Shown: positions 1-64,000, numbered from the stretch's first letter. The stretch is 64,000 nt of DNA from Ascoidea asiatica JCM 7603 (GCA_001600695.1 BCKQ01000006.1:262600-326599), one strand, 5' to 3'. The notes: generated by a model from the sequence alone, not told the origin. A program made the numbers and translations.

Positions 1-9
1 ATTACCCAT
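1..9 (-). CDS. Probable start (Met-Gly-Asn) of a gene running off the left edge
   Basis: The reverse complement of 1-16 reads AAAAAAA-ATG-GGT-AAT, the same A-rich start context as other genes here. About 2 kb of non-coding DNA with a CG-motif-rich island (865-1010) lies upstream. Confidence 0.4.
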
Positions 10-865
10 TTTTTTTATAATAATATATGAATTGGATTGAATTGAATTGAATAATATAAGGTTTAACAATATGAAGAAATATATAAATATGGAAATATAC
101 AATATATTTATACCAAATTATATTATTATTATGTTTTATTATTATGATATACTATTGAATGATATTGTATATTATTGAATAAATATTGGATAATAGTGAA
201 TAGTATTAGATAATTGATTGAATATGATAATGGATAATTTCTTATCTAGATGCATTTAATACGTTGATCAAAAAAAAATTTAAGTTATCAAGTTAAACAG
301 TTTTCAAGTTTAATAGTTTAATAGTTAAATAGGTAACATATTATTTAAATAATAGATAAGATTAAGATTATATATACATTTGAAAAAAAAAAAAATAAGA
401 TTTGATATAATTATTAAAAGAATAAATTATGAATAAATTATGAATAATTTCTGAAAATATTTTAGCCTTGACATTTTCTTAAACTTGATTTAGATATAAA
501 TAAGATATAAAATTTTAATATTTTTCATAAATTGAAAAAATTAAAGTTATATAATAATAATTAAAGTTAGATAGATTAGTAAAAATTAGACTGGAATTTT
601 ATTTATCAAATGGCTAAAATACTTCATAGTTTCTTTTATTGGTGATTAATTTAACAATTTATGATTTGGAATTTTATAATTGGAATACTTTTAAGATAAA
701 ATACGTAATTTTATTTACTTTTTTTACTTCTGGAACCTTTACTTTTTTGATTATTATTTAAATTTGTCTTATAAAATTCAAAGAAACTAGAAATTATTGC
801 AAAAATTGAGAAAAAAAAGAAGGTTTTTGGAAAAGAAAACAAAATATTTAAATTTAAAGAAAAAA

Positions 866-980
866 GTCACATGCGCAGTTTATCCGGTTGGAAGTTTATC
901 CGGAGAAGAGTAATCCGCGGAAAACCGTGCAGATTAAAATTCAAGGAATTTCCGCGTGTTTGAGGTGAAGATTCCGCGTA
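866..980. promoter_or_regulatory. GC-rich promoter island with a Cbf1-type site and zinc-cluster/Rsc3-type CCG sites
   Basis: GTCACATG at 866-873; AGTTTATCCGG twice (877-887, 893-903); TCCGCGGA (PDRE consensus) at 914-921; TTCCGCGT near 950 and 972. Confidence 0.55.
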
Positions 981-1822
981 TTATTTCCCTGTTGTAGTGA
1001 GCGGGGAGTAAATATAATGGTGGTTAGTATAGGAAAAAACCTGTTGTAAATGAGTAACTAACAATACTCTTTGGCAAAGAAAGAAGAAGAAATCGAAGTT
1101 TATCGCCAACCACAAAAATTAAGAGAAAATAAATTAGAAATAAATCAGAAACAAATCAAAAGTAATAAAAGAAAGCGATCAAAAAGACTTTGGTTATTGG
1201 AAATGATGCTTTTATCATTGGTTGCGTAGTAAATCTCGATAGGGAAATAAAAGTTTAATGTTCGAGAGTTCAAAGTCATTCAAATTTCAGTAAATAAATT
1301 ATTTGACATATTTTGTTTTTTACAATTATTTACCCCATAATAATCAACAGTTTACTTATCTTTATGGAGATTTTGAAAATTTGAATTATTTTCTTATATA
1401 ATTCATGCTAAAACTTATCAATTTAAATCAATGCCTTATATTCATTAATCTAACGTTACCAATTTTCATTTATTTTTAAATTTTTATTATGATAATTAAA
1501 TCTGAAAGCAATTGATTGTAATGTAATTCAGTAATTTGTCCTCATTGGGTATCAATTCCTTCTGCAACCATTTCCAAATTCGGATTCTTTTCCATTCTTC
1601 TCTCACATTTAATTTATTGTTTTGATTCACCAGGAACTCATTAAAAGTCCCATGAAACTGGACTCATTTGTAATTTTTGTCGCCATAATCATGGACTGTC
1701 TAGTTTTTAAAAAGTATCCATGAAAGTGGTTTTGGTTTGTTACCCTGATGAGTAGTCCCATATGAGTAGTCTCCTTTGTATCACATGACCATTTCTTGAT
1801 TTCGCGTCTTTTTTTACTTCTT

Positions 1823-1892
1823 TTAAAAAGCTGGTTCAAATTGGTTAAAAAGCTGGTTCAAATTGGTTAAAAACTGGTTCAGAATTGGTTTA
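1823..1892. repeat. 22-bp minisatellite, ~3 copies, in the RIM1 promoter
   Basis: TTAAAAAGCTGGTTCAAATTGG occurs exactly twice, followed by a third degenerate copy. Confidence 0.85.
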
Positions 1893-2061
1893 AAACTCGA
1901 CTGATTTTTCTTATTGGTGAAAGAAGAACTTTGTTTATTTATTTATCAATTTAATCAATTCAATTCAATTACTTCAATTAACTTATATATTTGATATATA
2001 TTCAATTCAATTCGATTATATACAACTCAATTAAACTGATCATCAATAATACTTTATCAAA

Positions 2062-2496
2062 ATGTTTCGTAATTCATTATTAAAATCAAATTCAATCTTG
2101 AATAAAAATTTAAAATTTTCTTTATTAAATAGAAATATTGCAACAATGGCAAAATTTACTGCAATTGGTTATATTGGAATGGATTTAATTCCATCAACAA
2201 CTTCAAATGATAAATCTATTTTAAAATATCCATTAGCTGTAACTCCATATAAAGATGGTCAAACAAGTTGGTATAATATATCTGTTTTTAGTCCAGGTAC
2301 AATTGATTATATGTCAACTTATATTAAAAAAGGTTCTTTAGTTTATATTGAAGCTGATCCTTCAACTGGTACTTTTGAAAAAACTGATGGTACAAAAGGT
2401 TATTCTTTTAATTTAGTTCAAACTAAAATCAATTTATTAAAACCTGGTAAAGATTCGGAATCTACTGAATCAACTGAAAAACAATCTTCTACCTAG
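2062..2496 (+). CDS. RIM1: Mitochondrial single-stranded DNA-binding protein (SSB OB-fold)
   Basis: Basic, hydroxylated N-terminal presequence followed by SSB motifs (IGYIG, TSWYNISVF, YIKKGSLVYIEA, LVQTKINLL). Confidence 0.9.
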   Translation: MFRNSLLKSNSILNKNLKFSLLNRNIATMAKFTAIGYIGMDLIPSTTSNDKSILKYPLAVTPYKDGQTSWYNISVFSPGTIDYMSTYIKKGSLVYIEADPSTGTFEKTDGTKGYSFNLVQTKINLLKPGKDSESTESTEKQSST

Positions 2497-2587
2497 TTTA
2501 GTTAGTTAATTATTTATATATAGTATTTCCCTTTTTTTAACCTCCCTCTCCCTCTCTCTCTTTCTCTATCTAATTTCTCTATTCTTA

Positions 2588-2604
2588 TTTACTATTACTA
2601 TTAC

Positions 2605-2642
<38 letters not shown>

Positions 2643-2652
2643 CTATTATTAT
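2588..2652. repeat. (TAT/TAC)n microsatellite in the convergent RIM1-ERP terminator region
   Basis: Long TATTATTAT run visible in the sequence. Confidence 0.8.
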
Positions 2653-2699
2653 ATTTTATTATATATATAACTTACAATGAATTACTTATTACTTAGTAC

Positions 2700-3356
2700 T
2701 TAAACTAACTTTTCTTTAACAAAAAATGATCTTAAATGTCTCATTTGCCATGCACATGTACATCCTAAAACAATTAATTGAATTAATGTCCATTTAACAA
2801 CTCTTTCATTTGTACTTTCACTTCGATCTCTAAACATTGCTTCTCTATCTCTCATTAAATTTTGTTCTCTTCTAATTTCATTAACTTTATTAGTTAATAA
2901 TTTAACTCTTGATGTTAATGTACCAATTGCATCTTTACCCTTTGTATCTAAATTTTTACTTTCTCCAATATTAAATTCAATATTAATTTTTGCTTTAGTT
3001 TTACTAATCCAACCAGAACTTTCAGGTTGAAAACAAATTCTATGTTCTCCAGAATCAATTGCTGTAAATGTAAATTCACTTTTAGATATTCCCTTTTGAT
3101 GTACAACTCTATGATCATCATCAAAAACTTCTTCAACATCAATAATTAATCCCATTTCTAATGAATTTCTATATCCATTAACTCTTTGATCAAATACTTC
3201 TATTTTATATTTTCCAATTAATAATGTACCTTCACTTAATTCTTTATAAAAACATCTTCTTTCTCCTCCATTAACATAAAAATGAAATCCATTTGTTAAT
3301 TTTGAAAAAATTAAAATTATAAATATTATAAATGAATTTAATTTATTATTTATCAT
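2700..3356 (-). CDS. ERP1: p24/emp24/gp25L family ER-Golgi cargo receptor, p24-alpha type (Erp1/5/6-like)
   Basis: Signal peptide, GOLD domain (FHFY..GERRCFYKEL; FTFTAIDSGEHRICF), coiled coil, one TM helix and a C-terminal FFVKEKLV tail. Confidence 0.88.
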   Translation of the reverse strand: MINNKLNSFIIFIILIFSKLTNGFHFYVNGGERRCFYKELSEGTLLIGKYKIEVFDQRVNGYRNSLEMGLIIDVEEVFDDDHRVVHQKGISKSEFTFTAIDSGEHRICFQPESSGWISKTKAKINIEFNIGESKNLDTKGKDAIGTLTSRVKLLTNKVNEIRREQNLMRDREAMFRDRSESTNERVVKWTLIQLIVLGCTCAWQMRHLRSFFVKEKLV

Positions 3357-3780
3357 TTTTTTATCAATCTTTTTTATTCCCTATTCAATATTATTCTTTG
3401 TTCTTTATCTCTATTCTTTATTCCTCATTCAATTCAAATTATTCTATTCAAACCAATATATTTATTATTTTTTTATTGTTATTTCTTATTTATTTTTCAC
3501 TCCTTCAAATGAACTTTCTTTGAACTTTGATTGAATTTTGAATTACGTGTTACTGAAAAAATGATCTGCTTACGGGCTTAAGTACTATTATTACGTAATC
3601 GTATTTTTCATCCATCAAATAAATAATTATTTAAAGGTAAATAATGAAATGAATAATGGAATAAAGAATTAATTATTGTATTGAATGAATATATAATGAA
3701 ATAAATAAACAAGAGAAACGAAAGAAGTAAAGAAATGATGAAACAAAAGAAGTAAATTCAAATTATAATACTTCCAACAG

Positions 3781-5778
3781 TCACTCATACGTATATCTTT
3801 TTTTTAATAGTCCAGGTCTTTTGAAATAATATTGTTTATGACTTTTTCTACAACTTCTTAAACTACTACCTCCTTTTAAACTTATCATTAATTTTTTTCT
3901 TTCCAATTCTGAATCTGTATCAATATTATAATAATATTCCTCATCTAATGGTTTTCCTGCTGCATCTTTACCTTCTCTATTGATTTTTCCAATACAATCA
4001 ATATTTGATAAAATTTCTCTTAAAATATCAATATTATTTAATTCATCTTTTATTATATGTGATATACTATTATTTAAATATGTTATTGGAGTTTGATTTA
4101 AATTTGAAAATGATAAATGATTAATTAAAATATTTTCAATTGTTTTTAAATCTAATTTAGAATTGATTTTTTTAATTTTTTCTTCTAATTGTGAAAATTT
4201 ATCTTCATTTTCTTTGATTTCTAATTTATTTACACTTGTTATGTTCTTTAAATCAATTTTTTTAATATCATCAATATTATTTGAAATTATTGAAGAATTT
4301 AAAGATCCTTTGGATTGAATTCTTTTTCTTAATGATTTTGCATTATCATAATATTCTTCTCTTTTATTTAAAATTTTAATTCTATCTTTAATTTCTTGCT
4401 TATCCATAAATTCATTTTTCATGATTAATTTATTTTCACTGACTTTATCAATATCATCATCTGTAATTTCTTTTACTACGGATTCTTTAGGCTTAGTTTT
4501 CTCTTTTACTATAGTCTTTACCAAAATAATATCATTAGTTTCTTTGATTTCTTTACTTCTTTTAGTTTCTTTAGTTTCGATTGGGTTCTTTAAACTTAAA
4601 CTACTCGATTCAATAGATTTCGAAGCTTCCTGATTATCATTATTGATATAATTGTCTAGTATCATAAATTTAACTAAATTAATTTCCCTTGGAATTGATG
4701 GTTCCAATTTTGTACCTTCTATTGCAATATAATTTCCTTTAATATCAATTAAAATATTATTAATACATGGAATTATAAGTTTTTCTCCTTTTAATATAAA
4801 AATTATACTTTCTTTATTTTGAATGGCTAATCTATTGAAATTAGTTAATCCTTTTCTAATTAACTCAGAAAATGAAGATTCTTTGATATTAATAGATTCT
4901 TTAAAGAAATAATCTTTATAATTCTTTTTTTTTTCTTTAGGCTTCACATCTTGAGAAATTAAATAATTCAATTTAATATAATAAGGTAATATCACACTAC
5001 ATCCATTTAAACCATAACAACTTATAATCAATTCATTTTTTAAATTATCATAATCAATTTTTAAATGTTTTCTTGAAATTAAATTTAAATTTTTTAAATC
5101 TGAATTTATGAAAAAATCTTTGCTTCTACCAATTATTAAAGGATTAAAATCATTTGTGATTTTAATTAATTTCAAACTGATATTAAAATCAGAATCAGTT
5201 TCAATTGAAGATTTCTCAATTACTTTTTTATTTTTTATTTCTTCAACAGCTTCATTCAAATTATATAAATTAATTTCTTTAGATTTTTCAGTCTCTTGAA
5301 TTTCATCTTCTTCATCCAAATTATTTGACATGTAAGTATCATTTAATTCCAGGACTTGATCTTGATCATTAGTTAGTGTAGATTTAAAATCATTGGAATA
5401 TATTATAGATTCATTGATACCAGAATTAATGTTGAGTTGATTTTCTTCATCATCTTTATCAGAATATAAAGAAAAATCAGAAGTTGGATTAGGGGTAGGT
5501 AATTGAAAATTATTTTTTTTTATATTAGAAATGACAAGTATATCATTTTGATTATTTGAAATTGAGTTAGATAATATATTTTTTGTTGGTAATTTTTTTG
5601 AATTTAAATTTCCTGAAGAATTCAATTTCTCTTTATTATTTTTCAAAATATTAATATTTTTGTCATTATTATATTGAAAATAATTTTCTTTATCACTTTC
5701 TAAATCTTCTGAATCATTCAATGGAACAGAATCATAAAATTCAAGAACTGGAGAAGATGGAGGAAATTGATCTTTCAT
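3781..5778 (-). CDS. TOS4: Tos4/Plm2 family FHA-domain G1/S transcriptional regulator
   Basis: N-terminal QFPPSSP, PTPNPTS motif, FHA domain (IIGRS..ISRKH..GLNG) and the conserved C-terminus REGKDAAGKPLDEEYYY...LRSCRKSHKQYYFKRP. Confidence 0.9.
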   Translation of the reverse strand: MKDQFPPSSPVLEFYDSVPLNDSEDLESDKENYFQYNNDKNINILKNNKEKLNSSGNLNSKKLPTKNILSNSISNNQNDILVISNIKKNNFQLPTPNPTSDFSLYSDKDDEENQLNINSGINESIIYSNDFKSTLTNDQDQVLELNDTYMSNNLDEEDEIQETEKSKEINLYNLNEAVEEIKNKKVIEKSSIETDSDFNISLKLIKITNDFNPLIIGRSKDFFINSDLKNLNLISRKHLKIDYDNLKNELIISCYGLNGCSVILPYYIKLNYLISQDVKPKEKKKNYKDYFFKESINIKESSFSELIRKGLTNFNRLAIQNKESIIFILKGEKLIIPCINNILIDIKGNYIAIEGTKLEPSIPREINLVKFMILDNYINNDNQEASKSIESSSLSLKNPIETKETKRSKEIKETNDIILVKTIVKEKTKPKESVVKEITDDDIDKVSENKLIMKNEFMDKQEIKDRIKILNKREEYYDNAKSLRKRIQSKGSLNSSIISNNIDDIKKIDLKNITSVNKLEIKENEDKFSQLEEKIKKINSKLDLKTIENILINHLSFSNLNQTPITYLNNSISHIIKDELNNIDILREILSNIDCIGKINREGKDAAGKPLDEEYYYNIDTDSELERKKLMISLKGGSSLRSCRKSHKQYYFKRPGLLKKRYTYE

Positions 5779-6121
5779 TTTATAATTGAATAGATTATGA
5801 ATCTTTTAATTAAAAGAGTTTTAAAATTATTTGTAAAATACGTAATTCCAAATATCTTTTATATTTTAGGGAAAGAATTATTATTAAAATTAAATAAGCA
5901 AATTTAAGATAAATTGAATCTAATCAAAGCAGCCAAATTGAAATAAATCAAATAAGTAGAAGAAGTCTTACAAGAAGTAAAACTTCAAAGTTACATTTTT
6001 CAAACAGACATAATTGAAAAGATGAATATCCTAAAAGACATGAAAAAAGAATAACAGTCAACTTGAAAATTATTATTTATTTGTTTATATCTTTCTTTAT
6101 TTATTTATTTATATTTACAAA

Positions 6122-6344
6122 CACGAAACAAATTAAAAACCACGAACAATGAAAATTCAGTAACAAAAATAAAAAAACTCGTGTTTGTAGGAAAAACTAG
6201 CCACATTTACACCAGCCTTTATTGTTACAAGCCCACAAAAAAAAAAATAAGATATACATATATGCATACAACTGCACTGGAGCACATCTAATTACATATT
6301 TTTACATATCCGGAAAAAACAAGAATTTTTTGAATTTCGCGTCT
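6122..6344. promoter_or_regulatory. SCB/MCB (SBF/MBF) G1/S elements upstream of TOS4
   Basis: CACGAAA at 6122-6128, CACGAAC at 6141, CTCGTG near 6178, and TTTCGCGTCT at 6335-6344 (AGACGCGAAA on the minus strand). TOS4 is an established SBF/MBF target in S. cerevisiae. Confidence 0.7.
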
Positions 6345-6523
6345 ATTTTTAAATAAATAAAATCCGGGGAAAATGAAAAAGTCAAGTGAAAAAGTCAGAG
6401 GAAAAGTTTGGTTGATTTTTTTAGGAGAAGCGAAGTAAAAGAATGTAGATTAAATTTATTTGTGAATGAAATATATAAGAAAAATAAAGAGAATAATTAA
6501 AAAGAAAACTAGTTTGATTAAAT

Positions 6524-9500
6524 TCATAGACTTCTATTTCTACCATGCATTTTTTTTTGCATTCTATACATAAATAATCTTATTATACTCTTTGAAATAC
6601 TTTTTTCTCCAAATAATAATAAATCTAATGTTAATCCTAAACATACAATCAATGCAATTACCAATGAACTGAAAAAAATAATATAAAATCTATAATATTC
6701 ACTAACAATATTGAATGCAAACGTATGTGGTAAATATGTATCACCAAAATCATCAAAACTTTGATCTGAATAAATTTGATTTTTATTACCATAATAAAAT
6801 GTAATTAAATATTGAAATGATAATTGTTTGAATAATTTAAATATTTCAGTTTTTTTAATTCTTGAAATTTGATATATTGGATATGCTAGAAATATTATTA
6901 ATAAAGTATATGATGTTAATCCATAAAATGTTTCAGATTTTCTAATATTCATTTTTCTTTTATCAAGTTCACTTTTCTTTTCTTGATAATTTGAATAAAT
7001 TAATGTTGAATTTAAATATAATATTATAAGTAATATAAATACTATTACAATTAATGCAATTGCTAATCCAAGTTCAACATTTGATAATTTTTGAATTTTA
7101 TTTGTAATATTAATAATATAAGCAATAAAAAAATAAATTGAAAATAGAATTGCATTTTTGAAAAAAATATTTAAATCATAATTTTTTTTAACAATCAATT
7201 CTCTAAAATCAAAATCATCATCATCTTCATCGATTTCTGTAATTGCTTTTCTTGGATGTTCAAGACATGATTTTTTATTTATATAATTTTGAATAGATGC
7301 AAATAAAAATGATTGAAAAATAAATTTCAAAAATAATAAACCAATTACTGTCCACCCAAATTTAAGTATATCTCTTCTAACATTTTTATGAACATCTTTT
7401 TGCTTATAATCAAATAAGAAATAACAGAAATACATTTGTCCATATTGGCACATTGTTAAAATGATTTGAATAAATGTTAGAAGAATTGATAATATTTTAA
7501 AATGTGTTATGAAAGTATCTTGATTATCATAAATATTTGAACTTGATTTCTTTTTTGAATATAAAATTTTATTAGCTAAATTTTTAAAAAAATTTTCATT
7601 TAAACATAGATATAAAAGTACAATTATTACAATTGAATAAACTTCACCGAATATTAATGTTGAAAAATTTGAAATTAATGTTCTTTTTGGAAATTGTAAG
7701 AATGTTTTTAGATGTTTATCAAAACTTATTAAAAATTCATATGGTATATTATCACCCATAATTGATGTGAAGTTTTTTTGATTATTATAAAAAATTGATT
7801 CGATTATAATAAATGCAATACTTAAAATAATTGAAGAAATAATAAAAATGAAATTGAAAGACTTAATTTTATTTGCTAATTTATAAATTTCTGGATTTGA
7901 TTGTTGTGAATAATCTTTATTAATTGAATTTGAATTTGAATTATCTTTTTTATTAACTAGTAATTCATTTGTATCATTATGATTGAAAATTTGATTTGAA
8001 GGACTTGGTTCTCTATTAGCAGTATTTAAAATTGAATTATCATCATCATCTTCAGGTAAAAATCTTAAGGATCTTTGACGTGAATATTCTAAATCTCTTA
8101 AAGAATCGTTTGGATTCAAAGAATTCAAATCTGGATTTGGAATACTTTTTTTAGTAAATTCATTTAATTCAAACGAATTTTGATTCATTTGATTATTTTT
8201 TTTCGCTAAACCTCTTGAAGAAAAAGAATTATTTTTTTTTGGAGTAAACTTAAAAAATCTTGTATAAGATTTTGAAAAAATATCTTTTAAACCATTATTA
8301 AAATTCATTATAACTTTTAAAGACATAATAATATTTAAAATTAATAAAAGAAAATAAAATAAGAAATAAACTTTCATAATAAAGAATTTAATTGGATATT
8401 GATGAATTGATCTTAATTTAAAAATAATCAAAATCTGACTAAAATTAAAGAAAATATAAAATGAATTAAATAAAACACCAGTAATAAATAAACCATAAAA
8501 TTTTTCAAAACTTGCAAAAAAATCTTGTAAAATTAAATAAAATGGAGTTAAGAATATTAAAAATATATGAAAATTTGAAGAAGCAGTTGATGAAATCATA
8601 TCAACAAATAACAAATTGAAAACCATTGAAGTAAAACAACTTAAAGTTAAAGAAGCTCTATGAATTTGAAAATTATATAAGATTTTTTTTTTTGAAAAAG
8701 ATGAATTACCTAAATCATCATAAGATTCATTAACTATGGCCTTTTTAGCATAAAACCAAAAGAAGATTAATTGAACTAAAGCAGTTAAACCAGAAAAGGC
8801 AATTAATAAATATGAGAATACTTTAAATAAATGATCATAATAACTAGTATTTATAGAGTCATTCCAAATTTGAGTTGTATTTGAAATTGAAAATGAAGTT
8901 GCAGTACCATTATATAAAAAAGCAGAGAAAATTAAAACTAAAATTAAATAAATTAATAAAAATATAACTTGGATCATATTTTTAGAATGAATTGACAAAA
9001 AAGTTACAATAATTTGAAAAATTTTTGCAAACATTAAAATTATTGTTGGTAAAAAAATATCAATTGGAGTTGAAATATCTAAAGACATTGAAGTATATTG
9101 TTCAGGATTTGTATTTTTTAAAAAATTTGCAGTTGCATAATATGGTATAAATAAATATTTTGAAGCAGAAAAAGTTGTATCTAAAGTTACAGATCTATAA
9201 TTCCTTGAAATTAAAACAATTTTATCTAACATTACACATTGAAAAGGAATTGATAAAATTACAGAAATTACAGAATTTAAGAAAAAAATTAATAAAATTT
9301 TATTTGATTTTAAACCTTCAAAATATGAAAATTTATTTCTTTTATTATTATTTTTATTTGAATTTAAATTTGATTTTGAATTTTGTTTGATTAAAGTTTC
9401 CTTTGTTAATTTTGTATCAGTAGTTGGAGTTAATGGAATATTTTTTTTATCATTTGATAAATAATCATTGGAATTAATTAATTTTCTTGAATGTAAATCA

Positions 9501-9829
9501 GTTTTTGTAAAAATTTCATCATCTGGACTATTAATATTATTATTATGATTATTTGGATTGATAAATCCATCATTTTGTTGATTTAAAGGATTTTGAAGTT
9601 TTCTAATATCTAAATCAGATTCAAAAATAGCATCAAAATCATCATTATCAGATTTATTCAAATCATTATTTGAAAAATCTTTTAAATCTTTTAATTCATC
9701 ATTTTTCTCATCATTTTCAATATTATTTCCTTTTTCAATATCATTTTGTTTCAGGAATGGAGTATTTATTGATAAATCTGGTGATTTGAAGAATCTTTCT
9801 TCATCATCCTCAGCTCCTTTTAAACTCAT
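6524..9829 (-). CDS. Polytopic membrane protein with two tandem UPF0658-like (fungal Golgi membrane protein) domains
   Basis: Two blocks of ~7 hydrophobic segments separated by a polar linker. First block has SKNMIQVI and MNFNNGLK; second has IESIF, QYGQM, YFFIAY and LAYPIYQISRI. Confidence 0.6.
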   Translation of the reverse strand: MSLKGAEDDEERFFKSPDLSINTPFLKQNDIEKGNNIENDEKNDELKDLKDFSNNDLNKSDNDDFDAIFESDLDIRKLQNPLNQQNDGFINPNNHNNNINSPDDEIFTKTDLHSRKLINSNDYLSNDKKNIPLTPTTDTKLTKETLIKQNSKSNLNSNKNNNKRNKFSYFEGLKSNKILLIFFLNSVISVILSIPFQCVMLDKIVLISRNYRSVTLDTTFSASKYLFIPYYATANFLKNTNPEQYTSMSLDISTPIDIFLPTIILMFAKIFQIIVTFLSIHSKNMIQVIFLLIYLILVLIFSAFLYNGTATSFSISNTTQIWNDSINTSYYDHLFKVFSYLLIAFSGLTALVQLIFFWFYAKKAIVNESYDDLGNSSFSKKKILYNFQIHRASLTLSCFTSMVFNLLFVDMISSTASSNFHIFLIFLTPFYLILQDFFASFEKFYGLFITGVLFNSFYIFFNFSQILIIFKLRSIHQYPIKFFIMKVYFLFYFLLLILNIIMSLKVIMNFNNGLKDIFSKSYTRFFKFTPKKNNSFSSRGLAKKNNQMNQNSFELNEFTKKSIPNPDLNSLNPNDSLRDLEYSRQRSLRFLPEDDDDNSILNTANREPSPSNQIFNHNDTNELLVNKKDNSNSNSINKDYSQQSNPEIYKLANKIKSFNFIFIISSIILSIAFIIIESIFYNNQKNFTSIMGDNIPYEFLISFDKHLKTFLQFPKRTLISNFSTLIFGEVYSIVIIVLLYLCLNENFFKNLANKILYSKKKSSSNIYDNQDTFITHFKILSILLTFIQIILTMCQYGQMYFCYFLFDYKQKDVHKNVRRDILKFGWTVIGLLFLKFIFQSFLFASIQNYINKKSCLEHPRKAITEIDEDDDDFDFRELIVKKNYDLNIFFKNAILFSIYFFIAYIINITNKIQKLSNVELGLAIALIVIVFILLIILYLNSTLIYSNYQEKKSELDKRKMNIRKSETFYGLTSYTLLIIFLAYPIYQISRIKKTEIFKLFKQLSFQYLITFYYGNKNQIYSDQSFDDFGDTYLPHTFAFNIVSEYYRFYIIFFSSLVIALIVCLGLTLDLLLFGEKSISKSIIRLFMYRMQKKMHGRNRSL

Positions 9830-11185
9830 TATTGAATAAGTTTTCTTCGTTTTGATTGAATTAAATGAACTTTCTTAATTGAAGTTAAAGAATGTGATAA
9901 AAAAAACAAATCCTAGAGTATTATTGGAAAGAATAGAAAACTTATTATCAACATTTAAAGAAAATAATAAGAATAATCAATGAGAAAATCCGAATATAAA
10001 TATATAAATAAGATTATTATAATACATTGTCATATTCATTTTGGTAAAATTGGATTACAGTGGATAAATAGAATAAATTTTATATGGTAAAAAGGCAAAA
10101 GAATTTAGTAATTGGTATAGCCCTTTAGAGAAGCTAAATCTGGAAAATCTAAGCTTTGAGAGTCTCCTTTTCTACGGTAAAATACGAAGGAAGCTTCAAC
10201 GCGAGACCTCGCAGCAGATGCAAAAGCAGAAAAGTCACCTCCATTTTCGGGGTCGGGGAGGCTGTTTGTGGCTGGCCAATGACAATGTGTGGCAATGTAT
10301 GGCTATTTTTAGATTATTTGTGGCAACTGATGGAAGCAATGCAGGGTAGAAAAGTGCATGTAACAGTATTAGGCAGTGCTATGTACATGTACCAGAGTTG
10401 TGGATTTATCTCCTCTGCATGGATTAGGTAAGTTATTATATAATTAACAGTTTGAACCAGAACTGTGGATGACAAAAATATGCATTTAGAGCTTGCTTGC
10501 CATGATAATAAAGCTTTAGGTATTTGTATGGGAATAAGCACTCCACTTTCAAGTGTCACTCTTGTTGACATTTTGTAAAGTAATATTCAAATAAAGGGTT
10601 AGTGAAATAAAGCATTATTAGAATATCAATAGAATATTAAAGAAATGTAAAGAAATATTCTAATAAAAAAATGCAAATAAAAATTCAAACTAGCTCTAAA
10701 CTTGGGATCCTTTAAACCAAATCACCTTATTTGATCACTGTTAAGAATCTTCACAATCTTCCCATATTATTTTATCAAATCAAATCAAATAAAATTAATA
10801 AAATCAAGAATTAATAGGCAATAAAAATTAGAATCAAAATGAATAAATTCAATCATAAGATTTTTGTCCTTACTTAACATACTGTAGTATTAAAATTAGT
10901 TTTAGAAAATGAATTGAATTGAAATGAATTGAATCTTCTACGTATTTGGATTCATCGTATTTAAATTCATCGTATTCTCTTCAATTAAAAATTATTCATA
11001 CTCGTTTTAATATTCTTTTCTTTATCTTCATAATTAATTAAATTCAAATATTTCAATTACATCAATTAATCAATCAATTAATCAGATAATCAATCAACTA
11101 AATACCTTATTTTACAAATATTCTTATAACATTATACAATTATACTTTTATTCTTTAAATTAATAAAAAATTAAATTAAATCAAA

Positions 11186-11413
11186 ATGTTTTCAACTAAT
11201 TCAAATCAATTCACTTCAAAAAGATTTATTTCAAATGTTTCTAAAACAACTTCTCATGCAACAAATTCTTCATTATCCCCAAATGTTAAATTAGCTTTAA
11301 CTGTATGTTTAGGTGGTTGGGCTCTTGGTGCTATGGCAATGTCAAAATATTATTATAAACAATCTCCAATGAAAAAAATTTATGATCATGCTGAAGCTCA
11401 AGCAAAATATTAA
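11186..11413 (+). CDS. Small (75 aa) putative mitochondrial single-TM protein
   Basis: Strong AAAATG context and host-like codon usage. The N-terminus is Ser/Thr/Lys/Arg-rich with no acidic residues (MFST..KRFIS), followed by one hydrophobic helix. Confidence 0.7.
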   Translation: MFSTNSNQFTSKRFISNVSKTTSHATNSSLSPNVKLALTVCLGGWALGAMAMSKYYYKQSPMKKIYDHAEAQAKY

Positions 11414-12699
11414 TTCTATTCATAATGTTATTGATTTTCTATCTTAATTTTATCTTTTACGACTAAACGTTTATTTTTTTTTTTTTTTCTGTTTTTACCT
11501 TTCATTGCTAATTTTTTAAATTATTATTTTTTCTTTACTGTTTGTACTCTCTAATATTCTAATTCCATTTTCATTTTGGATTTTTTATATACTTTTATCT
11601 AATATATAATCATTTCTTAATGATTTCATAATCTTATTCATTATTTTCAATTCTTTCTCAAACTGTAAATTTAAATAAAATAAACTCTTTAAAGCTTTAA
11701 CATGAATTCAAATTCGGAAATTTTTGATTGATTTGTTATATCAATTAAAGTTCAATCGTGTAATAGAAGAATATAATAACTTTTCATAACTTTTAAAACA
11801 ATTGTTTTTATTTTAATTGCAGACAGATTCCAAGAAATAATAGACCCAGTTGATAATGTACTTAGTTAAGTATGGCAATTACAGCTTGATCTCAAATGCC
11901 TAAAATAATAATTAATTTAACAGTTATGTTATTTGTAGCAGAAAGTGGATTGCCTGATTCAGAAGCAGTTCGGATTTCATTTTATTTAAGAGGGTTTATC
12001 CGTTTTTGGAAATCCAATTTGATATGCGTTGAGAGGCATTTGGTGAGAATTTACTATCGGGAATAACTTTCTTAATACGACAAATAATCAGAAAGTTTTT
12101 CCGAAATTTTTTCATATTATTTTAAGCTTTGGAAGTATCCACATGCAAAGCACTCTCCTGTGCACGCAGTTATAATAATGTATAGCTATTTCCGACTTTT
12201 TTTTTTGACAGAACTTATCATGTGATTCACAAAAAAAACTCGTGATATTACATAAGTTCTATGAGAGTTTTTGTGGGCTCTTAGAATTGTTCCGCGGGTA
12301 ATGTCCAAAAAACCGTGCTCCGGTTTTTTAAACGGCATTAAACGTCAATTGGCATTTTTTGTCTTAGAAAAAATTAGTGAATTTTCTTCCGGCAGTAAAG
12401 CTTGCATTTTTATTATTGTTATCAACAAAGAAATATGGACTTCTTTCAATATTCAAAAGCCTGGAATTTGATAGGAATTTGATAGGAATTTTATTGAAAT
12501 TCTATTGAAACTAAAATAAAATATAAAATAATCATTAAAATATATTTGAATTCTTCTTTTTTTTTTCCATTTACATTTATTTTTTTTCATTTTTATTGTT
12601 TATTACATTCAATTCAGTTCAGGTTGGTTTCTCATCTAAAAATATTATTAATACAAACTTGTATTAAAACAATCTTGTTTTAATTCATATAGAATAGAA

Positions 12700-15600
12700 A
12701 TGCCATTCTATTCAATTCATGATGTTAAAAAAATCATCAATTATAAATATAAAACAAGTTTAAAACCATTATTGAAAAAATATCTTTTTCCAAATTTTAT
12801 CTCTGTTCATTATTTTTATATAATTCTGATGACTTTCTTAGGCTCATTTTTAATTTTAGTTTCAAATCCTTCAAAAGATTTTTATTCTTCAGATTCCAAA
12901 AAGAGAATAAAATATATTGATGCTTTATTTTTTAGCGCTTGTTCAACAACTCAAGCTGGTTTAAATCCAATTGATATCAATAAATTATCAATTTATCAAC
13001 AACTTATACTTTATATAATTTGTATGTTGACAACTCCAATTTTTATTCATTCTGCTGTTTGTTTTTTTAGACTTTATTGGTTTGAAAAATTTTTTGATAA
13101 TATTAAATTTACTTCAAAATTAGATCATACTTCAAGAAGAAATATGACTTTAGCAAATCAAAAGACTTTGAATCAAAATTCAATTTCTAATATTAATATA
13201 AATATCAATGATATTCCTTTAGAAAATTTAAATCATCAAAAATTTCAGTCTTCCAATAATGATATACATCCTCAAAAAAATAATACAGAAAATGATAACT
13301 ATAATAATACTAATGATAATGATAATGATAATATAGATATAAAATCTTCTTTAGAATCATCTTCTTTAACAAATAATGATATCGATACTCAAAATATTAA
13401 TCAAATTAATAATAAAAATGAGGATTTAAGTCAAATTATTCAAAATAGAGATATTAGATTTGCAGAAAATTTACCACATCCTTCAAAAAATAAAAATAAT
13501 TCTCTTTCGAATAATCAATCTCAAAACAATCCAAATTCAAATTCTCATTCAAATCATAATAGAAGAAAATCTTTTAATCCAAGTGATATGTATTTATCAA
13601 TTGCAATTTTACAAAATAAATTAAAATCAAAAAATATTTCTCCATCTGAGTCAATTAATCAAAGTAATGAATCTTTAAATTATATACCACATTTGAACTC
13701 AAATTCTGATTTAGATAATGGTCCTGCTTTAGTTATTAAAGGTCCTGCTGAAAGAGAAGAAGAAAAATTAAGAAAAGAAAATTTAAATAAACTTAAAAAT
13801 AAAAAAAATAAAAAAATTAATCAAAGACATAAAAGAATTTCAAATAGAATTGAAAAATTAAGATCAAGAAAAAATTCAATAAATTTTCATTATAGAAAAC
13901 CATGGATTTCAAAAGATAATAATAATAATAAAAATAAAAATTCAAGAAGAAATTTTAGAAAAAATTCAATAATGACTGATAATTCTGTTCATATTGCAAT
14001 TGATGATTCAATTAATGATATTTCAATATCTGATAATAATAATGATCTTCAATTTAATCCACTTAATCCACTTAATCAACTTCAAGGTCATAATCTAAGC
14101 CAAAATAATGAATATGATGAAGATGAAGATGAAGAATATGATGAAGAAGATGAAAGTGAAAATGAAAGTGATAGTGATAGTGATGATTATGACAGTAATA
14201 GTAATAATGGAAGTGGAAGCGGAAGTGAAAGTGATTTAGAAGAGTCTGATTTAAGTTTAGATGATAATGAAGATAATATTCAATCTTTATCTAATAATAA
14301 CAATCAAATTGGAAATTCATTTTCAAATCAAACTACTATTATAAATAGTACAAATACTCCTAACTCTGATAATTCAATTATAGATAAAAATAATAATATT
14401 AAGAATAAAAATAGTAATGGTGGATTTGATATTTCTTCAAATTACACAACTGCTCCAAGCAGTAATAATACAAGTATAAAAATATTTGATCCTCGTGATT
14501 ATTCATCAAATAATCATAGTACTGATACTAAAAATAATACTAATGAAACTGATGATGATAATGATGATTTTAATAATAGCAGTAATGATAGTTTCAGCAA
14601 TAAATTACCTCCAATAGAAAGACAATTAACTGAAATTATTAAACCTTCAATTGATCAAATTAATAATAAAAAATTTCTAAAAAGATCTGCAACTTTAGAA
14701 GTTTTACCAACTAAAATTAAAAACAAACATTCAAAAGTTAAAAAATCTCCAACTTTTGAAAATTTTGTTAAAGAAAAATTAAAATCTTCTAATGGTGGTA
14801 TTAAGAATAATAATAATAATAATATCAATAATAATAAACAAAATTATGAAGAAAAAAGTTTAAATTTTAAAGATGATAAAGATGAAATTTTGGCTAGATA
14901 TTCAAAAAAGCGTAATCAGCAACGTAAAAGATCTAAAAAATCAAGAAAAGATATATCATCAAGAAGACCAAGATTATCCTCTTATAATTTTCACTCAGCT
15001 AAAACTATTTCAAATGCTTTGAAAAGAAAGTATACAACTGATTCCTCAATTTTTGATGGAGATTCTATAAAAACTAATAAATTTAATCCAAATTATTTAT
15101 CTTGGAATCCAACTCTTGGTAGAAATTCTACATTTGTAGATTTAACTGAAGATCAAAAACAAGAATTAGGTGGTGTTGAATATAGAGCAATTAAATTATT
15201 AGTTAAAATTTTGTTAATTTATTATGTTGGTTTTCATGTTTTATCATTACTTTTTTTCTTACCTTGGATTTCAGCAATGAAAAATCATATAAATTATCTT
15301 AAAAGTTATGGTGTTAATTTTGTTTGGTGGGGATTTTTCACTTCAGCTTCAATGTTTAATGATTTAGGTTTTACTTTAACTCCAGATAGTATGTCATCTT
15401 TTAGTCAGTCTGTTTTCCCATTACTTGTTGGAAGTTTTTTTATTGTAATTGGTAATACTGGTTTTCCAATTTTTTTAAGATTCATAATTTGGTCATTATT
15501 TAAAATTGCTCCTGAATTATCTTTAATTAAAGAATCTTTAGGATTTTTATTAGATCATCCAAGACGTTGTTTTACATTATTATTCCCAAAAGTTCCAACA

Positions 15601-16377
15601 TATTGGTTATTATTTGTTTTAATTGTATTAAATGCAATTGATGTAATTTTATTTATTATATTAGATTTAAATAATTCTTCAATTGATTCAATTCCTGTTG
15701 GCTATAGAGTTTTAGATGCTTTTTTTCAAGCTTTTAGTACAAGAACAGCAGGTTTTACAGTTGTTGATTTATCAAAATTACATCCTTCAGTTCAAGTTAG
15801 TTATATGTTAATGATGTATATTTCAGTTTTACCGTTAGCTATTTCTATTAGAAGAACTAATGTTTATGAAGAACAATCATTAGGAGTTTATGGAAAACCA
15901 GAGGAAGAAGAAAGTGTAACAGATATTGAAAAAGTTCCAAAAACTTTTATTGGAGCACATTTAAGAAAACAATTATCATATGATTTATGGTTTGTATTTC
16001 TTGGATTATTTATTATATGTATTGCAGAAGGTGATAAATTAAGTGATGATTCACAAACAGATTTTACAATTTTTCAAGTTTTATTTGAAATTGTTTCTGC
16101 TTATGGTACAGTTGGATTATCATTAGGATATCCAGATACTACTACATCATTTTCTGGACAATTTACAACAGTTTCAAAATTAGTTATAATTGCAATGGTT
16201 ATTAGAGGAAAACATAGGGGTTTACCGTATGCTATTGATCGTGCTATAACATTACCTTCAGATAAATTAATGAGAAGAGATGCAGTTCAAGCTTCACATG
16301 CATTGCATAGACAAGTAACATTAAATCGTATCAATAGTTCATTAACAAATGAACGTGAACGTACTAATGATTTTTAA
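12700..16377 (+). CDS. TRK1: Trk-family high-affinity potassium transporter
   Basis: Four pore-loop signatures (TQAGLN, FNDLGF, TRTAGF, YGTVGLSLG), ELGGVEYRAIKLL, and a long Asn/Asp-rich cytosolic loop. Confidence 0.96.
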   Translation: MPFYSIHDVKKIINYKYKTSLKPLLKKYLFPNFISVHYFYIILMTFLGSFLILVSNPSKDFYSSDSKKRIKYIDALFFSACSTTQAGLNPIDINKLSIYQQLILYIICMLTTPIFIHSAVCFFRLYWFEKFFDNIKFTSKLDHTSRRNMTLANQKTLNQNSISNINININDIPLENLNHQKFQSSNNDIHPQKNNTENDNYNNTNDNDNDNIDIKSSLESSSLTNNDIDTQNINQINNKNEDLSQIIQNRDIRFAENLPHPSKNKNNSLSNNQSQNNPNSNSHSNHNRRKSFNPSDMYLSIAILQNKLKSKNISPSESINQSNESLNYIPHLNSNSDLDNGPALVIKGPAEREEEKLRKENLNKLKNKKNKKINQRHKRISNRIEKLRSRKNSINFHYRKPWISKDNNNNKNKNSRRNFRKNSIMTDNSVHIAIDDSINDISISDNNNDLQFNPLNPLNQLQGHNLSQNNEYDEDEDEEYDEEDESENESDSDSDDYDSNSNNGSGSGSESDLEESDLSLDDNEDNIQSLSNNNNQIGNSFSNQTTIINSTNTPNSDNSIIDKNNNIKNKNSNGGFDISSNYTTAPSSNNTSIKIFDPRDYSSNNHSTDTKNNTNETDDDNDDFNNSSNDSFSNKLPPIERQLTEIIKPSIDQINNKKFLKRSATLEVLPTKIKNKHSKVKKSPTFENFVKEKLKSSNGGIKNNNNNNINNNKQNYEEKSLNFKDDKDEILARYSKKRNQQRKRSKKSRKDISSRRPRLSSYNFHSAKTISNALKRKYTTDSSIFDGDSIKTNKFNPNYLSWNPTLGRNSTFVDLTEDQKQELGGVEYRAIKLLVKILLIYYVGFHVLSLLFFLPWISAMKNHINYLKSYGVNFVWWGFFTSASMFNDLGFTLTPDSMSSFSQSVFPLLVGSFFIVIGNTGFPIFLRFIIWSLFKIAPELSLIKESLGFLLDHPRRCFTLLFPKVPTYWLLFVLIVLNAIDVILFIILDLNNSSIDSIPVGYRVLDAFFQAFSTRTAGFTVVDLSKLHPSVQVSYMLMMYISVLPLAISIRRTNVYEEQSLGVYGKPEEEESVTDIEKVPKTFIGAHLRKQLSYDLWFVFLGLFIICIAEGDKLSDDSQTDFTIFQVLFEIVSAYGTVGLSLGYPDTTTSFSGQFTTVSKLVIIAMVIRGKHRGLPYAIDRAITLPSDKLMRRDAVQASHALHRQVTLNRINSSLTNERERTNDF

Positions 16378-16857
16378 TTCAAAATTTTTTTATTTTTTTT
16401 TTATCAATTTTTTTTTATGTTTTTTCATTTTCTTTTTATGTTTTTTCATTTTTTTTTTTTATTTTCTTTTATTTTCTTCATCGATGTTGGGATGCTAATA
16501 TTTTTTAATACTTTTTTAAAGTGTTGACTTTCCAGTTAGGTAATTTGGTTTCTTTGAAATTCTCCTGTATTATATATTATATATATATTTTTTCATTCTT
16601 TAATCTTTTTTTACAATTTTCAACTCATATTTTTCAGTTCTTTATCTATTATATAGCCATTTGGATTTTCTTCCTAGATTCTTAGCTTTTTAAGTTATGT
16701 TTTAAAAACGGCATTTATTTAGTAATTTTTTTTTTATCTGGTCATGTTTTTTAATCTTTTTATTTAATTTTTATTTTTATTTTATAGATAAAGTCATAGT
16801 AATATATATTTAATTTAATTAGGTATGTAAAAGGTATGGGTAGATATTGTATATTAA

Positions 16858-18258
16858 TTACTTTTCTCTTTGAATTTCAAATTTATCATCAAATGGAGAT
16901 TCTATAGATATATTTGATTTATGAGATTTAAAAGATTTCTGAGATTGAGCATCTTTAAAAGAAGAAACACTATCAAGATCTAAATTTATAATAATATCAT
17001 TTGATAAATAATTATTTGAAGGTCTTAAAGATTTTCTATTTGAATCTTTATTATTATTATTATTATTATTGTTATTATTTGGGGTATTATTTTGGGTATT
17101 ATTTTGGGTATTATTTTGAGAATTTGGATCACCATAATGTATACTACCTTCTGAACTTAAAGAAATATCAGAATCGAATTCTGAATCTGAATTTTGATTG
17201 GCTTCATTTATATTTGATAATCTTTTTGAATTTCTTTTTGATAATCGTTTTGAATTTCTTTTAGATTTTCTTTTATTTGAGTCTTTACTATTATTATTAT
17301 TATTATTGTTATTTGAATTTGAATTTGAATCATTATCTGAATCTGAATCAGATTCTTCAGGTATATATTGATTTTGTAAACGACTTGATTTTTTTGGAAT
17401 AGTTATAGCTTTAACACCACCTAATCTTGATACAGAAATTGCCGAAGCAGTTTTAACAGAATTATTATCATAATTATTATCAGAAGTTTCTGGAATTGAA
17501 GATAATGAAGTTAAAGATTTATCTTTACCTAAAACACTAACTAATTTTGGTCTTGCTCTAACAGCAGTTGTAGTTTCATCAGGATCACCAACAATTGTAG
17601 CTTTTGATAATCTATCACCAGGAGTTGAAACATCAATATCAGAGAAATCTGAATAAGTTGATCTTGTTTTATTATGTCTTATGGTAACACCAGGTATATA
17701 AGCAATTGGAATTAAATTTGAAGCTCTTGAGAAAATAGTTGAAGCAAAACTATTTCTTGGTTTTATTGAATTATTTAAACTTGGAGGTTTTAAAGAATTT
17801 GAATTTTGATTTTGAGATTGATTACCATTTTGAGATTGAGATAAAGATAATCTTTTTTCATATTCTTCTTGTTGTTTTTTCATTAATTCTATATAAATTT
17901 TTTTATTTTTTTTATGTTTATACCAAAGATAAAATAAAATTAAAGAAATTAATAAAACTCCACCAATTACACCGCCTGCAATACCACCAATATTTGAAGA
18001 TTTTGAAGAAGAAGAAGAAGAAGATGAAGAATCTTTTGCATCACAACGTATTGAAGCACATTTTGTACAAGTTGCAACTATCATTACACAACTTTCATCA
18101 CTATCACAATCACATTTTGGATTATCATCAGTACATGTTACACAATCTCTTTTATTTAATATGAAATTATCTAAGTCATTATTATTATTTATTGAAGATT
18201 TTATTGAAGGTTGAATGATTATTAAATCATCATATTTATAAGCATAATCTAATGGCAT
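16858..18258 (-). CDS. OPY2: Opy2 membrane anchor of the HOG/filamentous-growth MAPK pathways
   Basis: Eight-Cys extracellular domain (CVTC..C.C....C.....C..C....C), TM helix IAGGVIGGV, and the cytosolic motif SRASNLIPIAYIPGV. Confidence 0.92.
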   Translation of the reverse strand: MPLDYAYKYDDLIIIQPSIKSSINNNNDLDNFILNKRDCVTCTDDNPKCDCDSDESCVMIVATCTKCASIRCDAKDSSSSSSSSSKSSNIGGIAGGVIGGVLLISLILFYLWYKHKKNKKIYIELMKKQQEEYEKRLSLSQSQNGNQSQNQNSNSLKPPSLNNSIKPRNSFASTIFSRASNLIPIAYIPGVTIRHNKTRSTYSDFSDIDVSTPGDRLSKATIVGDPDETTTAVRARPKLVSVLGKDKSLTSLSSIPETSDNNYDNNSVKTASAISVSRLGGVKAITIPKKSSRLQNQYIPEESDSDSDNDSNSNSNNNNNNNNSKDSNKRKSKRNSKRLSKRNSKRLSNINEANQNSDSEFDSDISLSSEGSIHYGDPNSQNNTQNNTQNNTPNNNNNNNNNNKDSNRKSLRPSNNYLSNDIIINLDLDSVSSFKDAQSQKSFKSHKSNISIESPFDDKFEIQREK

Positions 18259-18507
18259 TTTTAGTTGATAATATAAGATAATATAGTATAATTTGATAAG
18301 ATATCAAGGGATATCAATTAGTAATTTGAAATGATATAATTAATGATTTGAATTGAAGAAGAAATAAAAAGAATAAAGGAGCGAATAGAGATAAGTTAAA
18401 GGATTGAATAATCAAGATTATAAATGGAAAAATTTGAAATATTTAAAAATGAAAAGAACAAATTAAATATAATTTAATATTGTAATAGTTGAATATTTGA
18501 TTGATAA

Positions 18508-18548
18508 TATATTTGATATTTGATATTTGATATTTGATATTTGATATT
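18508..18548. repeat. (ATATTTG)n 7-bp tandem repeat in the OPY2 upstream region
   Basis: About 5 consecutive copies seen directly. Confidence 0.8.
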
Positions 18549-19272
18549 AATATTTGGTACTTAATATCAATATTTAATATATCTCCTTGAAAGGGACGTG
18601 TAACGTTAACGTTAATTATTAAATCCCAGCATACACCAAAATGTATCAGTCTCAGCACTTCAAATACGCAGATTCTGGAACGCTCCTGCCAAGCACCAAA
18701 AGACTCGGGGCAGAGAGTGTCCTACTGATCTACTACTACTGTCCTGCAATAACAATCCTTGATTTTTATGCCCTATGGCCTAAATATGGATTTTTTATCC
18801 GGTACATGGTAATTAATGGATTAAATATGATTATATCCTGAAAACGGAAACATGGAAATATGGATTTATTCCGTCATGCACCAACACTTTTAACAAGGTA
18901 TAAAACAGTGCATAAATGCAGAAGTTTAGGAACCATTGGAGCGGTTCTGTTCTCCTGCTTGCCGGTGAAACCACTGCAGTGATAATAACAATAATAATAA
19001 TGGAGATGATAATAATAAAAGGTGATTCTTCTTTAGACCTTCTTTTATTATTATTTGGATTATTTCGAATATACTAGAATTTTCATTGATTTCATACTTA
19101 TTTTAAATATTTAAACAAAACAATCATCTTTTATTATCCTCACAATGTCTTCAAGAATAAAACAAAAAGTATTAATATCACTGTAATAACATATAAATAT
19201 CATTTATAAAATTCAAATTTTTAACTCTAGATCATATTTTTATGAACCTTGGAGCTTAAACTATAAAAAATA

Positions 19273-20151
19273 ATGCAGAATTTTAATAGTAATAAATTTA
19301 TTTCTTTAAAGAAAAATAAAGTTAGAAAAGCTTCAATTGAATTTCCTAATGATGATTATCCAGTTAAAAGAAAGAAATTAATTCAATCTTTCAATAATCT
19401 TAAAATTTCAAATTCTTTAAATGTTTTAAATAATAACTTTAATACTAACCATAATAATACAGAAATTTCCAATAATATCTCTAAAAATATCAATACAAAT
19501 ACAAATAATGATAATGATAATGATATCGATTTAGAAAAAGATTTTAAGAATAGTATATATATAAACTCAATTGATCAGTTTTTAAAAGATAATCCTGACG
19601 ATAATGATAATGATGATGATGATAAAGATAATGATAATGATAATGATAATAACAGTAATAATAATAATGAAATAACTTATGATACAGATAACGATATAAT
19701 AATAGATCCAATAGATTATTCAAACTCAAATGATAATAATAATTTCAATCATAGAAGGAAAAAATATATAATACCAAAAAAAATACTTGATCCTTTAATT
19801 TCTTCAATTTCTTCAATTTCAAATTATAAATTCAATAAAAAACATTTTAAATCAATTGAAGAATTTAGTAATGAAAAAAATAATAACTTAAATGAAAAAA
19901 ATTTATCAGTTTTATCAAATGGTCAAATTTATTATAATTTATTTATTGATAAAAATTTTTCCTTAATTATTCATTATAATCAAAATTTATTAATATTTAA
20001 TAATTTCAAAGATTGGGTTTATAAAAATAATTTAAATAATTTAAATAAATTGAATAATTTTAATCATTTTGATAATTCAAATCAAATTGAAGATGTTAAT
20101 CATAATGATTATGCTGATATTGATGACGATGACGATATAGAAATGTTATGA
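19273..20151 (+). CDS. Hypothetical Asn/Asp-rich protein (292 aa) with a putative NLS
   Basis: Long ORF in very AT-rich DNA with an ATG start and PVKRKK motif. No family recognised. Confidence 0.75.
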   Translation: MQNFNSNKFISLKKNKVRKASIEFPNDDYPVKRKKLIQSFNNLKISNSLNVLNNNFNTNHNNTEISNNISKNINTNTNNDNDNDIDLEKDFKNSIYINSIDQFLKDNPDDNDNDDDDKDNDNDNDNNSNNNNEITYDTDNDIIIDPIDYSNSNDNNNFNHRRKKYIIPKKILDPLISSISSISNYKFNKKHFKSIEEFSNEKNNNLNEKNLSVLSNGQIYYNLFIDKNFSLIIHYNQNLLIFNNFKDWVYKNNLNNLNKLNNFNHFDNSNQIEDVNHNDYADIDDDDDIEML

Positions 20152-20344
20152 ACTACAATATAAATTATCTTATAAACTTTTCATGAAACTTATATATTAT
20201 AGAATATACAGTTTATTATAATTTTTTGTAAAAATACTTTTATTTATTTACTTATTTATTAAATTTAATCAAAAAGAAAAAAAAAAACTACTTAACTTAT
20301 CAAAACCAACTAAATATATCAAAAACCAACGATACATAATAACT

Positions 20345-23300
20345 TCAAACTCGTTCAACAGAGAATACCCATTGCCCAGTAACTGGATCATAACTTTCAA
20401 ATTTTGTACCTTCAACATGATGTAATTTTTTAATATGATGTCTAACAATTTCATGTTTTGGATCTTTAATAATTTTTTTCTTTAAAACTGGATAACATTT
20501 TTCAATTGTAATTCTAGCTGGTACATTAAATCCTTCTCCAACTGGTGGTTGATCTTCTTCATTTGGATAAACAATACATGTTTTATCAATAAATAAAATT
20601 TCATTACCTGCAATTTTTGAAATATTTGGTATAATTGTTAAATCAATTGGTACTTTAAATTCAATTTTACCATATCCTTTACGTCCAACAGTAAAATTTT
20701 CAACTGCTCTTAATTTTAATAATGATAATTTATTTAAAACTTCTACACTTGGTGAAAACCAATATCCATCATCATCAACTATTAATTCATCTTCATCATC
20801 ATTCTCATGATCATCTTGATAAACATCATCAACATTACTATTATCTTTATTGTCTTTATTATCTTTTGAATTTTTTTCAATAATAGAATTATCATTGTGA
20901 AAGCCACTGAAACTATTATTACTAGAATTAATATTATCATTTAAATCTAATTTTTTAATGAAATTAGAATTATTTTTATCACTTTTATCATTTGAAGAAT
21001 TATTATTTAAAATACTATTATTAATATAACTTGTATTTGGAGTTGAAGTTATATCTTTAAGTTTATTAATTTTAGAATTTGGTGTACTTAAACCATTCGC
21101 ATTTTCATTTTCATCATCATTATTATTAATATTGTTATCAGTATTAGTAATTTCTTTTAATGGTTTAACTGAATTAATATTTGGAGAAGAAGTAATAATC
21201 ATTGATTCTTCTGATAAATCTGGAATTTTTTTATGATTTTTATCAATTAATAAAGTTTTTATATCATTTGAAGGTATAAAACTAGATAAAAGACTTCTAT
21301 CAATTTCATTATTAATTAAAACTGAATTATTTGAATTAGAAATAGAATTATTTAAATTTGATGAAGAAGAATTTTGAATTCCGGTAATTAATTTAACTTC
21401 AGTGCCATTAATTGATAAAACTCTCGATTTTAAAGCTTTTGGAGAAACTAAAGGTCTAAAAGGTTTTAAATTATAGGCAGAAGTTATTGATAATGGTCTT
21501 CTTCTTAATTTTCTATTATTATTATTTAATAAAGTTGCAATTGGAGAATTATCAGAATCAGATTGAGTTAATAAAGATAAAGCATTAGCAAATAAAGGAT
21601 TTGCAGAATAAGGATTTGAAGAAAGTAATGATTGTTGTTGCTGTTGTTGTAATTGTTGTTGTTGTTTTTGAATTAATTGATTATTATTATTATTATTATT
21701 TAAATTATTATTGATACTACTATTATTAGGATTGAATAAACTATTAGTATTATTATTGTTATTATTAAAAATACTATTAGAATTATTATTAAGAGTGTTA
21801 TTATTATTATTACTATTATTATTGTTATTGAATAAACTATTAGTGTTATTACTATTGATACTATTATTATTATTACTATTAAATAAACTATTAGTATTAT
21901 TATTAGTATTAAGAGGATTTGAATTATTAATTGGTGCAAAAGAACCAATTGGTTTATTAGTATTAAATAAGTTACCGGTAGTATTAGTATTAGTATTATT
22001 GTTATTATTATTGCTAAACAAACCACCAGTACTTAAAGAATTATTATTATTATTATTATTAAAAGTATTATTAGAATTGAAAAGACCACCAGTACCTAAA
22101 GTGCTATTAGTATTATTGGTACTAATATTATTGTTATTATTATTATTATTACCAAAAATACCCCCAGAGTTAGTATTATTGTTATTATTATTAATACCCG
22201 AAGATAAGAAACCTGATGTGTTTGTATTTGTATTTGTATTTAAACCATTGTTATTATTATTATTATTATTGTTATTTAAACCAAAACCAAAAGTTGGTTT
22301 ATTTGTATTAAAAATAGAATTTGAGTTAGTATTTGTATTTGAATTTAAAGTATTTAAAGAATTTGAATTATTATTGTTGTTATTGTTAAGACCAAAACTG
22401 AATGGACTTGCAGCAGGTTTATTAGCAATATTATTATTATTATTATTGCCAAATATACTAGTAGTTGCAGGTTTATTACCACCAAATAAACCAGTTGAAG
22501 TAGTATTATTATTAGTGTTATTACCAAAAAGATTAGTAGTTGCAGGTTTAGAACCAAATAAGCCAGTTGAAGTGGTATTATTGTTGTTGTTATTATTACC
22601 GAATAAACCTGTTGAAGTAGTATTGTTGTTATTGTTGGTATTACCAAATAAACCTGTTGAAGTATTGTTATTATTGTTAGTATTATTACCAAAAATACTT
22701 GTTGAAGGAGTTGAAGAATTATTATTGAAACCAGAGAATGCATTTGTAGTATTATTATTATTTGAATTACCAAATAAACCAGTTGAAGTATTAGTATTAT
22801 TATTACTACCAAAAATATTTGTAGTTGCAGGTTTACTACCGAATAAACCAGTTGAACCAGTATTATTATTATTATTACCAAAAGAGAAAGCCGAATTACC
22901 TGTAGTAGTATTGTTATTATTATTGTTGTTTAGACCAAACCCTCCAAAAGGACTAGAAGAAGCTGGTTTACTACCAAATAAACCAGTTGAAGTATTAGTA
23001 TTATTATTACTACCAAAAATATTTGTAGTTGCAGGTTTACTACCGAATAAACCAGTTGAACCAGTATTATTATTATTATTACCAAAAGAGAAAGCCGAAT
23101 TACCTGTAGTAGTATTGTTATTATTATTGTTGTTTAGACCAAACCCTCCAAAAGGACTAGAAGAAGCTGGTTTACTACCAAATAAACCAGTTGAAGTATT
23201 AGTATTATTATTACTACCAAAAATATTTGTAGTTGCAGGTTTACTACCGAATAAACCAGTTGAACCAGTATTATTATTATTATTACCAAAAGAGAAAGCC

Positions 23301-24211
23301 GAATTACCTGTAGTAGTATTGTTATTATTATTGTTGTTTAGACCAAACCCTCCAAAAGGACTAGAAGAAGCTGGTTTACTACCAAATAAACCAGTTGAAC
23401 CACTATTATTATTATTGTTATTGCTACCGAATATACCAGTTGAAGTGGTATTGTTATTTGCATTACCGAATAAACCTGTTGAAGCTGTGTTAGTAGTATT
23501 ATTATTATTGTTAAGACCAAATGGATTTGAATTTGAGTTATTATTATTAGAATTGAAACCAGTGAAAGCATTTGAAGTTGAATTACTATTCATTCCAAAA
23601 GGATTTGAGTTAGTATTAGTAGTGGTATTACTATTATTATTTGAAAAAGAAAATGGAGATTGATTTAGAGACAGAGATTGAGGTTTATTTCCAAATAAAC
23701 CTCCAGAAGTTAAAGAATTATTATTATTGTTATTATTATTATTAAAACCACCAAATGCACTTGTTGTTGAAGTATTTGAATTGAATAAATTATTTGAATT
23801 ATTTGGATTTGAATTTGCATCTTTTCTACCTTGAGTATAATCTTGAAATCTTAATTCTTCAAAAGAATAATTTTTATATTGATTTAAAGCAGTAATACTT
23901 TGAAAAAGGGTTGTATTACCTTGAGTATCTCTTTCAGAATATTCACTAAATGGTACAATTGAAGTACCTTGATTTGAAGTTGTTGTATTATTATTATTTG
24001 AAAGAGCAGAAAATGCATTAGATGATGAAGAAGTTAATGAGTTTGAAGGATTTGAAGAAAACAAATTATTTGATTTATTTAAATTTGAATTGAATATACC
24101 ATTTGAATTATTTGATGATTGATTATTATTATTACCAAAGATTGAATTATTATTATTTGAAGATTGATTTGAACCAAAACCTCCAAAGGTTGTTGAATTG
24201 GATCCAAACAT
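20345..24211 (-). CDS. NUP116: GLFG nucleoporin Nup116/Nup100 type (1288 aa from the ATG at 24211)
   Basis: FG/GLFG repeats, GLEBS motif (SITA..YKNYSFEELRFQDY..GRK) and a C-terminal Nucleoporin2 domain (NFTVGRKGYGKIEF...YDPVTGQWVFSV) with no HFS cleavage site or Nup145C part. The ORF-track start at 24238 is a TTG. Confidence 0.93.
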   Translation of the reverse strand: MFGSNSTTFGGFGSNQSSNNNNSIFGNNNNQSSNNSNGIFNSNLNKSNNLFSSNPSNSLTSSSSNAFSALSNNNNTTTSNQGTSIVPFSEYSERDTQGNTTLFQSITALNQYKNYSFEELRFQDYTQGRKDANSNPNNSNNLFNSNTSTTSAFGGFNNNNNNNNNSLTSGGLFGNKPQSLSLNQSPFSFSNNNSNTTTNTNSNPFGMNSNSTSNAFTGFNSNNNNSNSNPFGLNNNNNTTNTASTGLFGNANNNTTSTGIFGSNNNNNNSGSTGLFGSKPASSSPFGGFGLNNNNNNNTTTGNSAFSFGNNNNNTGSTGLFGSKPATTNIFGSNNNTNTSTGLFGSKPASSSPFGGFGLNNNNNNNTTTGNSAFSFGNNNNNTGSTGLFGSKPATTNIFGSNNNTNTSTGLFGSKPASSSPFGGFGLNNNNNNNTTTGNSAFSFGNNNNNTGSTGLFGSKPATTNIFGSNNNTNTSTGLFGNSNNNNTTNAFSGFNNNSSTPSTSIFGNNTNNNNNTSTGLFGNTNNNNNTTSTGLFGNNNNNNNTTSTGLFGSKPATTNLFGNNTNNNTTSTGLFGGNKPATTSIFGNNNNNNIANKPAASPFSFGLNNNNNNNSNSLNTLNSNTNTNSNSIFNTNKPTFGFGLNNNNNNNNNNGLNTNTNTNTSGFLSSGINNNNNNTNSGGIFGNNNNNNNNISTNNTNSTLGTGGLFNSNNTFNNNNNNNSLSTGGLFSNNNNNNTNTNTTGNLFNTNKPIGSFAPINNSNPLNTNNNTNSLFNSNNNNSINSNNTNSLFNNNNNSNNNNNTLNNNSNSIFNNNNNNTNSLFNPNNSSINNNLNNNNNNNQLIQKQQQQLQQQQQQSLLSSNPYSANPLFANALSLLTQSDSDNSPIATLLNNNNRKLRRRPLSITSAYNLKPFRPLVSPKALKSRVLSINGTEVKLITGIQNSSSSNLNNSISNSNNSVLINNEIDRSLLSSFIPSNDIKTLLIDKNHKKIPDLSEESMIITSSPNINSVKPLKEITNTDNNINNNDDENENANGLSTPNSKINKLKDITSTPNTSYINNSILNNNSSNDKSDKNNSNFIKKLDLNDNINSSNNSFSGFHNDNSIIEKNSKDNKDNKDNSNVDDVYQDDHENDDEDELIVDDDGYWFSPSVEVLNKLSLLKLRAVENFTVGRKGYGKIEFKVPIDLTIIPNISKIAGNEILFIDKTCIVYPNEEDQPPVGEGFNVPARITIEKCYPVLKKKIIKDPKHEIVRHHIKKLHHVEGTKFESYDPVTGQWVFSVERV
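22768..23399. repeat. Perfect 204-bp x 3.1 intragenic tandem repeat (68-aa unit) in NUP116
   Basis: The anchor TAGACCAAACCCTCC recurs at 22931, 23135 and 23339. The units look identical, including synonymous positions. Confidence 0.95.
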
Positions 24212-24493
24212 TGTGATATAGGGAGGATTAAAATACAATGATTGTTTATTAGTTTATTGATTGATCTATTGATTGGTTAATATAATATAATGTAATGTAA
24301 TATAATATAATATGATAAATATGATATAATGAGATATAATAGTGGAGTATTTTGTACAGTAATCAGAAGGATAATTACCATAATAAATAGTAGAAAAAGG
24401 TGCAATGACCGATATAAATAGTAATGGTAAAAGCAAGTTAACTATGTGAAAAATCTTTTATCTGCCTGGTTTTTAGACACAGAGAAGGAAAAA

Positions 24494-24756
24494 CACGTGC
24501 CGAAAGGACTCCAGAAAAGGGGCGCAAAAGCAAATAAACAAAAAGACACACCAATTTGGTCTCGTATGAGTCACATGGCACGTGCACTGATAAAGGCGTG
24601 CTGCTGCATAAAAGAAGTTCCACCTATATGGTCTTGCACAAATCACATGCTTAATACATGTACTTACATTATTCTACATTCAAGCACTACCTTATATTTG
24701 GTCACCAGAACACACATGATAAGTTTATATCACCTGACTTTTGTGTGTCCCGTGAC
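24494..24756. promoter_or_regulatory. E-box/Cbf1 cluster and a Gcn4-type site in the divergent NUP116-SAP promoter
   Basis: CACGTG near 24494 and 24579; TGAGTCA at 24567-24573 overlapping GTCACATG; ATCACATG near 24642. Confidence 0.55.
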
Positions 24757-25516
24757 TGGCTTTTTCCTTGTTCTGCTTCTCCTTTTCCTGTTGCTCATTT
24801 GCGAGTGTTTCATTAGTCGTCGCTGTCGTCCTCGTCTTGTTCTTCTTTGCAGTTCTTGAAGCAGGCGCTCTTTTTGCCTTTCTTCTTTTCTGAGGGTGCT
24901 CACTCCACTGCAGTACTACAACACCACCACAACTAACTGCTTTTACTACTGCTACCCTTATTTTCTATTTTATTCCTCTATTTCTGTTCTTATTTGGTAA
25001 TAAATCACCTTGATTATTAAAGAAATATTATTATAAAAATCAATAATTAAGAGATAATATAAATATATCTTAATAAAATACAATTATAATACAAATATAT
25101 CATATAATATCATATAATTTCATATAATATCTTATCAATATCCATCTTTGTCATTATAATATGATATATTATGTTATATTTTCTATAATGCTCCTCAATT
25201 TATCATCTATATATTCTAATAACTAAACATCATAATATAATATCATATAATATCATATATTACAAAATATAATACAATATATAATCCAAATCATCAAATA
25301 ATTGTAATATTATCCTTTTTTTTATATATTCCTTTAACTATTACTCTTTCTAATCTCTGATCTCTTTAATTTTTAATCTTTAATCGTAATCTTAATCTTT
25401 TTCTATTCATATTCTCCATCTTAATACTCATTAATATTCAATTTTATAAAATTTTTAATATCATATATAATAACAAATCAAATCAATCAGACAAATAAAA
25501 TATCAAATAAACTAAA

Positions 25517-28500
25517 ATGTCTGCAAATTTTTGGAATTTAGCTCCAGTTTTTCAAAATTATACTTCAATTTCAATTTTATTACAAAATTTAAATTTTAAT
25601 GATTTAAATAATTTAGATTTAAAATTTAATAAAAATAATGATAATAATAATAATAATCAAAATGATTATAATTTTAATATAGATTTTAAAATTTTAAAAA
25701 ATATAAATATTCAAATTTTATTCAAAATCCTAGATCAAAATGATTTATTACATGATTTAACTCATAATTCAAATTTAAATTCAAATTTAATTAATTTCTT
25801 TAATTCAAAATTCATATTAAATATCTTAATTAATTATATTATTTATGATTATAATGATTATCAATATCAATTTCAACAATTCACTACCTCTAATTCTAAT
25901 TATAATTCTAATTCTAATTCAAATGATAATAAAGATAATAAAGACGAGAAAGACGTCCAAGATGACGACGACGATAAACAAGATGACAATTTAGACAAAG
26001 AAGATAAAGATGAATATTACTCTTACGACACTTCAATATCAAATTATAATAATGAATCAAATATCGAAATTTATAACAGAAGATCTTCAATATCTTTAGA
26101 AATTTTATCTTCAAATATTAATTCAATAACAAAAATTTTATTAAATTCAAATTTCTTATTATATAAAATTTTTTCAATTTTAAATTTAAATGAAAAAAAA
26201 AAAAATATTTCAATAATTAAATCAAATAATTTTATGAAATTAAATGAAAATTTCTTAAAAAATTATTTAATTAATAATTTTTTTTATATTAAATTCATTT
26301 CAAAAAATTTCATTTATAATAATTTATTAAATAAATTTTTAAATCAAATTACAAATCCTCCATTAATGGATTTTCTTTTAAAATTAATTTCTTCAGATAG
26401 TTTATTTAATGATATTCAAAATAATAATTCAAATAGTAATTCAATTAATAATATTATTCAAGATCAAGATCAAGATAATAATACTTCTGAGAAAGATAAC
26501 GAAAATGAAAATAGTAGTAATAATAATAATAATAATAAAGAAAATTATATGGATTTAAATATTATTAATATTTTATATAATCAAAATTTAATACCAAAAT
26601 TAATTAATTTCTTAAAACCAAAATTTAATCCATTAATTCAATCTTCTTCTTCAGATTTTTTAAAAGCTTTAATTACAATTTCTGCAAATTCAAATAATGG
26701 TGATTCTTCAATTATTGGTCCAAATAAATTATCAAGACAATTAGTTAGTAAAAAAATTATTTCAAATTTAATTAAAATTATGTTATTTGGTAATTATTCT
26801 TTATCAAATTCTGTTAGTATAATTATAGAAATTATTAGAAAAAATAATTCGGATTATGATATAATTCCAATGAATTTTTTAAATTTAAATAATCATCCTC
26901 CAAATTCAAATGATCCAATTTATTTAGGTTATTTAATTAAAATTTTTTCAAAAAATATTTTAAATTTTAATAAAATTTTATTAAATAATAAAACCACTTC
27001 AAATATTAAAAAAATTAATTTTAAATATAATGATGATGAATTTGAACCTTTAGGTTTTGAAAAATTTAGAATTTGTGAATTAATTGCAGAATTATTACAT
27101 TGTTCAAATATGGCTTTATTAAATAATCCTGATGGTGAATCAATTGCAAAAGAAAGAGATTATCATAGAATTAGATTATTAAAAATTAATGAATCTGAAA
27201 ATTATAATTTTAATTATAATCAATATATTCCAAAAACAACTAAAATCACTAAAAAAAATAAAACTAAAATCAAAAATGAAGAAAATTTTGATAATTTAAA
27301 AACTGAAATTGAAAGTTTAAAAAATTTAAATTTAAATAATTCAAATGATGAAAATGAAACTAATAATTTCAAAAATAACAAAAATGATAATAATGACAAT
27401 GATAATGATAATGATAGCAATGATGATTCTGAAATCATTGATCCTGATGCAATTATTAATAATGAGTTATTTCCTGAAAATTTTGATATTGAAAATGATT
27501 TCAAAGAAGAAATTATCTTAAATCCAGAATTAGGTTTAGAATTTGATGATGATATTGATACTCCATATTTATCACCAATTAAACCTGATAAATTTTATGA
27601 TAATGGTGAAAACGTTTTTAGAGAAAGTCCAATTATTGGTGATCAATTAAAAATTGCTTTACATGATACAAAAATTATAAAAAATATTATAAACTTATTT
27701 TTTAAATATCCTTGGAATAATTTTTTACATAATGTAATTTTTGATATTATACAACAAATTTTGAATGGTTCAATTGAAATTGGTTTTAATAGATATTTAA
27801 TTTTAAATTTATTTTTAGATTATAAATTAATTAAATTTATTTTAAAAGCTGAAAATGATTCAAATCAATTTTATATCAAAAATAATATCAGATTAGGTTA
27901 TATGGGTCATTTAACTTTAATTTCTGAAGAAGTTGTGAAATTTTTACAATTAATTGATAAACAAGGTAAATCTCAACTTTTAAATGAAAAAATTATAATT
28001 GATGATAATAATCAACAAATTCAAGATATAAATAGAGATCAATATTCTCAATTAGATATTTCTATTAAATTATTATATTCATGTTTAATTGAATCTGTAA
28101 TTGATGATCCTGATTGGATTGAATATATTGAAGGTCCTTTAAAAGATACTAGAAATAAATATAATTCAAGATTAGGTGGTAGTGATCAAGAAGATGAAGG
28201 TGATAATGTTTATAATGATAATGATAATTATAGTATTAATGATAATGATAATGATAATGATAGTTACAATAATATTAATAATAATGCCGATGATACTAAT
28301 ACTAATAATATTATCAATAACAATGATAATGAAAATGAAGTTGGTGATGATTATGATGTAAATAATAATGCGAATAATACAAATGATTTTAATAATGAAT
28401 CAAAAAAAAACTTAAATGATAATACCACTTTAGAAAATAATAATATCAGTAATAATAATAATAACGATAATAATAATAGTAATAGTGCAGAAACAAGTTA

Positions 28501-29545
28501 TTCTTATGATATAAATTCAAAAGATAATTATATTCTTGAAGAAGAAGAAGATTACAATTCTCATAATCAAAATGGAGTCCATGAAGATGATGATAATTAT
28601 GAAGTACATCAGAATAGATTTTTAGGTAATAATAAAGTTAAAATTAAAACTCTTGATGTTGATGACAATGATGATTATAAAAATAATAATAATAATGATA
28701 GTGATGAAGAAGAAGATGAAGATCGATATAAATATGTGAATGATTATCAACAAATGAATTCAGAACCTGTATTATCATTAAATGATTTATTGCATGGAAA
28801 TTCTATTAGTAATGATGACGATAAATCAGCTAATAATGATAATAAAAAAAATAAAAATAAAAATAAAAATAAAAGTAAAAATAAAAATAAAAAAAATAAA
28901 AAAGAATCTGGACAAAGTTATGGATTTTTAAGTAATTATAATTCACCATCTTCATCATCTTCATCATCAGAGGAAGAAGAACTTGATTATTGGAAAAGTA
29001 ATGACCATAATAATTCTTTACAGCATTCATCAGATATTGGATTAATTAATGAATTTAATGATGATTATGAAGATCCAAATGATGATGGACAAAATTATTC
29101 TAAAAAAACATTATATTCATCAATTTTACAACCTTTTGGGACAGGGACTATGGATAAAAAACAGAAATTAAATTCCACTGGGTTAACATCATGTTTATTA
29201 CCTCAAGTTAATATAGATAAAAAAATGAATTTCAAATCAAAGGATAATAATAGTAAAAATAATAAAAATGATGATAAGAGTAATAATAATGAAAGTAAAG
29301 ATAAAGAAGATGAAGAAAATAAATCAAAAAAAAATAGGTTTGACCTTAATCAAGTTGATGATGAAGATGATGATTTAGATTTAGAAGATCAAATTGATGA
29401 TGCTGATGATGTGGATGATGATGATGATTATGATGAAGAAGATAGTTATAAATTAACAAGGAGTAAAAGTAAAGGAGATATGAATTGGGATGAAGATGAG
29501 CAATCAAGGTTAATGAACATTGGAAGCTATATATATAAAAAATAA
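25517..29545 (+). CDS. SAP190: Sit4 (PP6) phosphatase-associating protein, SAPS family (Sap185/Sap190-like)
   Basis: Motifs IGPNKLSRQLVS, IEIIRKNNSDYD, EPLGFEKFRICELIAELLHCSNM, YPWNNFLHNVIFDIIQQI and RLGYMGHLTLISEEVVKF. Confidence 0.9.
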   Translation: MSANFWNLAPVFQNYTSISILLQNLNFNDLNNLDLKFNKNNDNNNNNQNDYNFNIDFKILKNINIQILFKILDQNDLLHDLTHNSNLNSNLINFFNSKFILNILINYIIYDYNDYQYQFQQFTTSNSNYNSNSNSNDNKDNKDEKDVQDDDDDKQDDNLDKEDKDEYYSYDTSISNYNNESNIEIYNRRSSISLEILSSNINSITKILLNSNFLLYKIFSILNLNEKKKNISIIKSNNFMKLNENFLKNYLINNFFYIKFISKNFIYNNLLNKFLNQITNPPLMDFLLKLISSDSLFNDIQNNNSNSNSINNIIQDQDQDNNTSEKDNENENSSNNNNNNKENYMDLNIINILYNQNLIPKLINFLKPKFNPLIQSSSSDFLKALITISANSNNGDSSIIGPNKLSRQLVSKKIISNLIKIMLFGNYSLSNSVSIIIEIIRKNNSDYDIIPMNFLNLNNHPPNSNDPIYLGYLIKIFSKNILNFNKILLNNKTTSNIKKINFKYNDDEFEPLGFEKFRICELIAELLHCSNMALLNNPDGESIAKERDYHRIRLLKINESENYNFNYNQYIPKTTKITKKNKTKIKNEENFDNLKTEIESLKNLNLNNSNDENETNNFKNNKNDNNDNDNDNDSNDDSEIIDPDAIINNELFPENFDIENDFKEEIILNPELGLEFDDDIDTPYLSPIKPDKFYDNGENVFRESPIIGDQLKIALHDTKIIKNIINLFFKYPWNNFLHNVIFDIIQQILNGSIEIGFNRYLILNLFLDYKLIKFILKAENDSNQFYIKNNIRLGYMGHLTLISEEVVKFLQLIDKQGKSQLLNEKIIIDDNNQQIQDINRDQYSQLDISIKLLYSCLIESVIDDPDWIEYIEGPLKDTRNKYNSRLGGSDQEDEGDNVYNDNDNYSINDNDNDNDSYNNINNNADDTNTNNIINNNDNENEVGDDYDVNNNANNTNDFNNESKKNLNDNTTLENNNISNNNNNDNNNSNSAETSYSYDINSKDNYILEEEEDYNSHNQNGVHEDDDNYEVHQNRFLGNNKVKIKTLDVDDNDDYKNNNNNDSDEEEDEDRYKYVNDYQQMNSEPVLSLNDLLHGNSISNDDDKSANNDNKKNKNKNKNKSKNKNKKNKKESGQSYGFLSNYNSPSSSSSSSEEEELDYWKSNDHNNSLQHSSDIGLINEFNDDYEDPNDDGQNYSKKTLYSSILQPFGTGTMDKKQKLNSTGLTSCLLPQVNIDKKMNFKSKDNNSKNNKNDDKSNNNESKDKEDEENKSKKNRFDLNQVDDEDDDLDLEDQIDDADDVDDDDDYDEEDSYKLTRSKSKGDMNWDEDEQSRLMNIGSYIYKK

Positions 29546-29585
29546 AATAAAATAAAATAAAATAAAATAAAATAAAATAAAATAA
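29540..29585. repeat. (AAAAT)n microsatellite overlapping the SAPS stop codon
   Basis: About 9 copies seen directly; the TAA stop is part of the first unit. Confidence 0.9.
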
Positions 29586-30447
29586 CTTATAAAATTACTA
29601 AATGATGATAATATAAATAAAAATTAAATGATTTTTTTGCTTTTTTTTTTCTTTATTTTTAGATTTTTTGAATTCTTTTTTTGGTTTAAAATTTTTCTTT
29701 TTTTCTAATTTTTGACCTTATTTTTATTAAAAAATTTCTCTTTTCTCATTTCTCATTTTAAATTATTCATTTTACATATATTACTTAATTTTTTTTACAT
29801 TCTTTTTACGTTCTTTTTACGTTCTTTTTATTATATTCTTTTATTAAAATTATAATTATAACTATAATTAATTTTTTTTATTCTTATTTACAATTCTTTT
29901 AATTTTTAGAATGTCTTAATTTTAAACACTTTTATATTAATAATGTTATATTAATAATTTTATATTAATAATAATGATAATTTATTTCAAATTATTCATG
30001 AATTTATGATCTTAATGAAGAAGAAGAAGATATATGTATATAAGTATATATGTATATAAAAAGTAAGAATTTATCTTTATCTTTGTCTTTCTTCAAGTAA
30101 ATATTTACAACTAAATATAACTATAACTATAACTATAAATATAACTATAAATATAAAGATATAAAGATATAAAGATATATAAATATGCATATAAGTATAT
30201 AAACTAATTTACACTAAATATAATTAATGTCTCAATTCAGTTTCAAATCTATTCCAAAATCTATTGGAATATCTAACCATTTGAATAACAATAAGTTTAT
30301 TGTAATTGTGAATCAAGTTTTGATTCTAGTTCCAATGTAGTCTTAGACCAAGACTATTTCCAATATAGTTTAATTATAATATATTTATATATAGTATAAT
30401 AGATATGATATATTGTATAAATATGTGTGGAGTGAAGTGGGATATAA

Positions 30448-31458
30448 TTAAATTAGATCAGATAAATTATCATCTTCATAAATTTGATTAATTGAATGAT
30501 TTGATAAGAATAAATTAATTAAATTTTCTTCAAAAGGTCTAATATTTGAGTTAGGTAAATTATTCAAATTAATTTGAGGTAAATTATTATTATTTAATAA
30601 ATTTTTAATAATATTATTTAAATTATTATTATTAATTAAATTTAAGATATTATTAAATTGTTGATCATCATTATGGGAAGTAGTTTCAAGATTATTATCA
30701 AGATTATTATCAAAATTATTATCGAGATTTGTATCAATATCAGAAATATCAGAAATATCAGTATCAGAAATATTATCATTATTATTATCAAATTTTGAAT
30801 ATGAATTGATTGAATTTTCAGATATTGGTAAAGAAGTTGTTGAAGATGAACTCATATTATTATTATTATTATTATTATTACTTATAGAAGAGTTAAGTTT
30901 AGTTGAATTTGAGACTATTGAAGAAAATGGAGTATTTGCTGAAGAGTTATAAGATGAATTAGAAGATGAACTTGAAGAAAGATTTATATTATTGTTATTT
31001 TGTATCTGATTAAGATTTAAAACTTGATTTTGAGTATTATTTTGAATATTATTTTGAATATGATTTGTTGATGAATGATTTTGAATATTTGAAAAATGTG
31101 AATGATTTGTGAAAGTATTTATATTTGAAATGATATTATGATTACTTAAATTTGGAATAAAATCATTATCATAATCGTTATCATAATCAAACTCATCATC
31201 ATCATCATCATCATAATCATTTTCAGAGTGTGATTCAAAATCAGATCCAGATTTTAGTTTAGACTGGACATCATACTGTATTAAGTTATTTTGATTTGAT
31301 TGATTTGATTGAGAAGTTTGATTATTAACATTTTGAATATTAGTAGTATATTGATTATTATCAGACTGATTTCTCAGATCAGATAGTTTCTGATTATTTT
31401 TTGTGATATTATTAGAATTTGAATTTGAATTTGAATTTGAATTTGAATTGATTGACAT
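30448..31458 (-). CDS. Hypothetical low-complexity Asn/Ser/Asp-rich protein (336 aa)
   Basis: Long ORF with AAAAATG context. Only the last ~35 aa are of normal complexity. Confidence 0.7.
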   Translation of the reverse strand: MSINSNSNSNSNSNSNNITKNNQKLSDLRNQSDNNQYTTNIQNVNNQTSQSNQSNQNNLIQYDVQSKLKSGSDFESHSENDYDDDDDDEFDYDNDYDNDFIPNLSNHNIISNINTFTNHSHFSNIQNHSSTNHIQNNIQNNTQNQVLNLNQIQNNNNINLSSSSSSNSSYNSSANTPFSSIVSNSTKLNSSISNNNNNNNNMSSSSTTSLPISENSINSYSKFDNNNDNISDTDISDISDIDTNLDNNFDNNLDNNLETTSHNDDQQFNNILNLINNNNLNNIIKNLLNNNNLPQINLNNLPNSNIRPFEENLINLFLSNHSINQIYEDDNLSDLI

Positions 31459-32169
31459 TTTTGATTGAATTTAGATAAAACTAAGAACATAAATAAATAA
31501 AGAATATTTTATCTTTATCTTTAGTCAATATAAAATGACAAAAAGTAAATGTAAATCAGTTGATTTCTGATGAAAGTAATTAAGAAATAGTAAGTGAGAG
31601 TAAGTAAGTGGTGGTGATTGGTATTGGTGGTGTATTTCTGGAAACGAGACGAGGATGTTTGTTTCTGACGAATAAAGGTATAATAAATTTAAAGTGAGAT
31701 AAACAGTGAATAAACTGTGAATATACTGAAAACAGTGAAGTGAGTTAGTAATTGTGATAGAGAATAGTAAAAGAGAGAGGTGAAAGGTGAGAAGGAGAAA
31801 GAGAAGGAGAGAGAGAAGCACACCCACAGCCCTGGCGACAGCATAGCCTCGGAAAATATCCTAAATATTACCGGATTCAAACTAGTATCACATGCTAAGG
31901 TCGAAAGTAAATGTGGCAAATTACAGCCACATTTACGGCGGTGCAATTTGTTTTGTCGCCGTGATTATGGTACTTCTTTATTTAAAATTATTATGTAAGA
32001 ACAGCTGATCTAAAACATCCATACTTTTGGACTCATTTTCAGTAGAAAAATTTCTTTATTCTTTTCAATATATTAAACTATTTAATAACAATTTAATTAT
32101 TTAATTAGATATATTTATTTGTTTATTTGTCTTAATCACAAACAATTAATTATTAATTATATATCCAGA

Positions 32170-33000
32170 ATGAATTCATCAAACAAACGATCAAACTTTA
32201 GAATAGGTAAGCCTTTAAAGAAACAAAAATCTAGTGAAGCTAAAACTTCTGATAGAAGATTAGCTTCTGGTAGAGCTCCTGCAACTTATTTACTTAGTGC
32301 CACTAAAAATTTATCTGAATTAACTTCAAATTCGAATAGAATTAAATCTTTTGATAATAATAATATTTTAAATAATCAAAATGATATAAATAATATAAAT
32401 AATCTAAATAATATAAACAATCTTACTAATAATAACTCTAATACTAATTTTAATAACCAGTTTATTAATTCAAATTATAATAATAATAATAATAATCCTC
32501 AACTTCAACAACAACAAACTCAAGAGGAAATTAATCCTGAAGTTAATATAAATAAAGAATCAATAATAACTGTAAAAAGATCAGATGGTAAAAATTCTTG
32601 GAATGACGATTCTTTATTAGATTGGAATCCAAATCATTTTAGATTATTTGTTGGAAATTTAGGTAATGATGTTAATGAAATAATTTTACAAAGAGCATTT
32701 TTAAAATATAATTCATTATCAAAAGTTAAAGTTCCAATAAATTTAAAAACAAATGAAAATAAAGGTTATGGATTTATTTCATTTTCTGATCCAAATGATT
32801 ATTTTAAAGCTTTTAAAGAAATGAATAATAAATATGTTGGTCAACATCCAATTCAATTAAAAAAAGCAAAAACTGATTTAATTCCAACTAAAATTAAATT
32901 AAATAATAAAAAAAATAATAAAAATAATAAATTTATTAAAAATAGAAATCATAAAAATGATAATAATAATAAAAATTATAATAAATATAATAAAAAGTAA
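32170..33000 (+). CDS. RBM42-like RRM protein (tri-snRNP-associated splicing factor homologue), 276 aa
   Basis: WNDDSLLDWNPNHFRLFVGNLGNDV, KGYGFISFSDP and MNNKYVGQHPIQLKK match the RBM42 RRM signature. The first ATG is at 32170; the track start is a TTG. Confidence 0.85.
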   Translation: MNSSNKRSNFRIGKPLKKQKSSEAKTSDRRLASGRAPATYLLSATKNLSELTSNSNRIKSFDNNNILNNQNDINNINNLNNINNLTNNNSNTNFNNQFINSNYNNNNNNPQLQQQQTQEEINPEVNINKESIITVKRSDGKNSWNDDSLLDWNPNHFRLFVGNLGNDVNEIILQRAFLKYNSLSKVKVPINLKTNENKGYGFISFSDPNDYFKAFKEMNNKYVGQHPIQLKKAKTDLIPTKIKLNNKKNNKNNKFIKNRNHKNDNNNKNYNKYNKK

Positions 33001-34321
33001 ACCATTCATTCACAATCAATATTAAGTTTGCAATCAATTTGCAAAACAATAAATCTAAATTTTTAAGATTCTTTTCATTTTTATTTAGTAGAATAATTTG
33101 TTTTAATAAATGAATTGGATAAACTGGATTGTTACTATCGGTATTACTCAAATTTCTTTTTAGAAATTTAGCTTTCTCTGTCTTTCTTGTTTATAATGAT
33201 TATATCCTTTAGTTGTTTTTTGCGAAATAATAAAGAAAAAATTTCAGTACTTATTTATGTTTCATCTTTCAAATTATTAGGAAATCTTATTTAATCAAAT
33301 AATTGTCTTTGAAAGTAAAAGGTAAATTTTTAGATAAAACTTCAAATTCCTTTTCTTTTTTTTTTTTTTTTAGTTTTAATAAGTCAACCATAGATTCAGA
33401 ACATCAATTTTCAGCATTGAAAGAATTTAAATTCTAGATTTTCAAAATTCCATAAAACTTTTGAAATATTTATGAAAAAAACTCTTTGCAGATAATAAAT
33501 AACAAATTTTTAATCAATTTCACGTTTGAATCAGATAATGTTTTATATAAAACTTTTAATTTTGTTGAAATTTGTTGAAGGCTTGACTTTTTTGAATGAT
33601 CAGTATTCGGCTGAATTTGAAACTAGATATATTCAAGTTTAAACTATAGATATTTATATTTAATTATTCATTCATTCATTGTTTATTGTTCAAAATGTTC
33701 TTGAATAATAATTAATTTACCTGCTACCAGTAAAATTTCATACCAAAAAATATATTTCGTCGAAAATTTTGGAGTGAATTTGGCTCAAATTACAAAATTA
33801 CTCAAGATTATTTCATATCTTTAAAGCGAATTAACTTGGATATCAATTTAAAATGAGAAACTTGAAATTAGTGATTGAATATAGATATATATTATTATAG
33901 CAAGTTTAACGTCAATGGTTTTATGATACTCATAATAAACAAAAAAATGGTTGAATTCAATGTAGAAAATAAAAACTGTTAAGAGAACTGGATTTCTTCT
34001 ATTAAAAACCAAAAGATTTTTTAACTGTAAAAAAGAAACTGGAGAAGTTCTGAAATTCATCCACAAAACCAAACCAACTCTTTTTTCACTGTTTTGAATA
34101 TCAAATATAAGCTTACAAATTTTAATTATTGAAATTTATTATATTATAGATAATAGTTGTTTTAATTTCATTTATTAAGCTAGAGGAAAAGTGCTAATAA
34201 TATTATGAAATAAAAGATAATAAGATCTAAGAAAATCAGCTAAAAAAGAACTGATGCTTGGGTACAGTTAAAAAAAGAATAGAAAATAATATAAAAAAAA
34301 AATACAATTTACAGTAATATA

Positions 34322-35065
34322 ATGTCAAAGAAAAGAACTCAAGAAATCTTGTCTTCCTCATATTCACAATCACCATCTTCATCTTCTTCATCATTGTCGT
34401 CATCATCGTCATCTGCATCAACTTTTGATTCTGAGGTTATTTCCACAAATAATACAACTAAAAGGGGAAATAATTTTAAGTTCTCTCAAATACCAAATAA
34501 CTATAAATATGTTAGTTATACAAAAGATGTAAAAAAACAGTTTTTTGGAAGAAAAGATTTTAATTTTTTAAATTCAAAATTCAAAACTTTTATTTCAAGA
34601 AAACATATTTCTATTCAATATGAATTAATAAATAATGAAATAACTATAGACTGTTATGGAATAAATGGTTGTTGTATTATTTTACCATTTTCTGTTATTT
34701 TGTATTATATATCTAAAAATGGAAAATATGATTTTTTTGATAATACTATTACTACTGATCAAATTTCATCAAATAATTTAATCATTCAAGGTTTAACCAC
34801 TTTTAATAGATTAATTAAAGAAAAAGAAAAAAGTATTATATTTATTTTAAAGGGTGAAAGACTTAATTTTCCATTTAAAGGTGATATTTTATTAAATATT
34901 AAAGATAATAAAATTCTTATCAAAGGAGAAAAAATTATAGCTTCAAGAGAAAACTGTGAAATATCTAAATTTATGCGCTTGAATGCATTAAAAAAAGAAA
35001 AAGAATTATTAATTTTGAAACAAAAAAGGGCAAATGATTTTTTAAACTATTATGATCAAAATTAG
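34322..35065 (+). CDS. FHA-only truncated paralogue of the Tos4-like gene at 3781-5778
   Basis: Aligns by eye with the Tos4 FHA region: ISRKH, CYG(I/L)NGC.(I/V)ILP, GLT.FNRL, SIIFILKGE.L and KFM.L are shared. Confidence 0.88.
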   Translation: MSKKRTQEILSSSYSQSPSSSSSSLSSSSSSASTFDSEVISTNNTTKRGNNFKFSQIPNNYKYVSYTKDVKKQFFGRKDFNFLNSKFKTFISRKHISIQYELINNEITIDCYGINGCCIILPFSVILYYISKNGKYDFFDNTITTDQISSNNLIIQGLTTFNRLIKEKEKSIIFILKGERLNFPFKGDILLNIKDNKILIKGEKIIASRENCEISKFMRLNALKKEKELLILKQKRANDFLNYYDQN

Positions 35066-35846
35066 ATAATATAAAATAACCAATAAAGGTTTTTTAACAA
35101 TAAATGAATAATAATTTTCTCTCAAATAGCTTGCTCTTTCTCTCTGTCTCCAATTTTCTTTATTGAGACTTGTTTGAATATATTTGTTTTTAACTTCAAT
35201 TTCAAATTGAAATTTCTTTCTCTATTCAATTTATATTTAGACATGAAAATATAAAATTATTGAAGAGCATCATTTAAAGGAGAAACCAATACTTAAATAA
35301 TCGTTTTATAAAATTAAACTAAATCGAGCACTTGCCACAAAAAGAGATTTCAGTCAAACACCGAAAGGGAGCAAGTACTACTAAGTACATAGATATGCTT
35401 ATTTCGGGATTTAAATGTCAAACACCGAATGTAACTAAATGCAGGGTTTGGTTAAAAAAATCCTAAATTTGCTTCTCATGAAAAAGTATTTTATTGTTTT
35501 TTTTGATTATTTCTGTTTTTGTTTATTGATTAAAAATATAGCATATAAAGATAGTTGAAACTAAATAAAATGAACTTGTACTATAAGTGTGAAAAATAAA
35601 TGAAGTTTGAAAAATATGTGAACTTTTGTATTAAAATTGAAGAAAAAATGAAATTATTACAAAAAAATATAAGAAATATAAAATTTTTTTAGACGAAAAA
35701 AATAGATAAAAATAAATAAACCCAAATTTTTTAATTAACCGTCATTGTAAAAAACAAAGAAAAGAAAAGATAAATGAGCAATGACTCTTGAAATGATAAA
35801 TAAAAGAATAAATAAAAAAGTAAAGAAAGAAAAAGAATGAGAAGAA

Positions 35847-38800
35847 TCATGACATATTTTTAAAACTTTTAACATATTGAAGTCTTAAATTATTATATAA
35901 TATAATAATATTAGAAAACACAAGTAAAACAATTGCTAAATTTGGGGTAATTTTAACATTTAGATTATTTACAAACCTCATAGTTCTATCTATATAATAA
36001 TAACCATAATAATCTTTAAACATATCACTTACAGAAGAAATTGGATTAATAATTATTAATCCAACTAAAAATTTAGATACTAAAACTAACAAATAATTAT
36101 TTTTAAAAGTTGAAATGATTAATTTGGAAAGTTCTATTAAAAAAATTAAGTTTCTCAAATGTTTATCAATTATAATCAAGTTACAATTTTTATTATAAAT
36201 TTGTTTATAATTAGAAACTAATGAAACATTAATATCTCCTAAAGTTGAATATAATGTTGGATCAACTTCATTATTTATATTTTCATTGATGATTAAAATA
36301 TTATTATTATCTCTATCTTTATTTGCAAAGAATTTATTATCTTTAATTGAATTCGGCAATAATAATTTTTGTTTTAAAATTTTAATTTTTTCAAATTTTT
36401 CATGAGGAAATAAATTTTTCCAAATTAAATTTTCATTAACTTTGAAATTTTTCAAAATTTTGAAATAAATATCATCAGAGTTTTGTTTTTTTTCACCTGA
36501 GTCCAAATCTGAATTACTTGAATTACTTGCTAGACTTGTAGAACTATTATTAGAATTATGCTTATTATAATCCTCATTTTTCTTGGTTTTGATTTTATCA
36601 TACATAAAACCAACATCATAATTATTATCTTCTTTATTAAGATAATTCATCATTTTAGTGAAATCTTGTTTGACATCAAAATTAACTAAAGAAAAAATTC
36701 CAGATAATTCATTATTTATAACAATGTAAATTAAAGAATCTAATTTAATTTTTTCTCTAATATTATTTGGATTATTGATATTATTTGATAATTTTAAATT
36801 TAAGTTATAATTATTTATAAATTTAACAAATTCTTCATTTAAATTCAATTCTTTAATAAATTTTTTATCAAATAAATTAATATTACCAATTTTAACATCA
36901 AATCTAATATTATCTAGATCTATAGTTGCAAATATTCCCTTTCCAATAACATCTTCAAAATATATACATTTTGCTTTATTATTTTTATTATATTTTTGTA
37001 TAAGTTTACCAATTTTATTAAAATATTCTTCATTATCATCATTAATATTATTTAAATTACTATATGAATTATTATTTGAAATATTTTTTAAAATTGCATT
37101 TGAAATTGGTTTATCAATTAAAGATTCACTTGCAATTATTATTTTCCACCAAGTTTCAGAAGACTTTTCCCAAATATTAAATAATTTAAAAATCTTTACA
37201 TTATTATTTTGATAATTATAAATATTTAAAACATTTAAATTATTAAAGATTAAGATTTTAATTTTTTTAATATCTTCAAAAATTTTTAAGTTAAATTTTT
37301 TGATATAAATACCATTAACAATAGAAGCATGTAAAGAAACAATTAATAACACAGGTTCAATTAATAATAATGAAGTTGGAGAGAAAATAATTAATAAAGT
37401 TATAATTTTGTCAATTTTGAAATTTAATAAATTGTTTTTATTTAAATTTAAACTATCATCTAAGAATATATTATTATAAGTTTTGAAATATAAAATATAA
37501 ACTAAGAATGTAAAAATTAATAAAATTAGAATTGCAATGATTAATCTTTGAAAATATAAAATATCATGATAATTTTTTTGATAAATGTGTTTATTATTGA
37601 TTGAATTATTCAATTTATTTAAGTTCAAAGAAGAACTTGAGTTTGTTTTTCTTAAATTGAAGAAGTTTAAGTAGTTTTTAATATTTGAATTTAAAATATT
37701 AATCAGATTTTCTTCATTACTACTTGTATTTGAATTTGCATTTTCTTTGTTATTGACTTTGTCTTTATTTAAAATACTTGAAATATTTGTTATACTATCT
37801 TGAGATCTATGAATAATAGTATTAAAAGAATTATTTGTATTTATTGGACTTGATGGACTTGTGATTGGAGTTTCATTGTTGTTTGAAGTATTTGTATTTA
37901 AATTATTTAAGTTATTGGTATTGATATTTTTTTTATAATAATATTTTAAGAAATTATTTAATATTTTTTTATTTGAATTTTGAATTAAATAATTCTTAGC
38001 AAATATTATATTTAAATTTAAATTAACTAGATTTAAGATTTTTAAATTTGAAAAAATTTTAAAATTGAAAATTTGATAAAATACAAAAAAAATTAATAGA
38101 TTATTAATTAAAATTAAATAAAAGTTTATTGAAAAAAAAGATCTGAAGAATTTATTGAATGTGTGATTGAGATTTTTATTGAAATATTTGTTATTGATAT
38201 TTCCAAGGATGGAATTACTCGAACTTAAGTTATTATAATTGAAATTATAAATGTTAGTAGTAGGAGTAGTTGCAGTTCGATTATTATTAGAGTGATTGAA
38301 GAATAGATTATAATAGATAAAGAAACCTAGGATGTATTGTTGAAAGAAAGTTAAATCAATTGAGATATATAAATAAAATTTGAAATAAGTTGAAATTGAA
38401 GCTTTATAATAATAATTAGATAAAATGATTGAGATATAAATTAAAATAGATATGAAAATGGATAAATAAAATAAAAATGAATAATTTATTTCATTATCAA
38501 AATCAAATTCATTATTAATTGAGTTATAATTACTGAATGTATTATTATATGAATTATTTATTAAATTTGAATTTGAATTAGATTGAATTGTATTTAAGAT
38601 TGAATGAATTTTTTTTGAATTTATTAAATTTTTATTATATATTATTATTAAATTTTTTAAATTTTTGGATAATGATAATTCTTTAATTGAAATTGAAGAG
38701 AATTTTAAAAATTCAGATTGAATTAAATTTATTAGATCATCATTTATAAGATTTGAATTTAAGATTTTTATAGATTCAATGATATAATCATTTGATAAAT

Positions 38801-39005
38801 CTGAATTTGAAGAATTTAAAGAAGGTGATAATATTTGAGTATTTTGTAAATCGAATAATATTGATTTTGAAGAAAGTGGAAATTGAGATGGATTTTGAGA
38901 TTGGGAAATGGATTGAGATTGAGATTGAGAATTGGATGAGAATATATTTTTTTGTATTGGTAGTAATCTTGTTATTGACAAATAACCTAATAAACAAAAT
39001 GCCAT
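35847..39005 (-). CDS. Degenerate P1B-type (Ccc2/ATP7-like) heavy-metal ATPase homologue lacking catalytic motifs
   Basis: Collinear remnants of Ccc2-type motifs: FSPTSLLLIEP (ACPCALGLAxP), NGIYIK, LIFNNLNVL (VFDKTGTL), SESLIDKPISNAI (ESxSxHPxxxAI), GKGI, FPHEKFEKIKILK, INENINN (GDGIND), and two C-terminal TM helices ending NNLRL. Confidence 0.8.
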   Translation of the reverse strand: MAFCLLGYLSITRLLPIQKNIFSSNSQSQSQSISQSQNPSQFPLSSKSILFDLQNTQILSPSLNSSNSDLSNDYIIESIKILNSNLINDDLINLIQSEFLKFSSISIKELSLSKNLKNLIIIYNKNLINSKKIHSILNTIQSNSNSNLINNSYNNTFSNYNSINNEFDFDNEINYSFLFYLSIFISILIYISIILSNYYYKASISTYFKFYLYISIDLTFFQQYILGFFIYYNLFFNHSNNNRTATTPTTNIYNFNYNNLSSSNSILGNINNKYFNKNLNHTFNKFFRSFFSINFYLILINNLLIFFVFYQIFNFKIFSNLKILNLVNLNLNIIFAKNYLIQNSNKKILNNFLKYYYKKNINTNNLNNLNTNTSNNNETPITSPSSPINTNNSFNTIIHRSQDSITNISSILNKDKVNNKENANSNTSSNEENLINILNSNIKNYLNFFNLRKTNSSSSLNLNKLNNSINNKHIYQKNYHDILYFQRLIIAILILLIFTFLVYILYFKTYNNIFLDDSLNLNKNNLLNFKIDKIITLLIIFSPTSLLLIEPVLLIVSLHASIVNGIYIKKFNLKIFEDIKKIKILIFNNLNVLNIYNYQNNNVKIFKLFNIWEKSSETWWKIIIASESLIDKPISNAILKNISNNNSYSNLNNINDDNEEYFNKIGKLIQKYNKNNKAKCIYFEDVIGKGIFATIDLDNIRFDVKIGNINLFDKKFIKELNLNEEFVKFINNYNLNLKLSNNINNPNNIREKIKLDSLIYIVINNELSGIFSLVNFDVKQDFTKMMNYLNKEDNNYDVGFMYDKIKTKKNEDYNKHNSNNSSTSLASNSSNSDLDSGEKKQNSDDIYFKILKNFKVNENLIWKNLFPHEKFEKIKILKQKLLLPNSIKDNKFFANKDRDNNNILIINENINNEVDPTLYSTLGDINVSLVSNYKQIYNKNCNLIIIDKHLRNLIFLIELSKLIISTFKNNYLLVLVSKFLVGLIIINPISSVSDMFKDYYGYYYIDRTMRFVNNLNVKITPNLAIVLLVFSNIIILYNNLRLQYVKSFKNMS

Positions 39006-39779
39006 TTTTGATTTATTTTTTATTATATTTTGATTTGATTAAGTATATTTTATAATGATTAGTATATTCAATTTATGAGTAAATTGTAGTTAAGATTGAA
39101 TATAAAGGGAGTTAAGTATGATTTATATAAAGTAGAATAAATTAAATTGATTCAGATTATCTCTTAAAAGAGAAGAAATTATAATTGCATAAGAATTAGA
39201 TAAATAATAAATAACAAATAATAAATAATGAGAATGAAAGAAGATAAGCTATTTAAAGTAACATTTTTCAGCTTTTGATAAATATGAAATTGAATGAAAA
39301 TTGAATGGAATGAGAAAATAATCAAACAATCAAATAATAAATTTTCTTTAATGTTTTTTCAAAAGGTTTTTAAACCAATAAATTAGTTTTTGTTTCAATC
39401 CTTAGGAAGTTGGAAGTTGAATGAAAAAAGAATTGAAATGAGTTAAGATTTAGATTATTTAAAGGAGTCTAAAAAGAATATAAACAATGTAAGAAACAAT
39501 GTTAGAAACAGTGTTAAGAGAATAAACAACAAGTAATAACAAGAAGTATTTAACTCCTGTAACGTTACCAAAGTTACAGACAGAGTAAAATTACGGAAAC
39601 TCGTTTAGCAAAGCGAGGTACGAGCGTATAGGCTGAGAGAAGTTAGATGGTGTATACCGAGGCTGCCTGGTGTCAACATGCCAAAGAAGACCCGTCTAGG
39701 TACTGTGAGGTGTGTATGCAGTAAGTAAATGTATAATATACTTTAATTTAAGTAGACCCGCATTACTGGATATAGACAA

Positions 39780-39926
39780 ATCACATGATAAATTTGACAC
39801 GTGCATAATATCCATGTTCATGGCCTCAAACATATCACACGACTTTCACATGACATTAAACTTTTTTTTTTATTTCCAGCTGGATGGTAATAAGGACTCC
39901 GGAAAAGCAGTCCGCCAGCACATGAT
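39780..39926. promoter_or_regulatory. Cluster of CACATG/CACGTG E-boxes in the divergent pseudo-ATPase/ASG1 promoter
   Basis: ATCACATG at 39780, CACGTG near 39798, TCACATG near 39847, GCACATG near 39918. Confidence 0.5.
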
Positions 39927-40653
39927 TCCCCGGATTCTGTTCCTCATTTGACATGGCACAATTGGCGTGAAATGGGCGCACTCGTAGCCATTGCCATTCA
40001 TTGCCTTTGCTTGGCCTTTGCTTTCTTTCTTTGTTTGCTAGTCAAAAGGTTTTCAGTTTCCACTTTCCAGTTTTTGGTCTTTGGTCTTTGGTTTCTGGCT
40101 TCCAGTTTCTAAATTGCAATTGGTTTCCTTGAAAGAGTCTCGAGAAATAGCATTTAGCAACACCGAGAGAAAGAAAACTAAAAACTTACTTCTTCTGATT
40201 TTGCTTCTTTTAAAGCTTCTTTTAAAACTTTTTATTCTTTTTATTCTTCTTCAGCTTTTTCAACTTCTTTTGCAGCCAAAGCTTTTTCTTTTCTATTTAA
40301 TTTCCTCTTCAAAATTAGTACATTGCACCCATCAAATGGTGTCTGTTATCAATTTCATAACTATTTTTTCCTATTGAATAATCTTTTTGTCTCTTACTCT
40401 GTTTATTATTAATAACAATCAGAATAAAATTTAAGAGGTTATTTTATATAAAAATACAAGCAAAATTTCAAATTTTTAAGATTAAAATTTATTATTTATT
40501 ATTTATAACTCAATCTATTTACTTATTTCGAGTTATTTAACTTTGATAAAAGATAAAAACTTATCTTATATCTTATATAATCTATAATCTATAATCTATA
40601 TTCTATAATTTATAATATTTTATATTAAACTAAAGATAAAAACTAAAAAGAAA

Positions 40654-43600
40654 ATGGATTTCAATGACTCAACAACAATAGCCGCTGATCCAACTTCTTC
40701 ATTTTCTGATAATACTACAATTAAAGTTAATTCAAGTGATAATAATGATATCAACATTGACAATAACAATGATAATAATAATGATAATAATATTGATACA
40801 AATAATGATTCAAATAATATAAATAATATAAATAATATAAATAATATAAATAATATAAATAATATAAACAATGGAAATGGTATAGATAATAAAGCAAATA
40901 ATCCAGGAATTACTAAAAATAATAGAAACAATAATAATAATAATAATGATAATATTCCAATAGCGTCAAATAATGATCGTAATACAAATCCTTTAATTCC
41001 ATTAAATTTATCAAAATTCTCAAATTTACAAAATAATCTATCAAATAATTTATCAAATAGTTTATCAAACTTATCTAACTTATCTAATTTATCAAATTTA
41101 CCAAATTTATCAAATATAAATATTTCAAATATTAATAATTTACCTCAAAAAAGAAGAAGAGTAACAAGAGCTTGTGATGAATGTAGAAAAAAAAAAGTAA
41201 AATGTGATGGTCAACAACCTTGTATTCATTGTACTGTTTATAATTATAATTGTACTTATATACAACCTTCAAATAGAAAAAAATCAAAATTTACAAATAA
41301 TAATAATAATAGTAATAATAATAGTAATAATAATAATAATAATAATAGTAATAATAACAACATCATCAATAATAACAATAATGAATTAGATTCTCAAAAA
41401 AATTTAGATAAATTATTATTATCTGAAAATAATAATATTATTACCGCTAATAAAAATGAAAATAATAATGATCAATTTGATAAAGAATCTGTGGATAAAA
41501 TTAATTTAAAATTTAATATATTAAAAAAAATTATTGATTTTATATTACCAGATTTATTCAATAATAACAATAATGAAAAAAAAAATGAGAATGAAATGGA
41601 ATCTCAAAATGATAATAATAATAAAAATGAATCAAAAGTGGAGATTGAAAATGAGAATATAAATAATAATAATAATAATAGTAATGAATCAAAATGTAAA
41701 TCAAAAAGTAAATCTAATAAGAAAGATAATAATAATACAGATATTGATAATGATAAAATCAGTAATAAAGATAATGATAAAGATATAGACAATAAAAAAC
41801 ATAAAGATAATGATATTGATAATCAAATTTTACTTTTTGATTTTGATAAATTCAAATTAATTTATAATAACTTATTATTAAATTATAATAATCAAAATAA
41901 TAATTCTAGTTTAAATCCATTGATTGTATCTTCAACTCCAATGAATAAATCAAAATCTCAATCAAATGCAATCTCTTTACCAAATCAAAATTTTATCAAA
42001 ACTGAAAATGATTCATCAAATTTAAATATTAACTTAAATTCAAACTCAAATTCAAACTCAAACTCAAACTCAGACTTAATTAAAAATTTCTTATCTCAAT
42101 TAGTTATCAATTATAATAACAACAATAATAATAATATCAATAATCCATTAGTTATAAAATCTGCTGTTCCAAATTTAAAATTATCTCATCCAATTAGTAT
42201 ATTATCTAATTCTTCTACTTTAAATTTCGATTCAATTAATAATCAAAATAATAATATTCAAACTTTAAATAATTTAAATTTACGTAATAATAATTCAATT
42301 AATAATTTAAATACTATAAATACTATTCAATCTATAAAATCAACTCAAATGAATCAATCTCAATCTTTACCAATTAATCAACAACAAAATTTATCTTCTA
42401 CAAATAATCAAAATCAATTATCTAATAATAATCAACTTAATAATCAATTTAATATTAATAATATCGATAATAATAACAACAATAATAATAATATCAATAA
42501 TAGGAATACTAATATCAATAATAATAATTCCCAGTTAAACTATTTAAATAATAATAGTAATATTAATAACAATAATCATAACATCAATTCTACAAATAAT
42601 GAGGAACAAAAACAAATTAAAATTACTTTACCTCCATTAGAATCAACTTTATTATTAGTAAATAAAGCTTGTGATAGTTCTTGTTTATTTAAATATTATA
42701 ATAGAAAAAATTTGTTAAAAGTTATTCAAGAACTTTATAATGAAAATAATAATCAATTAATTAATTCAAATCTAAATTTATATGAAAATTTATCAAAAAA
42801 AGAAAAAGAATTAAAATTAAATAGAAATAATAAATTATCTGCTTTAATTTATTCATTTTTATCTGTTGGTGCTTTATTACAAAATGATAAAAATTGTTAT
42901 AATTATTATAATGCTTCATATACTTTATTATCAAGACAAAACATTATTGAAACTAATGATATTACAAATTTAATAACTTTATTTACTTTAATTATTTTTT
43001 TACAATGTACTGCAAGATTATCAACTTGTTATTCATATATTGGAATTGCTTTAAGATCTGCTTTAAGAATTGGTTTACATAGAAAAATAAATTCAGTAAT
43101 TTCTCCAATTGAAGCTGAAAATAGGAAAAGATTATTTTGGTCAATTTACAAAATGGATGTTTATATGAATACAATGTTAGGTTTACCAAGTATATCAAAT
43201 GATGATTTAGATCAAGATTTACCTTGTGAATTAGATGATCAAAATATTACTACTTTTCATTATCTTTTTCAAAATCAAAAAAATAATTTATCTTCAATTG
43301 CAATCTCAAATCAACATACAAAATTAGTTATCATTTTAAATCATATTGTTAAAAATTTATATCCTGTTAAAACTTCAAAATTAGGTACTTCATCTCCAAT
43401 TGCTCCTTCTCCTAATGAATCGTCAGCTTTATCAACTATTGCTTCCCCATCCAATCTTAATTTTGGCCATAATTTACAACCACAGCAACAACCTGTTCAA
43501 AATAATACTACTGATAGTACTCCTGGAACAATAAGTAATCAATCAAGTCCAAGTGTTAATAGTAATAACTTTAATCATTTGAATAATTTAGGTAATTCCG

Positions 43601-45291
43601 AAAATCATGGAGTAATCAATTCAATTTCAAGAAAAATAGAAGCAATGGAAAAAGAATTAAAAGATTGGTTAGATAATTTACCAGTTGAATTAGATCCAGT
43701 AAATAAAAATATCCCCGAAAAATATTATAAACAAAATAGATTACTCTATTTAGCTTTTTTACACATTGAAATTGTATTATATCGTCCTTTTATTCATTTA
43801 ATTTCTCATAAATATCTTTCTATACCGAACGTTAATAGAAAATCCGTCAAAAGAGCTCAATTATGCCTTTCTGCGGCAATTAAAGTAGTTGATCTAGCAG
43901 TTGAAATGTTTGATCAAGGTTTATTGAATGGAGCTTATTGGTTTTCAATTTATCCAATTTTTTATTCAGTTGCTTGTCTAGTTTATTATATTCATGAAAA
44001 TGCAGGAGCTGTTGATTTAAAGACTCAAGAAATTAGAAGCCATGCAGAAAAAGGAAAAGACGTATTAACTAAACTAAGAGATAATTCCGTTGCAGCTTCA
44101 AGAACCTATCATATATTGAATGTAATGTTTGAACAATTGAATAGAAAAACAGCTAGTTATTTCAATGCAACTTATTCAAATGGAGGGAAATCAAAATCAA
44201 AACAATCAACTCCTGTTTATGAAACCGATTTAGAAAATTATGAAAGAGGTCAAGATAGAAGTCGAAATGCTAACATTAATAACAACAATAATAATAATAA
44301 TAGTAACAATAATAGTAATACTAGAGATACCAGTCGTGATCGTATCCCTAGTGGACCTCAATCTTTGTTTGCATCAAGTTCCAACAGTCAATATAATCCT
44401 AGATCCAATATGTCTAGAAATCCATCAGGAAATAATTATTTTTCAAATTCTCCTAATTCAAATTTTTCAAATAATAACATTAACAATAACATTAATTCTA
44501 ACACGTATAATTCACCAGAAGCTACTCTTAATAATAATATTGAATTACAACTGGAGGCTGCACTTGCTGCGCAAAATCGAGATATTCAAAGTCAAAATCA
44601 AATTCAAAATCAGAACCAAAATCAAAATCAAAATCAGAACAAGAATAAAAATCGTAATCAAAGAAATAATCAAAATCAAAATCAAAATCAGTTATCTAGT
44701 AGAAATCAAAAACCTAATAACAATTATAATGATGTAAATCAAACTTATCAAGCTGGAATGCTTGATACTATAGATATGCAAATTTTCGGTAGATATTTAC
44801 CTCCTTATATGATTCAGAATAATAATGTTTCAAAATCAAGTAAAGATTTTTCTAAGCTTGACTTACCTAATGACAATAATCTAACAACAGATCTTTTGAA
44901 ATATCCTTCCACAACAGATTCATTAATAAGTAATCTTAATCCAACTGGAAATAATATGAATAATACCAGTATGAATAATAATAATAATATCAATAATAAT
45001 AATAACAGTAATAGTAATATGAATAACAATGCAAGTGGTACCATGAGCACTAATATGAATAATAATAACAATAATAAGAATAATAATAACAATAGTAATG
45101 AAGATATTGTTCTTTTAGGTAGTATATATCCTACAACTCAAGGGAATTTTTCAAATCCAAATGCATTACTGAATGAAATTGATAATACATTTAATTTGAA
45201 TGCAGATGAATTAAAGGACTTACCTAACTTAGATAGAGTTTGGGGTGATTATGACCCAGAACTTACATTTAATTTTGACAAAATTCCATAA
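40654..45291 (+). CDS. ASG1: Zn(II)2Cys6 transcription factor, Asg1 orthologue
   Basis: [34 protein letters not shown] is near-identical to the Asg1 zinc cluster. A fungal TF middle homology region ([26 protein letters not shown]) and the C-terminal [14 protein letters not shown] follow. Confidence 0.92.
40812..40872. repeat. 9-bp coding tandem repeat (AATAATATA)n encoding (NNI)n in ASG1
   Basis: About 6 copies seen directly. Confidence 0.85.
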
Positions 45292-45709
45292 AAAAAATAA
45301 AAGTTTTCTGAATATATTCAGAGCAGAAACAAAAAAACAGAGTGATCTTCAGTCTTAGAAATAAGAAAATTTAACTAAGATATTGATAAAAAGATTAACA
45401 TATAGATTCAATAGTTTGTATTATATAAATTAATTTTTCATAGATTTTTATGCACATTTTTTTAATTTTTAATATAAACAATTTTAATTTTATTAAACAT
45501 TTAATAAAATTTTTGTTTAGATTAAATTTACAAACAACAAAAACAAAATTTCATTCATATAAATATCAGATAAGTTTTACAAAATACTGTCTATTTAAAA
45601 AGATTTAAAACCAATAAAGTTTTGAATATATATAAAGAAAAAAAAAAATATAAATAAACCCACGACCCATTAAATAAAAATTATATATTATTAAAAACGT
45701 TCATATTTT

Positions 45710-46384
45710 TCATTCTTCTTCACTTTCATCATCATTAGCTCCTGTGGAGCCAGCAGTTTTAGTAACTTCTTCTTCACTATCGTTAAGATCAAGAAGATCA
45801 TCCATTTCCTCATTCGTAAGTTTGGTTTCCTTGCTATCATCAGAAGAGTTTTTTGAAGAGCTTGCAACTGAAGGAGTAGGAGCAGGTGAAGATATTTTTC
45901 TTTTCTTCACCTGTACTTCATTTTCTACTTTAGGTTTTGTCTTTGCTTTGGTCTTTGATTGAGGTTTAGTCTCAGTTTCAGCACTGTCATGATGATTGTT
46001 ATTACTATTGACGGCAGCTTCATTATTTGAACCTGAATTTGAGCTGGAGCTTAAACTTGATTGAGAGCTAGAAAATCTAGAAAATTTCTTTCCAGATAAC
46101 TTTTCTAAAGCATCAGTTATTTGATCTTGTTGTTTCAATAAAGAAATCCAAACATCTTCAGATAATGAAATACCTTTTTTACCAGGTCTGTCTTCTCCAC
46201 TTGCTTTATCAGTATAATATTCTCTAATATCAACTAAATTATGTTCATTGAATTTTCTTACACTAACGCGCTTTCTTTTACCAACATCAAAGGTGTAAGT
46301 TGGACCAGAAGGAGCAGGAGATGAATTTTTTGATTCATTGCTGTTGTTGTTGTTATTATATTTTCTTTTCATTTTATAATACAT
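45710..46384 (-). CDS. SUB1: Transcriptional coactivator PC4/Sub1
   Basis: PC4 ssDNA-binding domain: FDVGKRKRVSVRKF..LVDIREYY..PGKKGISL..W. Confidence 0.95.
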   Translation of the reverse strand: MYYKMKRKYNNNNNSNESKNSSPAPSGPTYTFDVGKRKRVSVRKFNEHNLVDIREYYTDKASGEDRPGKKGISLSEDVWISLLKQQDQITDALEKLSGKKFSRFSSSQSSLSSSSNSGSNNEAAVNSNNNHHDSAETETKPQSKTKAKTKPKVENEVQVKKRKISSPAPTPSVASSSKNSSDDSKETKLTNEEMDDLLDLNDSEEEVTKTAGSTGANDDESEEE

Positions 46385-46938
46385 TTTGAATAGCTAGTTA
46401 TAAGTTTATTATAAATACAGAAGAAAAGTCCTGGAGAATATAAAGCAGACAATTGAGAGAAGGTTGGAGTAGGGAACTCGATACTTGATAAAAAATCAAT
46501 TAAATAATAGGATCTTTCATGAAAATAAATAAAAATGAAATACAATAAAGAACTTATTCAATTGAGATAATCTTGAATCAATGATTATTGCCAATGTGCT
46601 GAGCAGTTTGAATATTGCCCAAGCTCAGAATAAAATAAAATAAAATAAATACCAGAAAAGCGTCGCAGTTTCGAAATGGCAACAAGGTTAAGCAAGCGAA
46701 ATATCCGCATCGGCACATTGTTAAAGTAACTTCCGCGGGTTTCCAATCACGGATACAGTGACAAGTTATTTTAAAACTATCCGTATTTATGGAATTACCG
46801 CGGAAACAATGGTTTCTGCATGCGGTTCTTCCTTGAAATTATTTTGATTTATTGAAAACAATGTTTATTTGAGGAATATTGATTTAAATAAGAGAATATA
46901 TGAACGAAGAAAGAAACAAATAAAAGAAGAAATGAGTT

Positions 46939-48255
46939 TTAATTGGCTATATCCATTAGATTACGTGTTGTATCGTAAACAACAGAACCACCAGGGATGA
47001 AACTGATTCCAAAATCTACAATAGGTTCTAAAGTTTTAAAAACAGATCCCACATTTTTTAAAAAATTAGTTTCGCTGAATTCAATCCATTTTTTTTCAAT
47101 TATTTCTAAAGCATTTTCTCCAGATTGAAAAGATATTGCAGATTTATCTAAATCAATTTCAGTTTTCAAAAAATAAATATCTTTTGTAGGTCCAATTACC
47201 AATGATATGGAATAACTATTATTTCTTAAAACTATAATATACATTTTATTGAGTAATTTATTTGGAGAAGTTCTTCTGAATAAATCACTTAAAGCACCAG
47301 AAATATCACTAAAACTTATTTTAGAATTAAAATTTGAATTATTAATTTTAACTTTATAAAAAGTATCATTAACTCTTCCGAATAACCAATCACTTGTTGG
47401 ACTTGCATAACAATACCCTGCAATTTGTTGACCAACAAACCATAAACAATCATAAATATCTTGATTTAAAGGTAAATTATCAGAAAGATTTAAAATATTT
47501 ATAACATCAACTCGAATCGGTGATTCTGGATTTATATTTTTTGAAATTCTAGAGTTATCTTCAATTAAATTTCTAATATCTTGAAAATATATGGAATTAA
47601 TAATTGAAAAATCAGGCCCATTATTTTCTCCAAACCAAGGTAAATGGAGTGCTCTAGGTTTACCAACATTTAACATTGGATATCTTGGGTTTTGAAATTG
47701 AGTTGGAGATTTTAACGTTTTATTAGACCTACAACTATAACCACCTGTTAAACCTTGACAACCACTTTGAAATGAAATAATTGCTGGATGTTGATCATAT
47801 TTAGGATAATCTAATTTCCATAAATCTTTATTTAATGAAATTCCAACACTACAAGTAGTTGAATGATTTTTATTTTTAAGTTTTAAAAAAAAAGTTTTAT
47901 TCATCATACCATTATAAGTTTTAGTTCTATAATAAAGATCCATTAAAGCTCCAGAAATAGTTTTAATAAAATATGTATCTGAAAGTTGTGGATTTAAAAT
48001 CCATAAATGATAATAAAAATTATTAACTCTACCACATACAACACCTTGATTTAATAAATTCATATAACCTGAAATATGTTCACCAATTGCCCAGATTGTT
48101 TTATAAAATAATTCATTTTGAGGAACACTTTTCTCCGATAAAAATACATCAGTAATTTCAACAGTGAATGGTAATTTGGAAGTGATTCCTTTTCTTACTG
48201 GGTATTGAAAAAGAAGACTTTTGACATCATCATCAGAAATTCTTGGTTCATTCAT
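46939..48255 (-). CDS. Orphan 438-aa protein composed of two diverged copies of a ~160-aa domain
   Basis: Internal repeat with an offset of ~217 aa, sharing W..G..I.GY, GRVN..Y, ISGAL.DL..RT and ISFQSG. Confidence 0.85.
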   Translation of the reverse strand: MNEPRISDDDVKSLLFQYPVRKGITSKLPFTVEITDVFLSEKSVPQNELFYKTIWAIGEHISGYMNLLNQGVVCGRVNNFYYHLWILNPQLSDTYFIKTISGALMDLYYRTKTYNGMMNKTFFLKLKNKNHSTTCSVGISLNKDLWKLDYPKYDQHPAIISFQSGCQGLTGGYSCRSNKTLKSPTQFQNPRYPMLNVGKPRALHLPWFGENNGPDFSIINSIYFQDIRNLIEDNSRISKNINPESPIRVDVINILNLSDNLPLNQDIYDCLWFVGQQIAGYCYASPTSDWLFGRVNDTFYKVKINNSNFNSKISFSDISGALSDLFRRTSPNKLLNKMYIIVLRNNSYSISLVIGPTKDIYFLKTEIDLDKSAISFQSGENALEIIEKKWIEFSETNFLKNVGSVFKTLEPIVDFGISFIPGGSVVYDTTRNLMDIAN

Positions 48256-48749
48256 GATTGATAATTTTCTTTTAAAGAAATCACATCAACTATGATAAAG
48301 CTTATTTGATTCAATTTTCTTGAAAATGGTATCTAAAATAATAAAGAGTAAAAAAAAAAAGGTTTTAGAAGTATTTTTTAGTGAAGAAGTAAAGTCGAAA
48401 AACAGATTTATTTTAATAGATTATTATCTATTATATCTCATTTTAGGATATCATATATCATAAATATCTATCAATATATAAAAATGAACAAACAGAGATA
48501 TCCTACTCAAATCTTGTAAGGTAGCTCAGCCATTTTTTGGATAAACTTTCATAGCCTCAATAAATCGAAGAAATCAAATATCTGCCTAGCTTTACTAAAT
48601 CCAAAGTAAGAATGATTGAATCTATTGATTTTGAAGCAAATAAAAATTGATCATTAATTTAAAGGAATTATATAAATTTAATTCAAATTGGGTTGGTTAA
48701 ATTGTTAATGAACTTCTAATAGTGCTGATAATGAGAAGTTAAATACTCA

Positions 48750-49427
48750 ATGCCAGCAGTGCCTCCATCAAGGAACCTAAGTGATCACCTGACAAAAGAG
48801 AGACAACTACTCTTTTTGAAACACATTTATAACTACAGAAAAGAATATGATAAGAGAGTTAAAAGAAATGAAAAATGTTTATTAACTATGAAAAAAAAAT
48901 CACTACAGCATTTAAAAACTTGTCAGACTGCCATTGTTATCCATCCAAATAATTACTCCTTCCGAAAAAGTATGTAATATTGGATTGAAATCATTGCTCC
49001 TTTCTCAAAATATCAACTTAATTGGATATCTTTACAAACGAAAGGCAAATTGAAACAAGATATCCAGACCAACAAAGGATCACAGATAAACTAATTGAAA
49101 TTCTCATTCAATGGATACAATGGTTTTCATCTCATCATCCAAGTTGGATTTGATGGCTCTTTTGAAGAATCAAAGAGAGACGTGACCTATAGAAATGATC
49201 CTACTATTGAATTTGTTAGTAATGCTGACATCTTTATTTTTGTATTTAATAATATAAATATTGAATTTCTTAAACCATATGGTAAGCTACTTACTGAAGT
49301 ACGTCGACAAAGAAAAAAAAAGGGAAATAAATCTATAAAAAAGATGGAAATTGCTGTGCTTTTATACCGCCAGAGAACTGACCTACGCCAGGCTTGCAAC
49401 AAAGATTCAATTCCAACTCTTCAATGA
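48750..49427 (+). pseudogene. Possible pseudogene: a 226-codon frame interrupted by only two TAA stops
   Basis: ORFs 48750-48977 and 49095-49427 share a frame and the stretch between them is open. Stops are at 48975-48977 and 49092-49094. Confidence 0.4.
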
Positions 49428-49431
49428 GTTG

Positions 49432-49722
49432 TTACCCGGGCCTTCTTCTTTTGTCTGGCTTTGAAACACCTTTTTAGGTCTCGGTTCTCGGATATTAATC
49501 CGACAACACGGCTATTTCAAACCGGACATTAAAATCAGCCACATTTATAAAAAAATACTACGCCTCAATTTTATTTTTTTTGGATTGTGGAAAGTGGTTG
49601 CTATTTTGTCGCCAGATTTGTGGATATTAAATTATGCACACAATAAGCACGCTTTACTGCACATGCCTCACCTTGTCAAATTTTTTTTTGAATTTTTTTT
49701 TTTTTTTGGAACTTGAAAAATT
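49432..49722 (+). promoter_or_regulatory. Reb1 site, poly(dT) tracts and an RRPE-like element upstream of MRT4
   Basis: TTACCCGG at 49432-49439; poly-T at 49680-49707; TGAAAAATT at 49714-49722. This architecture is typical of ribosome-biogenesis promoters. Confidence 0.6.
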
Positions 49723-49886
49723 ATTTCAAAAAACTTTGTTTACAGAGAAAATAGACAAGATAATTTCATAATAATTTCATCATAATAATTTATTAGTTAT
49801 ATTGGTTTTTGGCATTCATATTTATATTCTAAATAACTTATAATCCTTTATTTTTATCATCTTAACTTATATATAATAATATCATA

Positions 49887-50636
49887 ATGGCTAGATCAAA
49901 ACGTTCAAAACTTGTTACTTTATCCAAAACTGAAAAAAAAGGTCGTGAAAATAAAGAAAGAATATTTGATAGTATTAGATCATCTTTAGATAAATTTAAT
50001 TATGTTTGGGTATTACATTTAGATGGTGTAAGAACACCAATTTTACAATCAATAAGATCTGATTGGACTGGTTCTAAGATTATTTTAGGTAAAACAAAAA
50101 TTTTAAGAAAATCTTTAGGTAATAGTCCAAATGAAGAATATTTAGAAAATTTATTTAAATTAAGTAAAAAAATTATTGGAACTTCAGGTTTATTATTCAC
50201 TAATGAACAACCAAATGTTGTTATAAATTATTTTAAAGCTTTTATTAAATCTGATTTTGCAAGATTAAATACAAAATCTCCAATTTCATTTACTATACCT
50301 TCTGGAATTATATATTCAACTGGTGGTAATTTATCACAAGATGAAGATATTCCAATTTCTCATTCTTTAGAACCAACTTTAAGAAATAAATTTAAAATTC
50401 CAACAAGAATTATAAATGGTAAAGTTGTCATAGAAAATGATTTTAAAGTTTGTGAAAAAGGTGAAAAATTAGATGTTATAAAATCTTTAATATTAAAACA
50501 ATTTGGTATTGCATGTGCTCAATTTCAAGTTAAAATTGAAGTATACTATGATAAATTAAAAAGTATAGTTAATACTGTTGATGTTAATTTAAATAAAGAA
50601 GAATCAATAGAAGAAAAAGATTCAGAAATGAGTTAG
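49887..50636 (+). CDS. MRT4: Ribosome assembly factor Mrt4 (P0 paralogue)
   Basis: MARSKRSKLVTLSKTEKKGRENKERIF..., GLLFTNE, HSLEPTLRNK, LILKQFGIA. Confidence 0.97.
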   Translation: MARSKRSKLVTLSKTEKKGRENKERIFDSIRSSLDKFNYVWVLHLDGVRTPILQSIRSDWTGSKIILGKTKILRKSLGNSPNEEYLENLFKLSKKIIGTSGLLFTNEQPNVVINYFKAFIKSDFARLNTKSPISFTIPSGIIYSTGGNLSQDEDIPISHSLEPTLRNKFKIPTRIINGKVVIENDFKVCEKGEKLDVIKSLILKQFGIACAQFQVKIEVYYDKLKSIVNTVDVNLNKEESIEEKDSEMS

Positions 50637-50866
50637 TTTTTTTAAAATACTAAATTAAAATTAAAGCAAAAAAAAAAATAATAATAAAAGATAAGTGGAT
50701 TCAAAATTTGAAATTCACATTTGGATCTGTGTAATATGTGTAAACATGTGAATTATATATATATATAAATATACATTATATACTATGAACTAATTATGTA
50801 ATGTCAATATTTAAAATGAATATAAGCGTCATTTATACTATCATCATATTATCTTAATGATTATAA

Positions 50867-51928
50867 TTATAAATCAGAAGGAATGTCATGATCAATTCCA
50901 CTTTCCCAAGTTTCATTAAGATGATCACCTAAAAGTGTTTGAAATTCAATAAATAAATCTTTATCCTTTTGATAAATTTCATCATTTTGAGAATCCCAAT
51001 ATGCTTTCACAGCTAATTTTAATTCATTTTCATTACTTACTCCAATAATTGTTGGACCTTTATTTGACCATTTTCTAATTGCAAATCTTGTTGATAAATC
51101 TGCAATATCAATATCATATTTTTTTTTAAAAATTTTTGCAATTTCATCAACTTTATTTCTTAATTCTTTTGAAGCAGGATGAAAAGATTTCGTTGCTTGA
51201 CATGTTAATAATGACATTGATAATATAGATGCATTAAATACAATAGTTTTGGAATTTAATGATTTAATTTTATTATAATATGAATCTAAAGTCATATTTT
51301 GTAAACACATATTTGAATATGATAAAATTGAATCTAAATGTTCATTATAAGTTTGAAAAAATTTGAAATTTATAAAATTTAAAAAATTAACTGGATATCC
51401 AGAAATACCAAAATTTTTTATGATTCCAATTTTTTTTAAATCTGATAATTTTTTTAATGCAAGTAAAATTTCTTCAATTCTATTAAATTCAATATCATGT
51501 AAATGAACTAAATCTAAATAATTTGTATCTAATCTATTTAAAGATCTTTTAATTGAAGTTTCAATCCAATTTGGATCATAATTAAACTCATTTAACTGAA
51601 TTCTACCAACTTTTGTAAATAAAAAATAATTATTTCTTGAATAAAGTTCTGGATTTTCAATTTTTAATGCTTTTAAATTTGAACCAAGTAAAATCTCAGA
51701 AGGTCCATAATATGGTGAAGTATCAAGTGCAATTATACCTAATTTAAAAGCAGTTTTTATAATATTTTTAATATTTAAACTTTCTGGATCATTATTATAT
51801 TGATGATTGAATACAGCACCTCCAAGAATTAAATTTGGTAAATTTTTTAAATCTGATGAATTTTTCAAATTTAATTCACTTCTTTTTGTTGGACCAATTG
51901 GTTTTAAATTAGATAAATTTGAGGTCAT
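50867..51928 (-). CDS. ARA2: NAD-dependent D-arabinose dehydrogenase (aldo-keto reductase)
   Basis: LILGGAVFNHQY..DPES, DTSPYYGPSE, TKVGR, YLDLVHLHDIEF, FGISGYP and C-terminal NETWESG. Confidence 0.9.
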   Translation of the reverse strand: MTSNLSNLKPIGPTKRSELNLKNSSDLKNLPNLILGGAVFNHQYNNDPESLNIKNIIKTAFKLGIIALDTSPYYGPSEILLGSNLKALKIENPELYSRNNYFLFTKVGRIQLNEFNYDPNWIETSIKRSLNRLDTNYLDLVHLHDIEFNRIEEILLALKKLSDLKKIGIIKNFGISGYPVNFLNFINFKFFQTYNEHLDSILSYSNMCLQNMTLDSYYNKIKSLNSKTIVFNASILSMSLLTCQATKSFHPASKELRNKVDEIAKIFKKKYDIDIADLSTRFAIRKWSNKGPTIIGVSNENELKLAVKAYWDSQNDEIYQKDKDLFIEFQTLLGDHLNETWESGIDHDIPSDL

Positions 51929-52357
51929 ATTGATAAAAAAATGATAATATTGAAAAAAAAAAATAATTCACAATTCAATTTTCACTGAAAAATGTTTTAA
52001 AAGTAAGACAATTTGAAAATAATTATATAATTGAGGATTATGAAAACAGATTAAAGATTATAAGCTAATTATTAAATTTTAGAATATTGATTATAAATTA
52101 GAAACTTGGAAATTAGAACAATAAACTAACCAATATCAAAAACTAAACGAATAAAAATCGACTTTATCGAGAAGAAGTGAATTGCTCGAGTAAACTTGTA
52201 ATAGTTCACACTTAACAATACTTATTAATACTGTCTGTTCAATATGTCTCGAGCAACCCGGAAAGTGATATCCGTGCTCAAAATGTGATTTCCATGGGAC
52301 ATAATGAAAAAGAACCACTACCAATTAAACGGGGGAATTCGTTTTTTTGGTTTCGGT

Positions 52358-52486
52358 AGTTTATCCGATACTCTGGAAGATTATCCGAATAGCCCCTCGT
52401 TGAGACCCCAAAAAAAACCCCGTGCCAGGCCCTGGATTAAGCGATAGACCTCGTTTAAATTTTTATCCGATTACGGTCCTGGATAA
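52358..52486. promoter_or_regulatory. Triple TTATCCGA motif in the divergent ARA2/hydrolase promoter
   Basis: TTATCCGA at 52361, 52381 and 52463, plus an inverted TGGATAA at 52480. Confidence 0.6.
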
Positions 52487-53047
52487 AGTTTAGCTTCAAG
52501 GTCACAGGGTGTATTTATAAAACCAGTTTCTTGGTACTTGTTATTTTAACAATCAAAACAGCTGTGACTTGCCTATGAAACTGCAATAACTACCATTTTC
52601 TGCTCATAAACTGGGGAATAAATTATCCTTGACCTATCAAGATATCAATGCAATTAGACAATTCAATCCTCTGGAACCTTATGATTTTATTCTGATTTAT
52701 TAAATAGTAGAATTCTGACATATTTTATTTCAGATTTTTTTAAAAATAAAACTTCTGTATTAAGCCAACTTTATGATTTGCTGTATCATATTATTTAAAT
52801 TCAATCAGTGAAGCTTCTTTCTTACTAGCTTTTTTACAATTTGTTCGCTACTCGTTTTCCTTCACCGTTAATTAAAGTTTTCTCTTATTGATATTATTTT
52901 TATTTATCAACTGGCGTGTTTTATTGTTTGATTATTCAATTGTTCAATTCCAAAAACTATTTATTTCCTTTTTTATATTTAAAATCATTAATATCATTGA
53001 AATATAACTTCAAGACTCAATTCAATTCGATTATTATTTATTTAAAA

Positions 53048-55171
53048 ATGGTTTTCAATGTCAAAGATTCAGAAACTGCTCATATTATCCAATCGGATGA
53101 TGAAACTCCTTTCAAAATTACAAAACTTGAAGATGTTATCATCCCAATGAAAGATGGAACTAAATTATTTGCTCATATTTGGTTACCAATCAATGCAACA
53201 ACCTCAAACTTAAAAGTTGGAGCATTAGTGGAATATATTCCATATAGAAAAAATGATTTCACTGCTATTAGAGATTCTATAAGACATCCAACTTTTGCTT
53301 CTCATGGATTTGCTTCAATGAGAATAGACATGAGAGGTTGTGGAGATTCAGAAAGTTCTTTAGATGATGAATATTTAAAACAAGAACAAGATGATTGTAT
53401 TGAAATTTATGATTGGATTATTTCTCAATCTTGGTCAAATGGTAATATTGGACAATTTGGTAAATCTTGGGGTGGTTTTAATTCTTTGCAATTAGCAGCA
53501 AGGCAACATCCTGCTTTAAAAACAATTATAACTTTAATGTCAACAGATGATAGATATTCTGATGATGTTCATTATAGAGGTGGTACTATTCTTGCATCCG
53601 ATATGTTATGGTGGGCTTCAACAATGTTTGTATATAATGGTCGTCCAAGAGATCCACAAATTGTGGGAAATGATAATTGGAGAGAAAATTGGTTTAGAAG
53701 ATTAAATACAATTCCAAATATTATTCCATGGTTAAGTCATCAAACAAGAGATGAATATTGGAAACATGGTTCAATTTGTGAAAATAATTATCAAGATGTT
53801 AAAATTCCTGTTCTTGCAATTGGAGGTTGGAGAGATGGTTATACTAATCCAGTTTTAAGAATGATGGCAAACTTACCAAATACTGAATCAAAAGCTATAA
53901 TTGGTCCTTGGGTTCATGAATATCCTGAAGTTGCAACTCCTGGCCCAGGAATTGGGTTTCAACAAGTTGCAATCAGTTGGTTTAATAAATATTTATGTAA
54001 TAATAATGATGGATTGACTGATAAATTTTCAAAATTAACTGCTTATATTCAAGAACCTTCTTCAATTAAATATTCTTACATTGCAAGAGATGGAAAATGG
54101 GCTTCTCTTCCATTTCCAATAAAAAATTCAGGCCAAACAACAAAAACTTTATCTTATTATTTGAGTAATGATAATAAATTATCTAAAAATTCTTCATCAA
54201 GTCAAGAAATAGAATTTTCAGGGGCTCAAGAATATGGATTATTTAGAGGTACTTGGTGTCCATTTGGTCAAGAAGGAGATTTACCAGCAGATCAAAAAAT
54301 TGAGGATTCAAAATCTTTAACTTTTGACTCTGAAATTCTCCAAGAAGATGTCGAATTCCTCGGATTTCCTGAATTGAAAGCAACAATATCTTCAGATAAA
54401 CCAAATGCTTTCCTTTCTGTTAGATTAATTGATTTATATCCACCTGTGGATGGCAAAAGTGAAAATATTTTAATTTCTTGGGGTATTTTGAATTTATCTC
54501 ATAGAAATTCTCATGAATTTCCTGAACTTTTGATTCCTGGAAAGAAATATAGCATTTCAATTAAAATGGATTCTCTTGGTATTAAACTCAAAAAAGGTCA
54601 TAAATTAAGAGTAGCTTTATCTCCTACAGATTGGCCTCAGGCCTGGCCCTTAGCCGAAACTCCAAAATTAACATTGTATCCATGTGAAGAAACAAAATTA
54701 ATATTACCAGTTGTCACTTCTGATGATTATAAAGAAGTTGAATTCCCACCTCCAATGTATTACAAATGTTGTGAAAGAGATATAATGCGAAAAGAGAAAA
54801 GAACTAGAAATTTTATTTATGATAGTATTAATAATACTTGGACCATTGATGACTTTTCAGACGAAGGATCAAGAAGATTACCAACCATTGGCTCTGCAAA
54901 TGGTATTGAGATGGGTTCTTGGAATAAAAACTTATGGAAAATAAAAGAAAATGATCCTCTAAGCGCTTATAACCAATGTGACTGGGAAATGACTGTTGGC
55001 AGAGGCAAATGGCAAACAAAATTGTTGAGTACGAGTAATATGAAAGGAGATAAAGATAACTTTTTCTTGTACAATAAATTAACTGCTTATGAAAATGATG
55101 AAAAAACAGATGAAATGAAGGAAGTTTTTAGTAAGGTTTGGGAAAATACAATACCTAGAAACTTTGTTTAA
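53048..55171 (+). CDS. CocE/NonD family alpha/beta hydrolase (peptidase S15 / X-Pro dipeptidyl-peptidase-like), 707 aa
   Basis: IPMKDGTKL.A.IWLP, EYIPYRK, DMRGCGDSE, nucleophile GKSWGG, GGWRDGY, IGPWVH and a PepX-type C-terminal domain. The first ATG is at 53048; the track start is a GTG. Confidence 0.92.
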   Translation: MVFNVKDSETAHIIQSDDETPFKITKLEDVIIPMKDGTKLFAHIWLPINATTSNLKVGALVEYIPYRKNDFTAIRDSIRHPTFASHGFASMRIDMRGCGDSESSLDDEYLKQEQDDCIEIYDWIISQSWSNGNIGQFGKSWGGFNSLQLAARQHPALKTIITLMSTDDRYSDDVHYRGGTILASDMLWWASTMFVYNGRPRDPQIVGNDNWRENWFRRLNTIPNIIPWLSHQTRDEYWKHGSICENNYQDVKIPVLAIGGWRDGYTNPVLRMMANLPNTESKAIIGPWVHEYPEVATPGPGIGFQQVAISWFNKYLCNNNDGLTDKFSKLTAYIQEPSSIKYSYIARDGKWASLPFPIKNSGQTTKTLSYYLSNDNKLSKNSSSSQEIEFSGAQEYGLFRGTWCPFGQEGDLPADQKIEDSKSLTFDSEILQEDVEFLGFPELKATISSDKPNAFLSVRLIDLYPPVDGKSENILISWGILNLSHRNSHEFPELLIPGKKYSISIKMDSLGIKLKKGHKLRVALSPTDWPQAWPLAETPKLTLYPCEETKLILPVVTSDDYKEVEFPPPMYYKCCERDIMRKEKRTRNFIYDSINNTWTIDDFSDEGSRRLPTIGSANGIEMGSWNKNLWKIKENDPLSAYNQCDWEMTVGRGKWQTKLLSTSNMKGDKDNFFLYNKLTAYENDEKTDEMKEVFSKVWENTIPRNFV

Positions 55172-56451
55172 TATTAGTAATCGAGTAAACTGAATTAATG
55201 TTTCATTTTTATAAAAGAAACATTTGATTGTTATATTTATATAAACTTACAATTTTTTGAATATATATCCTTACAGAAAATAACTACCAGAGTCTATTTA
55301 AAAGTTTTGATTATTTGCTTGACTCACTTTATGGATGATAACTTTCGTTGAATGAATTGAATTTAAACGTTTTTCATAAAACAAAATGAAGAGGGCAAGC
55401 TTTGCAAGATCATTTGTTTGTAAAACCTCAAGTTTACTGCAGAACTTCTTTTCTATTTTTATTGATGTATCTTTAAGTTCAAGACTGTTTCAATCTAAAA
55501 TCATTAAAAGCATTCAAACAAGGCATTACAGCGAAGCATTGTATGCAGTATTGAAATAAAATCATACAGCTTCAGTAGTTGCTATTTATTCGAAGTCACT
55601 TTCGTTCGTTTTATACTTACGATTATTGAAGTTTATTAGCTTCAATTGACTTCGACCCTGTTTTTGATTTTGAGAAAAGATAGTCTTCCTGTTATCAATT
55701 GTACTTCCATTTTATCGGGATTTAAGGATCAAGATTATCGGATTAAAACCAATTGGTCAATAAGGTTTAGGGTACCCAATACAAGTGATTAGTGTCTGAA
55801 ATGTATATATTATGAAGAGATTTCAAAAAGAATAAACATCTAATAATTATCCTATATGTTTTGGAGAAATTTAAGATTCAACATTTCAGTTGTATATTAT
55901 ATCATCAAAGCACAACATATTTTAACCAGAGGAGTCAAGTATTTGAAGCAAACCAGACTGAATTTAGTTTAACCTTCTCAAAAATTCTTTAATAATACAA
56001 AAATTCAATAAAAAAAAGTATCGTCATTGAAAATAAACATAATTGGAAACAAAAAAGTAATAAAATGGATTGTTTAGTAAATGTAGTACTGGATAAGATA
56101 AATCGATCGGGAACTGATAAAAAAATTTGATTGGTGATTCTTTTTCTCAGCCCAGATTTTACTTTTCATAATATTGGTATGGATGAATTTTAATTTGTTC
56201 TTATCATTATGATGATTCCTCATACCTTAAGATAAAAAATAATTATATTTATTCTAAGAGGATTTTTAACATACTGTATAGTGTCTGTTATTCAGAGATA
56301 AAAATCTTTGTTGATTGAGAGTGTTTGAGTACTGTTTAAAGGGGAAAATCATATATATATTTGAGTTCTTCCTGTGAAAACATAAAACTTTAGAGCTTTC
56401 TTTTCTTTTCTTTTCTTTTGTTATATCCTCAGAGATTTGAATGAAAGCAAT

Positions 56452-58108
56452 ATGGAACATAAAATTGATTCTGAATACAGGCAGCTAACAGAAAAATTCA
56501 CAAGAACTTGTGGTAAGTAAAAAAAAAAGCACTTCTATATTTGAAATAATACACTAGAAATAGTCAAAGAATAAAGACTAACAACATCAAAATGTTCTAA
56601 CATATTGATATTAATTAGATTTCTATGAATTATTTTTTTTTGTAAGAAATGAAATAAAGCTTTATAATAATAGTCTTTGTACTATAAAATTTTCAAATGA
56701 GCTAAATTTTCCATTATTAATTAAATCATTAAGAATATTATGTTTAGAGAATTGTGGATTAGTTTTAACAGCAATTAGAAATGCTGAAATTAAAAATGGA
56801 GAGCCATCAATTTTACCAATGAGAAAAATATTATTTAAAGATATTTTTAGTGATAAATTTATGAAAGAAAAAATAAGTTATGATATTAATGATGAAATGT
56901 TATATGAACTTGATAAAGAATTTTTTGATTTTAAATATGATGCACCATTATTCAAATTATTTTTACTTAAAGATTATAAAACTTTAATCATTGTTGGTAA
57001 TCATGTTTTATATGATGGAGGAGCATATATTTTATTTTTTAGAGAATTATTAAAATGTTTAGTTAAAATTACTAATGAAACAAATGAATATGATGAATTT
57101 GATGTTAACAAATTTGAACTTGACAATTATAAAAATGAAGTTATGTTTGATCTTAAAAAAGATCATAAAAGTTTAAAAAATATGCCACCAGGATTAGATC
57201 AAGCAGTTGAAGATTGTAATGCATCACCATTATATGCAATTAAAGAACTTTTTAAAACATTTGCATCAGTACAAATGAGAGATATGAGAATATTTGGAGG
57301 ACCAATACCAAAATATTGGGGAGGATATAATACTTGTAGTTTTGAATCAAAACAAAAAACATATTATAAATTATTAAGAATTGAACCTGAATTTGTTAAA
57401 AAAATTACAAGAAATTGTAGAAAAAATGGAGTTACAGTTACACCATTTTTAGAAATTGCATATTATCTTATTTTAAATAAATATCTTCAATTAAATATTA
57501 AAAATGGAATTATTAAAAAGGGTGAATTTGGATATGATTATAATGCATTTAGAACATTTTTAGCAATTGATGGTAGAAGACATTATGTTAAAAAAGAAAT
57601 ACTTGAGAAAAATGATGTTTTATTTGGATGTTATGCATTACAACTTGATTATTATACAGAAGCCAATAAATTCAAAGAAAATGATAATGAATTTAATTGG
57701 GATTATGTTATTGAATCATCTAAGAAAATTATTAATATCACTCTGAATACTAGAGATCCTATTCATCATATGGCAATAATGAAATTTGTAAAACCAGAAA
57801 AGATTTTTTTATCAAATACTGGTAAATCCAGAGAATCAACATTTCAAATTTCAAATCTTGGATTAGTTGATTTTGAGAAATATATTGAGAATGAAAATTT
57901 AGAGAATAAAAAAAATTGGAAGATTATGGATATGGTTGGAAGCCAAAGTGTTGGACAAACAAGAACGTATATGAAGATGAATGTTGTTAGTACCAAAAAA
58001 GGAGGAATGTGCTTACAATTTTGTGCTTTGGAAGAAGGAAAGCTACCATTCAGTAAAATGATTGATGAATTAGGTGATTTCTTGAGATCTGATGAATATA
58101 TTTCCTAA
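56452..58108 (+). CDS. Alcohol acetyltransferase/acyltransferase family protein (Atf/Sli1-like), two exons 56452-56512 + 56619-58108, 516 aa
   Basis: HxxxDG catalytic motif (NHVLYDGG), TVTPFL, IDGRR and FQISNLG. Splicing restores a family-typical N-terminus (RTCDFYELFFFVRNEIKLYNN). Confidence 0.85.
56513..56618 (+). other. Spliceosomal intron (106 nt) in the acyltransferase gene
   Basis: 5' GTAAGT, branch candidates GACTAAC (~56576) and TTCTAAC (~56595), 3' TAG. The phase-1 join G|AT keeps the frame. Confidence 0.85.
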
Positions 58109-60281
58109 CTTAATTATTTTCATATACATTATTTGTTTTCATTTTCCTATATTTTCTGATCTATTCACTTTTAGAAGCTCTTTTTTTTCTTTATATTACT
58201 TTCTTTGAATCTTTTTACTTGGACTATATTGTTTGATTACCATTCAGTTATTATCATTTAACCCTATCATTAAATATTTCGAATAAACATCATCTATTAC
58301 CATTTCCATTAAAGATCATTATCAACAAACATTTCTATTCAATTTATTAGTGTTAACAGAAGACGATACCCGTGGGTGGGTCAGAAGCACCTCCATCTCG
58401 CTTATGTCAACATTCCTTTATTCCTGGCTCAGCAGCACAAAGCTGTAAACAACTGAGAAAAGCACTGCAACAGCAAAAACATCTGAGCATGCTTCTGAGT
58501 TAGTCAATGAAGAAGTTTGAGTTAGATTGTGCTCTATTGAATAATAATTAAAGATTGCTATTCCTTGCTCTTAGTTTTCATTTTATAAAACTTCCAATTA
58601 CTACAGAAATCATTTGTATTTTGAAAATCAAATGATTAATCATAGAATAGCAAAAAAAGTATCAGTGACTGACTACGTTGTTACAAGCGAATGAAAATGT
58701 AAATTATAAAATAAGCAAACTTACCTTCATTGATTTTTATGGTAAAGATTGCTAAAAAATAGAAGAACAAAATAAATATTCCTAGAAGTGATATCTTCGG
58801 GCTATTGGAGTATACAAATCAGAGTCTGTATTCCAAAGTACTCTGATACACAAAAAGTATAAAGTTGAGACTTAATTTCTTTTTGCTATTGTTCATATGT
58901 GAGAATTCTATAAAGCACGCAATAAAATACAGATTATAAAATAGAATCCACAGTTGAACTTCTATAGCTCATTGAATTATTTTTGCTCAACTTTATAATT
59001 TTGTTTTCTACTGCCTGATTTGAGAAATGATTGAATTTCTCAAGTATTCAATGAAAAAAATAGTCAAGTAAATACTATAAAGGGAAAATTTATATTCACT
59101 TTTTTGAAATATTTCCTTTGGCATTTAATTCGATTGGATTTTTGAAAATATTTCTAATTAACGATTATTTTTTTGAGCAGTTAATTTTATTTCCGAAAGA
59201 AGATAGAAATACTTTAGAAAAATGAAGAAATAAAAAGTTAATTTCAATGTTTTTTGAAGAAAACTTCATAGAAATTATTACATTGAGAAATTCAAAGTTC
59301 TATCACTAAAAATTTCATTTTAGAAATCAAGGTCAGAAAGATTATTGAAGAAAATTAGATTTGAAAAAAATTTAGCAATCTCACTTGATTGCTCACAAGT
59401 TGAACTTCAATCAATTTTAAGTTTTGCTTCAAATGCTTTTTCTAGAAAATACAAATCAAAATGAATAATTTATCAGAAGAGTTAAAGAAAGATCAAGGTC
59501 ATTATTCTGGATCAATCACTGAAGATGAAGTTAAAACAAAATGGGTATATTATATCAAAAAATGAAATCAAAAATTATCCTTTGTCTAAATCACCATATT
59601 TGTTGATGTATTTTGAAATATGATTTGATTGCTTTTCCTTTCTTACTTTTTTAAGTTCTTAAGTGTAAGATTCTAGAATCATTATATTTATAGTATATTA
59701 ATAGAAACTGAATTTTATGTATTCCACATATATTAAAAATTTGATTTATAAACAAAAAATCAGTTGCTTTTACTATCTTTTATGATTAATCACAATTAAT
59801 TTGATTAATTAATTTGATTAATCAAAAGATTCTATCTAAAAATTTATAAATAAAAATGTACACAAATGTATTAGGAGGCATTCGAATGCCAAGAAGCATT
59901 CTTTATCAAAATAAAGTTATGCTTCCGCACTGGTTCATAACCAACTTTAAAAAATAAACAACAATGGGAATAATAACAACAATAGAAATATAACAAAGAA
60001 TGCATTTTTAAAATAAAATATATATATTTATTTATTTTAATTTTTTTTGATTGCTTTATTTCACTCAAATCTTTTCAATTGTAATTTAATACTAAGTAAA
60101 ATGTAACAGGCAAAAATATTAATATAAAAGAAGGGCCTTCCTCCTTTTTCTTTTAATTTCTTCAAATTCTTAATTATATTTTCTTCTTTCTTCAAAGATT
60201 CTCAATTTGATTTTTTCCATATTAAATAACTAAACAATTACACTAATTAATATCTTTTATCAATAAAATAAAATTTCCAAG

Positions 60282-62000
60282 ATGACTATAAATATTTCAA
60301 CTGCAAATACTTATGCTTCTCATTTATCAATCAAAATTCAACAAGGTGAAGATATCAAATTACCATTTAATATCAATCTCAATAAATACACTTTAAGAAA
60401 CATTAAAAATAATTCTTTTAATTTTAATCCAATTGGTCTTTCTAAACTTATTCATCGTTATTCAAAATATAAAGAAGGAAGTGAACCTTCTTTATATGTG
60501 AGTAAAAAACACTCTAATGAGATTTTACCAGCTTTAGTTACAAATCCAAAATTAACTGGAGAACAAACAATTCCATTAATCAAGATTATAGCTCAATATA
60601 ATAACGCGCGTGAAACACATATTCCTTCTGGCGGTTCAATCAAAAATCCAATGTTTCATTCAGAATCAGTATTTGAAATTGAAAAAAATGGAACATTGAA
60701 TATTAAGTTATATTCAAATTTACCAGATTCTTTGGTTCCCGGTGATTTAGGTATAAATCCAAAAAAAATATATCTTGGTTCAGTGAAAGTTAAGTTAAAT
60801 CTTTTTAATAATTATCATCCTACAGCAAAATCTATCAATATTTGTAAAGATATAGTTTATTATGGAAAAGTTAATGGTAAATTAAAATTTTTATTAGAAT
60901 TTCAACCTTCTATTCTCTCTCCAAATTACTTATCTCTTTCTTTATTAAATGCTATAACAAGACCTATTGAAAAAACTCTTCCTCTTGAATTAATTAACTC
61001 AAAATTTTCTTCAAGCAATACAAAAATAAGTTTAGATGACTTCAAAGTAGAAAAACTTATTGGAAGTGGGGGGTTTGGTAAAGTTTTCTTGGTAACCAAC
61101 AAAAATAATAATAAAACTTATGCAATGAAATCCATTAATAAAACTTGTTTACTTGGAAGTGTACCATCCAATGAATTAATGACCGAACATAATATACTTT
61201 CAAAAGTTAAAAGTCCATTTATTGTTCCATTAAGATACTCTTTCCAAACAAAGAACGAATTATATTTAGTAATGGACTTCATTTGTGGAGGAGAACTATT
61301 TTTTCATTTGAGTAATTCATATGAATTTAGTTTATCAAGAGCAAAATTATATGCAGCTGAAATCATTTGTGCTTTAGATGCACTTCATAAAAAAGATATA
61401 GTTTATAGAGATTTGAAACTTGAAAATCTACTTTTGGATGAAGAAGGTCATATAAAACTGTGTGATTTTGGTTTATCTAAAGAAAATGCTAAAGAAAATA
61501 AAAAACTCTATTCAAAATGTGGAACTCCGGTTTATATTTCACCTGAAATGATAAAAAGAGAAGGCTACGGAAAAGCAATCGATTGGTGGGCGCTTGGTGT
61601 TTTATTATATACAATGTTGTTTGGGCGTTTACCATTTACAGGCAATAACTACTATCATTTAAAAGATTTAATTAAATATGCTCCAGTGAAGTTTCCTAAA
61701 AATGCAAATAAATTAGCAAAAGATCTTATAGAAAAATTATTAGAAAAAAAACCAAAAAACAGATTAGGGTACAATGGTTCTGATGAAATAAAAAAACATC
61801 CATTTTTTCATAAAATGGACTGGGATAAAGTAGCTAATAAAGAATACCAACCTGATTTCATACCATCTATTATTAATTTGAAAGATACTACTAATTTTGA
61901 AGACATGAGTTGGAAATCATCAGAACATTCAGACGATGTAGAAGAAGTAAGAGAGGAAAAACAAAAGCATTTCAAAGATTGGTCCTTTATTAGTGAATAG
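60282..62000 (+). CDS. AGC-family Ser/Thr kinase, divergent Ypk1/Ypk2/Gad8-like
   Basis: C2-like N-terminal region, GSGGFGKV, YAMK, SPFIVPLRYSFQT, GGELFFHL, YRDLKLEN, DFG, RLGYNGSDEIKKHPFF and hydrophobic motif FKDWSF. Confidence 0.88.
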   Translation: MTINISTANTYASHLSIKIQQGEDIKLPFNINLNKYTLRNIKNNSFNFNPIGLSKLIHRYSKYKEGSEPSLYVSKKHSNEILPALVTNPKLTGEQTIPLIKIIAQYNNARETHIPSGGSIKNPMFHSESVFEIEKNGTLNIKLYSNLPDSLVPGDLGINPKKIYLGSVKVKLNLFNNYHPTAKSINICKDIVYYGKVNGKLKFLLEFQPSILSPNYLSLSLLNAITRPIEKTLPLELINSKFSSSNTKISLDDFKVEKLIGSGGFGKVFLVTNKNNNKTYAMKSINKTCLLGSVPSNELMTEHNILSKVKSPFIVPLRYSFQTKNELYLVMDFICGGELFFHLSNSYEFSLSRAKLYAAEIICALDALHKKDIVYRDLKLENLLLDEEGHIKLCDFGLSKENAKENKKLYSKCGTPVYISPEMIKREGYGKAIDWWALGVLLYTMLFGRLPFTGNNYYHLKDLIKYAPVKFPKNANKLAKDLIEKLLEKKPKNRLGYNGSDEIKKHPFFHKMDWDKVANKEYQPDFIPSIINLKDTTNFEDMSWKSSEHSDDVEEVREEKQKHFKDWSFISE

Positions 62001-62336
62001 ATATAATATTAAAGTATAATTAGTTCAGTAGAGTTTTGTTTTGTAAATTTATTATTTTTTTTCTTTCTATTATTTTGAATATTTTTGTTTGATTTTATTT
62101 CATTTTTTTTCACATTTTTTCATAAACTTTTATAATTAAATGATTTTTTATTCTTTTACCTATAATAAATAACTCCCTTTAAGCACATTTTGTATTGTAA
62201 TGTTTGTTCGATATTTTCAAAGTAATATTGATAGGTGAGTAGAAGTTTTCCAATATTTCTTTAAATAACCACCATTTGCAAAGGAAAAAAATTTTAAACT
62301 TAATGTAGAAAAAAAAAAATATTGATGAGTTAAAAT

Positions 62337-63743
62337 TTATTGATTTTGAAAAGAATAGTTTGGTGGATCTTGATATTTTGGTAATATATCAAATTCATCT
62401 GTTTTATAATACCCAGTACTTTGAACACTTCTAATATAGCTTGTGTAATCTCGAAATTGATTATTTGATTTGTTGATATTTAATAATGAAGTATTTGGAT
62501 AGGATATTCTATTATTCAATAATTTGACATCTTTATTGAGATTATTTAGATTTAAATTCAAATTAACTAATCTGATATCATGAATAAGCTCAATAGTTTT
62601 TGAAACTGAGTTATTGAAATTAGAAAATTTACAAATTACAAATAAATCATAAGAATTTTTAATATTAATTGAATTAAAAGAGGAAAATAAATTGTTTGGA
62701 ATTATAACTTGATTTATTAAAGAGTTTGGAAATTTAAAAAAATTTTTGTTGTCTAAATCTGATTCTTGATTTCTGATTGATAGGGAGTTTGAGTCTAAAA
62801 TTGAAATAGGAATTCCAATTGCCAAATTAGTTAAGTTCAACAAATCTATGTTAAAAGTGATATCCTTATCATGTAATATACTTTTCAATTGGGAAAGAGA
62901 AATATTATTACGTAAGCTAATTTGAATTGATTGAAGATAAATCTTATGATCTGGAAATTTACTAAGTAGTTTAGGTATATTATTATTGTTGATACTGTTA
63001 TTATTATTACTATTATTATTAAAGTTAATAAAATTGAGATGTAAGCTCAAAAATGGAGATAAATTAGAATTGGTTAAAATATATGCTGGAGAATTGAATC
63101 TGATCTCAAATTGAAAATCATTTAAAAAAGTTCTCCTTATATAAAAATTTGATTTATAATCCGAAGTTAAATTTGATCTCATTGTATTATATGGGTAATT
63201 CAAAGAAGGACCTGATCTAAGTGAAGTCAATAATAAGGGATAATTTGGATTAAAGTTGAACGATTTTGAAAATCTAATTGGATTAGATAATGTAGTATTA
63301 ATAATATAAAAGTTTACTGAATAATCAATTTCAATCAATAGATTTGAATCCAAAGAGTCCCTCTTTAAAGATGGAGGTAAAAATTTTTCAGTTGAATCTG
63401 AAGTTTCAGTGAGATTGTTTGATAAAAAGGGTAATGAGAAAGAAAAAGCATAATTATAAGTTCCAGCAGGGAGTATAACCTTACTTGAGGCTAATGAAAT
63501 TGGGTTTAATAAATAAAGAAACCTTTCAGAGTTTATATTATATTTCGAAGTACCTTCCAAGGAAATAAAAATTGATGAAATGTTTGCTAATGGCTTTCTA
63601 AGATATAATTGAACAGAACCATTAACGTACTCGAAATTTGTGAAAAATGATTCATTTGGACCTCTATTTAGATTCTTATTGATATTGATCAAAGCAGAAT
63701 ACTCTAAACTTGAAGTTGAAATAGTATTAATAAAGCTCATCAT
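62337..63743 (-). CDS. Alpha-arrestin-like Rsp5 adaptor (Art10-like)
   Basis: Arrestin-N motifs (VNGSVQL..ISSIFISLEG, LPAGTYNYAFSFSLP, LPPS, IDYSV) and C-terminal PY motifs LPKY and PPNY. Confidence 0.78.
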   Translation of the reverse strand: MMSFINTISTSSLEYSALININKNLNRGPNESFFTNFEYVNGSVQLYLRKPLANISSIFISLEGTSKYNINSERFLYLLNPISLASSKVILPAGTYNYAFSFSLPFLSNNLTETSDSTEKFLPPSLKRDSLDSNLLIEIDYSVNFYIINTTLSNPIRFSKSFNFNPNYPLLLTSLRSGPSLNYPYNTMRSNLTSDYKSNFYIRRTFLNDFQFEIRFNSPAYILTNSNLSPFLSLHLNFINFNNNSNNNNSINNNNIPKLLSKFPDHKIYLQSIQISLRNNISLSQLKSILHDKDITFNIDLLNLTNLAIGIPISILDSNSLSIRNQESDLDNKNFFKFPNSLINQVIIPNNLFSSFNSINIKNSYDLFVICKFSNFNNSVSKTIELIHDIRLVNLNLNLNNLNKDVKLLNNRISYPNTSLLNINKSNNQFRDYTSYIRSVQSTGYYKTDEFDILPKYQDPPNYSFQNQ

Positions 63744-64000
63744 TTGAAGTAAAAAGTTAATTATATAATTGTTTGAAGAGAAGAATCTGCCAATTTTACT
63801 TTGAAATCTTTATTGTTTTTTTTTAAAAAAAAGAGCAACCCCATAATACAATTACTTTTGAAAGTATTTATACATTTTTAAAATTTCTTTTTTGTTCTAT
63901 AAGTGATTTTTTCTATTGTTTTTCGGTAAAAAATCTTTAAAAGACTTCACTATTGTTACTGATTGTTTTAGAACCTAACACAAAAACCATGATTATGAAT

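Follow-up and report, generated by a model that had tools for sequence, protein, structure and literature searches.

The aspartyl-phosphate cycle is the established chemistry of P-type ATPases, and it needs the phospho-acceptor Asp. Among kinases and phosphatases, pseudoenzymes are familiar; among P-type pumps, to our knowledge, few have been described. Changes of the Asp from D to N or from D to A inactivate SERCA, ATP7B and even ERMA (PMC13322241, PMC7418023). The P4-ATPase-like domain of Plasmodium GC-beta is a selected scaffold in which most signatures are unidentifiable (PMC6592433); it derives from a P4-ATPase, forms part of a guanylate cyclase fusion and acts together with CDC50. ERMA/TMEM94 has a P-type fold without TGES and GDGVND, and it keeps the Asp (DKQGI) and the actuator (A) domain, with an occluded nucleotide pocket and reported Mg2+ transport (PMC13322241). 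Nucleotide-binding pseudokinases and trypanosome prozymes offer a functional analogy, a dead paralogue beside a working parent, but they are soluble enzymes.

The gene reported here, which we call the dead copy, is located in a 64,000-nucleotide stretch of the Ascoidea asiatica JCM 7603 genome; this whole stretch is referred to as the window. The closest described relatives are the copper pumps Ccc2, ATP7A, ATP7B and CopA, with which the dead copy shares the order of HMA-like domain, membrane region, M3-M4, P, N, P and M5-M6, as well as the pocket Glu, Gly and Asn, and which give its best profile and fold matches. Unlike these P1B-1 Cu(I) pumps, it has no phospho-acceptor Asp, detectable A domain, CPC, YN, MxxSS, TGD, GDGxND or CxxC domains, and its conservation pattern is inverted relative to that of Ccc2. 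It differs from GC-beta in being P1B-derived and stand-alone and in having lost the A domain, and from ERMA in lacking the Asp and the A domain and in keeping the pocket residues. The folds of pseudokinases and prozymes are unrelated to that of the dead copy, and the likeness to them is one of function. No description of a stand-alone, actuator-less P1B pseudo-ATPase, of any pseudoenzyme descended from a heavy-metal pump, or of an Ascoidea copper ATPase, was found in the literature searched, in which few subscription journals were covered.

The dead copy is an uninterrupted ORF of 1052 codons (1052 aa) at 35847-39005 on the minus strand, as the preliminary description of the window had reported, and its parts are listed in Table 1. 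At its base composition about 1 in 10 codons is expected to be a stop, so that an ORF like this would arise by chance with a probability of around 1e-47; in 1000 base shuffles, the longest stop-free run was 112 codons. A chance ORF is ruled out. The preliminary description had argued that an unselected frame of this length would accumulate stops, and the frame of the orthologue is open too. The host genome (20.3 Mb, 71 contigs) contains the dead copy once. Its composition is strongly biased, with 3 Cys and 14 Gly in all 1052 residues and no CxxC.

Table 1. Position of the dead copy and its parts in the A. asiatica window.
Feature	Residues (aa)	Position	Strand	Basis
Whole ORF, catalytically dead P1B-ATPase derivative, single copy	1052 aa	35847..39005	-	Profile matches; A. 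rubescens orthologue ASCRUDRAFT_78088
HMA-like (ferredoxin-type) domain without CxxC	74-144	38574..38786	-	Position, guided model
N-terminal membrane region, probable MA, MB, M1, M2	172-359	37929..38492	-	Hydropathy; helix assignment inferred from position
Asn-rich length-variable linker replacing actuator (A) domain, no TGE	360-474	37584..37928	-	No A-domain profile match, low pLDDT, many indels
M3-M4 membrane pair and stalk	475-566	37308..37583	-	Profile 12.2 bits vs shuffle maximum 5.9
SPT at CPC position, both species		37374..37382	-	Alignment with Ccc2
NNLNV at DKTGT position (NNLSI in orthologue); phospho-acceptor Asp replaced by Asn588		37230..37244	-	Alignment with Ccc2
Nucleotide-binding (N) domain, most conserved part	600-774	36684..37208	-	79% identity; profile bits
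P domain second half; TGD lost; Ser/Asn-rich insertion; P867, K870 kept	775-967	36105..36683	-	Alignment
NENINN in place of GDGxND, within P domain second half		36270-36287	-	Alignment
M5-M6 membrane pair, least conserved region; YN and Met of MxxSS lost	968-1052	35850..36104	-	Identity, alignment

For motif positions, the dead copy was aligned with 85 yeast Ccc2 proteins. In this alignment SPT falls on CPC and NNLNV on DKTGT, exactly at the coordinates first given for them, and the downstream Pro, NG and IK keep their register. HP has become KP (Lys632), TGD is lost and GDGxND is replaced by NENINN in both species; YN of M5 is SK in the dead copy and FT in the A. rubescens orthologue, and the Met of M6 MxxSS is gone. 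A search for the A domain gave no A-domain profile match in the dead copy, and TGE is absent; the region in its place is Asn-rich and variable in length, with many indels between the species. The substitutions of CPC, DKTGT, HP, GDGxND, YN and MxxSS, the register after SPT and the Asn-rich replacement of the TGE region had all been read correctly in the preliminary description. Inside this drifting linker, 13 of the 15 residues at aa 436-450 (37656-37700, minus strand) are identical between the species; this block may be what is left of an actuator, or else a short motif for binding.

Since the phospho-acceptor Asp, a detectable actuator, TGD, GDGxND and all known copper ligands are missing, a P-type cycle is impossible. 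The aligned positions show that the dead copy is no P-type pump, and ATP hydrolysis through an acyl-phosphate is predicted to be absent. An active pump with a variant metal motif is ruled out, because the Asp is absent.

The losses first listed were found as stated, but the claim that every signature was substituted is an overstatement, because the adenine-pocket Glu, three Gly and Asn, together with several P-domain residues, are kept. Residues kept in both species are E627, P633, G688, G690, G707, N708 and G769 in the N domain and P867, K870 and N911 in the P domain, and the acidic E908 stands at the first Asp of GDGxND. K870 is the HAD Lys. Among the elements of a P1B-type N domain (Glu, HP, GxG and GN), five of six pocket residues are kept and the His is replaced by Lys. 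Residues invariant in Ccc2 are kept at 6 of 8 positions in the N domain, whereas M3-M6 and the P domain keep 17 of 85 (p=0.003), and invariant Gly at 4 of 4 positions, as against 1 of 11 elsewhere (p=0.004); for the dead copies themselves, "invariant" means common to two sequences, the sole ones known. Absence of CxxC from the HMA-like segment was likewise found as described, but it is no special loss, for the membrane-proximal HMA-like segment of canonical Ccc2 has no CxxC in 68 of the 85 proteins. Judged against these proteins, the real N-terminal loss is that of the upstream CxxC-bearing metal-binding domains.

Homology with P1B pumps has been examined with profiles, language-model features and structure models. 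A profile of the 85 Ccc2 proteins scores 56 and 59 bits against the two dead copies and at most -1.2 against 300 locally shuffled copies. NCBIfam TIGR01525 matches the A. rubescens orthologue (E 1.1e-9) and is the only significant family among 18,950, with a score far under the family's 346-bit cut-off. A Pfam search of the dead copy gave no match, a PDB sequence search matched ATP7B weakly (E 0.097), and language-model features pointed to HAD/P-type clusters at 0.97. The best-matching part is the N domain (24.9 and 38.1 bits; shuffle maximum 4.1), and the M3-M4 and M5-M6 profiles also match in A. asiatica. The score of the second P segment is marginal, at the right place. That of the HMA-like domain is inside the shuffle range, yet the domain is at the expected place in both species, has a language-model lead of 0.81-0.82 and a guided-model pLDDT of 70-89, and matches the degenerate membrane-proximal domain of Ccc2. 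Of the eight membrane helices, MA and MB included, that a P1B pump has, six clear hydropathy peaks could be seen, including those at aa 177-195 and 290-308; MA-M2 gave no significant profile match, and this region is strongly diverged, with a polar, Asn-rich last helix and a guided-model pLDDT of 50-80.

AlphaFold run without a deep alignment gave a pLDDT of 30 and no usable fold. With Ccc2 rows supplied, the HMA, N, P and M3-M6 parts were modelled confidently, and residues 323-478 stayed below pLDDT 50 despite the intact actuator domains in the guiding rows. CopA and ATP7B are the best matches to the guided model (Foldseek E 9e-14, Z 18.7) in this comparison, which the preliminary description had proposed, but the match is circular because Ccc2 guided the model, which is compatible with a P-type fold and is no independent evidence for it. 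P-type ancestry is nevertheless upheld by the profile matches, which are independent of the guiding alignment, and on these matches the dead copy is a P1B-ATPase derivative.

Two working P1B pumps have been found elsewhere in the genome, including the canonical CCC2 that the preliminary description had proposed to look for. Ccc2 itself (1054 aa; L023:1853-5017, minus strand) is on contig 4 and has CPC, DKTNT, TGES, HP, GDGIND and YN; the second pump (1356 aa) is on contig 3. By hhalign the dead copy is assigned to Ccc2 at 87%, and it has no core match to the second pump. In trees, the dead copies join the Ccc2 proteins of Ascoidea, together with four close relatives of these, with support of 98-100, and the AU test does not reject a grouping with the second pump (p 0.26). 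The parent was probably CCC2, which is favoured over the second (Crp1-like) pump; because of the very long branch, the atypical composition and the AU result, this falls short of proof.

The canonical Ccc2 carries DKTNT for DKTGT, a form found in 5 of 119 matching database proteins: the Ccc2 of A. rubescens and those of four close relatives. DKTNT therefore seems to be characteristic of this lineage, in pumps that are intact in other respects. The genome further contains three Pma1-like proton ATPases (L001, L002, L004) and two Pmc1-like calcium ATPases (L007, L008), labelled from their motifs, and P-type duplications seem to be common in the Ascoidea lineage. Two HAD-hydrolase matches, C6:24908-25480 and C19:270443-271015, have the same score and frame length (236 aa) and represent either a recent duplication or an assembly duplicate; a third, C4:293250-293810, has three internal stops and is either a pseudogene or interrupted by an intron.

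The sole relative found for the dead copy is A. rubescens ASCRUDRAFT_78088, an intact protein of 1091 aa annotated as uncharacterized. No further relatives were found by a word-indexed search, by scanning 1.84 billion representatives in full with HMMER and a profile of the two sequences, or by a metagenome scan with the orthologue; since the sensitivity of these searches, the HMMER scan included, fell short of the canonical P1B pumps, other yeasts may have a homologue just as diverged that escaped detection. The known range is therefore two Ascoidea species, neither of them a model organism. Close synteny around the dead copy is absent between the two. The sole trace is a window gene at 6524-9829 (minus strand) with its orthologue at L017:19200-22301 (minus strand), neither Pfam-annotated; the distance to the dead copy is 26 kb in A. 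asiatica and 6 kb in A. rubescens. In A. asiatica, a Zn2Cys6 transcription factor gene (40654-45291, plus strand) is divergent from the dead copy across 1.6 kb; in A. rubescens this linkage is lost, and a longin SNARE gene is present upstream.

Between the two species, the dead copies are 54% identical overall, with about 34 in-frame gaps and a frame open in both. Fourfold-degenerate sites are 35% identical, as against 32% expected by chance at saturation. In the core, dN/dS is about 0.1 (about 0.11 in the N domain and about 0.1 in the first P segment), values that are approximate because dS is near saturation. The intact orthologue and this purifying selection support the earlier proposal of a P-type pseudoenzyme kept by selection, in which catalytic residues have been lost and constraint has been retained. 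An assembly artefact is ruled out by the independent orthologue, a recent pseudogene by the open frames and the core dN/dS, and horizontal transfer between the two species by the near-saturated synonymous sites. The stem branch leading to the dead copies measures 2.7 changes per site under LG+G and 10 under a mixture model, and is several times the length of the branches that follow the species split; the two species differ by 0.4-0.5, which is similar to the divergence of their Ccc2 pair. These branch lengths would fit a long burst of change followed again by strong constraint.

The working Ccc2 pair from A. asiatica and A. rubescens has been used as an internal control for the distribution of this constraint. 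For the N domain, identity between the species is 79% in the dead copy but 44% in Ccc2 (Fisher p=3e-9), and the difference persists with Asn sites removed (98/125 vs 46/106). The opposite is found for M5-M6 (31% in the dead copy vs 73% in Ccc2), MA-M2 (43% vs 64%), M3-M4 (51% vs 70%) and the second P segment (56% vs 70%), and the first P segment of the dead copy is 73% identical. While the membrane and P segments are the most conserved parts of Ccc2 (64-77%) and its N domain is among the least, the order is reversed in the dead copy, and this reversal is a new result of the present analysis. The regional identities show that selection is concentrated most strongly on the N domain, and also on the P-domain core and the M4 stalk, with membrane helices that drift. 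The selected part is thus one that the preliminary description had entered as a loss; among the non-pumping roles suggested there, that of a Ccc2 partner has found no specific support. Because the N domain is the most conserved part, the dead copy is probably a membrane-anchored regulator or nucleotide sensor.

We consider the chances about even that its helices serve as a membrane anchor for an N/P module that binds ATP or ADP without turnover, the state of which controls a putative partner. By this proposal, a P1B copper pump gene, in all likelihood CCC2, was duplicated, and the duplicate would have changed heavily and then been selected in a new role. The product would be integral to the membrane, with helices that mainly anchor it, and would probably reside in the secretory pathway as its parent does. 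In the N/P headpiece the adenine pocket, which is retained, would take up ATP or ADP with no phosphoenzyme formed. Whether nucleotide is bound would determine how the headpiece is shaped and hence its binding to the putative partner protein, as in nucleotide-binding pseudokinases. The P1B nucleotide pocket is lined by residues matching Glu627, Gly688, Gly690 and Gly707 of the dead copy (PMC5089723), beside which Asn708 is kept too. The conserved N-domain His is lost, which counts against the proposal; however, a CopA N/P fragment with a His-to-Gln change has been crystallised with AMPPCP (PDB 3a1e), so that loss of the His need not abolish nucleotide binding. As further counterpoints, the glycines may be kept for folding instead of ATP, and isolated intact P1B N domains can bind ATP poorly (PMC5089723). 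The complete reading, a stand-alone P1B pseudo-ATPase that has shed its actuator and transport site and whose N/P headpiece acts as a membrane-anchored ATP/ADP sensor controlling another protein, is put forward tentatively and with some doubt.

In the main rival reading, the same headpiece would be a nucleotide-independent scaffold or subunit with an N/P surface on which a protein docks and a pocket that is kept for the fold only. The docked protein might be the real Ccc2, whose trafficking or activity the dead paralogue would then regulate. Many aromatic and charged residues of the headpiece are conserved specifically in the dead copy, as docking would predict. ATP7B dimerises, and inactive variants alter the trafficking of active copies (PMC7418023); catalytically dead trypanosome paralogues are reported to regulate their parents (PMC3663545, PMC5201418). 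We nevertheless regard a scaffold as possible but rather unlikely, since the pocket residues are retained far above the background of other invariant residues. Nothing points specifically to Ccc2 as the docked protein: the dead copy is unlinked to CCC2, and no copper, iron or zinc promoter motif, including the Mac1-type, is common to both dead-copy upstream regions, a weak test because no such motif is present upstream of the real pumps either.

A sensor with anchoring helices is also to be weighed against a non-canonical transporter or passive conduit for ions or lipids, perhaps nucleotide-gated, as debated for ERMA/TMEM94. Several polar membrane residues are common to both species (SPT, E550, H559 and several Asn at about 326-330), and ERMA is reported to move Mg2+ without TGES and GDGVND (PMC13322241). 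However, ERMA has the Asp, and its D427N change abolishes uptake (PMC13322241), while the dead copy has Asn; its membrane helices are moreover the least conserved part, the opposite of a working transporter, which makes a conduit improbable. More doubtful still is a residual or novel enzyme hydrolysing ATP or a phosphoester without aspartyl-phosphate via K870, E908 and N911. In its favour, both species retain the HAD Lys and, where GDGxND has its first Asp, an acidic residue. Against it, the dead copy has lost the nucleophile Asp, the Thr of both DKTGT and TGD and the later Asp of GDGxND, and its P domain is, in the second half, conserved less well than that of Ccc2. A decaying pseudogene or neutral remnant, which the absence of a Pfam match, the two-species range and the very biased composition might suggest, is barely credible, because the frame has stayed open in both species through near-saturated synonymous change and about 34 in-frame gaps, the core dN/dS is low and the ORF is so improbable by chance.

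Pumping-independent roles are hard to part from transport in ATP7A/B or Ccc2, and the dead copy is a natural separation of the two. Since the selection pattern singles out one small soluble domain, this domain can be purified and tested, and the dead copy would show which N-domain functions survive without an actuator. If the sensor reading is true, an ion-pump chassis would have been turned into a signalling protein.
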